64,000 bases of DNA from Atractiella rhizophila (taxonomy: Eukaryota), in assembly GCA_021432655.1 (NCBI GenBank), contig MU271248.1, forward strand, positions 9,176 to 73,175, given 5' to 3'. The position numbers and the translations under genes were made by a program. Every line of letters begins with the position of its first letter. Position 1 is the stretch's first letter. Of the stretch, positions 1 through 64,000 are shown piece by piece. The notes under the pieces are model-generated. The model saw only the letters and a program-made list of their open reading frames with translations. It searched no databases and was not told where the DNA came from.

Positions 1-531
1 TCTACTGAGGGCAAGATCAAAGAACCCTACGGTCATGTCCTTGATCAAACAGGAGGCGGGGCCATGGAGGCTCTGAAGAGCTATCTTGCTGGCGACGCCA
101 GAGGAGCTTTAGAGACTATGAAACAGATCACCATGATGGCAGAGAAGGCAGATAAGGCGCACGAGGCAACGATCAAAAACAATACATCTCCTGCTGACGT
201 ATTCCCCCCCCCCTTAAACGAAAGCCGTGATTGACAGGTGTGAAAGGTAATCATGTTTAGCGGCTGCAGGGACGATCAGACGAGCGCGGATACCCAGGTT
301 CAAGGAGAGGCTACTGGAGCTATGAGGTTCGTGTTCCACAGCTCGTTCTTTCTCACAGAGCTCAACAAGGGGAACAGCTACGCATTCATTGCCAGTTTGA
401 CCAAGTATCCCCAACAGAGCTACTTGCAATTGCTCAAGACGATCAGGGAGGAACTCAAGGAGAAGTATAGTCAGAAGCCTCAGCTTTCGGCTTGTCATCC
501 AATCGACACAGATTTGTTGTTCATCATGTGA
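1..531 (+). CDS. MCA1: Metacaspase, C-terminal part (5' end outside window)
   Basis: Spliced translation STEGKIKEP...[21 protein letters not shown]...ATGAMSYAFI...[21 protein letters not shown] matches the type I metacaspase p10 region. Two GT-AG introns. Confidence 0.93.
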
Positions 532-721
532 TTCCAGAGTTCGATAGGGTTTACAATTGGGTAATTGAACGTAGAAATGCAATAATATAGAGATCCTTGC
601 GCTAAACAGAGAGCCAGTGACAGCAGGTTATTCTGCTCAAAACGAGGGATGGCTGCGTAATAGCATGCCCTTTTACGCTAATGTGAGTAAAGTAAGGAAG
701 CCTGCTGGGTGAAAAGCTCAC

Positions 722-1252
722 TCATTCGAAAACAAGTTTAGGGAGGTAAAGATTTTTTATGTTGTCACAACTGAATTCGGCCGTAGTCGTCGTCGTACTC
801 ATAGAGATGGAACTCCATAAGCTGTCGCTCTGGTACCCGCTGGGAGCAGTAATGGAAACAGCTCCAGTACCGCTAGCCCCGACAGTGATAGGACAGGTGG
901 GACTGACGGCTCCACAATTGCACCAGTCGCCATAGCAGAAACCTCGCCGAATCCCAATCCCGTTCGGAAGAGCGACTTCAGCACAAGTAGCGGCGTCCTG
1001 ATGGAGGTTCAGAGCGTGAATGCACACAAGAGGATGACGAACCACAACTGTGTATGTCGCCTTGGTCTTTCCAACTGGGAAGCGGATCCCCTGAGTCGCT
1101 AAAGCCCAGCAGCCGTCTTCATGAGGGATAACGTTTCCGTTCGCGGTATCCCAGACAAGAGTGTCGGGGCAGTTTCCACGTTTGACTTTCTCAAAGTCGG
1201 ATGCGGAAGCCAGAAGGGCGAGGGCAGAGATGATGACAGATTTAGCGAGCAT
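722..1252 (-). CDS. Small secreted cysteine-rich protein (signal peptide plus Kex2-type KR site)
   Basis: Hydrophobic leader MLAKSVIISALALLASA, then SDFEKVKR|GNCP. Probable in-frame 45-nt intron 998-1042 (GTTCGT...CTGAAC...CAG); removing it leaves 8 Cys. TATAAA about 80 nt upstream. Confidence 0.8.
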   Translation of the reverse strand: MLAKSVIISALALLASASDFEKVKRGNCPDTLVWDTANGNVIPHEDGCWALATQGIRFPVGKTKATYTVVVRHPLVCIHALNLHQDAATCAEVALPNGIGIRRGFCYGDWCNCGAVSPTCPITVGASGTGAVSITAPSGYQSDSLWSSISMSTTTTTAEFSCDNIKNLYLPKLVFE

Positions 1253-2742
1253 TTTCCCGTCAGCGACTTAGAGATGAAGGAAAGAGATTAAACTACTTGT
1301 TGCCTCATGCAGAAAATCCTGCTGGCTTTATAAGAAATGGAGGGGTCATGGCGGGGCCGTTCGAGGAAGTTCCCTTTACAAATCGATCAGGTTAGATATC
1401 TCCCCAACCACAGACGGGATGTCATGTTGACAATATCTTGTTCCTCCCCTTTGACAACACTCCTGATACAAATTAAAGAAGGAGAACTGAGCACGATTTT
1501 CCAACAAGGCAGCCACACATGTTCATATCTACATGCTCGTTTAAGCACAGTGAACAGGGTGGACTGTATGATTTAGGCTAGCGAGATATGAACCTCCCCT
1601 TTGCTAGATATCGTCAATCCTTTTCGGATGTGATCAAGCGGGTGACGAGGATATATGTAGGTAGCGACAGAGTCCTCCTTCCTCTGCATCACCATATTTG
1701 TCCTGGTCAGACAACATGACGTACATCCAAGCACCTAAGGCCCGATAGGCTCAAATATCAGAAAGGATCCTTGGTGTGTGCAATCAGAAAAGGTGAAGTG
1801 TGGCAGCAGGCGGTGAGACGTGGATTTGGACCGGTCCTACTACCAGTCTCGAGACATGACGCAAAAAAGCATGCCCGTTCCATTCTTTGCTTTGAAGAGA
1901 TGCTCTCAAGAAAGAAGAGGAAGTTAAAACCTTCAGGAAATTTAGCAAACGCCCTCCCAATGATACTCCAAAGCAATAAACTTTGTGAACGACTTGCTTT
2001 CTGGTGTTCGGAAAAACATGTACCTCACCTAGGCGAAGCAGAACATTCCACTATGCTTGTAGGCTTGATAAATATGCCGCATTGTATGGATTTTAGGTGC
2101 CAAGTTGCCACTTCAAAATCGCGCACATCAAAACTAAGTACATGACCTTTCATGATCAATGTTCAACTTTCCACAGTCACCATCAAGTTTTCAGGACTTC
2201 ATGGTCCAACCGTCACGGGTGGAAGAAAACAGTCCAAGCCGTTAAAGTGAAAGCGAGAACTTGAAAGACGAAAGGTGTAAACTACCTATCCGGAAACAAA
2301 ACACATCTTCTCTTTCTCCTGCCTCAGTTGATGCGCTACAATGTCTTGGTACATTGCCCTGAAATCGTCAAAACTTCCTTTGGGATTTCCGATAACTTCG
2401 TTGTTTTGGCTCGCGAGAAGGAGAACAAGAACATAACATGATTCACAGGTTTGATGTTGCCTGGTGACGTAACAGGGATCAGCTCCACGGCTTTCCGGCA
2501 ATTATAGAGCTACAAAATCGCCACCAGAAACTCACGACATCCACAACGATAGGCCACTAACAGCCTCAGGTCTGTAGCGAGCAGGCAATAAACACATAGC
2601 AGAAGACATATCAACGGGAACAAGGTGCGAGATCGTTAGTTCCTCGTGTTACACTACTGGGATTGGTTGGTGTTTTCGTTGGACGTCCTTCGAAGCTCGC
2701 TTTTCAATAAACAGCCCGGGCTGCACTCTCTCCCTCTTCAAA

Positions 2743-4947
2743 ATGACCACCCCGCTCGCACTCCCTCGAGGGAACACATCCTCTTCTTCCTCTGGCATTT
2801 CGACCCCTGGTTTGCCAGTTGGAACAACAGAAATCGTCTCTTCTGACAACATGGACGACTCCGACACTCCCTACCAGCAGGGAACAACAAAGATAACTCA
2901 TCTGGGAGCTTCCAGGGTGACCCATGAAGTACAGGAGGACGGGTCGCTCTATATTCGTCCACTGGACGCAAAGATACCTTCTAAAGCATCTGCAAGGGGC
3001 CAAAAAGTCAAGGTCAAGCATGTCATCACCTTCCAACCGAGATTCTCCGCTTTCGATAGGTTCAATCCTAACTCTCAAGTCGACCCTTTCAGAGGCTTCT
3101 ACACTCTCTTTTGGATTTTCCTTCTCATTCAAGGTCTACGAACGTTCAGGAACGGTGAACCCCTCAGTCTGGAGGGGTGGAAGTTTTGGTCTTTGATCAG
3201 CGCAGACGCCTTGCATTTGGCTATCAGCGATGGTCTTATGGTTGGTAGCACGCTGTTATGTGTGCCATTCATGAAGGTGAGCTTCTGCTTCTGCTGTTCA
3301 CCACGGTTACGTATTGGGTGAGCAGATGATAGAGAAAGGCTGGCTGCGTTATTACTGGACAGGAAACATCATACAACATTTTTGGCAGGCCGCTTTTGTA
3401 GGAGTTGCCATTCTGTGGACCTTCAAGAGGTGTGCCAACAACTTGGAATTTGAACGTCAGCTGATGTAAGCCAGGAACTGGTACTGGGTCCAATCGGGAT
3501 TCCTGACTCTTCACACCATCGCAATGTTGATGAAGATCCACTCTTACCTTGCCGTCAACGGTCTGATGTCTTCGAAGAAGATATCGTTGGACAAAAAGCG
3601 CGCCAAGTTGGAGCAAGTGGTCGAAGAACTCGGTGGCACGGCTGTCGTCGGGCGAACAGCGAGAGTTGAGGTGGAAAAATATTTGAGGGAGGAGGAGATG
3701 ATGAAGCGACTGCAAGCTGCGACGGAGTCCAAACCCACGAATACTGATCGGGACGAGGAGGAACGACGACGAGAATCCTCCGCGGAGGTCCCGCCGTGCC
3801 AACCAAGTCGAAGAGTGCTCCAGGACCAGTCAGCATTGATGCCACCATGCACCAACGTCGGCGAACCACGTCCTCTTCTCTTCGTTCTCCTCTTACCGCG
3901 GGACATAAACTTGAGCCTGATCTTCCGACCGCTTCTCTCGAGCTCCTTTCTTGGCATCCTGACGAGAGCCTTTCCAAGCTGGCGAATGAAGCAATTGATT
4001 TGGAAGAAGCTCTCACTAGTGATGGAGTGAAGAAGGTTCGATGGCCCGCGAACATTACAATGCTCAATTTTGTCGACTACCTGCTCGTCCCAACCTTAGT
4101 TTACGAACTAGAGTATCCCAGGACAAACCGGTTCGTCGTCTCCCCTTAGACATCTGTTAATCAAACCTGATGGGGAGATAGAATTCGACCTGTTTATGTT
4201 TTTGAAAAGGTCCTTGCGACGTTCGGAACCTTTTCGCTCATTATCATGATCACTGAATTTTACATTTATCCCATCGCTCCATCTCCTGGAGAATACAAAT
4301 CTTTTATAGATGTCGCTCTCGATCTAGCCATTCCTTTTATGGTACAATACCTTCTCATTTTCTACATCATTTTCGAGTGCATCTGCAATGCTTTTGCTGA
4401 GGTTTGTCAAGTTCCCTCACTGTCAGCATTCGAGACTGATGGATGGACGAAGTTGACGATGTTTGCGGACCGAGAGTTCTATCAAGACTGGTGGAACTCA
4501 GTGACGTGGGACCAATTCGCGCGTCGATGGAACAAACCGGTGCACTCCTTCCTCATGAAGCACGTCTACGCCTCCACTCGTTCTACGTACGGCATCTCTC
4601 GAGGTTCGGCGGCTTTCGTCACCTTTTTCTTATCCGCTTGTTTCCACGAACTCGTCATGGCCGTCGTCACGAAGAAGATTAGGATGTACCTGTTCTTCAT
4701 GCAGATGGCCCAGTTACCCCTCATTGCTATGGGTAGGATAAAGCTCATGAGGGAGAATCCGGCTTTGGGGAATGTGAGCCCCTTTCCTGCACTCCTTACG
4801 TTGTGGGTTTGAATTGATGCCTGGATGTTTCAGATCACGTTCTGGTTCGGCCTGCTTAGCGGATTCCCTCTCCTTGCCGTTTGGTGCGTGATCGTTCATA
4901 TTCTCCGAAGCGTAGCTGATCACAGTAACAGCTACCTTGTCTTCTAA
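2743..4947 (+). CDS. ARE2: Sterol O-acyltransferase (MBOAT, ARE1/ARE2 family)
   Basis: Motifs FRGFYTLFW, MLMKIHSY, WPANIT..NF.DYLL.PTLVYELEYPRT, FADREFYQDWWNS, WNKPVHSFL and SACFHEL (catalytic His). Multi-exon. Unexplained frame change near 3750-3900. Confidence 0.92.
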
Positions 4948-5350
4948 TTATCATCTACTCAGTTGCGTTTAACACTTCCTTGTGGATGCTTTAAATCAGT
5001 TCTATTCTCCGTAGAAGTGCTGTGTAGAGTGTACGGTAGTGTCAATGTGATCACCCAACATTGCTCTGAGCGAAAGCTCTCCCTGTTCGTATGTGCGTGA
5101 GTATATGAGAATATGCTCTTCAGCATGACGATTAGAGTGACGACACAAAAGCAAGGTTCAAGGTCAAAGCGGAAGGTGTCATGGATTTGTCAACTGAGTA
5201 TGAAACTCGTGACCAGAAACGACTCAGTCGCAAAGAACGGCCAACTGTCCAGGGATCAGCACTCAACTCACCTTGCGACAGGAGACACAGCAGCCCTCTG
5301 AGGCGTCACACCAACCGCTGATACCCTCCAATCCACCCCGCTCACCCGCC

Positions 5351-8300
5351 ATGTCGACACCGCCGCCACTCTCGCCCTCCCCCATTCCGCCCTCGCCCAT
5401 ATTCCCCCCTTCCAACGATCTCAGGAGAGCAGATCTCCAGCAAGACCCTAACGAACTCAGTTTACCAGACGGAATCAAGAGGGACAGGGCAAACTCGAAT
5501 CATCTTGGCGGAGGAAGTAATGACGGTCACGATCATTTCGGGGGATCTGGTAGGACCTCCCCTAGGCTGCCAAGTAACTTTCAGAGTCCTATCCCGAGAG
5601 CGAACTCGAACGGAAGTCAGTCATTCCACGATATGCAATTAGGGTCAGATTGGGGTGGATCGACTGATGACGGTGAGCGAAAGGTGGTTGCTGGGTATTC
5701 GGGTGGGAGGACGATTACCGTGCCCTCCCCAACTCGAAAGGGCTCAGTACTCCCTCAGCTAGACACCGGATCCATCCAAACAGCGCCATCTCTGGTTTCC
5801 TCGAAACCACTTAGTCCGATGCCGCACCGTCAGGGATCCGGATCCTCTGTTGCTCCCTCCCAAATCTCCACAACTCGATCCCCTCCTCCCTCCGACACAG
5901 GACCTACCCCATCTGGATCTATGGGCCCTCCTTCGACTTCGACATCTACTCAGCCCACTCAGATATGTGCAAAGTGTGAACAGCCGATGCAAGGACAATT
6001 TGTGAGGGCTCTGGGGACAGTGTATCACCTTGATTGCTTCAGGTGTCAGGTGCGTCATCTCTCTTCCTCGGTACACAGAAGATTGGTGAACGAACGACAA
6101 TATACTTGGGGTAGGACTGCAACAAAGTCGTCGCTGCCAAGTTTTTTCCGATCGATGGCCCAGAAGGAAAGCAATACCCGCTCTGCGAGACCGACTACTT
6201 TCGGAGACTCAATCTTCTATGCGCAAAGTGCGGCGGAGCTCTTCGAGGAAGTTATATCACTGCTTTGGGTACGTCCATTGCACAGCTGAAGAGTGGCGCA
6301 ACTGACTGGTGTACGTCGAGCAGATATGAAGTTCCATGTCGAACACTTTACTTGCTCCATCTGTCCCACCGTCTTTGGACCTCAGGACTCTTACTACGAA
6401 CACGACGGTGCCGTCTACTGTCACTTCCACTACTCCACCAGATTCGCCGTACAATGCACGGGCTGCAAGACTGCCATCCTCAAACAGTTCGTGGAGATCA
6501 ACCGCAACAGCGTGGATGAGCATTGGCACCCAGAATGTTACATGATCCACAAGGTCCGTCCTCTGTCGTTTTCCGCCTCCGCTTTCCGTGGCATGAGGCT
6601 GACTCATCCCCATGCAGTTTTGGAATATCAAACTCCATCCCCCTTCACCCTCCACACCTTCAACACCTGCGATCAAAGAGAGGGGAGAGACTAAGGATGA
6701 AGGGAGCGTCTCGGAGAGCACCATGGATGGTAGTTTGGCCAGCCTGGTTACGGCGGAGACGTCACAGTCGATCGGCCCTGAAGTGCCGGGATACATCCTT
6801 CAGGAAGAACGGGAGACACCGCAGTCGTTGAGGGAGAAACAGAAGCAGATGGAGGAGCAAGTTTACCGAATCTGGACTGTTCTATCTACGTTTGAAGAAT
6901 CCAGCGCGGCCTGCATCTCAGAGATGTTAAGGCGGGTCAGCAACGGTCATTATTTGGACGGGGTGGGAATGGCGGAGAAGTTCGTTTTGCATGTTGAGAC
7001 TCTCTTCTCGACACTCGACGATATTGGTGTGCAGTTTAGAGCTGTGAACGCCAAAGGCAAGCCGTTGGTTTGCACATCCTTTAAGTGAAAGCTGATGTAG
7101 GAATAGAAATTTCCCACGTTCGCGAGGCCCGAATGCTCTGCAAGAAGATCGTCAACTTCTTCTCCCTCCTCTCTCACACCCAAGAGACTGGTGCGCGGAA
7201 GATGGCCATCACCCAAGAACTGTTGTCCCTCGTTACCGGTCTCGCCCACTATCTCAAAATTCTGATCCGTATAGGCTTGACATCGGCTCTCAAGCTCGAC
7301 AGGGACTATGGGAACAAGAATGCCATGGTTCAATTCCTCGGGAAGCTTGAACGATTGGTGCGCGACCCCGACGTCCTGAAAACTTCGATCGGACAGCCAA
7401 ACGGTCAACGAGCGGTCGCTGAAAACGGAAAGCAGGTTCGGCCCTACGGCTACAAGAGCTTAAGTCGGGCTGTGGGGACGCTGGTTGGGCAGGGAGAAGC
7501 GACGACGGATCTTTGTGAAAGGTGCAAGATTACAGTTGAGGAAGAATGTGCGAGGTTTGGAACGAGCTTGCGCTGGCATTTCTCCTGTTTGCGGTGTGCA
7601 ACTTGTGGGAAAGTCGCTCATAAGGACAAAGAACCGCCTTCCCCTCCAGAAGGTCAAGCCCCATTCGTCTATGTCCGCACTTTCTTCATCGAGTTTGTGA
7701 CACCCGAACCAAAGGAGGGACGACCTCCGCAAAAAGGCCCACCGAAACCGAAACCTGGGCGAACATTCTGCTCCAATTGTGCGATGGAAGGCTTGCGAAG
7801 TGGATTTGAGGCCGTCACTCGTTTGGAACAGTTCGCCTTCCTGCTTTGTGTCGCTTTGAACAAACTCTACGCATTGCTCAAACAAAAGGGTGTTGTTCCT
7901 GCCTCGCCAAGTGGGTATCCCATTGTTGTAATTTCTCAGCTAATCAGGTGAACAGCATCCCCCAACTTTGAACCTTCGCAACATCCTCCGGAAGAAGTTT
8001 CGCTGTACGACTCGTATCGCCATTCGACCGATATCAAGCGGATGAAGTCTGTTCACTTGGACCGGAAGATTTCCGCAACTGCCAAACTACCAAAACGTTC
8101 GACAGTGGTCGAGAGCCCTTCGGGCCGTACAGCACAAACTAACGCTCCTGGCACGGCTGCTCCCGAGTCTCGTCAATATCCTACACCAGGAGGTGACCCT
8201 CCAGCAGCACTTCGACCGACTCCATCCGATCGACAGCTTTCAAATCAACCTAGAAATGCGCACCTTGTACCTGACAACCAAGGTCAACCTCGTCCCACCT

Positions 8301-9985
8301 TTTCTCGGAGTACTACAGCTGTTCGGGTCATCGATGATCAAGGATTGGATCAACCTCCGATCCAAGTCCAACAACCACCTCGCGAGCCTGCTATCCCTGA
8401 ACCGGGTCATGCAGCTGAAGCTGCCATCACTTTGGCCGACTTGACAGAGGTGATGCAGGCTGAACAGGCTCGAGCTCAACGGAGAAGCGCGCGTCCTCAG
8501 GGAGGTTTCATTCTATTATCTGAGTTGCCCGCTCTCGAATATTTCATCGTCAAACACATCGCGGCGCTCGCTTTGTCTCAAGAACAAGTGTTACGGGACG
8601 AGACGAACTTGGATGAGCTGCTGGATGTCATCGAGGCGAGGAAGAATAATTTCTGGAACAAGCTTTTCAAAGGCGGGAACGAAAAACGTGGCGCGGCCAA
8701 TAAGAAGAAAGGTACACCGACCAGTTTACTGTCCAATCCCCGGATGGCTAACCCCCGGTCAGGTGTTTTCGGCGTTCCTCTGGAAGCGTTGGTCGAACGC
8801 AACGGAGTGGACTCGATGCATGGTGCTGGTCCAGCCCCAGTACGGGTTCCGAGTTTCGTAGACGATTGCATTTCTGCCATGAAACAGATGGGTGCGTGAG
8901 CTTTTGTACGTTGACTACGCTGACCATCTTGTTACAGACATGTCAGTCGAGGGTATCTTCAGGAAAAATGGAAACATAAAACGTCTGAGGGAGCTCTCAG
9001 AAGCGTTGGATAAGGACCTGAACGTCTCTCTATCGGAGGATAATCCGGTTCAACTCGCAGCTTTGCTGAAGAAATTCCTTCGCGAGATGCCAGATCCGTT
9101 AATACCCTTCAAACTCTACCACTTGTTTATTGCTACTCAACGTGAGTCGCTTGTTCCTGTTAGGTACTTCCTCATCTTGGATTGATCAGGCGTGCCCGAC
9201 GAGATGGAAAGGCGACGATTGCTTCATCTAACCTGCTGTCTAATGCCAAAAGTCAACCGTGATACCATGGAAGTCGTCTTTGTTTTCTTAAAATGGGTTG
9301 CTTCTTTCTCCCACGTCGACGAAGAAACGGGAAGTAAAATGGACCTGCAAAACCTGGCAACAGTTGTTTGCCCCAATATTCTCTACTCGGGCAACAAAGA
9401 TCCGTCAAAGGACGAAAGCTTCTTGGCTATTAGGGCAACTCATGAGCTGTTAGAATTCCAAGACGAATTCTGGCTGGTATGTAGTCTCAATCACTTCACT
9501 GAATATTAAGTATGACACATAAAATGTAGGTCCCCGAAGAATTTGAACCAATTTTAAAGGATCCTGATCTCCTCTCCAATCCTTCGGAGTTGGCAACGAA
9601 GGATATTCTCAGACGATGCGAAAACCATTATCGAACGCGGGATCGCGCCCCTCGAGCACACTTTACTGGGCCACGTCAGAAGCAACATGGTTCATACGAT
9701 TCTCAGCCCCATCGTCCAGAGATCCATCATGGCATTAGCGCTACAGGTATGCACGGGGAACTTCCACGGTCCCCTCCTATGTCTCCCCCTATGCACGAGA
9801 GACCACTGAGCTGGAACGCTAACACCCCCCGAATGCAACCTCAGCAATCGATGCATGTGATGCAGCAGAATAATCACAGCCACCATCCATCGCAAGGTGG
9901 AGATGGAAGAAGAGATCCTAATGGACCAAGCAGCCCGCGGTTGATCGATCAGAGAGGGAACGGTTATGCTACTCCATCGCGATGA
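5351..9985 (+). CDS. LIM-domain Rho GTPase-activating protein (Lrg1/Rga1-like)
   Basis: LIM domains (CAKC...VRALGTVYHLDCFRC; FHVEHFTCSIC...YCHFHY; CTGC...WHPEC) and a RhoGAP domain (GVFGVPLE, MSVEGIFRKNGN, VQLAALLKKFLREMPDPL, KMDLQNLATV). Start ATG uncertain. Confidence 0.93.
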
Positions 9986-10358
9986 TATTTATTCATTTCA
10001 TTCAAGTCAAATTCTTGTTTATTCGTCTTTCGAGTTGTGAATTGTTAGAATGCTTCGACTTCGCCTCATTTGTGCATGGATTCGATCCGATCTTTATTCC
10101 CCTTTCTTACTACATATGCCTGTGTCGTCCTCACCAATGATATGATGGCGGAATGTTGGAAGACAATTGTGTTGCTTTGCCGCCTCTGTACTCTACCCGA
10201 GAGAGATCCCTTGAATGATTTCATTTGCTGTTGGATTTTGCTGTTTCGACTTCTTCGAGCCTCGACCCAACTCTGCTCCTCCTTTTCCTTGACATCCGAA
10301 CTCTCATGTCCAATACCGTGTATAATGATGATACAGTGATCGAATACGAACAAAGCAC

Positions 10359-11263
10359 CTATTTCATACGTTCCTTGTAAGCGTTCCAGCATGCATCTCG
10401 ATACCTTTTAGCCTCATGTGCAATCCTGGAGGGTGAAGAATATATTCCTCTTCCGACAATCGCAACATCGCTTCCGCCTTCCATAACTTCTTGAGGAGAT
10501 CGATACTGTTGACCCATGCCGTCCCCTTTCTGGTCCAGTCCAACGCCAGGGGTCATCACAATCCAATCCTCTCCACTTGGCTCTAAGCCCTCCGTCTTCC
10601 CCATCGCGATAAATCCCATCACGAAATCCTTATTGCGTCGAGCCATCTCGACGACCTCTGCTGAATAGTCGCCCTTGGCAAGAGTTCCCGCAGAACTCAT
10701 TTCTGCGAGGAGGAGGAGGCCACGATTCAGAGGCATGCCAATGGAGGCGAGGCCTTTGACTATCCCTTCGCCTGGGACACCATGAGCGTTGGTGATATCT
10801 GCCCACGAGGCGATTTTATAGATTCCGGAAGAATATTGTAGTTTGACTGTGTTCCCTTCAAACATGCTGGAAGTCAATAAAGACTCATAAGTAAAACAAC
10901 GCAATGGAACATACCTATATCTGCAAACTTCCTGTCTTCAAAAATGAGAAAGTCGTGCTTCTTCTTCTGCTCCAAAAGATGCTGGATGAGATCAGGCGTG
11001 AAATCTTCAATGATGTCGATATGGGTCTTTATAACCATCCCACTTTAAAATATGTTTTATGTCGAGGAAACACGTGCCTTTATCATACAACAATATGGGC
11101 CTACTTCTTCTACAATTCGCAAAAACTCCGACGAAAGTGTAACATCGACTGAGACACAGAGATTTGACGATTTGCGTTCCATAAGCTTCAAGAGTTCTTT
11201 CCCTACAGACGTGGAATGTATTTCCGCACGCTGGCCATAGGTTTTCATACCAGAACTGGGCAT
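10359..11263 (-). CDS. URA3: Orotidine-5'-phosphate decarboxylase
   Basis: [81 protein letters not shown]. Two introns, the first GC-AG (11027-11077). Confidence 0.97.
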
Positions 11264-11366
11264 GGTGAACAGAGGCGTGTCGTGCAACTTGGCTGAAATT
11301 GTTCAGTCGCGTTAAATATCCGACGCTTGTCAGCGCCTTTGAATTGAACTGATCCCTTTTGAGCCG

Positions 11367-13623
11367 ATGCGTTCCTTAATAGAGGCAGTTGAGGAAAAGC
11401 GATTCATTAGAAAATCGAAGCTGCCTTCCAAGCACTTGCTTCCTGATGATTTACTCTTACAGCTACCTCAATCTGACAGCCTTATTGATCTCATCGGCGC
11501 ACATCTGGACCAGAAGCAGCTGGATATAGTTTCTTCAAAGCCATCCGTACTGCTAGAAAGCCTTAGAACGGGTAGAATTACAAGCTTGGAGGTCGTGGAA
11601 GCCTTTATTGTCAGCAGTAGCATTGCACAACAAACTGTTTGCTGTTCTCGCTCTGATAGCAATACTGTGCTGATACTACATGCAATGTGGGCAGGTCAAT
11701 TGCCTCACCGAGATTTTGTTTGATGAAGCTAGACAAAGAGCTAAAGAGCTAGACGATCTCCTGAGGACAACAGGAAAGCCTGTTGGATCATTGCATGGAT
11801 TGCCAGTCAGCGTAAAGGTAGTAGTTTTGCACTACCCGAAAGCCTCACGTTGATCAGAGCGAATTCAGGAAACTTGCAATATCAAAGGTGTTGAGACTAC
11901 TTTGGGATATGTCGGATGGATTGGTAACGCTGCAAAATTCAACTCTTTGCTAGTGGACATCCTGTTGGAACAAGGTGCCGTAAGTCACTGTATTCTGCAC
12001 TAACCGTCCTTGATATTGTACTTACAGGTGATATATTGCAAGACGAACGTCCCACAGACCATGATGACTGGAGAATCACACAATAATGTCTTCGGACCAG
12101 TCCTGAACCCTCACAATCGGACCCTGACACCTGGCGGGAGCTCGGGAGGGGAAGCTGCTCTCTTGACGATGAAGGGAAGCCTGATGGGGCTCGGCACTGA
12201 TATTGCTGGCAGCGTCAGGTACATCACATTCGCATTCACCTTTAACTCCCCAAAGGAAAGAACAGGATGCCAGCTGCATGCACAGGAATTTATGCGCTGA
12301 AACCGAGCACTCAGAGACTCTTCTCAACTTGGGGCTCAGGCACAACCGTTCCAGGTTTGTTTTTGTCTCGATTCTAGAATTCATTATCTTCATGTCCGGC
12401 CTTCGCAAACAGGCCAAGAATCGATTGCAGTAAGCTTTCGTTGTCTTGTACCAAGATGCTTCAAGATGTCTGTTTAGCCATGTTATGGGCCTATGTCAAG
12501 CTCCGTCGAAGGTATTGAGATCCTCTGTCAAGCGATTTCCGACGGCCAGCCATGGCTAGTTGACTCCAAGGCATGCAAATCTTCAATCTTCAATATTCCG
12601 ATAGTCGCTGAGCGAAGCTCAGATCATCCCTCTTCCATGGAACGCCGAGCTTGTTCGCGAAACGTCAATCCGTTCAAAGCTCACTTTCGCCGTCATGCGC
12701 GATGATGGCATTGTTATACCTCATCCGCCGGTAATTGATGCGATACACCAGACGGTCGTGAAGTTGAGAGCCGCAGGCCATGAAGTAATCGAGTGGCCGA
12801 AATTCGACTACGAACCTGTCCAGGCTGTTGCCGTAGGTTTTGAATTTGACCAGAGACTGTTCCGAAGGTAAAACTTCGTGCTGTGGGAAGGCGAAGGCTT
12901 TCGTCGCCGATGGATGCGTCAAATATCGAGCCGCATTGGAGCAAGGTCAAGAGAAGCCATTGGGACCGATATTGTTAGGTGAGATCCAACGTAAGATGTG
13001 CGTCGCGACTGATCGCCTTCAGGTCATGGAGCTATATTAGGTGATATACACACTGAGCTCTCAGTTTCGGAGCTTTGGGACCTTCACGCAGAACGAAACA
13101 AGCTGACAAACATGCACCTTGCACATTGGCAAGCTACAAAGCGATTAACAAGTGACGGGAGACCCATAGATGCCCTCATCACTCCCGCTGCAGGTATGTC
13201 CCTTCACAAGTTCATTGTGGCTTGAGCCTTGGAATCCGGCTAACCGCTTCATGTCTAGCTCATACGGCACCTCCTCACAATAACTTTACATATCTAGGCT
13301 ACACAAGTGTCTTCAATGTCTTTGACTGGCCCTCTGCGGTTTTACCAACTCCTGGTTTGGTAGATCAAACCTATTCAAAGGGCTGGAACCGTGCAGAATT
13401 TTTGGCATCTCGCAATCCGCTGAATGAGTTAGACAAGAAGAATTTGGAACTTTGTGAGAATCTCCTACTATTCCGTGCACCAGCAGCATAATTTTGGATA
13501 CGGATAGATGATCCTAAGAAATTTGCGGGTGGACCTTTCACCGTTCAAATCATTTGCCCAAGATTGCAAGAGGAGAAATTGATAGGAATAATGAAAGCAA
13601 TAGATGGCGTTTTAAATCAGTAA
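11367..13623 (+). CDS. Amidase-signature family enzyme (acetamidase-like)
   Basis: GSLHGLPVSVK, KTNVPQTMM, NPHNRTLTPGGSSGGE, GTDIAGSVR, YTSVFNVFDWP. More than 10 short introns. Divergent from URA3. Confidence 0.9.
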
Positions 13624-14628
13624 CATATCAGGCCCCTGGTCGGCTTCAAGGTCGTGAAGCTCCCTTTTCGGGTGCGAAAGATTGCAATAAATGAATTCTT
13701 TAACTGCGCAGTGTCAAAGGAACCTTTACAGGTATCAGAATAACAGGAAAATGATAAAATAATGACAAGAAGTAGAAACTGTAGGGAATCGAACGCTGAT
13801 CGTGGTTAGTTGACGGTGAAAGGAGTGCTGTAAACAATTAGGAGGACGAGAATGAGACAGTGAGGGAGAGGAGTACATTTCTTAGAGCTGTGTGCCTAAG
13901 CGCATCGCGACACTGTCAAACGATTTCATCGCGAGCAATCCGATCGGGAGATATGAGCTTAGCGGATGCTGGTTCGTATGGACGAAAAAAACGGAGGTAG
14001 ATTCCTGTACTGCGGCCCCGCTTTTTAAAATATCACAGAATAGTATGAAAACAGAGCCAAAGATTGAGGAGGATAGATCATTAGAAGAAATAAACAAAGT
14101 GCGGCAACAAAAAACAAAAACCCGGAAGCGGAAGCAAACTCGCTCCCTTGTTACATTTTCTGAGAAGACGACCACAGGAACCACCATACCACTGGGCAAG
14201 TCTAAAATTCGCTGAGCATATCATCGGCAAAGCTCTCGTATCGCATATTATGACCATAGGTCGTAGAGGAAAAGTTTCAGGTTTAAAGCCAGACGTTATG
14301 CAGGCGCTTGCGGCTGTCCAACAATGGTCTGGATTGAGGAGAAAGATGGGTAGGTGGCCTCAGGTTGTTTGTTCGATGATACTGAAGGAGTGGTTGAAGT
14401 CACTGAGAAGAGAGTAGCGAATGGAAAATCATGGAACACGTCTGCAGACACAATCGATAGAACTCATGCGACCGCAATGAGATGTGAAGGTACGCATTTT
14501 CCTCTCTCAAAAATGTCTGTAAGGGTCCTCGACAGTTCCGGACAACCACGAGAGAGGAAGTGCCCAGAATGCAGCGCTACTTTCTTGTGCCGCGCTCAAG
14601 AGAAAGCGAGACGACATGTTGAATAAAA

Positions 14629-15540
14629 ATGGGGGAGGAGGTTAGTGTCCAAAAAATGGTACTTTCAAATAGTTCTGACTTTGTAGCATCAGCAACATCC
14701 ATCAAAACAGGTCATGAACACAGACAGTCCACTGAAATTGGAGTTTTGCGAACAAACAGGCGAGTACTGTTATCTAATGAATTTCTTCGGACCACTCACC
14801 GTCCATCTTGCTCCAGTGGAACGGCACAATCGTCTAATGGCCCAGAGCCGTGCACGAAAATGATTAAGGGCCGCGAGAGGACCAATATCTCCTCCAAGGC
14901 AAAAACAGACCGGCAGATCGCTCCTCTCCCATCCAGAGCCCGAGAAGAAACTCCAACCAAAATGCTCGTAGACCCACCATCGCTTCCCAGGCGTTCACCT
15001 CGGTTTACATACTCTAAAGAGTTCCGCGATATCATTGACTTCTTGGAGCTCAATGGCACGCGTGACATCTCGAGAACGACCCTCCTATGGACTCCCGTTC
15101 GCTTGCAGCGTCATTACGACATGTCACTTCAGCTACTCGAAAAACTCAGGAAGGAAATCCTAGAGCGAAGCAAAATATATGGCTATGTGGATTCTAGAGG
15201 CTATCCTATGGACTTCAACACTAAAGAACTCTTTGGCGATTTGAGTGGCAGAATCAAGCCGAAAACGAGGTCAGATCTTTTAAAGGAGACGGAATTCTAC
15301 CTTTTAACTTGCAAGAAGCTTTTGAAAATGAGGGACAGGCTTCCAGCCTCCTTGTGCGCATTCTGCTTAATTTTTCTTTGTGATATTCCTCACACGGCAC
15401 ACAGAAGCTCAATCCCAGTTGTCCCAATGCCTCCACATGAACTAGACAAACGATTTCTTCCATATGGGCAAGATGCTGAAGTGGACAGTCGTGACCCATT
15501 TCAAGACGATGGAGAGCTCCCTTGGAAAGTTAAATCGTGA
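14629..15540 (+). CDS. Hypothetical protein (may include upstream exons from ~14.0-14.6 kb)
   Basis: 303-codon ORF with no recognisable motif. Upstream ORF 14354-14626 has a CPEC...RRH zinc-finger-like stretch but ends in a stop. Gene model unresolved. Confidence 0.4.
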   Translation: MGEEVSVQKMVLSNSSDFVASATSIKTGHEHRQSTEIGVLRTNRRVLLSNEFLRTTHRPSCSSGTAQSSNGPEPCTKMIKGRERTNISSKAKTDRQIAPLPSRAREETPTKMLVDPPSLPRRSPRFTYSKEFRDIIDFLELNGTRDISRTTLLWTPVRLQRHYDMSLQLLEKLRKEILERSKIYGYVDSRGYPMDFNTKELFGDLSGRIKPKTRSDLLKETEFYLLTCKKLLKMRDRLPASLCAFCLIFLCDIPHTAHRSSIPVVPMPPHELDKRFLPYGQDAEVDSRDPFQDDGELPWKVKS

Positions 15541-16483
15541 GCATGCGTCTTCCCTTCAATTGCAGTCCTTGAGACAATGGAGCTAGGGCACTTGGAACAG
15601 GCCCTATGATTGCTGCTGCTGGTTGGGCACGACGTGCAGAAGGAAAGGCAAAAGCTAGACCTGAAATTGAAGTGCACACCAAAGGAAACTCGCGAGCTGG
15701 AGGTAGAACCAACACGCAAGGAAGAGGGAAAGGTGATGTGAGTGGCAGGTGCGCAAGACTTCTCTCTCTTACACCTAAGGCAGGTTTTGATGCCTGAACA
15801 GGATTCCAAAACATCTGACGTGTGTAATCGCACCCAAGAATTGAAGAAAGAGCGAAAGGGACAGAGAACGGTAGAAGGAATAACCGACCCACTGTGATAA
15901 ATGTAAATGTACAAAATGGATTGTTTGATTCGACCTGAAGGATAGAGGGAGAGTGGCTGAGAGAGCAGGATTGTCGTCACCGTAGTCTTACATGGTTGCT
16001 GTTGCGCAGAAAACGACCACAACATCAAACATCACATCATCTAGCAGGAGGCGCTTACATTAAATATGTTGCAGAAGAAACCATCTGAGAAAAGGCCCAC
16101 GAATTTCTAATTAAGGGCAAAACATGATTTGAGCGTGTTACGAGAGTAGTTGTACGTGCTTTCTTTGGGACGACATTGTGAGGACGGAAGGGGAAGGACA
16201 AAAACGCTACGCTTCAAGAGCTTCGCGCTTGAGCTTGGATATGCATCCCGGTAGACCCTACTACATACGAGTGTAATCTAGACCACTTTACAGGCCAGGT
16301 GTCAATGCCATGATTTCGAAATATATAATGTCGACCATGCCTTAACACTTGAAAGGTGCTGCTAGGAGCACTGGGACTCACATTGCTGGGTGGAGAACAG
16401 AGGAGATGGCAATTTTGCTCATGCTGGTTGCCGTGTGACCATGAAATCAAGACAGTCAGGAATACATTAATGATAGAGCACGA

Positions 16484-17960
16484 TCAGTGAAGCTCGACTT
16501 TGTCGAGTTTTTTCTGACTAAATATCTTTTCCACCATGTCCATTGTCATACCCGTCCGTCTCAAAACCAGCCGTTTCAGATTGGGCACAGCGTCCGCAAT
16601 CATTCGTAATATGTCCTCCTCTTCCTCCCGAGCGACATCCCCCTCTTCGTCGTAATCGACCTCATATGAAAGCTCTGCTTCAAGGCTTTCGAGGGCGGGA
16701 AATTGCTGTAAAGCGTTTGCGAACCTCTCGCCCGGAAGAGGACGCCAATCCGACGGTCCTCCCATTCCTGAAAGATCATCCAGAAGGACTATGTGCCGTA
16801 CTTGCTCTCTGGCCCTTGTCTTTGCGAGGTCTTCTACGTGATCTCTGGTTCCTGAGAAATACTGGAGATAAGAAAGAGCCTCAGCGGGGAGCTCGGAGAG
16901 AGGAACGGTTTGGGGCATTTCGACGTCACATTGTGGCGAAATGTCAATTGAAAGGCGTCGGAGTTGAATGTGACTGAGAAAGAACTTGTGTACGGAAGGG
17001 GTGGGACCGTAGTCCTCGCGGTATTCGTCGATTCCTGTGTCGTGACAATGTGCTCCTGCAATGGAGAGACCAATAAGATTGGGCCATTCCGCTCGGTTAA
17101 GAAGAAACGTGATGGAAGCTGAACAAGGGCTTGCGACACCGTCATCGAATCGCAGTGAGAGGTCCAAGAGCGTGAGTGCTTTATTGGCAATGAGCCAATT
17201 GAATAAATCCACTGTGTGAGGAACCTTGTCTGGGATTGAATACCCTAAACAAATATTGGGAATAAATGTGTGAGATATTATACCGTAGAAACTTACACTC
17301 TGGAAACATATAATCGTGTGTTTTGACCGACAATCGTTTCCAGTGAGTAAGATGATATAGCTATTGCAACATGCGATTAGACCTGCACAAGATTGAATAA
17401 AAGAATCGCACCGAATTCTGATGGTCTTCAGATCCATAAGGGAGTTCGTGCACGGAGAGTTGCTCGAAGTTCGAAAAGGTTCCCTTCTTGAGAGTTTCCC
17501 AGATGATATTGTCTTTCAAAAGATCTTCCGAATGCCACCACCCTTGCTCTTTCATAAGCAATATTCTACCGGGGCTTGAGAAGACGATAATACCTCCGTG
17601 GCGTTCATCAGTGTACACAAATTCGAAACTCTCCAATCCATCCTGTAACCCCTCCATCCCCAATAATCTGACAGCGTCTTGGTGCACACTCGCATCCTCA
17701 TCCTTCAGCGCACCATGCAGAGTCAAATGCCTCACATGCCTCGCTAGCTCTGGCATTGTCGACAGAGTTGTCACAGCTAACCTGGATTTGTCAACTCCCA
17801 GCGATTTGGGGATGATGCGGTAGAGGCAGGAAGTGGACAGCGCGTGAAAGGCTCGACAGGCGAGGTTAAACGCTGAGAGTGAACTGAGGGGAAGACCAGA
17901 TATGATGAACAGCCAGACCTCCGGTGGGAAGAGGGTGACAGCCTCCTTAGACATGGTCAT
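16484..17960 (-). CDS. F-box protein with LRR-like C-terminus
   Basis: N-terminal LFPPEVWLFIISGLPLSSLSAFNLACRAFHAL (F-box pattern), followed by WPNLIGLSI, QLRRLSI, FPALESLE, VPNLKRLVL repeats. Confidence 0.8.
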
Positions 17961-18237
17961 AATGGAGAAACGAATCGCTGACAACAAGATAGGTTATTGT
18001 GCTGATGAGCCCTCATCAGTCTTTATATTTCGGAGTAATACTGGAAAGGACGATCCCAGAACTGTGATCCAAGACTTGTTCACGTAGCAGAGTGCACGTC
18101 ATACATACACCCGAAAGAGGGATAACTATTGCCATCTTCTGATAAGGTTTGGCCTAGTTTTTTCGGCACATTTTGCAAACGACCAACAAGTCGATAATAG
18201 ATAATATAGAAAGAGATCAACCAAGCGTTGTTCCGCC

Positions 18238-19045
18238 ATGGCCCTCGCCACAGTTTCTCTTCGCACGCTCTCTCACACCTGCCGCCGTTCGCTCGCGCTG
18301 CAAGCCCAGCAAAAGCGCACATTCCTCCCCTTCACAGGTTTGTTCGCCCCAGAGTCTCACCACGACGTGCTGCCTTCAGATGTACTCTCAAGGAAGCTAG
18401 AGCGGAAGGGGGACGGGAACTTATACTCTGAGGAAAAGATTCTACCGTACGTCTTTCACTGCGAACTCTCTGGGTTGTTGAAGAATGGTATTTGTCAGGT
18501 ATACCCAGAAGGAGCTGTATCAGGTCATTGCAGACATAGATTCGTATTCGGCTTTCGTACCTTTCTGCACGTCTTCAAATGTCAATTCTGCGGTTGCTGG
18601 ACCTAGCAAAACTTCAATATCACGCCTGAGCAAACCGTGGTTGAAGGATCCAGCTGAGCCGAATGAGCCGAATGATTTTCAGCTTCGAGCTGAGCTGAAA
18701 GTCGGCTTCATGACCTTTCAAGAGAGATATGAGAGCACAGTGGAGTGCCGACGGTGGGATCTTGTCAAGGTGAGCTTCCTCCTTTCCCTCTTGGCACTGT
18801 AATCACACGAGCACCAGGCTACGTCAAACAATGCCTCTCTTTTCAAACACCTTTCAACAACATGGGCATTGCGTCCCCATCCGACATTAAAGAACTCTAC
18901 AATTGTCGATTTCTCATTATGTTATTCGTTCGCCTCTCCTGTCTACGCCTCCGTCTCCTCCGTTTTCTTCGACAAGGTCAGTTCGCAAATGGTCAATGCG
19001 TTCCAAAGCCGTTGCGAGAAGATATATGGGCGAAGAAGGAGATGA
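18238..19045 (+). CDS. COQ10: Coenzyme Q-binding START-domain protein
   Basis: Arg-rich mitochondrial-type leader; YSEEKILPYTQKELYQVIADIDSYSAFVPFC; AELKVGF...ERYESTV; LFKHLSTTW; VSSQMVNAFQSRCEKIYG. Two introns. Confidence 0.92.
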
Positions 19046-19209
19046 AGTCGGCTGCGCGCGGTTGTGGTAGCTTACTAATATGTGGATATGATGGCGGTGG
19101 CGTCGCTCACCATTCTGTTTCTTATGCATTGTACTTTATCGCAATTCCCATGTACCAAGTGAAGCGTTGCAGTGCTACTCAAGAATCATGACCTCGTCGA
19201 GGTGCTCGT

Positions 19210-20907
19210 TTACAATTTGCTTTTTGGGGTTACGCGGCAGACAGCCTTGCCATACGTCTTCCTTGCTCCGACAGCAAAGAGACCTTCTGGAACGCTTTCC
19301 AATCCCCTGCACAAAGATCATTACAAACACGTGGAGCTTGGTTAGTGAAGAGGACGTACTCGTAAATTTTATGGAACACTACGACCTTCAGCTTTCCTTG
19401 CTGAATAAGATCGAACACGCCGGCCCAGACTTCAGGCATGCGTTCTTTCTCGTTGCGTGCATAAGCACCCCAATGCAAGCCTACCAGGACGCGTGAACTA
19501 TTAATATGCCGATGGATTGCTCGTAGAAACACTTGCCAACTATCGAAATGTTCTTGAGAAGGACGAGGTTGGCAGGGATCTTCTCAATCGCCCCACCTGC
19601 GAAGCCGACAACAATTGCACGTCCTATTCTCCATTATGATTAGCTATGTTTGAGTCCATGGATGTGACAAACCATTCCAAGCAATGCACTTGAGACTTGG
19701 CTGGACCAAGATGAGAAGTGTACAGTCCGAAGATGGAGTGTACGCACAACAAGCACTGCAAACAGTTATTCAGTCATCATAGCATAAATTTAAGAGATGA
19801 ACTCACTCCCAACCGGATCATAAATCACATCCGCACCCTTCCCCTTCGTAATCTCCAAAACCTTCTTCTGCCAGTCCTTCTCCGTATAATTGATAACGAA
19901 ATCCGCACCGCCTTCCCTTTTGCAGACGTCGAGTTTTTCCTGCCAGGCATTTGCTTGAGTGCCCAACAACGAGAGTACAGGAAATCAGGCACCTGCGTCG
20001 AAGCAGTCGCAATCACACGCGCTCCAAGAGCTAATCTCTATCATCAGCTAATGCTCCTTCTGAAAGGTTTGCAGCACACCTTTGCCGATCTGGACGGCGG
20101 AAAGCCCGACACCACCAGCTCCGGCGTGGACCAGAAGCCACTCTCTGGGGTGATCAAGGGTCAGCCCGTAGCAGTTGTGATACGAAGTTCGGAAATGTAC
20201 CCTTTTTGCAACTTTCCTCGGAGGACAAGACCAGCATAGGAGGTTCTGAGATGTTGTTTAACTGACGCAACATCTCCCAAGAGCATGGCAGACGCACGGA
20301 TATGTCAAATGCAAACCTGCAGCTTGCTCCAGAGACAGCTTCTGCGGGACTTCGAGAATGGTGGTCCAAGGCACCGCAATCTTCTCAGCGTAAGCCTGTG
20401 AATGAAGTGAGATCCCGACTGTGGATCCCTCGGAGCAAAAAGCGCGGAACTTACACCTTGCCCTGGAGGAGAAAGCAAGTCAGCATTCATCACCGCTAAT
20501 TAAAAAGACCGTACCTGTTCCAAAGACTCGCGTTTTGCCCGGTACAAACGGGCAACCTTTGGGAATAGGCGAATCTTTCGATACTACACCGCTGAACTCC
20601 GCACCTAAACGTTTAAACGTTCAAACTTGTAGCCTTACTGAAGAAGTTAAGAGTGATAACGAACCGGGAATGAAGGGAAAAGGCGGCTTGACTTGGTATT
20701 TGCCTTCCACTTGCAACAAATCAAAAAAATTGAAGCCAGCGAAGCTGAACAAAGCTATTAGGTCTACTTGAGCATAGATAGTGCCGCAAAAGTGCACCTG
20801 ACATCCACAAGCACTTCATTCGCCTTAGGCACTGGGTCACTCGTCTCCGTCAGCGTGGAGGCGAGTTTGGATGGTGGAATCCACTCTTTGATCACGTAAG
20901 CTTTCAT
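19210..20907 (-). CDS. NADPH:quinone oxidoreductase-like MDR (zeta-crystallin family), peroxisomal
   Basis: MKAYVIKEW, AGFNFFDLLQVEGKYQVKPPFPFIPG, TYPTSYAGL, HAGAGGVG, VIYDPVG, VVGFAGG, KNISIVGLHWGAY; ends TYGKAVCRVTPKSKL* (PTS1). Includes two 8-nt microexons. Confidence 0.9.
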
Positions 20908-20995
20908 TTTTTCTCTCTCAAAAGTGTTGCTCGTAACGTCTTGTCTCTCCTCTGGCTGCTCCTCTGGCTGTCGACTTCTTAAATATGTGTCTTTG

Positions 20996-21013
20996 GACCC
21001 GGGTCATTCGGTT
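20996..21013. promoter_or_regulatory. Candidate CGG-containing element shared with the nitronate monooxygenase promoter (25610-25628)
   Basis: GACCCGGGTCA-TTCGGTT versus GACCCCGGCCAGTTCGGTT, same orientation, 89 and 91 nt from the respective ATGs. Confidence 0.4.
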
Positions 21014-21161
21014 CGGGAGAAGCCGAACAAATGTCTTTATTTCACAATTTTGGCACAACTGTTTCACCCAATCCGTCCGGCGCCACTGATGGTTCCAGTC
21101 TAGTTAGTTTCTGATCTTCTCTCTCTGACTGTCGTTCTCCATCAAGTTCAAGCTCAGCGAG

Positions 21162-21794
21162 ATGTCGAATATTGGGATTCCATGCAAACGTAAGCTTTCA
21201 TTAATGATACTAGAGATACTGACGTGTTGTCTCAGTGCTCCACGAAAGCTTAGGGCATGTCATAACCGTGGAGCTTCGCACTGGTCAAACTTATCGAGGG
21301 AAACTTTTCGATGGTGAGCACCCGTTTCACCAACAGGGAATGAGCTAATTCTGCATGTAGCTGAGGATAATTTGAATATATCTCTCAGAGATATCACAGT
21401 TACGCACCGAGATGGGAGGATAACTCAGCTGGACCAGGTTTACATTAGAGGGCCAATGATTCGGTTTTATTGCGTGCCAGACATGCTGGCCAATGCTCCT
21501 ATGTGAGTCCTCTCCCCTTCTACACTGTAACGGGATTGCTGCTGTGTGTTTGCGCATTTTGTCATTATGGTTCTTTGAAGACGGAGGGATTGAAACTCAT
21601 CATCATCTTTTTGTCAGGTTCAAACGAATTGGTCCCAACGCCATGAAGGGTCGTGGTATCGGTACAGCTCGTGGCAGGGCAACGATCATGCGCGCGCAAG
21701 GTTAGCTTTCTTTTCCCTGCTGCTTCCCTTGCTGAATGTTTTTGCAGCGAGACGAGGTCGCGTCGCACCCACGAGACCTGGAGTTCGTCGTTGA
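21162..21794 (+). CDS. SMD3: Small nuclear ribonucleoprotein Sm D3
   Basis: Spliced translation [88 protein letters not shown]...RG-rich tail. Four introns. Confidence 0.96.
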
Positions 21795-22137
21795 ATTCGA
21801 ATGTTCTTGTATCAGTACCCAAAATGCATCTTTGTCCCTTGTTCTCTCACAATCTGCCTGGAGAGGGAGCGATAGGATAAACAAGCGAGATTTGTACATT
21901 TCAGATCTTACTGAGGACAACAAATGGAGAATAGAGCCAGAGATGCCAATACCTGAGTTGAATACCCGTGAATACTATCGTACTGATCAATCATGCACAT
22001 CGAAACCCAGCCGAGAGAGAGAAGAGAGAAGACAGAGGACAGGTCACAATCGCAGAGTTCTTGCCTTGACTACGGTCATAGGTCACAAGCGTTTGCCAGT
22101 CGCTTCATCCGGTTCTAAAGATCGCACAATGCCTTTA

Positions 22138-23480
22138 TTAGAAAGTTACGACGAGAACGGACAGGTTGTCAGTGGAAAAGTTGGTGAGTGCGTGATCAAG
22201 AAGGATTTTCGACGCTCCTTGAGGGTCTTTCGCCTTATCCCGAATGAGATCTACAGCTTTCTGGTCTTCGCAGACGTCCCAAAGCTGGAGAACGACGATC
22301 AGGTCACTCAAAACCGTGCACAGGAATCAGAAGCTCACCCCATCGCACGCGATGATGAGGAACTCATCCGCCTCCGTCAACGTCGTTTCTGTTGTGTAAG
22401 GCGACCCTACTACGAACTCTTTCATGGAAGAGTCTCCCAACGATCGAGTGACAGCCAGTACTCCGTTCACTCGATTGTTCATGACGAAGCCTCCGGCATC
22501 CATGATCCTCTTAGCCTCCTGCGCATCGCTGCCTTTATGGTCGTAGGTCAAGCGCACTGCCTTTCCGTTTCGACTTCACAGAGAGGAGCTCTCAGATCTT
22601 CCATAATACAGTGAGAAGAAAGCAAGGACGCACCAGAGCACCGCACGAGCGTCACCGACATTGGCCGTATACAGGGTGCGTTTAGCGGCTGGAAGCTCGG
22701 CGGCTTCGGTTGATTTCCGCTTTTTCTGCTCTTCCCCTGCAGAAGAATCCAACACTTGCTCCGATACACCACCACCATCTCCCACCGGTCGACCCTCCTT
22801 ATCTTCCAACCTTAGAAAAGCGGTAACAGCCGTGCATCCAGAATGAGTATTATCTTCGTGCGCTTGACGGGAAAGCTCAGCGTCGACTACATGGAAAGTC
22901 GTGTTGAGGAGATCGGGAATAGGGGACTTGGGATCTTTCCGGAGTTCCTTTAGGAGATACTATCCCATCAGGCAATTGGTCAGCCACAGACGCACCAAGC
23001 TGTCTCCGCTGCGGAGGGGTGACGTACTTCGTGGAAGTGAGCACCACACCATTCCGCGGCGTGCTTCCCAGCATGACCATCGAAAACGGCAAAGTAACCC
23101 TGACCCCTGACACCGCCAAAGTCATAAACGAAAGCGTGAGCGTCCTCCATCGTCCTCCTGCACTTCTTGTTCCGATCCTCCGAGACGCCAACCCGGAAGG
23201 CTCCTGGATGCACTGAGGCCGGGTGTTGGTTTACCAACTGCGAGAGCATCCTCAGCACTTGATCCTCATATTCCTCTTCCCCACACAACGAGAACGAGAA
23301 TAGACCGCTCACCCCATTGGTAAAAGCTCCATCAGCTATCGAGACCTCCACGCTTTTCGCGTTCGGACTGACTCCGGCTTCGCTCGGTTCATCGCTCGAG
23401 GGCACTGGAAGATGGAGTTTGCCAGGTGGGTTCCTGATTGTTGACATTGAGGGATTTGTTGGGGCGGGCCTACATACCAT
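22138..23480 (-). CDS. PTC1: Type 2C protein phosphatase
   Basis: [91 protein letters not shown]. Start ATG uncertain (23480 or 23447). Confidence 0.93.
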
Positions 23481-24067
23481 GGAAGATATTAGAAGGAAAG
23501 ATCATGGACAGGCTCAGATTTGGCTTTCTCATCACTCTTTCGATCATGATGAGGAGATGGAGAGAGATTGGCAGTTGGAAGTTGGTGGATTAACAGAACA
23601 CGTACGAGGAATCGGGATCTTCAAGGCAGCGAATTGGTGCGGTGTTGGGAAAGGAGCGAGATCGCGCAGGGTATGTGATCAATCGCTGAAACGCTGAATT
23701 GCGATAACAAAGACTCACTCTTTTCTACCATCCTGAGGACTTTGGCAAGAGACTTGAGGCACGCTTTGAAGGCTGTCAGCTTGTTTTGTATCCCAAAGCT
23801 GAATTAGTTTCGCTCGCGATTTGATGACGCTGATGGTGACGTCGTGGCTGTGCTCGAACAAGGAGTCTGCTTCCGGAATAACGGTACTCATTACTTTGTT
23901 AACGGCGTGGATTGCAGCCTACGCACGTACAGAATGGGCGAGAGGTCTCAGTAGATATCTGCGCTCGGATGCTCCAGGTACGAATGTCTTCAAGCGGACG
24001 TCATGCAATTGCAATACATATTCCTCACATTCGCAAGAAAACAAATCCGACACTCAAAATCGCCCTC

Positions 24068-25519
24068 CTACAACTTCGCTGAGGACACTTGAACGCTCTT
24101 GAGCTGAGCAACAGCCTCCGCGATCATCTCGTCGACGATGGCTTTCGCGGGTTTGACGTCCTGCAACAAAATCAATGATCTGGGCTTGAGGAGAGGCAAA
24201 GGAGAACGAACATTGATAAGAGCAGCCACGCGACCCATCAAGAAAGGTCGCTCGTCACTGTCCATTCCAACAGGCAGTTTTCCCTTCGAAGTCAACTCCT
24301 TAATGTCCTTCTGACGGTTTTCCTCCCCTGCAATCCCCTCACCATCAGCCAATTTGGTCATGGCACATTCACGGGGTCACTCACAGTCGTCAATGAAAGG
24401 CGTTCGCCTGACACGGAGCGGACGGCCAGTGAAGATGATTGTTCGGATGGTGTCCTCATAACCAGCGGTCATGACAGCTTTCTGGTGAGCAGGACTGGCT
24501 CCAGCCTCTTCGGCGCAGACAAAGCGGGTTCCAACCCAGACTGCAGAAGCTCCGTACATGAGGGAGGCAGCCAGACCCTTTCCGTTCTATTTCCCGACAA
24601 TTAATGATTTGGTGGAGTGGAGAAGCGAAAGACAAACGTAGATTCCTCCAGCGGCAACGACGAGAATGTCTTGTCCCGTCAAAGAGGACTTGTGCCCCTT
24701 GCAGAGCTCAACGACGGCTGGGATGAGCAAAGCGGTAGGGACGTCTCCGGTGTGTCCACCTCCCTCGCCACCTTGCTGGATAGCGTGTCAACAGTGGTGT
24801 AGATGGCAGGCAAGAACACTCACAGCAGTGATGATATCGACACCGGCTTCGATACATTTCTTCACATGCTTAGGATGACCAATCATGTTCATGACAGGCT
24901 ATACGAGGACAGACTTCAGGAATCCATCCCCGGGTATGTCAAGAAGAGCGACATACGATTCCAGCCTTGTGCAGCTTCTCCACAGCCCACTTGGGAGGAA
25001 CGCCGACGGCACAGACGAAGAGTTTCGCCTTCTCCTCAATGATGACATCGATGAGTTCAGGGAGCTGTCCACGGGTGTAATCGTGGTTGGTCTTTCGTGC
25101 CGATCCACCGACTTGGGGGAGCAGGAGGTCGACTCCGAAAGGAGCGTTTTTGTCGTTCAATCCCTCCTACATACGCAGCGCAGGACGTTCAGGATGTACC
25201 CTATCATAGTTTGAGAGAGGAGAGAGACGTACCTTGATTTCGTGAATCTGCTCCCTCAGCTGCTTCGGCGTGTACCCAATTCCTCCAATCACTCCCATTC
25301 CTCCAGCATTCGTGACAGCAGCAGCCAGATCCGGTCCGGCAGCGACATTCCTATTCCCAACGATCTCAGGCATCTCCAGATGATTCTCAAGAAGTGCGGC
25401 TCACATGCCAGCAAGGAAAATGGGATGCTAACGTGTCCGCATGAGCTGAGGAAATGATGCTTCCATGGAAGACGCACCTTGATGCCAAAAAGCTTTGTGA
25501 TGGGGGTCTGAATTGACAT
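24068..25519 (-). CDS. Nitronate monooxygenase / 2-nitropropane dioxygenase family flavoenzyme, peroxisomal
   Basis: MSIQTPITKLFGIKHPIFLAGM, AAAVTNAGGMGVIGG, PFGVDLLLPQVGG, QGGEGGGHTGD, VVAAGGIY, GASAVWVGTRF; ends SSAKL* (PTS1). Confidence 0.92.
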
Positions 25520-26910
25520 TTTGTAAAAATATTAGGGAGGAAGTGCGGAACTGGACAAGTCTGGGGAAGGTCTGGGGAAGAGCTCGTTCAGTTGTTTTAT
25601 CAACCCTGCGACCCCGGCCAGTTCGGTTAAGCCATGTAACCGGTTAACCAAACATCTACCACCACCGCGCGAGGCAAGCGCGAAGACGCAGGTTGAACCG
25701 TTCATTCTCTTGCTTCAGTGACATCTGTGGGTTTGGGAGCAAGGACAAAAGACGCTCCAAGGTGTGCTTCAGCCTAGAATTCCCAAAATGGTCGTCGCCT
25801 TCGTCCTCCGAGTCAACTTTGGTCTGTGGAGGGGACAGTAACAATATGCGAATGTCCCGCGATGCGATGAAGGTGATTCCCCGGCAGTAAGTATGGACAA
25901 TCTATGAGAAACATTCCATATGATCCTATCATCGATCAGATTCCATTCAGGCTGCCGCGAAGTAACAACACTCTTCACGAATGACACATTTGAACATAAC
26001 GCATAGTCTGTCTTGTCCGGATGAAGTTGTAAGCGTATTAGTTTTCTTGTAAATTAGTATTAGACACTTCCGTGTTTCACTGCCATATATCCTTTCAGCT
26101 ACTATGGACAGTATAACAATCATTTTGTCCTCATCCCACTGCTTGACAGGTTTGGGTCAGAGTATGCATTGAGCTGTCGTGACATTACGCAGAATATTAT
26201 CACAATGAATCATTAATGATTGCCAACAGCCAGTTTCATTAGCTGTGACACCTCCTTCTGGACAGGCCCGTTACCTGTTTTGTTACACTGTGGCAGCAGA
26301 GCAACTTCAAATATGAAGGAATGGGACTGGTCAATCAACTTGGTACCTGGAAAGCATGCGTCTGACGGGACTGAGAACTACTTTCCGGGAGAGCCAGGAA
26401 TATATGGCACTACCCCGACTGACCTAATCAACTAACGCAAGGGTAGCAAGGACTAGACTCGCGCGTTGCAGCTTGCGGTTTGATAAATTTGGATGGAGGT
26501 TGCGGAAAGTCGTGCAAATGCGCTTGTATCGAAGTATATACGCCTGAGAACTTCAGTAAGCCGCTTAGCTCCATCAAATCCACAGGTTAACCACTGCTGC
26601 TGAGCATGAATCTGCACTGTAGCCAGAATCAAAATATAATCGTTGTGAGGTTAATGCAGGGGTACCCCAAATTTGGGAGGTACACAATATAGACAATCCA
26701 GGTCGATCCCCAGGCTGATCCTGTCGATCCATTCATCATTTAAATAGATCGACCTAGGTTCGCAGTTAGAAGCACAGGCCTCGGCTCTTCTGGATCGAGC
26801 AGATTCCATAAAAGAACTCAGACCTTTTTCTGTCTCGAGCTCCCCTTTCTTTCCATTAGACGCTCCTTCAGCAAACACACTCTTTACTACCAGCGAATAC
26901 CATCACAGTA

Positions 26911-28638
26911 ATGCTCTCTTCCTACCAACTCGCAATCGCTAGCGCCATCGTCCTTCCTGGATTCGCGGCCGCCGGAGGCCCCTTGCATAACATCCCTTGG
27001 AACCCCCCGTCGTCTCCTCCCGCTAACACTAGGGGAACGAACCAATACGGTACGTTGTTATCACTGCTCAAGGCGAAAATTGGGTTTGGAGAGAGAATTT
27101 TGGCCAAGAACTGGACCGCTGACGAGCTGCGGTTGTAGGATTCAATGACTGCTTCAATTATCCTGATTCCAGTACGTATTCTCCACGTCTACTCGACGAA
27201 ACGGTATTCATGAGACTGCAGGCACATCGAAGTGTCAGACCATGTGGATCAACGGCCTCGACGATGTGAGTAACTTAGGCTTTGTCTTGCCTACATCGGC
27301 CTCTTGCATCGTTGACGCTTACATGCATTCGTGGCACAGTTCTGTCTCTTTGGGCCGCCCGTCAGTAAGCTCGTTTTGTTTCAGGGAAAGGGGGAAGCTG
27401 GCTAAAAATAACTTGCAGAGGAAGCTGTAGGAACCTCGGAACATTACCAGGTCAGTTACTGCTTGAAGGCTGGACATGGAACTCGGTTGTTCCCCAAAGG
27501 AACAATCACTGGGGCTTCGTTTGTTCGAACGTAAGCTAGCTCCTCGATCCCGTTGTCTCACTAAATGGTATATTGACGGGACCACAGGCCAGACTACGTT
27601 CAAATCACTGGCACGGGAGACTTCACCAAGATCAATGTTCCCAAAGGGGATGAAGGTGGAGAGCTCGACCCTTACGGACCTGACGTCCAAGGAAACCCCA
27701 TTGGAGGGCTCGTATATGGTTATGGACCGGATGGAAAAACTGTCCAGCAGTTCGTCCAGTGGACCGAATTTCTGTCTGACAAGGAGTTCTGTATCCGAGC
27801 TTGCTTCACCGACAGGCTGCACTGCGAGCACATCTACGTGCGCTGCCTCTTTCTCTTTACCTATCACATTCGCTGATGTATAGTCGTATGAAGGACGAGA
27901 TGGGATGCTATTGGAACATGGTGCGACTTCCTGACTTCCGCTGCAGGGGAACTAAAATGCTAATGTTGTGGTCATTAGCCTGCTACCTACAAGACTGGCA
28001 CCTTCGAGTCTTGCAAGGCAGATGATGCCCAGCCCATGGGAATAGTGCGTTCTCAAGTGTTCGGCCCATCTCGTCCTAACCTCCATCTTTACAGTACACC
28101 CTCTCCAACGGAGTCGTGTCCACGTTCCACCAAGGAGACAAGAAGACCCCAGACCCGCACCCAGAGCCCTCATCGTCGCAGTGCTCAAAGAAGTCCACTC
28201 TCGCCGTAGCTACTTACGGTGCTACCACCACTTCCAAGTCGGGGACCAAGGTGACCACCACCGCGAAATCGACGTCCACTTCAACCAAGAAGACTACCAC
28301 CTCAACCAAAAAGACGACGACTACTACCTCAACAAAGAAGGCGACTACAACGACCACCAAGAAGGCGACCACTACCTCTACCAAGAAGGCGACCACTACC
28401 TCCACCAAGAAGGCGACTTCAACGTCTACCAAGAAAACGTCGACGTCCTCAAAGAAGACCACTTCTACAAAGGCTGCCGCCGCCAGTGCGTCCCCGATTT
28501 CATTACTTTTCTCCGTTTTGCTAACATCTCCACGCCACAGCCGCGAAGTCTCAGGTGCGCGCGAGGGATGTGATGGGTCTCGGCGAACGAGGTGTTCTTT
28601 ACGACGATGGTTTCTTGGATGAGAACCACTTCGAGTAA
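26911..28638 (+). CDS. Secreted Cys-rich protein resembling basidiomycete MP88/macrophage-activating glycoprotein family, with Thr/Lys-rich tail
   Basis: Signal peptide; CQTMWINGLDDFCLFGPP, YCLKAGHGTRL, DYVQITG, GDEGGELDPYG...GNPIGGLV, FCIRAC, CEHIYDEMGCYWNMP. Many small exons. Family recalled from memory. Confidence 0.8.
28224..28472 (+). repeat. Coding degenerate tandem repeat, ~24-nt unit encoding TKKATTTS-like peptides
   Basis: Repeated ACCAAGAAG(G/A)CGAC... units; translation TKKTTTSTKKTTTTTSTKKATTTTTKKATTTSTKKATTTSTKKATSTSTKK. Confidence 0.9.
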
Positions 28639-29266
28639 ATGTCTACTCGTGCGGTTACCTCTTCTGGTCTCCTCTTCTCCAGCTTTCTTTATATCTTACC
28701 GGAAGGACACTTTTTTGATGGGCTCAGTATATGGTGGACTTTCCTTCTTTTTTGTGCTCGTAGGTATTTTTACGTACGGTTACATCCCTTTCTCTACCAT
28801 TACTCTGCAATCTTAGATTGGGATTTGTTGCTTCAGAGGTGTAGGCGAGACCTGAATTAGTCCCTCGCACTGTCGTCTCTTGAAAGCGGCGCTCTAATGT
28901 CAAGTTTATCATGAAGCGTGGCGGTACGTCAACACGGCTCAACTCACTCAGGCTCACTGGCACAAAATGTACACTGAGGTTTTCGAACTCGCGACATAGA
29001 GGTCTACAACGGCACCGCCTACTAGAAAGTACTGGCAGTATGCATGATGGATGATGGGATTGTCCGAAGTGCTCCAAGGATGGAGACAGGTTACTACTAC
29101 GTATTGATTAATCCGGCAGACTGAGTCGTCTTCTCTGCGCTGCGACTGACGTAGTTTCACGTTTGAGGGAAGTGCTGAAGTGCCGCCTCCGTCTATAAAA
29201 AGGCTGCACTGGCATCAGATACGACACGCTCTCCTTTCCGAGGTCCTTAGATCTCGAATTTTCATC

Positions 29267-31111
29267 ATGCAACTTGCAACTTTGCAAGATGAATCTGATA
29301 GGGTCGCTCACCCGCAAAGAATCAAGTTGAAGACCTCCCAAATCTTTGATCCTTTCTTGGGCCAGTTCCTGCACAACAAGGTTATCAAAGTCGACGTCCA
29401 GTCTGGCTTGATCGTTGCGATTTATGACGGCAAAGACGACGAAGAGGAACCAAACTGCCAAATCGTGGACTTGAGTAAGGATGGACAGACCGTTCTGCCT
29501 GGTTTCATCGATACCCATGTGCATTTGTCAGCAGCATTTCCTTTCCCAATACATCCTGGTTGAAGCTGAACGAAGAGCAGGGTACGTATGACCCAAGCAC
29601 GGTACGTAGATATTCACGAGTCCCGGTTGTAGCTTCTCCATCCATTTGCCGAGGCCGCCTGGGAGGTCCAAGTAACCCAAGAATCCATCGTGGAACGTAC
29701 CCTTCGAGCCGCAAATCATGCTCGAGCAACTCTCCTCGCTGGTTACACGACCGTTAGAGATTTGGGAAGTGAAGGCGCGTACGATTCGGACATCCACTTT
29801 CGTGTGCGAGTTTATCTATGTCAAACTCTGTCTGCAACTTCTGAAAGGGGAAACAGAACTCGCTGCAGAAAGGTCTGATCCCTGGCCCCAGAATGTTCGC
29901 CGTTACGAGAGGTATTGTTGCAACGGGTGTGTTCCCTCCTCTCTAGAACATGGCAATCTGAATAATAGTCACAATGCAAAGGTAGCTATGGTCCTAAAGT
30001 AGGTAACAAGTGGGACGATGTTAATGGGACCCTGGGAGAGCTGCCCCATGGTGCCGAAGTTGCAGATGGTGTGGACAAATGCCTGAAAGTGGTTAGAAGG
30101 CAGGTTGGCGCAGGTGCCGACATCATTAAGATTTGTGCGCGTCTGGATTATTTTTCCTTTATTTATCATTGACAGATCATCCAAAGACGGTGACTATCGC
30201 TTTCGCTCTCGAATGGTCACTGGCAACCCAGCCATCGCAGCAGCGTCATATCCTTTGTTCACAGAACGGGAATTGAGCGCAATGGTCCAGCAAGCACACT
30301 CCTTACTTTGCCCAGTCGCTGTACACACTGACAGTGATGAGACAATCGCTCTCGTTTGTTCAAAGGGTGTGGATACGGTCGAGCATGGGATGGGCGCAGG
30401 AGAGAAGGCCTTAACGGCCCTTGCGAAAACGGGTACAATTTGGACTCCAACTTTGGCAGTACTCGAGAATTATTACAGAGACGCCACATTGGCTATGAAG
30501 CAAGCACAGTCTCAGGTGGATTTCTTAGAAAAGGAGTTGTCAGCCTCACCCAAGGCAGATTATTTGCGACCACTTCTCGTCAACGCTCGAGGAACCCTTA
30601 ATTCGGCTCGTTTCATTCACGAATTCACCCTGAATAGACGAAACAGCCTTCAAAACGGTTTTCGTAACGCCTTGTCGAGATACCCTCACGACATCAAGTT
30701 CTCAACTGGAGGGGATACGGGTCCTTTCACCCATGGACGAAATTCATGGGAGATGCAACTTATGGTTGAACTAGGAGCTGACTGGAAGGATGTCTTGAAA
30801 TGGTCGACGGTTCATGGAGAAGAAGCTTGTCGAGGAGTTCGGAATACCCAGTGGAAGCAAACGGTTGGAGTAGGAAAGGAGAAAGGCCAAAATGCCATGA
30901 GGTTTGGAAGACTCAAGGTTGGGTATTCTGCTGACATCATCGTGAGCTTCATCTATTTATTCGTCAATCTTAAAGCTGAGAACTTTTAAACAAGGCTACG
31001 ACAGGAAACTTGGAGAAGAACTTTCAGAGTGCCGTTCAAGCTTCGTCCATTTCTTTCGTCATGAAAATGGGGACAATTTATAAAATTAATGGTCGAGCGA
31101 CGACAGTTTAA
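29267..31111 (+). CDS. Metal-dependent amidohydrolase (Amidohydro_1 superfamily)
   Basis: TVLPGFIDTHVH, LLAGYTTVRDLG, RQVGAGADIIK, PVAVH, GVDTVEHG, WTPTL, TGGDTGPFTHG, GRLKVGYSADII. TATAAAA at ~29194. Model needs a 1-nt exon at 29581. Confidence 0.9.
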
Positions 31112-31335
31112 GAATGCATCCTGAAATGACAACATATTGTGATGTGACACCTATGTAATGATGAAAAAGCGCAAAGTTGTGAGGCACACCGATCCAGCAT
31201 CAAGCTATTTACCAACATCAAGTACTAATTCGAAGTAGAATCCAAGCCCAGATTGTCCATAAATTACTTCTCATAATATACGCCAAAGAAAGAATCCGTC
31301 CCAAAATCGAGACGGGTATTTTGTAAGACCACCGT

Positions 31336-33084
31336 TTAGAGGACCAGGACGTCGGGGTCGCCATTCTGTAGTCGCGGTGGCTCAGCTAGATATCTCCTGC
31401 AATAAAACGGGGAGAGACTTACAAAAGGATGCCTCCAACCACATTGAAATTCGCTTTTTCGATATCGTCTTCCGGGAACTGTGGACGAATTGAAGCCGAT
31501 ATGCTTCATCTCCAACCGATCACTAACAACCATCCCTTTCCTCCTTCCTACTCGGTCTCTTGGGTCGTTTTGTATTCTCTCGGAGCATTCACCTCCTCTT
31601 TTGCCTAATAGGTAGTCTTGAAGATCTAAATCAGTTGGATATTCGGCCATCACTTCCTCTTCTGACATTCGTTTCGCTTCTCGCCGCGAACCGTCCACGT
31701 CGTCTTCACCGAGTAGGATGGAGGATACTTTTTCTGCTAACCGACGTTGAATGACGAGCCCTGAACCGCCGGTACCAATCCACGCTGAACAAGATTCCTT
31801 GCCCAACAAGCTTAGCAGATGAACCCAGCTGCGATCTGAGCAGAGAGGGAAGTCGTCCTCAGCGATCATTAAGTACTCTCCTCTCCCTTGTTTCAAAGCG
31901 TGTTGAATTCCTCGTGCAAGGTGTAAGCGCTGGTCGAGGCGGTCGATGTGGTCGAGAGGGGACCGACGTACGAAGGTGACGAATTGTTCTAGCTTCCGTA
32001 GCTCGAGAGCGCTGTAGATGTTAGAGGATGATGAAGCTAGATCGAAGACAGGATGGTTACCGAAGTGTGTGTAGACGATTATTTCGTGCCTTGCACGAGA
32101 GGAAAGGAATGCTCCGGGGTCAGGAAGGATAGACAGGTAGGTATGAAGTGTTTCTATCAGGAATCGTGGATTGGAAGGTCGAGGCGCCGTCATCAAAAGG
32201 ATGGTAATAGGTGGTTCTAGGGGAGGTGTAGGTGAAAGAGAAGTGGGTTGGGTGGACAGAATCGAAAGAGTAATAAGTGATCCAAGGAGAGCTAATTTGC
32301 GAATCCGAAAGGGAGGGTAGTGCTGTCTGCGGACCGCCTGTGCGAACAAGTCGACAACGAAACTACTGAGGCACCACCAAACGCAAGACTCGCCACTCAT
32401 CCAAGCTCCAAATATCAGAGTTGTTGCCTGAAGCCACCAAAATGGCTGTGTAGGTCTCTTTAAAAGCTTAAAGAGCACAAGCGCCATCACCACTCCTCCT
32501 CCTTCGCCAGCGGCCCCAGTCCAGAACAGCCACGGGAACGCGAATCCGGTCCAACGCGAGAATATGCGACCTAAGACTAGTCGCATACTGAAGATCAAGG
32601 GATAAGACGTGAGGATGAAGGAGAAGGGTAGGAATGCAATGAGAATCGATAGCCATGGAGATGATAACCGGAGTGGAGCGACAAGGAGATTCGCGCAGCC
32701 TGTCCGCGGATTCCATGTCTGTGACGACGTGTGTGAGTTCCAGACATGGTTTGGCGGCAGGGGATAGGGTCTAAAAGGGTGTTCTAGTGGTAATGAATCT
32801 AGGTATAACGCCAGGGCAGCGAGGATGAACCCCGAAAGCTCGACTGGCAAAGTGATGTTGGGACGGTTGATCCAAACTGGTTTCTCCTTCCTCCGATTGC
32901 AATTTTCGAGGAGTTGAGATCGTAACTGGTCAATTGGCGGCGCTAGAAGAGTTGATTTACAGGTCTGAGTCGGCGAGTCGTCGCTAAATGCGAGTTCGAT
33001 TGGGGACGAGTACCCAGAATCGACAGAGCTGCTCCTGCTCCCAACACTGACCATGGGGGCGAGTCTGAACGACTTTGGATCCAT
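31336..33084 (-). CDS. Multi-TM protein with C-terminal GT-A-fold glycosyltransferase-like domain
   Basis: About 5 hydrophobic segments, then ITILLMTAPRP..FLIETL, YLMIAEDDFPLC (DxD-like) and KHIGFNSS. Probable in-frame 57-nt intron near the 3' end. Confidence 0.65.
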   Translation of the reverse strand: MDPKSFRLAPMVSVGSRSSSVDSGYSSPIELAFSDDSPTQTCKSTLLAPPIDQLRSQLLENCNRRKEKPVWINRPNITLPVELSGFILAALALYLDSLPLEHPFRPYPLPPNHVWNSHTSSQTWNPRTGCANLLVAPLRLSSPWLSILIAFLPFSFILTSYPLIFSMRLVLGRIFSRWTGFAFPWLFWTGAAGEGGGVVMALVLFKLLKRPTQPFWWLQATTLIFGAWMSGESCVWWCLSSFVVDLFAQAVRRQHYPPFRIRKLALLGSLITLSILSTQPTSLSPTPPLEPPITILLMTAPRPSNPRFLIETLHTYLSILPDPGAFLSSRARHEIIVYTHFGNHPVFDLASSSSNIYSALELRKLEQFVTFVRRSPLDHIDRLDQRLHLARGIQHALKQGRGEYLMIAEDDFPLCSDRSWVHLLSLLGKESCSAWIGTGGSGLVIQRRLAEKVSSILLGEDDVDGSRREAKRMSEEEVMAEYPTDLDLQDYLLGKRGGECSERIQNDPRDRVGRRKGMVVSDRLEMKHIGFNSSTVPGRRYRKSEFQCGWRHPFVSLSPFYCRRYLAEPPRLQNGDPDVLVL

Positions 33085-33452
33085 GATGAGATTTTGAATT
33101 TGAGCTCAGCTGGCTAGCGTGCTGCTTGTGGACCGCAGACATGTTTTATACCCAATAGACTGCGACGGCTTGGTAAACTCACAGTTCAGTTCACCGATAC
33201 ACCTTCCCCTGATCCGCCTTGATACCCTCTCCAGACTTTTCTCATCAGATCCTCCAAAAATGTATCCTGAATATCTGTCCCTCCACTTTGTACACACTTT
33301 TGAGGACCCCAAAGCTTCGCTAGCCTCCCCACAGCTAATTATAAGGCAACATGGTGGTCATTGTCCATCGTTGTTAATCCCGATCCAGCAACTTTCCTCA
33401 GACGCGGTTGAACGTTGGAGTTGGACTTCAAGCAAACGACCTCCACGAAACA

Positions 33453-36400
33453 ATGGCACCACCAAAGCTGCTGATTCCGCCTACAAAAGCTCCAGGGACG
33501 GTGAGTGTCTTGCTACCTGCGAATTACGAAGGCTGAGAAAGTGTAATCAGCTCCCAGATGTGTTCGAAAAGCTGAGAGATGCACTGTCAACTTCGTCGCC
33601 TTCCGATCCCTCATCTCACCCGTCAGCTCTTCGACAGCCGGTCCAAGACTTCGTTAACAAGCGAGATGAAGCTTTGCGCGCGATCACTGGAACCGGCGCA
33701 GGAGCAGGCAAACTGCAGGCCATCTTATCGCAAGCATTTGTTAATCCTCAAAATGGCGTGTTATTCAAGGAGGATCTAGATATCAAGCACAAGTAGCACA
33801 TTTATGCACCAAACTCGAGTCCACTGCTCCCATTCCATGGTCCTACGAAGCTATCTTCTCCACCCAATCTTCGACGTTTGGAACCGTGCGGACGGTTCAA
33901 GGCCCAATTTCCTATCAGTGCTTGCACTACGAGCGGATTTGCGTGTTATATAATCTCGCATCTCTTTTGGCACAGGATGCAGGGAAGGAAAAGTGGACAA
34001 ATCTGGGCTTTACATCAGCTGGAGGGTCGATGGATGCCTACAACAGAGCTATGGAAGGATTTCAGGTGCGTAGTCTCTTCAGATTCTAGATGTAGGGGCT
34101 TGTTTGACAGCGCGTAGAAAGCTGCTTGGCTCTTCGGATACCTCGAGAAAACCACAAGTGATATTTATAACTTCTTGCCTCCGGATGTCAGCCACCCATT
34201 CTCTCCTGAGTTTAGCGCAGCCAGCTTGAAGTCTATGAAAGACCTTTGTCATGCGTTGTCCATGGAGGTATTCTGGTACAAGTACCTAGCCAATGTGCAA
34301 GGATTCTCGACGAGTATGTCATACAGTCCCCTTCACTCCTCATGCATGATAGGTTGCTTTAGAGGAGAATCAGATTCTCTCGAAGATCGCATTTCACGCA
34401 TCAGAATACTACCGTTCAGCTCATGCAGCCGCCAAAGAGGGAAAGAACGGCTCATCAGAAGAAGGGGGAGCGTGGCCAGGCTGGGGATTCCCTAAGGTAT
34501 GTTCCAGAGATTGTTTTGGCGGAGCACTGATTACGGATGCAAGGAAGGAATGGATCAGTCTTCTTTCTGCCAAGAGTGCGTATTTTGAAGCGGAATCTCA
34601 ATGGAGAAAGAGTAGGGAGGACCTTGCCGCCAATCGGTACTATAGTTTCTTTCCTTATCACACTCTAGAAATTGAGAGGAGAATAGGTATGGAGAAGAAA
34701 TAACTCGATTAGAGCATGCAGCAAGAGTTCTTTCTGGGATACAGGGACGTAAATACCATCCTGACATTGTCCGAGCGATCGAGGCAAGACTTATACCCCA
34801 AATGACAACTCTAGCTAGATTATTGATGTTACCATAGGAGTTGCGAACGACGATAGCCACGAACTTGACCCGCGCAAACAAGGACAACACTCTCATTTAC
34901 CTCCAGCAGACGCCACCTCTTTCCTCCCTCCCATCCATCGACCCAAAGAACACCGTCCGTACTCTCGTCCCGGCTAAGGAGATCCCCTCAATTGCCCAAC
35001 CCCTCGCCTTCCTCAATTCCAATAAAGACGGTCTTGGGGCTCCAATTTTCGCACATCTCGTTCCATGGGTTGTCCATGTCGGAATAGAATTGTATATGGA
35101 CAGACTAGAAAGGATTCGACTGGATTGGCAACAGCACAGAAAGGAGGTGGAAGGCGAAAGCGCGAAACAGCTGGCTGATTTAGGTCTACCGGGTAGTTTG
35201 GAGGCAGTCCGATTACCTTCATCCCTCCCTCCCTCTCTCCTGAAAGAAAGTGAAGAAGTCCGTCGCTCCGGCGGGGTAGAAGCTTTGGAGAAGACGCATC
35301 AAGAAATCAAGCGTCAAGCAGGAGCGAACATGCGAAACCTCTCAAAAACTTTGGATTTGTTGGAGAAGGAGTATGAGAAGGATGAAGAGTTGCGAGAAAG
35401 GTGGGGTGAGCGCTGGATTCGGATCTCGAGTGAAGAAGGATCGAAAGAACACAGAAAGCAAGCGGAAGAGTTGAGGGGAAAGCTCAGGGAGGCCGGAGAA
35501 GTCGACCGGATGATTGGGCGGAAATGGTCCGACTGGGAAGAGCGTATTGCTGTCCTTTCTGGAACTGAGGCAGAGCTTAAAGAGGTGGTTCCTACTGGAG
35601 TTGTCCGCGAGTTGAGACATGATTCTGCGTCCGAGCGGTCGGTTCGTAAACTCGGTACATATTTGGAAGATGTTTCGTCCTTGAAGGAAGAGCTGCAAAA
35701 TCTCGAGGCAGAGCTGGATGTGGAAATTGGCAGCGAGGACCCAAAGGTCGCCATTGAAGATTTTTTGCTGGGAAAGCATAAGGATGGGGAGGAACTGAAA
35801 GCGGCTGATCTGGAGCCGGTTTTGGAGAAAGCCTTGAAGAAATACCGGAAATTCGAGAAAGGTTTGAAGGAAGTAGAAAGAAAGCAGGAGGAACTATTGC
35901 TCCACATTCGAGTGAGTGCGACTCTCTACAACCTCACTGATCTTGACATTCCCTCCTAGGATGCAAATGATCGCTTTTTGCAAACGAGGCAAGAGGATAA
36001 AACGGTAAAAGCTCGAGAGCAAGCACTACAAGATTTGGACGCTGCGTACCAAAAGTACCTTGAACTTACAAACGAGTTCTCCCAAGCGGTCAAATTTCAC
36101 AATGCAGCGGCCCGCCAAATCACGAACCTTTTGAATTCAACCAATGAGGTTTGTCTCTCACGAACCCCTTTTCTCAAGCCATTGCTAAGAGGAAATATCA
36201 GTGGTATCATGCTCGTATGCAGGAAGCCCGAGACATTGAGTCAGAATTAGCGACGCATTCAGATAAAATCGCAAACTTGGATTTGAATTATGAGGAGGAC
36301 AACGAAGAGGAGGAGTCTGAAGAGGAGTCCGACCTAGAGCCACCACCGAATCTCCCAAAAACGCTTCCACCTGCGAGCAGAGAGTCGTCGTCGGCTACTA

Positions 36401-36459
36401 AACGTCAACTTTACAACCCCAAACTTCATGGCCCGCCCAAATTTGCTTCGAACGCTTGA
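33453..36459 (+). CDS. BRO1-domain/ALIX V-domain protein (PalA/Rim20-like ESCRT adaptor)
   Basis: LHYERICVLYNLASL, AMEGFQKAAWLFGYL, ANKDNTLIY, LGLPGSLEA, DEELRERWGERWIR, REQALQDLDAAYQKY. Confidence 0.85.
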
Positions 36460-36657
36460 CATGGACGTTCAATCAAGTTCAATGTTAACATTACAGGATG
36501 AGACAGTGTAACTATCACGTGCCATGTTTACCATAATTCGCTTCTCTCTCGGTAGTTTTACGTCACTATATGCTCAGCGTGCCCACGAAAATCCCAACGT
36601 GAATAAAAGCAAGCACCACTTCAAATTTGGTGGAAGTCTCAGCTTCTTAGCATCGTC

Positions 36658-37700
36658 ATGAGCACCGGTTTGGACCCCTCAGGAACCCTCCCGACTGAGG
36701 AGACTCCCACTCCCACTCCCACTCCAGATCCAACAGAAACTCCCACAGACCCGGGTCCATCGGAAACGAGTTCAGGTGTTCCTCCTGCTGAAACGACTCC
36801 AGGGAATCCGGCTCCCACGTCAGCGGGTGAAGATCCGCCTGTTGTGACGCAAACTCAGGTCGTGACAACGGATGTTCTGTCAACGATTCGGAATACGGTG
36901 GTTGGTACGCCCTTTCATTATTGTAGTCGATGGTCCAGGTGTTCACTGAGCGTGGTATTGCAGTGGGTTCCACCACTCAGTTTGTCGACGAAACTACCGA
37001 AGTGTCAAGGACCACAACTTTTCTTCCTGGAGAAACGCAAACTATCATCCACCCTGGTGGGGGTCTATCGTCTTCCGCTAAGAACGGGATCATTGCAGGA
37101 TCGGTCATTGGGGGTTTAGCAGCTCTTGTACTACTCGCATATCTTCTCTGGCGACACCAAAAACGAAGACGGCGGATTCGCTTCAGCTCAGACAGACCGA
37201 TCACTTTTGACGACGAAAAAAATCAGCACGTCACAGCAGGAGCTGGGGAGGGAGCTCCCGCTTTCTTCCCTGCAGGGCTCCGACCAGTCTTTAATAGAGG
37301 CGCCTCGAAAGCTTCTGCTCACGGCCAACCGACGCTACCCAATATCGACGGTTTTGTCGCAGGGCATGATGATGAATTCTCCACCACTCGCTCACGGCAC
37401 AGTCTCCCCATGTACTCCTCCAACCAGTCCGGCCGAGGTACCCCTATTCCTCTCCCCCCATCCTCCCAAACCTACTCTTCTCCTCGCTCTCAGACTCCCA
37501 TGTTCTTCCCTCCTGGCTCAGGCTCAAGTCATTCCGTCCATGGAACGGGCATGCGTCACTCAAGTAGCGGAGGTGACAACAGTGACGAGCGGTCACCGAC
37601 AATGGGCGACTTGTATCCTGACGATAATGGGAGCATTGGGAGTGCAGAGGAGAGACCGTCTGGAGGTCTAAGAGTTATGAATCGAAATGATAGCTCGTGA
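36658..37700 (+). CDS. Single-pass membrane protein with Thr/Pro-rich N-terminus (Mid2/Wsc-like)
   Basis: TPTPTP-rich N-terminus, one intron (~36905-36963), TM segment GIIAGSVIGGLAALVLLAYLLW followed by RHQKRRRR, and a Ser/Pro-rich tail. Confidence 0.8.
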
Positions 37701-38492
37701 GCTGTCATGTCGGCTTCATTCCTACCTCCGAAGCACTCGATATCCGGCTTCGTGTTTATATCTTTGCTGTACATGATGATGCTTTGCCTTTCGGGTCCAT
37801 TCGCACATTTTCGTCTAAACCCTTGCATTTTTTATTCCACTCTTGTCATTCCCGATTGATTGTATCGTTCGTTTTATAATATTTCTTTGTAAATTAGTTT
37901 GAGCATCAAGTGACGACCGAGACTTGGAATCACGAGTAGAAATAATGGACATCCCATTTTGATGAAAAACACTGTGGGCACGCTGTTTTGATAAATGATA
38001 AATGAAGCACATAAAGGGCTCGTGGACAGTCTAAGTACGGGATGTTATCATGCAGTTAATATGTGAGCGGTGATGATACGATACAAAGAGGAAGTGGGAA
38101 TAGGATTAGGGAATGATAAATAGGGGGAGGATGATTGAATGAAGCGTTGGAAGCCTGGAAAGAAGTTACTATCAATTACACCTGGTGCTTTCCAGTGCCG
38201 TAGGACCGCAGAATACTGTGGAATGTGAGTACCCGAATTTGTCGAGTTTAAATCCGAACTTGGAAAGCATTAGGAATGTTATGACGGTGGCCGACGAGCT
38301 AAGGAGAGAAGAGGTGAGAAGATCGATTATGAAGTGTTGGTTGCCGTTCAGCAGTAGCGCACAATGACTGTGACAAGCTCAATGTTGAACGTTGAACTCT
38401 GGTAAGATGTACCTCGAATATCCAGAGTTTCTCAGCAGAGCGCAGCTTAAACAAGCAATTTAAAATACACACCTAGCGTATGCAAAGTCATC

Positions 38493-40041
38493 TCACTCTG
38501 ACGACGACTCAGCTCCAGTTTTCACATCCTCTTTCGCAGATGTGATCCACTCATCCTCCAATAACTCCTTCGCCGTTGGTCTTTCATCTGGATCCCACTG
38601 CAAACATCTGCGAATGAAATTCAGAAACCGCCGTTTGTTCACCCCTTCCAGGACTGTTGCCCTTTCCTCCAATGACATGGCTGGGACACTGATGCCAATT
38701 GCCTCGCCTTTCCAATTCCCTAACACGAGGAATCAGACATAAACAGGAGGGTCGAAGAGAACACAGACCATCTTCGTCAAAAAAGATGTTGCTAAACTGT
38801 CCGCGTTCGAGAACAGTCTTTGGAGGTGGTCCTAGCAGCGCCAACATCTCCGAAAGATGTCGCCAGTTGTGGTATCCATCCCTTTCCCACCCTCGAAAAA
38901 GGTTTCCCTTCTGTGCGGCAGTCCAGATCTGTGCACCGGAACCATTTATTGAAGGCTGTTACATCAAATTGCGAATCAGATGCATACCGTCATGCCTAAT
39001 CCCCAAATGTCGACTTTATAGCTCCATGGTATCCATAGCAGTAACTCAGGAGCGCGATACATGATAGGCATGATGTCCTCCGAGAAAGGTCCTTGATCTG
39101 CGAAACGCACTTCACCGTAATCAACGAGCACTGGCAGTCCTAGTGACAGACGAAGAGGCCGAGAACGATAGATAATACGATCTCCGTCGATCTTTCGAGG
39201 AGTTGGCATATCTTGGAACTCTTCCTCTTCATACGCTTCAAGGAGGGCTGGATCTTCGACCCTACAAAGGATGTTCTTCGGCTGTAAATCTGTTGTGAAT
39301 GTCGATGATGGTGTCAGATCACCATCGGGCAAAATGGAGAGAAAGACGAGCCAGTATGTATTAGCCGAGCTTCAGAATGAAGAAAGTTCAAGGCATGCAG
39401 CATTCGCATTGATAGAGCTTTCAGGAAAATAACAGGCAAGTCCTCATTGCCTGCTTGCGAAAGGTCGCACAGATCCTGAATACTCGTACCCAAGGGACGA
39501 TGGACAAGACACGTGTGCTCTGCTTCGCCAGCCGGTATCGAAAACCGCTCCGTCATGAATCTTATGCCAATTTTTCCAACGTCATCACTTTGAATGGATG
39601 CGAGATGGTGCAAAGCAGGAACTTCTCTATTCTTCCTTCGGGATGCGTCCCTCGTGTAAATTTTGACTGCACGATAAGTAGGCGTCGTTGTAAATCTGTG
39701 CCCCAGGAACAGTAAACCGCATACCATAGGTTATAGTGGATATATAATCCCTACGTGAGATCTCGGCACATCCAAACGGTCGAGGTAACGCCGTAACCAA
39801 GTTTTCCAACAATTTGGAAGCGCGAGTCGAGGACTTCTCCAAGCCGAGCGGGATAATAGCCAGCCACAACGTACGAAGGTAGGGTTTCTTCCTCTACTAA
39901 CTCGGAAGGCGGTATGACATCGAAACCAGTTGTCGGATAGAGCCTTGGTGACAGCTGAGCGGCAGGTCGACGTGTTAGATTTCGACGCATAACACTCGTG
40001 ACCGATGCAACCCGCTTCTCTGCCAACTTGAAGAACTCCAT
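38493..40041 (-). CDS. SRPK/Sky1-like CMGC protein kinase (fungal expanded type)
   Basis: YYPARLGEVL, GKLGYGVTSTVWMCRD, AVKI, IHTDLQPKNIL, LVDYGE, MYRAPE, KVDIWGLG, EMLALLGPPP, WDPDERPTAKELL. Confidence 0.88.
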
Positions 40042-40991
40042 GACGGAGAGAGAGCTTGAACCTGCAACCCCCTATCACTAAGTATGATATATGAGGGACA
40101 ACTGGTCAGCGGAACGTGAACGGACTGAAGGGCTGGGTAATGGGTTGAGCTGCAGTTTGCTCTCTCCTATTCTTGGTGCTCACTCATTGAGGTCGGCCTG
40201 GGAATATTGCTTACGGGCTGAGCTGCAGGGATCAACACCCCGTAAATTAACAACAAACTAAGCAATGAAAACCTGACTATTAGCTTGGTCCATGGTAGAA
40301 ACGAAACGAGACAAGTCCGAACCCTGCAGCATACAAACCTAAAGAAGGAAGGAACGGTATTTCTTTCTTTCGTCGCAGACGGGCAAGCGCTAGGTGAGAT
40401 AGAGATGGTCTTTGATTTGATTCGAATTACGAAATGATTTCTCGCAAGCCATGTCTAACACTGGCAATTGCTAGCAATCTTGGCTACTACGTCAAAGGCG
40501 ACCTTCGCTTACCGTGACGTTCACAATGCTGCATTGAGAGAGCGCTTTGACACTCTAGGGAGATTCTCTACATTTTCAACAACGTCTGGAAACAGGCGCA
40601 ACAGGAGCTCGAACTAAGGGGAGACAGAGGGCTTGCAAACCGACTCGGGACGTGGCAACAATGTTCACTCTCCAGGAGAGAGGAAGGTTACAGTAATGAG
40701 GGCAAGCTGTTTGGGGCTAACAGTCCAAGGCGGTTGGGCTACAGTGTAAATTAGCGTGACTGGGACCTAGAATGAACAATGATGACCAGAAATAAACGTC
40801 ATGAGCAGCAAGTAGACATCTTTATTCGATAAGCGTTACTACACTGGAGCTTTGAGCCGTAAAACATGGCTGAATTATCCAAAAGACTGCAATATAAATT
40901 TGAATTGAAAGAAAATAGAAAGTTTCCGTGATGGAATCACCATCCAGCTTATTTTGAGGTAGCTGAAAGTCATCTTATTAGACTGAAAATA

Positions 40992-43900
40992 TTAGGAAGG
41001 ATTGGCGTTCCTCGGGAAGACTTCCAAAATCCTGTTGAAGAGAGCATCATAGCCATGATGATCCGAAAAACCCGACTGATCACCAGCAAATCCAGTTTGA
41101 GGGTCGTAGTACTGATGCGAGTGAGAATGAGCTGGCACATGATCAGGCGGCGGATGACTTGGGGGAGCGTAGAGGACATTGGCGTGACCTGGACTTGGAT
41201 TTGGGTAGGGGAGAGTAACGTCGTTGAAGAGGAAATCGGTGCTGAAGAGCGGATTGTTTGGGATCCTTGTGTCCTGAGGAGCTGTGGAAGGAGGCGGCTG
41301 GGGGTGCGCAGATGAAGGTACAACAGGAGCAGAAGGGTAGTATCTCGCTTCGATGGGTGGCGGTACGGTCCTTGCCACTGTGGCCGCTGTAGCTGTGGCA
41401 ATGGGCCATTGATGTTGTTGCGTGGAGTCGAAATATGAGCTAGGTTGGAAGTCCGCAGACCTTGTTTGATGGGGGGGTGGATGGTATGGAGGTTGAAATG
41501 TAAACTGATAAGACGGTTGAGGGGCATCAGGGACGTCGTTTCGCAGGGCGACTGGTCGTGCTTGCGCAGAGATCGAGGCAAGGTCGTCAGCAGGAAAGCG
41601 ATACGACGCCGAAGGTATCGAACCTGTGCTATTTGTGGACGGAGAAGGGGCCATGGCTGGTGCCTATTCAAATGATTTATGCGAGACAGAGAACGAGAGA
41701 ACATATTGCGTACTTTGTGTACGAGCCGTTCCTCTTCTGGTGAATCGCTGTTGGCAGGCCCTGAGCCAGGGACGTAGATCGGTGAATATTCGTTGTCGTC
41801 GCCTGGACTCCGCTTCGTGCGTTTCGTCGTTCGCCTATCGAAATGTCAATTAACGGAACTTATCTCTCGCATCCCCAACAAACTCACCGTAGCGCTATGT
41901 CGTCGTTCTGTCCCACCTTTCTCAATATAAACTCCAGGATAGCCACGCTCCTCCTCATCGTCGGCGACATTTCCATGAAAGGTTCCAAACATTCGCAAGC
42001 CGACTTGACATATCTGAGTGATTCGTCAAAGTTTTTATGATTCGGGTATCCTTCGTATCCAACGACTCAGCAATGTAGAATGACGGACAGAGAGGTTGGT
42101 ACTCAGGCAAGCAATTGCTAGAACTACAGCAGCAGAGACGCCATAGAATTGGATGGCAAGACCGGCCCTCCGAAAGATGGGAGACCGTTGCATGATTGTG
42201 ATGTGACCTGGAAATTCTCAGCTTCTGCTGAGCAATGAAGAAAGAAGAACCGACGAGCATGGTCGATACAGAGCTGTCTGTAGTCGTTGACATCTTTCAC
42301 CTCGTCCGCAGCTACAGAGAAGAAAGGTTGGTATAGTTTGATGTAACCTTCAACGATCGTATCTTTAGGTGTACGTGGATACGAATGCGCAAGTGCACTC
42401 ACAAAACGCTATAGCCGAATTGACGTATCCCCTATAAACCTGAAACGACGGTCCTCCACCGGCTAACTGAGATGCAAGATCGTCATCGCAGTCGAAATTG
42501 TACCGATAACTAGCTGGCATAGTCTTCTCTAGAGCCTCAAGCTCCTTGCCCAGGTCTACGACTTTCAGATATGATATTTGCCTCTGACCTAATATTTTAG
42601 TATCGATTCGTCGCAAGATTAAAGCGCATTGGTGAACTGCATATGCTTCAGCGCCGCCACTTCTCTATGTAGGAAGGACTTGAAGACGAACAGAAGTTCA
42701 GAACTCTCTTTGAGAGTTGGGGAACTCGCCCTTCCTCTTCTTTTCCTGACAAGTCCTTGAGGTCCTTTCTCTCATTCGATAGTGCTTCAATCTCGTCGTC
42801 GCTCAGTTCTGATGGCAAGTTCACAGACCAAGCGCCAGAATCGAGAGGCGTCCAAATCTTGCCGTGGAGAGAGCAATTCATGAATTCGATCTGTGCCGAT
42901 CGAATTCGGTCAATTCTTCAGCAAGGCAGCATGTGGGGGACAAAAAGCTCACCTGCGCGAGGACGAAGGCGATCCGTCGTCGTTCCTCTTTCTCAACAAG
43001 GGTAAATTGAACGTTAAGGTCGTCAGGATCGAAGTTCATCGATAGTTCATTCGCCCAAAAGACGGCTTTTGCATACATAGAGCGACAGAACAAAACGTCA
43101 TCTCCTACAGCCAATTCCGTCAGAAGCCTTCGTGTCGACTGCGCTCAAGTGCAAACGTACCTGGCAGAACCCAGAAGAAACGACCTGTGAGAATGTGGGC
43201 GCGCACTCCCTCGAAAGTCGGTTGCTCTGTATAACAAATTAGAATAAATAGAAGCGTCAGTGCAGAATGAGGAAAGATATACGTTCGATCTCCAGTAGTC
43301 TGACAGCAGCACTAGCCAGCTCCTTCGCCTTCTTCATCGCTTTCTCCCACTCTTCTGTCTGCGGTCCATGTCGGTGAAACGGGAGCAAAGTCATGGCGAG
43401 CACTGAGAGGAGGGAGGCGAGAAAGTGTGGATGGACCGATTTCGGGTCCTCACGGAATGCTTTGATTTTCTTCTTCAGAGTAGGGATGTGGAACGGGTGG
43501 TAGGCGATATCTTGGTAAGTGTAGAAAGGCAGAAGGAGTACATCGATTTGTGTTGGTGAGGGAACAAGGTGTATTATATCGTGCAGCGTCCGGCGGTCTT
43601 GGTGGAAGGTGAAACCGTGGGAGGGTGTTGTGGAGAGTTGAGGCGCGATGAATGCATAGGAAGTCAGCTCATTCTTTGCCTGTCACGGCAGTTCAAAGAT
43701 CAAACTAGCTTTTGAAACTGAGAAGACAGAAACGCGGACCTCCTTGATCAACTTCTCGTCGTCCATCCCTCCTTGGTGCTGGAGAGGCCTGATCGAATCG
43801 GGAAGCGCCAGCCTAGTGAAAGCAGACACAAGATTTTCGACCGGAGTCTCAATGACAGGAACCGAAGGAGGAGACCCAAAGTTCGTGGATGATTTCCTTT

Positions 43901-44352
43901 GAAGGACAGCGGTGGGGCTGGACGATGAGTTACCTATCTGCTGAGACTCGATATACTTTTCTAGCCGGTTCAACTTGTCTCGGAGCTCTTCGAGGTCGTT
44001 CTTCCCACGAAGGATGTGCCTTACGCCAAAACCAACACGTCAGCATGCTGCTGTCGTATAAGAAATGTCTCACGTACTTGGGAAGTGGTTTCGCGCCTTG
44101 CCAGTCGCTTTTCGGATCGAATCTGATTAACCTCGGCGAAGGACAGAGGGAGAAACAAACCATTGGTCCCCTTCTCCTCTGGCCACACATTGCTCGCACG
44201 GCTCTCCTCGCGAGCACTATCCGGCAGCTGTTGATCAATATTGAAAACGAGAAGATTAAAAAGGGAAAACACACTTTTTGTCGTTTTGTCCTGCATTGCC
44301 TGCAACTTCTCAACACTGGGGCCTTCTTCGGAGGGGCAGGAGCAGCGCTCAT
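40992..44352 (-). CDS. Zn(II)2Cys6 fungal transcription factor
   Basis: Spliced N-terminus SCRQCRTKRQKCSRGEPCEQCVARGEGDQCDW (6 Cys); middle homology region PFHIPTL and DPDDL...EKEERRRIAF; Pro/Gln-rich C-terminus ending NANPS*. Confidence 0.9.
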
Positions 44353-44813
44353 TTTATGTCCCAGCGTTAGACTTTCGCCTGTCACTGGGATAGACCCAAC
44401 CCTCTGGAAAGGCGATGATCGAGAAATTGAGTCGTGAACTCCTCACGGCTCCAGCTGGAGACAATGCTTCTCGCTGCGCATTCGCTGCGGAAGAACAATG
44501 TCTCAAGTCTTGAGCTTCTCCGTTCGGTACCGCCAAACGACAAAACCAACAATTACGTTCCGCGCAAAGGCCTGCTGCCCAGACAGCGAGCGTCAAAGCT
44601 CAAAGGGCTTCAAACGGCGCGTAGAGGCATAGAAATCAACAACATTAAACAAAGCTAATACATTGAAGGCTGGGCGAGCGGTCATTGCACCAACGCGAAC
44701 AACACAAATCGCCTTTCTTCGCTGACAATCGTTGTCGTTCCATTCTACGCTTTATAAACAGCAAAACCGTTCTGCTTGCCTCCAATCTAGGGTTAATCCA
44801 ACCTGAAATCGAA

Positions 44814-47800
44814 ATGCCACGCAAAGGAGGAGGCAAGAGAAAAGGTGTCAATCCTAAATGGGTGATATGTGCTAATCTTTTACGAGGCGATTTCTGCCCT
44901 TTCGTCGACTGCCAATTCTCTCACGATGTCTGGACATGCGAAGAGTGCAGGATAGTCATGTCTTCATCTAGCAAATGGAGCCATCTCAAAGGAAGGAAGC
45001 ACTTGCAACAGGTTCGCCAAAATCGCGCACAGGATCCAAATCCGACAGCTGCGATGCCTCCTCCCATCGTCGAGACGAAGAGCTCCGATCCATCCTTCTG
45101 TCCAGCTTGTGACCGTCGGATCCCTCTTGCGGCCCGCGCTTCGCATTTTACGGATCGCAATCATCTGAGAAAGGAGAGGTATCTCAAGTACAAGTTGGCA
45201 GAGGAGCATCTGGAGAAGAATAAAGGCGGAGTGGAAGTCGGACGCGTTGGAGGTGTCGACTTTGGAACACTGGATATGGAGAGTCCCATGAAAGCGTCCA
45301 TGGAAATAGAGTTGGAGATTACTGTTTTGGACGGCGGACAGATTGATTGGGGGAAGGTCAGGCTCAGCGCGGCTGCCGTTCGAGCAGGGTAAGACTCTCA
45401 TTCTCTTACATCCTTTTCCAGTGCAAATACTAAGAGCTTGATCAACGTAGTTTCACCTCGAGTGCCCAACCAGAATCAATCAACAGCAGGGATTATCGAC
45501 TCAGCATTTACTTTCAGACCACCCCTTACGCAGGAGTGTACGAGGGTCGTCTTGAGCTCTCCTTTACTCGCCGCGCCTCTTCCTCCTCAAAGCCATTTGT
45601 TATCTCCCGTCCGCTCGTCTGTCGCGTCGGCTCCCTAACGGACTACGAGGACCTGAAGCCAATCGCGCCGTATAAGCCGATTAGACGGGAAGACATTGAT
45701 CTTCGCGAGCAAGAAGATGTCGTCCCTGGTCAACCCCCTGAAGCGATCGCGGAAATTAAGTGGAGTAAAAGCAGGAAGCTGAAGAAGTTTGAGGTGCCCA
45801 AATATATGGTTGATTTTGTGGAGGAGGAGGATGCAAAGAGGAAGATTGCTGGCATGATGGCTGCTGTTGGAGCATTGTCGGCGAAGACGGTAGGGACGTT
45901 CTGGAAGATGGTATTGTGGTTGGAGGAGGTGCAGATGATGTGTGCCAGATTTTCTGCTTCCCACGCCAACGTTGTTGATTCAAGTTGCAGGCGAGACATT
46001 CGACGATACGATATGAGTGAGGCGACCTTGACTGCGTCTCGGCAAAATTATCTGTTCGCCGTTTTCTATAACATACACAAATATCGATGTTGTGGTGTGC
46101 AGGCTTTCTGTTCCTGGTCTCGCTGAGAAGAGACCATCAGTCCTCATTGGCGATACCATTCGAGTCCGGCCGACTAAGGACAGTGGAAGATGGTTCGAAG
46201 GCTATGTTCACACAGTCGAGCTTTCGCAGGTTGGATTGCGCTTCGACTCCAGGTTCCAACCCATCAAGTGCGTTCTCCACAACCAACGGCTAATCGGGCA
46301 GGGCTAAGGATAGTATAGGAACACCAAATTCGACGTCCGCTTTACAGTCTCCAGACTCCCGATGCGAAGAATGCATCAAGCCATGGATGTCGCTATCGAG
46401 GGTTCCATCTCCTCCCATCTCTTCCCCGCCTCGCTTCCCTGGTCCATGCCTTTCTTGGAGGATGAAGACATCGAGGAATTCCAAACTTTCGACAGGAAGA
46501 TGGCGAACAACAAAGCCCAAAAAACGGCTGTTCTCTCGATTCTCGAGAATACCGATAATGCATTCCCAATCAAAATCATCTTTGGTTAGTCACTCTGAAC
46601 TCGCCACACTGCCCTTTCTCATCTCAACTGGCCCCAGGTCCATTTGGTACAGGAAAGACGTCAACCATGGTCGAAGCTGCGCGGCAACTCTTGAAAAGGA
46701 AGAGTGCAAAACTTCTCCTCTGCGCTCCCTCAAATGCGGCCAGTGACATCTTAGCCGAACGCCTAGCGCTTCATCTGAACAAGAGCGAAATCTTAAGGTT
46801 GAACGCTCCATCCCGCGTCGACCTTGGAATCCCAGAAGTAGTCCGGAGCATTTCTCGCAAAGCAAACGGATTCTTCTGCGTTCCTCCGATAGCTGAGTTG
46901 GAGAACTTCAGAGTAGTCGTCTGCACTCTGTGCAGCGCTTCAGTTCTTTATGGAATCGGGCTTAAGGCTGGACATTTTTCGCATATCATGGTCGACGAAG
47001 CTGGGCAGGGATTGGAACCAGAGTGTCTCATCCCCATAACGGAATTCTACCAACCTGGAAGGGTTCAAATCGTTCTCGCTGGAGACCCGCAACAGTTGGG
47101 TCCAATTATACGAAGCAAGCACGCTGGTGATTATGGGCTTGGAAGAAGCCTGTTAGAACGACTGATGAGCCAAGAGACCTTTGATTACACCAGGTTCAAT
47201 GGAAAAACTGTCGTCAAGCTCATCCAGAACTACAGGAACCATTCTTCTATCCTCAAATTCCCCAATGAGCGATTCTACGCTTCAGAACTCGTTGAATGCG
47301 CTGATCCAACAGTCACGCAAAGCCTACTTCGATTCAGCGACATTCCCAAACCCAACTCGCAGTTTCCGGTAATTTTCCATTCCGTCAAAGGGAAGGACGA
47401 GAGGGAGGCGTCATCTCCATCCTTCTTTAATATACCGGAGGTCACCCTGGTGAAGAAATATGCGTCCGCTTTATTAGAGGACAAAAAATTGAGGCTGCTC
47501 CCGGAGCAAATCGGAGTTATTTCGCCATATCATGGGCAAGTGCAAAAGATTAGGAAAAGCTTTGCAGGAAAGGGAGAATTAAAGAAGATTAAGGTGGGAT
47601 CGACGGAGGAATTTCAGGGCCAGGTAACTTTTCTTCCTTCCTTTGCCTTCTAGATCCTTGAGCTGAAAGGATTGGTTGTCACAGGAACGGCGAGCGATCA
47701 TAATCTCGACTGTCAGGAGCAATGCGGAGTATCTGAAAGAAGATAAGATGTTCTCTCTGGGGTTCCTCTCCAATCCAAAGCGATTCAATGGTTGGTTTGT

Positions 47801-48108
47801 CTTCTTTCGCGTCACAATCGACTAATGAGAGCACAGTCGCGATCACTCGTGCCCAAGCCCTTCTGGTCATTATCGGAGATCCAAATGTCCTCTCACTTGA
47901 TCCGCTCTGGAAAGGCTTCCTCAGCTACATCTACAACAATGGTGGATGGACCGGGAGACCGGATCCCGAATGGGATGTGAATGAGGATGGTGTTGAGGAA
48001 GTTGGGAGCTTTGAGTTTGGAGAAATGGAGAGAGCTATCAAGATGTTGGAGGATGAAGATGCGGATGAAGAAGCTTCAGCTCAACGACCTTGGAACAGGG
48101 AAGAGTAG
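44814..48108 (+). CDS. MOV10/SDE3-like SF1 (UPF1-like) RNA helicase with N-terminal CCCH and C2H2 zinc fingers
   Basis: CANLLRGDFCPFVDCQFSH (CCCH); CEEC...HLKGRKH and CPAC...HFTDRNH fingers; VPGLAEKRPSVLIGD; FGPFGTGKT; CAPSNAASD; DEAGQ; AGDPQQLGP; NYRNH; EEFQGQE; NVAITRA. Confidence 0.93.
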
Positions 48109-48192
48109 GCGCTACTTTGCTTGAATAATCAGTGTGAATTCTACAAAATACTCTTGATTTTACAAACAGTAGTACTGCAACGCAATGCATGA

Positions 48193-48860
48193 TCATGTCG
48201 TTTTACTCACTCCGGACGGCGATGGCGGCCAATAGTTACCTTGCTTGTCCACAACTTTAGCGAAAAACCTGGGATCTAAACGCCCTTCCTTCCTGCCATC
48301 TTCGACGTCTATGGGCTCGCCGTCCGTGAGGATGACATTGTTTTGCGACCGGAAAAATTTGATGCCTGCCTCGAGGGCCAGGGGAACATTGATGTAGATG
48401 AAGAGATCACAGTTGGCACGAACGCCTGAGCTCCAGTTTAGAAGAAATATACCAGAGATGGCGAAGGACAAACCACTGATGACGCCTTCTTCTCCAGGCA
48501 GACCAACAGCTAGATGCAGATGATTCCTAGTCATCGTTCTCAATCCTTCTTTCTCTAAATCAAGAAAAATGTGAGACGGCATAGCTTGACAGAGCCAAAA
48601 CAACCTATAGACTTCCAGAACCTCTTATAAGTGCCATGAAGGCAAGTTGGCAAATCTTCAGAGGAGAGAATAGGCGTGAGCTCCAAGGCAGCGACGTCGA
48701 TGGAGTGTCCTTGATTAGCTCGAATCAGAAGCACCTCAGGTTTTTCAGGGTCTGATCCTGGCTCAGATATCATCGTGAACCGTTGTTTCGCGTTCGAGTC
48801 CACGATTGAACGTAACAGAGGAACGTCCACTTTGAGTGACTTGAATCGTTGCAGCCTGAG
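48193..48860 (-). CDS. TPT1: tRNA 2'-phosphotransferase (first exon lies in corrupted sequence)
   Basis: IVDSNAKQRF, IRANQGHSI, LHGT, GLRTMTRNHLHLA, VISGVRANC, GIKFFRSQNNVILTDG. Confidence 0.92.
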
Positions 48861-48869
48861 CTACAACTT

Positions 48870-49225
48870 ACACAAGACACCACACCGCCGAGAGCGCGCA
48901 AAAAACATATACACACAAAAAATCCAAAACGAAAAAAAACCCCACAACACACATCTAGACCAAAAGCAGAGGCGCCACGCCCCAGAAAACTCGAGAGAGA
49001 GCTGGAAAAAAAAACACCTCGAGATTCGCAAAAACACCCCCTCCCCCGCGCTTTCGCGGCGCGAGAGACCACATTTATACGCGAGATGAGACGAAAACCG
49101 GGGACAAAAGACGAGATCACACGCAAAAAGAGAACAAAACGAGACACACAAAAAAAGAACAACGGGCCCCCAACCGGCAAAAAGGCCCGAAAACCCGCCG
49201 AACGGGAAGAAAAAACAAAGCAAAG
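48870..49225. other. A/C-rich low-quality sequence (probable base-calling or assembly artefact) over TPT1 exon 1
   Basis: Abrupt T-depleted, homopolymer-rich composition. The minus strand reads SSSLSSFLGRGASAFGL, a distorted form of the Tpt1 S..LS..LRHGA...GL motif. Confidence 0.8.
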
Positions 49226-49358
49226 CCTGGTCCGGAAACTCGTGCCAACTCGACTTACTCAAAGAGGCTGGCTCAGGAGACCAGCAGTGGTCAGGGCAGA
49301 GCAAGGGATTGCGGGAAGATACCACAGACAGACTTATGGAAGAGCTGATCCAGTGATC

Positions 49359-52300
49359 ATGCCGAGTTCCATACCCTCCAGCGCAATAGCTGGCTGCCTG
49401 CAGCTGGCAAGGGACATTTACAGCGTCAGGAGTCGCTGGAAAGACAACAAACGGCTGTCAGGTGTGTAAACGTTATGGCCGTTGTCTGATATGCTGAAGC
49501 ATGGCGTGTAGATGCCCTCATCAAGTTCGCTCAAAACTTGGAGGCAGTACGTGCGACCATTTCGAGCGAAATGTCATACGAGCAATGAACATGCCACGTA
49601 CAGGCACTCTTTCGATTGAAGGCTCGAGAAGGCAGACTTACCGGTGCTAAGTCCAATGTTGCGCTCGGTACGTGTACAACATAGGATGTGCTGCTACTTA
49701 TCTGACGGTTCAACAGACTCCATTTCCCGCGAATTCGAAAATGTTCGCAATTTGCTCCAATCAAACGAAGAAAGTGGGTTCATCAAAAACTCATCGCCAT
49801 ATTCTTACAATCATTTTGGTAGACTTGAAGAGCGCATGGAACGCGAACGAAGCTGCAAATTGGTTGCAAGCCTTGGATGACCGTGCCTTCAAAAGCTTTG
49901 CATCCAAGTTCAGTGTCGCGCTCTTCGAGTCTGTTCAAGGTCAGCTCTTCACAGCTTGCTTCACTTCATAGGTCCTCGTAACTTAATTGGCCTACAGGCA
50001 ATCGACGACAGCACCACGATATCCAGAAATGGCTTGATAGTCTGGAAGTCAACGCGTCAAATGAGCCGCAACTCATTGAGAATATTGTGCAGCACACGTC
50101 ATCACAACAACTTCGCGAGATCATATTCCTTCTCCGGGAGGAGCGAGAGGCGTCGAGAAGTCAACCTAATGCATCATTTCCCTCGCAAAACCTAAACTCC
50201 ACGGTATCTCCAATGTGGTCTCCGGAGCTTTCATCCCAATCCTCCTATTTTCGTGATGATATGCTAGTTTCGATCAGCGGTGACGGACCAACCGGAAAGA
50301 CCGCAACGACCAACGTCTTATTTGCGACTCAAGAAGTCGAGAGGACCATTGCTCCCCTTCTAGATCAAATTACGGCCAGTCAGCAACAGAAAGAGGACTC
50401 GCTCCAACGTCAATTGTCCAACATGAGCATCCCGAATGGCGTCCCAGTCATCAGGCCTCCATCTCGCCAACCCTCTCCACAACCTCCACAGTCCACCTCA
50501 CATCTTCCCCCTTCCAGTCCTTCTCGAAGCCCTGGTCCCACTTCACCACCGCAAATGGCTACTCGGCAATTACCACCTCACCCTCCAGCTCATTCTAACA
50601 GTTTTCCTACTGGACCACGACCACCGAAAGGCAACGCTGGAATGTTTGTTAACACAACACATTTGCCTAGCCCGAAACAGAGCAACTCTACGAGGACTTC
50701 TCCAGCGTCACCTTGCCAGTCCGTCCTGAAGTCCGGGTCCGTTCCGGGACACCCTCCGTCGGACAGAAACGAAACGACCAAGCCAAGGTCACCGAATCTC
50801 ACAAAGTCTCCCAGCATGCAGAATGTGCCTACAACCTATGATAAAGGGAAAGGAAGAGCCAACGACACCCCACATCTTAACGTGAATATTCCACCAGTCC
50901 ACAGCTGGAGCGGAGGGGCGGTCCCTGGGGGGATGATTGGGTTCAATGCAGTGGGTGTGTCCTTCACCCTAATACTTTCCGGATAGGTTGCTGACGGTTC
51001 AAATAACAGATCCTGTTAGTGAGTGCAGACCGGCCAACCTCGTATAGTAGACTCATGTGTACATGTCAGCGAAATTCGAGATTGTAGATCCAGTGCTAGG
51101 AAGGTACGTTATGGGTCACATACTTCCTTCTTTTGCTTAGACTTGTCTGAATCTACAGTGATGGTTTGATTCATGATCGCTGGACGCTCATCATCAATCC
51201 ACACCAACCGAACTCTCGCGACCCTACCGAGACACTGCGCATCGTGGGGGACGTTGTCCAGCTTAGGGAGGCAATCTTCAAAACCTTCCCCGAGCGACAG
51301 GTAGAGTGTGAGATCAGGAGGAGCGGTTATCGCGACGTATTTTTACTGTCCTTCAAGCACGCCTACCAAAGCTGACAGAGTTGAATTGCAGAGGGCCCTG
51401 GAACTGATCGCGACCAAGGGACATCTCTACCTCCGAGAGATCCTCACCCATCTCGACAATGTCCTCCTTTGGGATCCTACGTCCGTCCGCCTGCTTCTTC
51501 ATCGCGCTATAGTCCGTATCCGCCTTCGAGAACTCGAAGGTGCTTTAGCGGATCTTAACAAAGTTGTGGCCATCACAAAGCCTTCGTCACCGTCGTCTCC
51601 CCCATTGCAGGGATATTTCGATGCTCTACGCTTCCGCGCTGTCGTTAAGGAGGAAATCAGAGACCTTGCCGGCGCGGAGAAAGACCTTTCTGAAATCTTT
51701 AGCAGCAATCCTAACGATGACTTCCTGGCTATCAGCTTGAGTGCTGGTCTCAAAGCCAACCGAGGGGATTTTGACGGCGCGGAGGCCGCTCTTGAGAAAT
51801 CCAAGGGAGCCGAAGCCAGGGAGATTGCACATGCGACTGAATTCCAAGCGCAGAATAGAGACCTCGCTTACCTGGCGAGAGGATGGGCGTATTCAAGTGT
51901 GAGCTCCTTTCTAGCGCGAAGTCCAGAGTATGAACCGACAGTGCGTTCTCGGATAAGGTAGGAAACTTTGCCGCTGCACTGGACGACTTTGGTCTCTCTC
52001 TCTCGCTTCGTCCGACTCCAGAGCCTTACACTCTGGCGTCTCGCGGTTTGGCTTTGATCAACACTGGACGTCCAGATGAAGGGATGGCAGATATTGAAGC
52101 AGCGATCAAGGACGTATTGCAGTATGAAGCGAAGCAATCCGAGAGTGCCGAGCGAAAACTAGCTCCTGGATATCAAGAAGATAAGATCCCTATACATGCT
52201 TATGGTCCTTTCTTTCTCAGAGGTTTGCATTTCATTATACTTCAACGGGTCACAGTGGTTGATCATACCTTGATTAGGACTGGCAAAGTACAGTTACCAA

Positions 52301-52562
52301 GATCACAGAAAGGCCCTTGACGACCTTGAAATGGCCGTCAAGCTTAGACCGGCAATTATCAAAGACACGGGGGAGTTTCGGTAAGGGCTCTCACTCCTGT
52401 TGGGCATTCCGAGCTGAAAATGCATTCAGGTTCGTGCTGGCCTGTCTGCGAGCAGAAACGGGTGACTATGCAGCGAGCACGAGAGACTTTGATATGGCTA
52501 TGGCATTGAAACCTGAAGAAAGGGAGAACTACATGCAAACACGAATGCAATATGGAGTTTGA
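49359..52562 (+). CDS. Protein with MLKL-like N-terminal helical domain, Pro/Ser linker, U-box-like domain and TPR repeats
   Basis: Manual GT-AG splicing gives AIAGCLQLARDIYSVRSRWKDNKRLSDALIKFAQNLEAAL...; AVDPVTKFEIVDPVLGSDGLIHDRWTL...LREAI; then TPR units (HRAIVRIRLRELEGALADLNKVV, ARGWAYSSVGNFAAALDDF, ETGDYAASTRDFDMAMALKP). Confidence 0.8.
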
Positions 52563-52606
52563 CTCATCCACTACTTGATGTTCTGCTGCACTGCTGCACT
52601 GATATC

Positions 52607-53350
52607 TCAAGCGACCCTTTGGATCCTTTCCACTTCATGCATCCACGCACGGTACTCAGCTCCCCACCCTCCGATCCTCCTTCTTTTCCCTCCAACTTCA
52701 ACGCCGTCCAACATCAATTTGTCACCCTCCGTCTTCCTGACCTCCCAATGACGTGCAAACGACCAGTATAAAATGCTCCTGCTAGAGAAAAGGACCATGG
52801 GTATCGATTCGGTGCAGCCTTCTTTACAAGGAGGGGTGATTCGAAGGATTCTTCTTAGCGTTCTCATAAGTATTCGAGGAAAGTAGAGAAGCAGAGGGGG
52901 ATCAAGCCCTGTTTGTAACGAGTGAGCGAAGCACTATTGTCAGCAAAAAGACTTGCAAATCACATCAGTCGATTCGTCTTCTAGCACAGTCCCAATCCTC
53001 GCTTGATAATTTCTCGATTCGAGAAATCAGCCACACGAACTAGGAAAGGGGGGTGGTACCCATCCACGATCCAACCTCTCTCACTCTTTCTCGTCACCTC
53101 AAGGACCTTCTCCTTAAACTCGTCGTTCGACCTATGATTCCATCCTGGCAACCAGAAGAATTCGTCAAGATGCAAGATTGGAAGGTCGAGGATGGTGGCT
53201 AGACGATCGCCAAGCGTACTATCCTCATTCTTTACTTTGCTCGACAAATTTGTTGGAAGGAGATAATCACCTCTTCCCTACCCCACAGTTCCCCAAGATC
53301 ACCACCCTATATCGACCTTGACCGTCACCCTTCAGAGCAGGGACCACCAT
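52607..53350 (-). CDS. Adenylate-kinase/FlaR-like P-loop kinase, copy 1 (most divergent)
   Basis: MVVPALKGDGQGRYRVVILGNCGVGKSTLGDRLA...LHLDEFFWLPGW...GWIVDGNY...VIWLDPP. Three introns. Confidence 0.88.
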
Positions 53351-54099
53351 GTCTGGCTGATGAACCGATCCTGAGAGGGAATACAGGAAAACGGAAAGCA
53401 GAAAGGCAAAGACGGAGAGAAGTTGTTGACATCAATTTTGTTGTGGTCGTTGTTGACACGTTCTCTCGATTCAGCTTGATTGAAATACATATTCCCCGTT
53501 CAATTTGGCTCAATGAATATGACATTTTCATTCATGACGATCGAGTTGAATCAGAATCAATCCAGTCAGCAATTTAATCTTCTTCCAAGAGAGCACTGCC
53601 TGCCGGGCACGTGATGTCCAACAAAGAAGGACTGGTGTTGGTTCTTAGGGCTTGTGGATCCATGCAATGTGAGAAGTTGGTAAGGGCAGTATTTTCGTAC
53701 TATTATATGCATGTGATGCCATTTTTCAATACTTGGGAGCCCGCACTCAGAATCCTAGTATGTTCGATATCAATGTAAACTCCCAAATCAAGGAAGCAAG
53801 ACGAGGTTGTTGATTCTGTTCAGCAGCAACTTGAATACAGAATGCAATAGTCATTCGGAAGGAAAACGAAGGACGCAACAACTTGAAACAAAATCTGGGT
53901 TCCGTAAATGTTTCACGAAGACCTATCTCTCAGTACACCAATACCATCATAATCCAAGCTGATCCAAAGCAAAATATGTAAGGCCATCGGAATACACGCG
54001 CACCTTCTCAAAGCAATGATCAAGACATCCTCGAACCGGAACAGTGGCAAAAGGAAGGCGGTGTAAGCCAGACGGAGGCTGGGCGCGTTAGGTGCCGAT

Positions 54100-54110
54100 T
54101 GACTCGTTTC
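54100..54110 (+). promoter_or_regulatory. Conserved TGACTCGTTTC element ~110 nt upstream of kinase copies 2, 3 and 4
   Basis: Exact 11-mer at 54100-54110 (+), 60726-60736 (-) and 63780-63790 (-), with diverged flanks between copy 2 and copies 3/4. Confidence 0.5.
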
Positions 54111-54210
54111 CTCTTCACTGTCAAAAGGCTCAACTCGTGTGCAAACACTCTTCCGTCCTCGTCTTGTCCACTTCCGAACAACCTCGAATCTTTTCCCGAG
54201 TGACTTAACC

Positions 54211-54975
54211 ATGATCCCTCCATTGAAAGGTGACGGTCAAGGTCGATATCGGGTATTGATTCAGGGAAATTCAGGGGTAGGAAAGAGGTGACTTCCCAAA
54301 AAATTTTTGGAGGATAAACGAGATGCAGAAAGGGTGACTGTGATTTGCGGCCAGCACACTCGCTGATCGTCTCTCTGCCCTACTCAATCTACCAGTTTTA
54401 CACCTTGACGAGTACTTCTGGCAGTCCGGATGGAAAGAGAGCGCAACAGAAGAGTTTAGAGAAAAGGTTCTGACAGTTACTACAGCTAGCAAAGAGGGAT
54501 GGGTAGTGGATGGGTATCCCTCTCCCCCTCTCCCTTCCCCGCACCACTGACTGGAACTTGGAATGAAGAAATTATCGATCGAGGGTTGGAAGTATCTTAG
54601 AAGGGGAAAGCACAGACATCATCTGCAAGTCTCCCGTAACCTCCAGTGCAGATTTGTAAACAATAGAAAACAGGGCTCGATCCCCCCCTCATGCTTTACT
54701 TTCCTCGTATATTCATCCGAACGATTGGTCGCATCCTTCGCCTCATCCCTCAATGCAAAGACGGGTGTGACGAATCCTTCACAACAACATTCTTCAGTCG
54801 AGACAGCATTTTGCTCTGGTGTCTTACACACCATAGGAGCAATAGAGAATACCAGCTAGGAAAAATGATAACGGAGGCCATAGACGGGGGCGGAAAGAGG
54901 AGGCGCATTGGAGGATGGGGTGCAGAATATAGACGCTGGATGGAAGGCGTCGAGAGGATCAGGAAGATCACTTGA
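54211..54975 (+). CDS. Adenylate-kinase/FlaR-like P-loop kinase, copy 2
   Basis: MIPPLKGDGQGRYRVLIQGNSGVGKSTLADRLS...LHLDEYFWQSGW...GWVVDGNY...IIWLDPP...RIGGWG. Same three intron positions; the third is GC-AG. Confidence 0.9.
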
Positions 54976-55320
54976 AACTGCTCATCAGTTCTAAAGCTTC
55001 AGCACAACTCATTTAGCTTCTTAAATTGGAATCTATGTGCTTGCTTCGAAATTGGAAAACCCCATGAAGGAGTACACTGAGGAAGTAAGCGCCTCACGAA
55101 ACGATGGCTTGAATATTGAACCCAGATATTACATCAGTGGAGCTGGTGTTGATAAAGGTTCTTTACACTAACTAGGTTGGCAAGCTAGTGCAAATGGTAT
55201 TCTGCCTATGCAATTCTGCTCTTAATCTTGTCGTGACTATTTGGATTTTTGGTAACCTCGCAACAGGGCTGAATGGTACTTCTGATGTACTGATAGACTG
55301 AATCGCCATTTGTTGAGATG

Positions 55321-56310
55321 ATTTGGGAACATTCTACTATCGTGACCTTGCGACAGGAAGGCTATCCGCAACAGACTATGCATCTGAAAGGATATTTGCG
55401 CTGCTAGCGGTTTCCTTCGACTTTCTAGGGCAAAGATGTAAACGAATTATTTGAAGCCTTTATCTCGGCTGCCCAAACCTCGTTCGAGCCCTTCGAACAG
55501 AACGCATGCACAGTGGAAAATTTCAGATCTGCTGGCAAAGAACGTGTGAGAAGCGCTTGTGCCTCCTCACTTTATGAAGCAAATAGATCGAGAAAAAGAA
55601 AACGCACTCTGCAGAACGGTCTACCTGAGCCCAGAACTTGCGGAAAAGATCAAAAACAGGTAACCCTCCTCCTTACTTCCTGTCAACACCCACAGCCTGC
55701 CCCCGTGCCCTGATTTATTATTAAAGATTCATTTCTCTGTAACCTTCGATGCATTCTGTAAAACACTGAGCCAGGGCAAACCTTGTTTCTTGTTTCGCTT
55801 TTTGTCGGCGATTTCCACTCCTGGAGGTTCTTTTCTGACAACCAAAAAGTACCACCATTACGACAAATCCGGATCAAAATGGGCGTCATAACCTGGGTTC
55901 TAGGCTGGTTCGTCCTCCATTGCATAGTAAACTGCAAGTTGCTGATGAAAAACGGCCTGGGGACAGGGGAGGACTTGGCGTCGCTGCTCGAATGTATCAA
56001 TTGGGACTGGGGAACCATAACCCCTTCCGTGGTCTATACTGGCACGCTGTCTCTGGTGCCTTTTGGGGATTTGCTGGTTTGTTTTCGTCTTTCTTCAACA
56101 CGCATAGTTCAACTCTATGATCGTTGAGAAAGAGTCGCCTGTTGCTGATTTTTTCGTGGATTGGGAATAGGATATCACTTTTATTATTTCAACGAGAACA
56201 ACCTCCGGATCATAGAGGCTAAAAAGCTCGAGTTGGCCCGGAGGAGGGGATTTCTGCCTTACCCTGGAGAGGAGGAGGAGGGTGCATCGAGTTCTAATGG
56301 AGAAGAGTGA
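55321..56310 (+). pseudogene. Degenerate gene of unknown function, copy 1
   Basis: Exon-like segments (GTFYYRDLATGRLS..., MGVITWVLGWFVLH..., final YHFYYFNENNLRIIEAKKLELARRRGFLPY...GEE*) interrupted by frame-disrupting indels. No clean 5' end found. Confidence 0.4.
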
Positions 56311-56393
56311 AATCTAGCTATTAATCCGCACCCTCAACCACTGACAAGTCTAAGTCTACTGTACAACATGCTCACAGACCCTCTACTGCGCTA

Positions 56394-56712
56394 TTATATT
56401 TCTATCACATCCTTCTCTCCGGAAGCTTTCAACACCCGCTCCATCACAGCCAATCCGACACCAACAGAAGGTACCTCCTCCACGTAGATGTAGTCTACTT
56501 TACCGTCTAAGGACCTTAAGGATTCATAGAGCTCCCTTGAAAGGTGAGAAACATCCTCGAAAACCCTTGCTTCAACTTGGTTCTTCGAAGTTAATGACGG
56601 TGGCAGAGGGAGAAGAGGGGAGCTACGAAGGAGCAAGAAGGTGGCTTTCTTCCTTTCTCTCCCATTGGGAACATGATCAAAGAGCCGTCGTACCCTTTCC
56701 TCTGACTTTATT
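56394..56712 (-). pseudogene. Truncated duplicate of the SUA5 3' end
   Basis: About 320 nt nearly identical to 57756-58074, cut at the duplication junction, with no start or promoter. Confidence 0.85.
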
Positions 56713-57672
56713 TGGGAACATTCTACTATCGTGACCTTGCGACAGGAAGGCTATCCGCAACAGACTATGCAGCGATTTCTTTCAACTTTCTAGGGCAAAA
56801 GATGTATAACGAATTATTTGAAGCCTTTATCTCGGCTGCCCACACCTTGTTCGAGCCCTTCGAACAGAACGCATGCACAGTGGAAAATTTCAGATCTGCT
56901 GGCAAAAAACGTGTGAGAAACGCTTGTGCCTCCTCACTTTATGAAGTAAATAGATCGAGAAAAAGAAACGCACTCTGCAGAACGGTCTACCTTAGCCCAG
57001 AACTTCCGGAAAAGATCAAAAACAGGTAACCCTCCTCCTTACTTCCTGTCAACACCTAGAGCCTGCCCCCGTGCCCTGATTTATTATGAAAGATTCATTT
57101 CTCTGTAAGCTTCGATGCATTCTGTCAAACACTGAACCAGAGGGCGAACCTTGTTTTTGTTTCGCTTCTTGTCGGCGATTTCCACTCCTGGAGGTTCTTT
57201 CTGACAACCAAAAGTACCACCATTACCACAAATCCGCATCAAAATGGGCGTCATAACCTGGGTTCTAGGCTGGTTCGTCCTCCATTGCATACTAAACTGC
57301 GAGTTGCTGATGAAAAGGGCTGGGATAGGGGAGGACTCGGCGTCGCTGCTCGAATGTACCAATTGGGACTGGGAAACCATAACCCCTTCCGTGGTCTACA
57401 CTGGCACGCTGTCTCTGGAGCCTTCTGGGGCTTTGCTGGTTTGTTTTCGTCTTTCTTCAACACGCATAGTTCAACTCTATGATCGTTGAGAAAGAGTCGC
57501 CTGTTTCTGATTTTTTCGTGGATTGGGAATAGGATATCACTTTTATTATTTCAACGAGAACAACCTCCGGATCATAGAGGCTAAAAAGCTCGAGTTGGCG
57601 CGGAGGAGGGGATTTCTGCCTTACCCAGGAGAGGAGGAGGAGGGTGCATCGAGTTCTAATGGAGAAGAGTGA
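56712..57672 (+). pseudogene. Degenerate gene of unknown function, copy 2 (5'-truncated)
   Basis: Duplicate of 55321-56310 carrying a different set of indels. Confidence 0.4.
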
Positions 57673-57755
57673 AATCTAGCTATTAATCCGCACACTCAAC
57701 CACTGACAAGTCTAAGTCTACTGTACAACATGCTCACAGACCCTCTACTGCGCTA

Positions 57756-59075
57756 TTATATTTCTATCACATCCCTCTCTCCGGAAGCTTTCAACACGCG
57801 CTCCATCACAGCCAATCCGACACCAACAGAAGGTACCTCCTCCACGTAGATGTAGTCTACTTTACCGTCTAAGGACCTTAAGGATTCATAGAGCTCCCTT
57901 GAAAGGTGAGAAACATCCTCGAAAACCCTTGCTTCAACTTGGCTCTTCGAAGTTAATGACGGTGGCAGAGGGAGAAGAGGGGAGCTACGAAGGAGCAAGA
58001 AGGTGGCTTTCTTCCTTTCTCTCCCATTGGGAACATGATCAAAGAGCCGCCGCACCCTTTCCTCTGACTTTATTGAAAGAGGAGACGTCCGAAAGGCAAT
58101 GACTCTCGAATGATCTGGCGCATAATGCCTGTACTTCATGCCAGGCGTCCTCGGATTCCTCCTCATCTCCTCCACCTCCGACTCGTCCGTTCCACCGCTC
58201 TCCTCCTTACCAAACACTGTCACTTCCCTCACGCCTCCATCGACACCGAGCAAATTGCGCTCGGAGAAACAGCTACGGAGGTCTTCAACCCCTACTCCTC
58301 CAGCTCGAAGGACGCGGACATCCCACATCCTCTTTGGTGTGGATGTACCTGCGCCTTGAGGATCGAATGATGAGGATGAGGGATGTACATCCACGACTGT
58401 GCTCTCCACTCCGACTCCACACGGTCCTCCATCCAACACAGCATCGACGAGCTGATCCGTCACTCCTTGGGAATAGTCGGTCACGACATGCTCTGCCCTC
58501 GTCGTAGAGGGTCTTCCCGATTTGTTAGCTGAAGGTGCAGCGAGCGGGAGGTTGGAAAGGTGGATGAGAGCGAGAGCGAGGGGATGGGAGGGCATCCTCA
58601 ACGCGATCGAGTGGTTCTTCAACCCGCCTCTCACCAGAGGGGAAACCTCTTGGATGCCTGATGAGGACGTTGAAGATGAAGCTGAAGAGGGAACGGCAAA
58701 GACAATAGTGAGTGGTCCCGGCCAGAATCGCTCCATCAGTGCGACGTGGATGGGATGTAGAGAGTCAGATGGGACGAGAGAGTGTACCATTTCGAGGGAG
58801 GAGACGTGGACGATGAGCGGGTTGTCAGATGGCCGTCCTTTCGCCCTGAAGATCTTTTGGCATGCCTCAGTGGATAACGCGCTGCCACCTAAGCCGTACA
58901 CCGTCTCCGTGGGGAAAGCAACGAGCCTGTTCTGGCGGAGGAGGTCTGCGGCGTGTGCGAGGGAGGTGGAGGTCTCTGTGGACGAGAAGGTAAGTTTGGG
59001 CGTCGAGAGTGGCGGGGACGCGAATGTATAGGACAGCTCGGTGGACGATGCTGCAAGTACCTTTGGTGGCGACAT
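57756..59075 (-). CDS. SUA5: Threonylcarbamoyl-AMP synthase (t6A tRNA modification), apparently intronless
   Basis: VAFPTETVYGLG, KIFRAKGRPSDNPLIVH, FWPGPLT, ALRMPSHP, AAPSANKSG, DGGPCGVGVESTVVD, PGMKYRHYAP, GLAVMERVLKA. Confidence 0.95.
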   Translation of the reverse strand: MSPPKVLAASSTELSYTFASPPLSTPKLTFSSTETSTSLAHAADLLRQNRLVAFPTETVYGLGGSALSTEACQKIFRAKGRPSDNPLIVHVSSLEMVHSLVPSDSLHPIHVALMERFWPGPLTIVFAVPSSASSSTSSSGIQEVSPLVRGGLKNHSIALRMPSHPLALALIHLSNLPLAAPSANKSGRPSTTRAEHVVTDYSQGVTDQLVDAVLDGGPCGVGVESTVVDVHPSSSSFDPQGAGTSTPKRMWDVRVLRAGGVGVEDLRSCFSERNLLGVDGGVREVTVFGKEESGGTDESEVEEMRRNPRTPGMKYRHYAPDHSRVIAFRTSPLSIKSEERVRRLFDHVPNGRERKKATFLLLRSSPLLPLPPSLTSKSQVEARVFEDVSHLSRELYESLRSLDGKVDYIYVEEVPSVGVGLAVMERVLKASGERDVIEI

Positions 59076-59299
59076 GGTGCTCGTCGAAGGAGATGATTTG
59101 GAGAAGCGGATGAGTCGACGAATCCTAGATCAAGTTTTCAGACACCAAAAGATACAGACAAAGAGATAAAGTACAAAGCTCGCATTCGCCCCTTGACTTT
59201 GGCACTTTTCTTAGTATTTACCGCCAGTTTTCCTCAAATTTCTCGCGACTTGCTCCTCGTTACGTTTGGTCGTTCCGATGCGTTGGTTCAGAAATTTCC

Positions 59300-59660
59300 T
59301 CCCCCCACAATTCCCAACCCCCAAAACCCAAAAACCAAAAGTGGGAAAAAAAACACAACACAAAACACTCACACACCCAGAGCAAAACATGCACCCGACA
59401 CCGAAAAAACTCTCACAAAAATTGAGACACATCGCCCACACTGTCTCCAAAACCCCCCACAAAAAAAAGGACAAAAACCTCCAAAAATCTCAAACGCCCC
59501 CTTTGACAACCCGCCCCGATCCGTCCCCGTAACCGCCGACGAACAACCCCCAACCAAAAATTTCCCCCCCCTGACCAAAAAAGGCCAAAATAAACATCAA
59601 CGGCCCCAGGCCCGGACCAACCTTCGTTTCTAAAACAGACAACAATAACTCGTCCCCTTC
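59300..59660. other. A/C-rich low-quality sequence (probable artefact)
   Basis: Same T/G-depleted homopolymer composition as 48870-49225. Its ORFs are low-complexity. Confidence 0.75.
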
Positions 59661-59863
59661 ACATCGAAAGGCTCTAAAACCTCGTGTAGAAAAAAGAAGA
59701 AGATCTGGGACAATACGAAAAAATTAAAAAGTTCTGTTCTCAAGTCTGCGACATTTTAGCACTCCCTGTTCACTTCCAAACTAGTAGCAGTGAAATGCAT
59801 TCCGATTTATAGAAGTAAATTACTTGTGCAGGAGTTTAGATGCCGATGAACAGAAGAGCAGCC

Positions 59864-60625
59864 TCAAGCGATCTTTTTGATCCTCTCGACGCCGTCCATC
59901 CAGCTTCTATACTCTGCTCCCCATCCACCAATGCGTCTCCTCTTCCCTCCCACGTCTACGCCCTCCGTTATCATTTTCCCTAACTGGTATTCTCTATTGC
60001 TCCTATGGTGTGTAAGACACCAGAGCAAAATGCTGTCCCTGCTGAAGAAAGTTGCCGTGAAGGATTCGTTGCATCCCTCTTGGCATTGAGGCACGATGCG
60101 AAGGATGCGACCTATTGTTCGGACGAAAATACGAGGAAAGTAAAGTAGAAGAGGGGGATCGAGCCCTGTTTGTATTGTTTACAATTGTGAACTCGAGATG
60201 AAGAAAGACTTGCAGATGATATCTGTGCTTTCCTCTTCCAGGATGTCCCCAATCCTCGATCGGTAATTTCTCCATCCCAAGTCAGAAACGCGAGCAAGAG
60301 TCGAGGAGAGAAGTGAGCTACCCATCCACTACCCACCCTTTCTCGCTAGCTCTAGTAACTGTCAGAACTTTGTCTCTGAATTCTTCTGTCGTGCTCTCTT
60401 TGAATCCCGGCTTCCAGAAATACTCGTCGAGGTGTAAAACTGGGAGGTCGAGGATGGCAGAAAGACGATCAGCGAGGGTGCTGGATTCAAATCACAGTCA
60501 CCCTCTTGGCCTCCCGTTGAAGCCTCAAGGAAAAACATTGGAAATCACCTCTTTCCTACCCCTGAATTTCCCTGAATCAATACCCGATATCGACCTTGAC
60601 CGTCACCTTTCAATGGAGGGATCAT
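59864..60625 (-). CDS. Adenylate-kinase/FlaR-like P-loop kinase, copy 3
   Basis: Close paralog of copy 2 in inverted orientation, with intact motifs and splice sites; ends ERIKKIA*. Confidence 0.88.
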
Positions 60626-61063
60626 GGTTAAGTCTCTCGGGAAAAGATTCGAGGTTGTTCGGAAGTGGACAGACGAGAGAGGGAATGACCAGGTCGCAGG
60701 AGCGAGCTTTTTTGAGAGCGTGGTAGAAACGAGTCAGCTACACAGCCTTTATTTCCGAAGTTTTGACCTCGCGTGACAACCGCGTTCCGTTCCATCTTTG
60801 GATGTGTAACCCAATTATATTCATCGAAGGGGAGGATTGTGGTTCAGTGGAGGATTTTGAGTGCTTGAGCGAAATAAAATTTCGAAATCCAACTCAGAGT
60901 TGCAGCGATTTATTTCAATCATACTTTGTATCTCTTGCTTATCTCAGGGTCTACTTTTACCTCAGCCGATAGCAACTTCACTTGAACTCCGCTTGAAGCT
61001 GCTTGCTTGAGTGAAAGCATTCAACTCCCACACACAAAAGATCAGCAACACGTTAGACCGAAG

Positions 61064-61985
61064 ATGTCAGCCCTTCTACTTATTGACATCCAATACGACT
61101 TCCTCCCTCCCAGTGGCACGCTCGCCGTCCCCGACGGTCTCTCCATCCTGCCCTCCGTGCACAGCCTTCTTTCCCTCTGTTCACCATCATCAAACACTAC
61201 TAGTTCAGTCACAAATGAGAATTCAAAGCGCTTCGGCCTGCTCGCGCTCTCCCAGGATTGGCATCCTCCCGGTCACGTCTCCTTCGCCTCCACGCACGCA
61301 TTGGCTCCGTTCACGGCCGTACAGCTCCCTGCGTCTTTACACAAAACAGATGCGGAGGGTGAGAGCCTGACACAGATGTTGTGGCCGGACCATTGTGTTC
61401 AGGGCTCGAGGGGGGCGGAGGTGGAGGAGAGCGTGGTGGGTAAGGTGAAGGAGGTGGAAGGTGCGAGTGGGAATGGATTGAAAGTGGTGCGGGTGAAGAA
61501 GGGGTATGTGAAGGAACGAGATGCTTATTCGGCTTTTGAGGGTACAGATTTGGATGTGCAGCTCAAAGGTGTGCCATATTACCTCTCCTCTGAGATTTCG
61601 CTTGAGATAATGGATAATACTGATTGATGGATGGATGTAGAGCATGGAATAAGGAAACTGTTTCTCGCCGGCCTAGCGACTGACTACTGTATTAGAGCTA
61701 CGTTCGTTCCTCCTCCGTCCTTCCATCTCTCCATCTCGCTCCAGAACATTAATTCAACATAAAAATGGGTGCAGAGCATTATCGGGCGTAAATCATGGGT
61801 ACGAGGTGTACGTGGTTGAAGAGGGGGTTCGAGGGGTGGCGGAGGAGACGAGTGCGACTGCGGTGGAGGAGATGAAGGCTACCAGTAAGCTTTCTTCTCT
61901 TTTGGATTGAAAGTGGCTTCATTGATCGGGATCGACAGGTGTGAAGTTCATAAAGCTTGAGGAGGTGCAGGGACTGCTGCTGTGA
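61064..61985 (+). CDS. PNC1: Nicotinamidase/pyrazinamidase
   Basis: ALLLIDIQYDFLPPSGTLAV, SQDWHPPGHVSFAS, LWPDHCVQGS, KKG...DAYSAF, GLATDYCI (catalytic Asp/Lys/Cys). Three introns. Confidence 0.93.
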
Positions 61986-62046
61986 TTTGGTACCTCGGGA
62001 AGAAGATAGAATTGTGTTGTATGGAAATCGAGTGTTGTTTTATCTC

Positions 62047-64000: not shown

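Follow-up and report, generated by a model that had tools for sequence, protein, structure and literature searches.

The DNA analysed here, a stretch of 64,000 nucleotides from the forward strand of Atractiella rhizophila contig MU271248.1 (hereafter the window), carries an amidohydrolase gene whose reading frame is maintained via an exon of a single base, the G at window position 29581. The gene comprises seven exons coding for 508 residues, and its six introns measure 54, 51, 53, 55, 52 and 53 nt. Its features are given below together with their sources (X1, X2 and X8 denote sequencing runs with spliced contigs).

29267..29526, plus strand: coding exon 1, starting with the ATG and running through His84-Val-His86 into the Leu87 codon, of which it holds the first two bases; X8 contig piece 29100-29526.
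29527..29580, plus strand: intron A, 54 nt, donor GTCAGC, acceptor CAG (29578-80), phase 2; sequence, route enumeration, motif scan, spliced aligner.
29581..29581, plus strand: one-base exon G, third base of the Leu87 codon (TT+G); X8 and X1 contigs, route enumeration.
29582..29632, plus strand: intron B, 51 nt, donor GTACGT, acceptor TAG (29630-32), phase 0; sequence, RNA, spliced aligner, motif scan, route enumeration.
29633..29803, plus strand: coding exon 3, LLHPF ... RATLLAGYTTVRDLG ... HFR; X8 and X1 pieces 29632-29803, 0 letters differing.
29857..29926, plus strand: coding exon 4, preceded by a 53-nt intron; X8 joints.
29982..30134, plus strand: coding exon 5, preceded by a 55-nt intron; X8 joint, cut +1.
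30187..30941, plus strand: coding exon 6, preceded by a 52-nt intron, with His265, His285, Asp395 and a 37-residue insert; joint in X8, X1 and X2.
30995..31111, plus strand: coding exon 7 with the stop codon, preceded by a 53-nt intron; joint in X8 and X1.

Exon 1 ends with CAT GTG CAT TT at 29526, and exon 3 opens with CTT CTC CAT CCA directly after intron B. Between them, G 29581 is flanked on both sides by complete introns with GT..AG ends, a branch-like motif and a normal length (54 and 51 nt as compared to 52-55 nt in the four other introns of the gene). The coordinates of the original prediction (GT 29527-28, CAG 29578-80, G 29581, GT 29582-83 and TAG 29630-32) are all correct, as is its description of both introns as typical in size. 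The donor of intron A exhibits a C at position +3. The motif scan located the branch-like sequences CTGAA, 15 nt from the end of intron A, and TTCAC, 20 nt from the end of intron B; both resemble the branch-like motifs of the gene's other introns, which as short motifs carry little weight alone. Three of the six introns, ending at 29981, 30186 and 30994, terminate in AAG instead of CAG or TAG. At the protein level, the translation of exon 1 agrees with the N-terminus of the public model of this gene (P0001), and a match to Pfam Amidohydro_1 starts in this exon but stays below the cut-off. A PF01979 match was obtained for exon 6 (E 1.2e-5, 25.2 bits, cut-off 25), and a search of longer proteins with exon 6 as the query returned only two matches.

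With the G kept, translation stays in frame, as had been predicted, and yields 508 aa without an internal stop; the consequences foreseen for the other forms were likewise confirmed. Skipping the G, i.e., removal of one 106-nt intron, leads to a stop at codon 101, retention of intron A or intron B to a stop at codon 99 or 104, respectively, and use of the upstream GT donor at 29519 yields DTH-LLHP, which destroys the HxH motif. Enumeration of all GT and GC donors and AG acceptors further identified the GC donors 29531 (intron of 102 nt) and 29534 (99 nt), which give open single-intron frames that keep HxH and add one or two residues. These donors had been missed when the exon was termed apparently obligatory; RNA and homologue spacing uphold this term, but the reading frame alone does not. 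Similarly, the exon had been assigned to the metal-binding motif itself, yet G 29581 lies just past HxH, as the last base of the Leu87 codon, and skipping it spares HxH but truncates the protein at residue 100.

A comparison of 121 fetched proteins showed that HxH and the next His are separated by three residues in 119 of them, the same spacing as in HVH-L-L-L-H of the 508-aa protein and in line with the spacing HVH-x-x-L-H-P for which an alignment of homologues had been proposed. Only P0001 and a model with 13 additional residues deviate. In P0024 (Dentipellis fragilis), 13 extra residues directly follow HxH and probably stem from a wrong acceptor for the conserved intron. The ligands of subtype I amidohydrolases comprise HxH, a carboxylated Lys, two further His and an Asp (PMC11342369). 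All of these positions are present in the 508-aa protein (His84, His86, Lys217, His265, His285 and Asp395), and their columns are conserved in 121, 120, 121, 121, 121 and 121 of the 121 proteins, respectively. According to their alignment positions, the six residues would act as metal ligands. The homologue P0012 matches 17 solved sequences, among them, with E-values of 5e-29 to 2.6e-10, Sgx9359b-type carboxypeptidases (PDB 3be7, 3mtw, 2qs8), ADH3 and ochratoxinase (8ihq, 4c5y). Like these enzymes, the protein encoded in the window holds HxH, Lys, two His and Asp; unlike them, its nearest named relatives are hypothetical proteins of 38-45% identity. Judged from sequence likeness, the product is most likely a binuclear metal peptidase or amidase. 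In a quick tree built with 45 of 122 rows, the protein adjoins an 18-row basidiomycete group (support 90, not starred), which fits ordinary descent.

A degenerate pattern for exon 3 retrieved 70 metagenome loci. An intron at the site is absent in 44 of these, mostly bacterial-looking, and present in 26, of which 22 are distinct; L030, a locus without the intron, is fungal by its other introns. Based on protein likeness, the fungal homologue loci probably belong to Agaricomycetes. All 22 distinct fungal sites with an intron contain a single phase-1 intron of 50-131 nt, located in the codon after HxH. In six of the 22, this intron is 105-131 nt long, and none of these six introns of at least 105 nt contains AG-N-GT. 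The original prediction had suggested checking for conservation of AG-N-GT in related genomes; it proved not to be conserved, a one-base exon being found in 0 of the 22 distinct introns of homologues within reach. The exon looks lineage-specific, which means only that it is absent from these homologues, with no Pucciniomycotina orthologue among them.

Intron positions were compared across 21 of 27 fungal loci, several of them incomplete, after four duplicates and two near-duplicates had been left out. In P0005 numbering, common positions are 89/1 (20 loci), 131/2 (19), 175/1 (16), 219/0 (14) and 222/1 (13), and the introns of the window gene are located at 89/2, 90/0, 147/0, 172/1, 220/1 and 429/0. 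Exact overlap between the six positions and the five conserved ones is zero, and three of five window intron sites lie within 9 nt of a conserved position (p ~0.002, with a threshold chosen post hoc). In 13 of the 21 aligned loci (L006, L009, L012, L013, L015, L016, L026, L027, L030, L047, L065, L069 and L070), a 10-nt exon was observed at the KI-YA-DY motif. Several public protein models show insertions or gaps at this motif, where the window gene has a single intron.

RNA evidence was drawn from four of eight listed runs (X1, X2, X5 and X8), leaving out X3, X4, X6 and X7 (shares 0.05-0.07). These data are assembled contigs, which show the presence of a form, not its level, and from which rare forms are dropped. 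X1 belongs to study P1. For X8, the library is not on record and no study is named; its RNA origin is deduced from absent introns, and it may represent the same material as the genome source. In two of the four runs, X8 and X1, the spliced contigs contain exactly one G between 29526 and 29633, so that the predicted mRNA junction retaining the G is present in both; X2 and X5 do not reach the site. The joint is reported as 29526->29632, with 105 letters skipped, ends GT..TA and one letter that fits either side. At the junction, X8 has a contig depth of 108 with 172 letters on the shorter side, and X1 gives thin support with a depth of 4.8 and only 30 letters. The X8 contig of 1644 nt carries the joints 29526->29632, 29803->29857, 29925->29981 and 30134->30187, its other introns thus also being removed, and the joint 30941->30995 occurs in further X8 contigs. 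The X1 pieces 29389-29526 and 29632-29803 differ from the window in 0 letters and the X8 pieces in two letters over the listed parts. Neither half-spliced molecules, with only A or only B removed, nor an exon-skipped form occur among the listed contigs, which show presence only and drop rare forms.

The RNA contigs also bear on other parts of the gene. Two positions differ from the assembly, owing either to allele differences or to assembly errors: at 29279, X8 has T in place of A, and at 30288, both X8 and X2 have G in place of C. In the upstream region (window 28969-29266), the X8 contig extends 131 letters past 29100 and so begins upstream of a TATA-like stretch at 29194-29201; if colinear, it includes six upstream ATGs, located at 29040-29080, whose frames are 4-26 codons long.

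The public model of the gene, P0001, is KAH8926466.1 from Atractiella rhizophila (Pucciniomycotina). It is identical to the 508-aa translation save for two junction residues and two gaps, one of three residues at HxH and one of 37 residues in exon 6. At the site in question, KAH8926466.1 takes the 29519 donor and consequently lacks one metal-binding His of HxH, which bears out the expectation that gene predictors miss such an exon. In exon 6, the model splices out 111 nt (window 30536-30646); the X8 piece 30187-30877 is unbroken, so that the protein carries a 37-residue insert relative to its homologues. In addition, the fourth intron of the model seems to sit 4 nt too far to the right (window 29927-29985, Val for Ser169), and the RNA favors 29927-29981.

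As the retained base is a G, the RNA alone fits three genomic G's (29527, 29581 and 29632). All one- and two-step routes with GT-AG, GC-AG or AT-AC/AG ends and introns of at least 20 nt were searched. No canonical one-step route leads to the observed RNA, and the two canonical two-step routes both consist of introns A and B side by side, removed in either order; the only single cuts that yield the RNA have the ends GT..TA or TC..AG. The RNA junction is produced neither by single introns from the GT donor 29519 or the GC donors 29531 and 29534, nor by two-intron forms with the acceptors AAG 29575 or GAG 29577. A stwintron (defined in PMC5587772) was rejected, since none of the two-step routes leading to the RNA at this minimum intron length is nested, and recursive splicing at a zero-length AG/GT site is ruled out because 105 and not 106 letters are skipped. 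A spliced aligner that was uninformed of the exon picked it with four of four homologous proteins; the same program invented a false intron in exon 6 that is contradicted by RNA and is therefore fallible.

With high confidence, G 29581 can be regarded as a true one-base spliceosomal exon that results from two ordinary short introns lying side by side, and the G read in the RNA would be base 29581 rather than 29527 or 29632. Introns A and B would each be recognized across their own length (intron definition) and excised in succession, so that the G stays behind in the mRNA, as argued for APC11, for which simultaneous assembly one base apart was considered unlikely (PMC4674806). The retained G would then complete the Leu87 codon and preserve the frame of the 508-aa amidohydrolase together with both His of HxH. 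Prior removal of intron B is the favored, though by no means certain, order because its donor GTACGT is nearer the consensus than GTCAGC; either order leaves a good site in the sequence, TTG/GTACGT after removal of A and CAG/G after removal of B.

An error in the assembly, the alternative that survives best, is nevertheless very improbable. If the real DNA had an extra G at the first donor or the last acceptor, one 106-nt GT-AG intron would yield the same mRNA. There is a single assembly, a G beside a G is a plausible place for the loss of a base, X8 differs from the assembly at two other positions of the gene (29279 and 30288), and the long single introns at six of 22 homologue sites show that one intron of such length can occupy this codon. 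However, the central CAG-G-GTACGT, splitting the stretch into 54 and 51 nt, would then be due to chance and would constitute a frameshifting cryptic exon. In dinucleotide shuffles of the 106-nt stretch with its ends fixed, YAG-G-GTRNG leaving at least ~40 nt on both sides arose in 40 of 20000 cases (bare AGGGT: 547 of 20000). Moreover, the gene's four other introns are all 52-55 nt long. The bin depths of X1 are solved by an unlisted unspliced record at either 29566-29661 (depth 3.0) or 29585-29632 (depth 6.0), as obtained by arithmetic and not from a displayed alignment; no indel is listed in this presumed stretch, which argues against an error on the acceptor side, the first donor lying outside it. 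Independent DNA of the same organism was not present among the 70 metagenome loci, a set that may omit records of the same genome.

There is a slim chance that the RNA comes from some other allele or a paralogue whose introns are arranged differently, the window copy being spliced otherwise (from GT 29519 or a GC donor) or dead. X8 and X1 indeed contain a second spliced copy, ~87-92% alike over window 29300-31250, which is either a divergent allele or a paralogue that the assembly lacks: queries with exon 3, exon 6, P0001, the gene DNA, its 3' end and the surrounding 18 kb found only the window locus there. These own-genome searches are incomplete, as a PF01979 family search listed 18 other matches yet missed this locus. 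The assembly also contains contig pairs that are 94.4-99.7% alike (L075/L076, L077/L078, L080/L081 and L082/L083), as expected if both haplotypes were partly assembled. Such haplotype-like pairs and the second copy lend this scenario some plausibility, but the junction contigs match the window as noted above (X1 in all listed letters, X8 in all but two), and the alternative splice forms break the spacing kept by 119 of 121 proteins.

Least probable of all is one non-canonical 105-nt intron (GT..TA or TC..AG) that takes the G from 29632 or 29527: the aligner reports the joint in this way and both cuts do yield the RNA, but a fully canonical route is available, in X8 it is the junction form that was assembled at full depth, and neither GT..TA nor TC..AG is a known spliceosomal class (the classes being GT-AG, GC-AG and AT-AC).

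For the one-base exon between introns A and B, two features of the locus hint, speculatively, at its origin. The first is a near-repeat around the exon:

29576-29588 and 29596-29608, plus strand: 13-nt direct repeat, 12 of 13 letters alike; repeat search.

Its first copy comprises the acceptor of A, the G and the donor of B, and the second, 20 nt downstream, has CAC for CAG and thus a dead acceptor; such a repeat occurred in 1 of 2000 shuffles, in a test made after the repeat had been seen. The second feature is that intron A lies one base off the conserved intron position of the homologues. It is conceivable, if rather unlikely, that the locus is a footprint of the birth of a one-base exon, in which a one-base shift of the ancestral phase-1 intron was combined with a local 13-nt duplication that supplied the second intron or a rescuing AG-G-GT, in a lineage with mobile, multiplying introns. 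If this were true, Atractiellomycete genomes would provide a natural series for intron shift and microexon birth. Nelson and Syed (PMC12940212) have suggested that a cryptic AGGGT may rescue a base that was lost, and the window data do not separate such a rescue from an origin by duplication and shift.

Among the titles and abstract openings listed in literature searches, none dealt with this gene or with a one-base exon in Atractiella. One-base exons are already known in plants and other fungi. The window exon leaves existing knowledge of splicing unchanged; it adds a Pucciniomycotina example to a short list and corrects a public gene model that lost a metal-binding His. With introns of ~50 nt on each side, the 106-nt stretch offers a compact substrate for studying the order in which introns one base apart are removed. 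Whereas the plant and Fusarium exons are conserved, the window exon is apparently lineage-specific, so that its close relatives could reveal the origin of such exons.

Several known systems resemble the window exon. The original description of one-base exons as very rare is overstated for Basidiomycota, since a long-read annotation of Coprinopsis cinerea contains 13 of them in 13 genes (PMC12230235). These cases share with the window exon a basidiomycete host and short introns (PMC12230235); unlike the window gene, its Agaricomycete-like homologues have one phase-1 intron at the site. In Fusarium, CYP621A P450 genes contain a one-base exon with AG-G-GT (Nelson and Syed, 2026, PMC12940212). The likeness extends to the AG-G-GT core, a G that completes a codon beside a conserved motif, omission from gene models and RNA across the joint (PMC12940212). 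However, the CYP621A exon is common to at least 20 orthologues in an ascomycete genus (PMC12940212), whereas the window exon was found in no homologue within reach and its host is a Pucciniomycotina amidohydrolase. In plants, one-base exons are described for VPS55 (PMC8831610) and for Arabidopsis APC11, where the exon was proved by base substitution (PMC4674806). Both, like the window exon, feature a frame-essential base between two GT-AG introns, for which sequential removal is proposed (PMC4674806, PMC8831610). In contrast to G 29581, the APC11 base is an A, which can be read in cDNA without ambiguity; it is flanked by longer introns, and its conservation extends across land plants (PMC4674806). 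Finally, stwintrons and one-nucleotide intron shifts likewise involve two consecutive splicing steps, an internal junction of the form AG/G/GT and an intron displaced by one base relative to orthologues (Fekete et al., 2017, PMC5587772). In a stwintron as described there, a splice signal of one intron is split by the other and no internal sequence is retained (PMC5587772), whereas the window exhibits no nested route and one base is kept.
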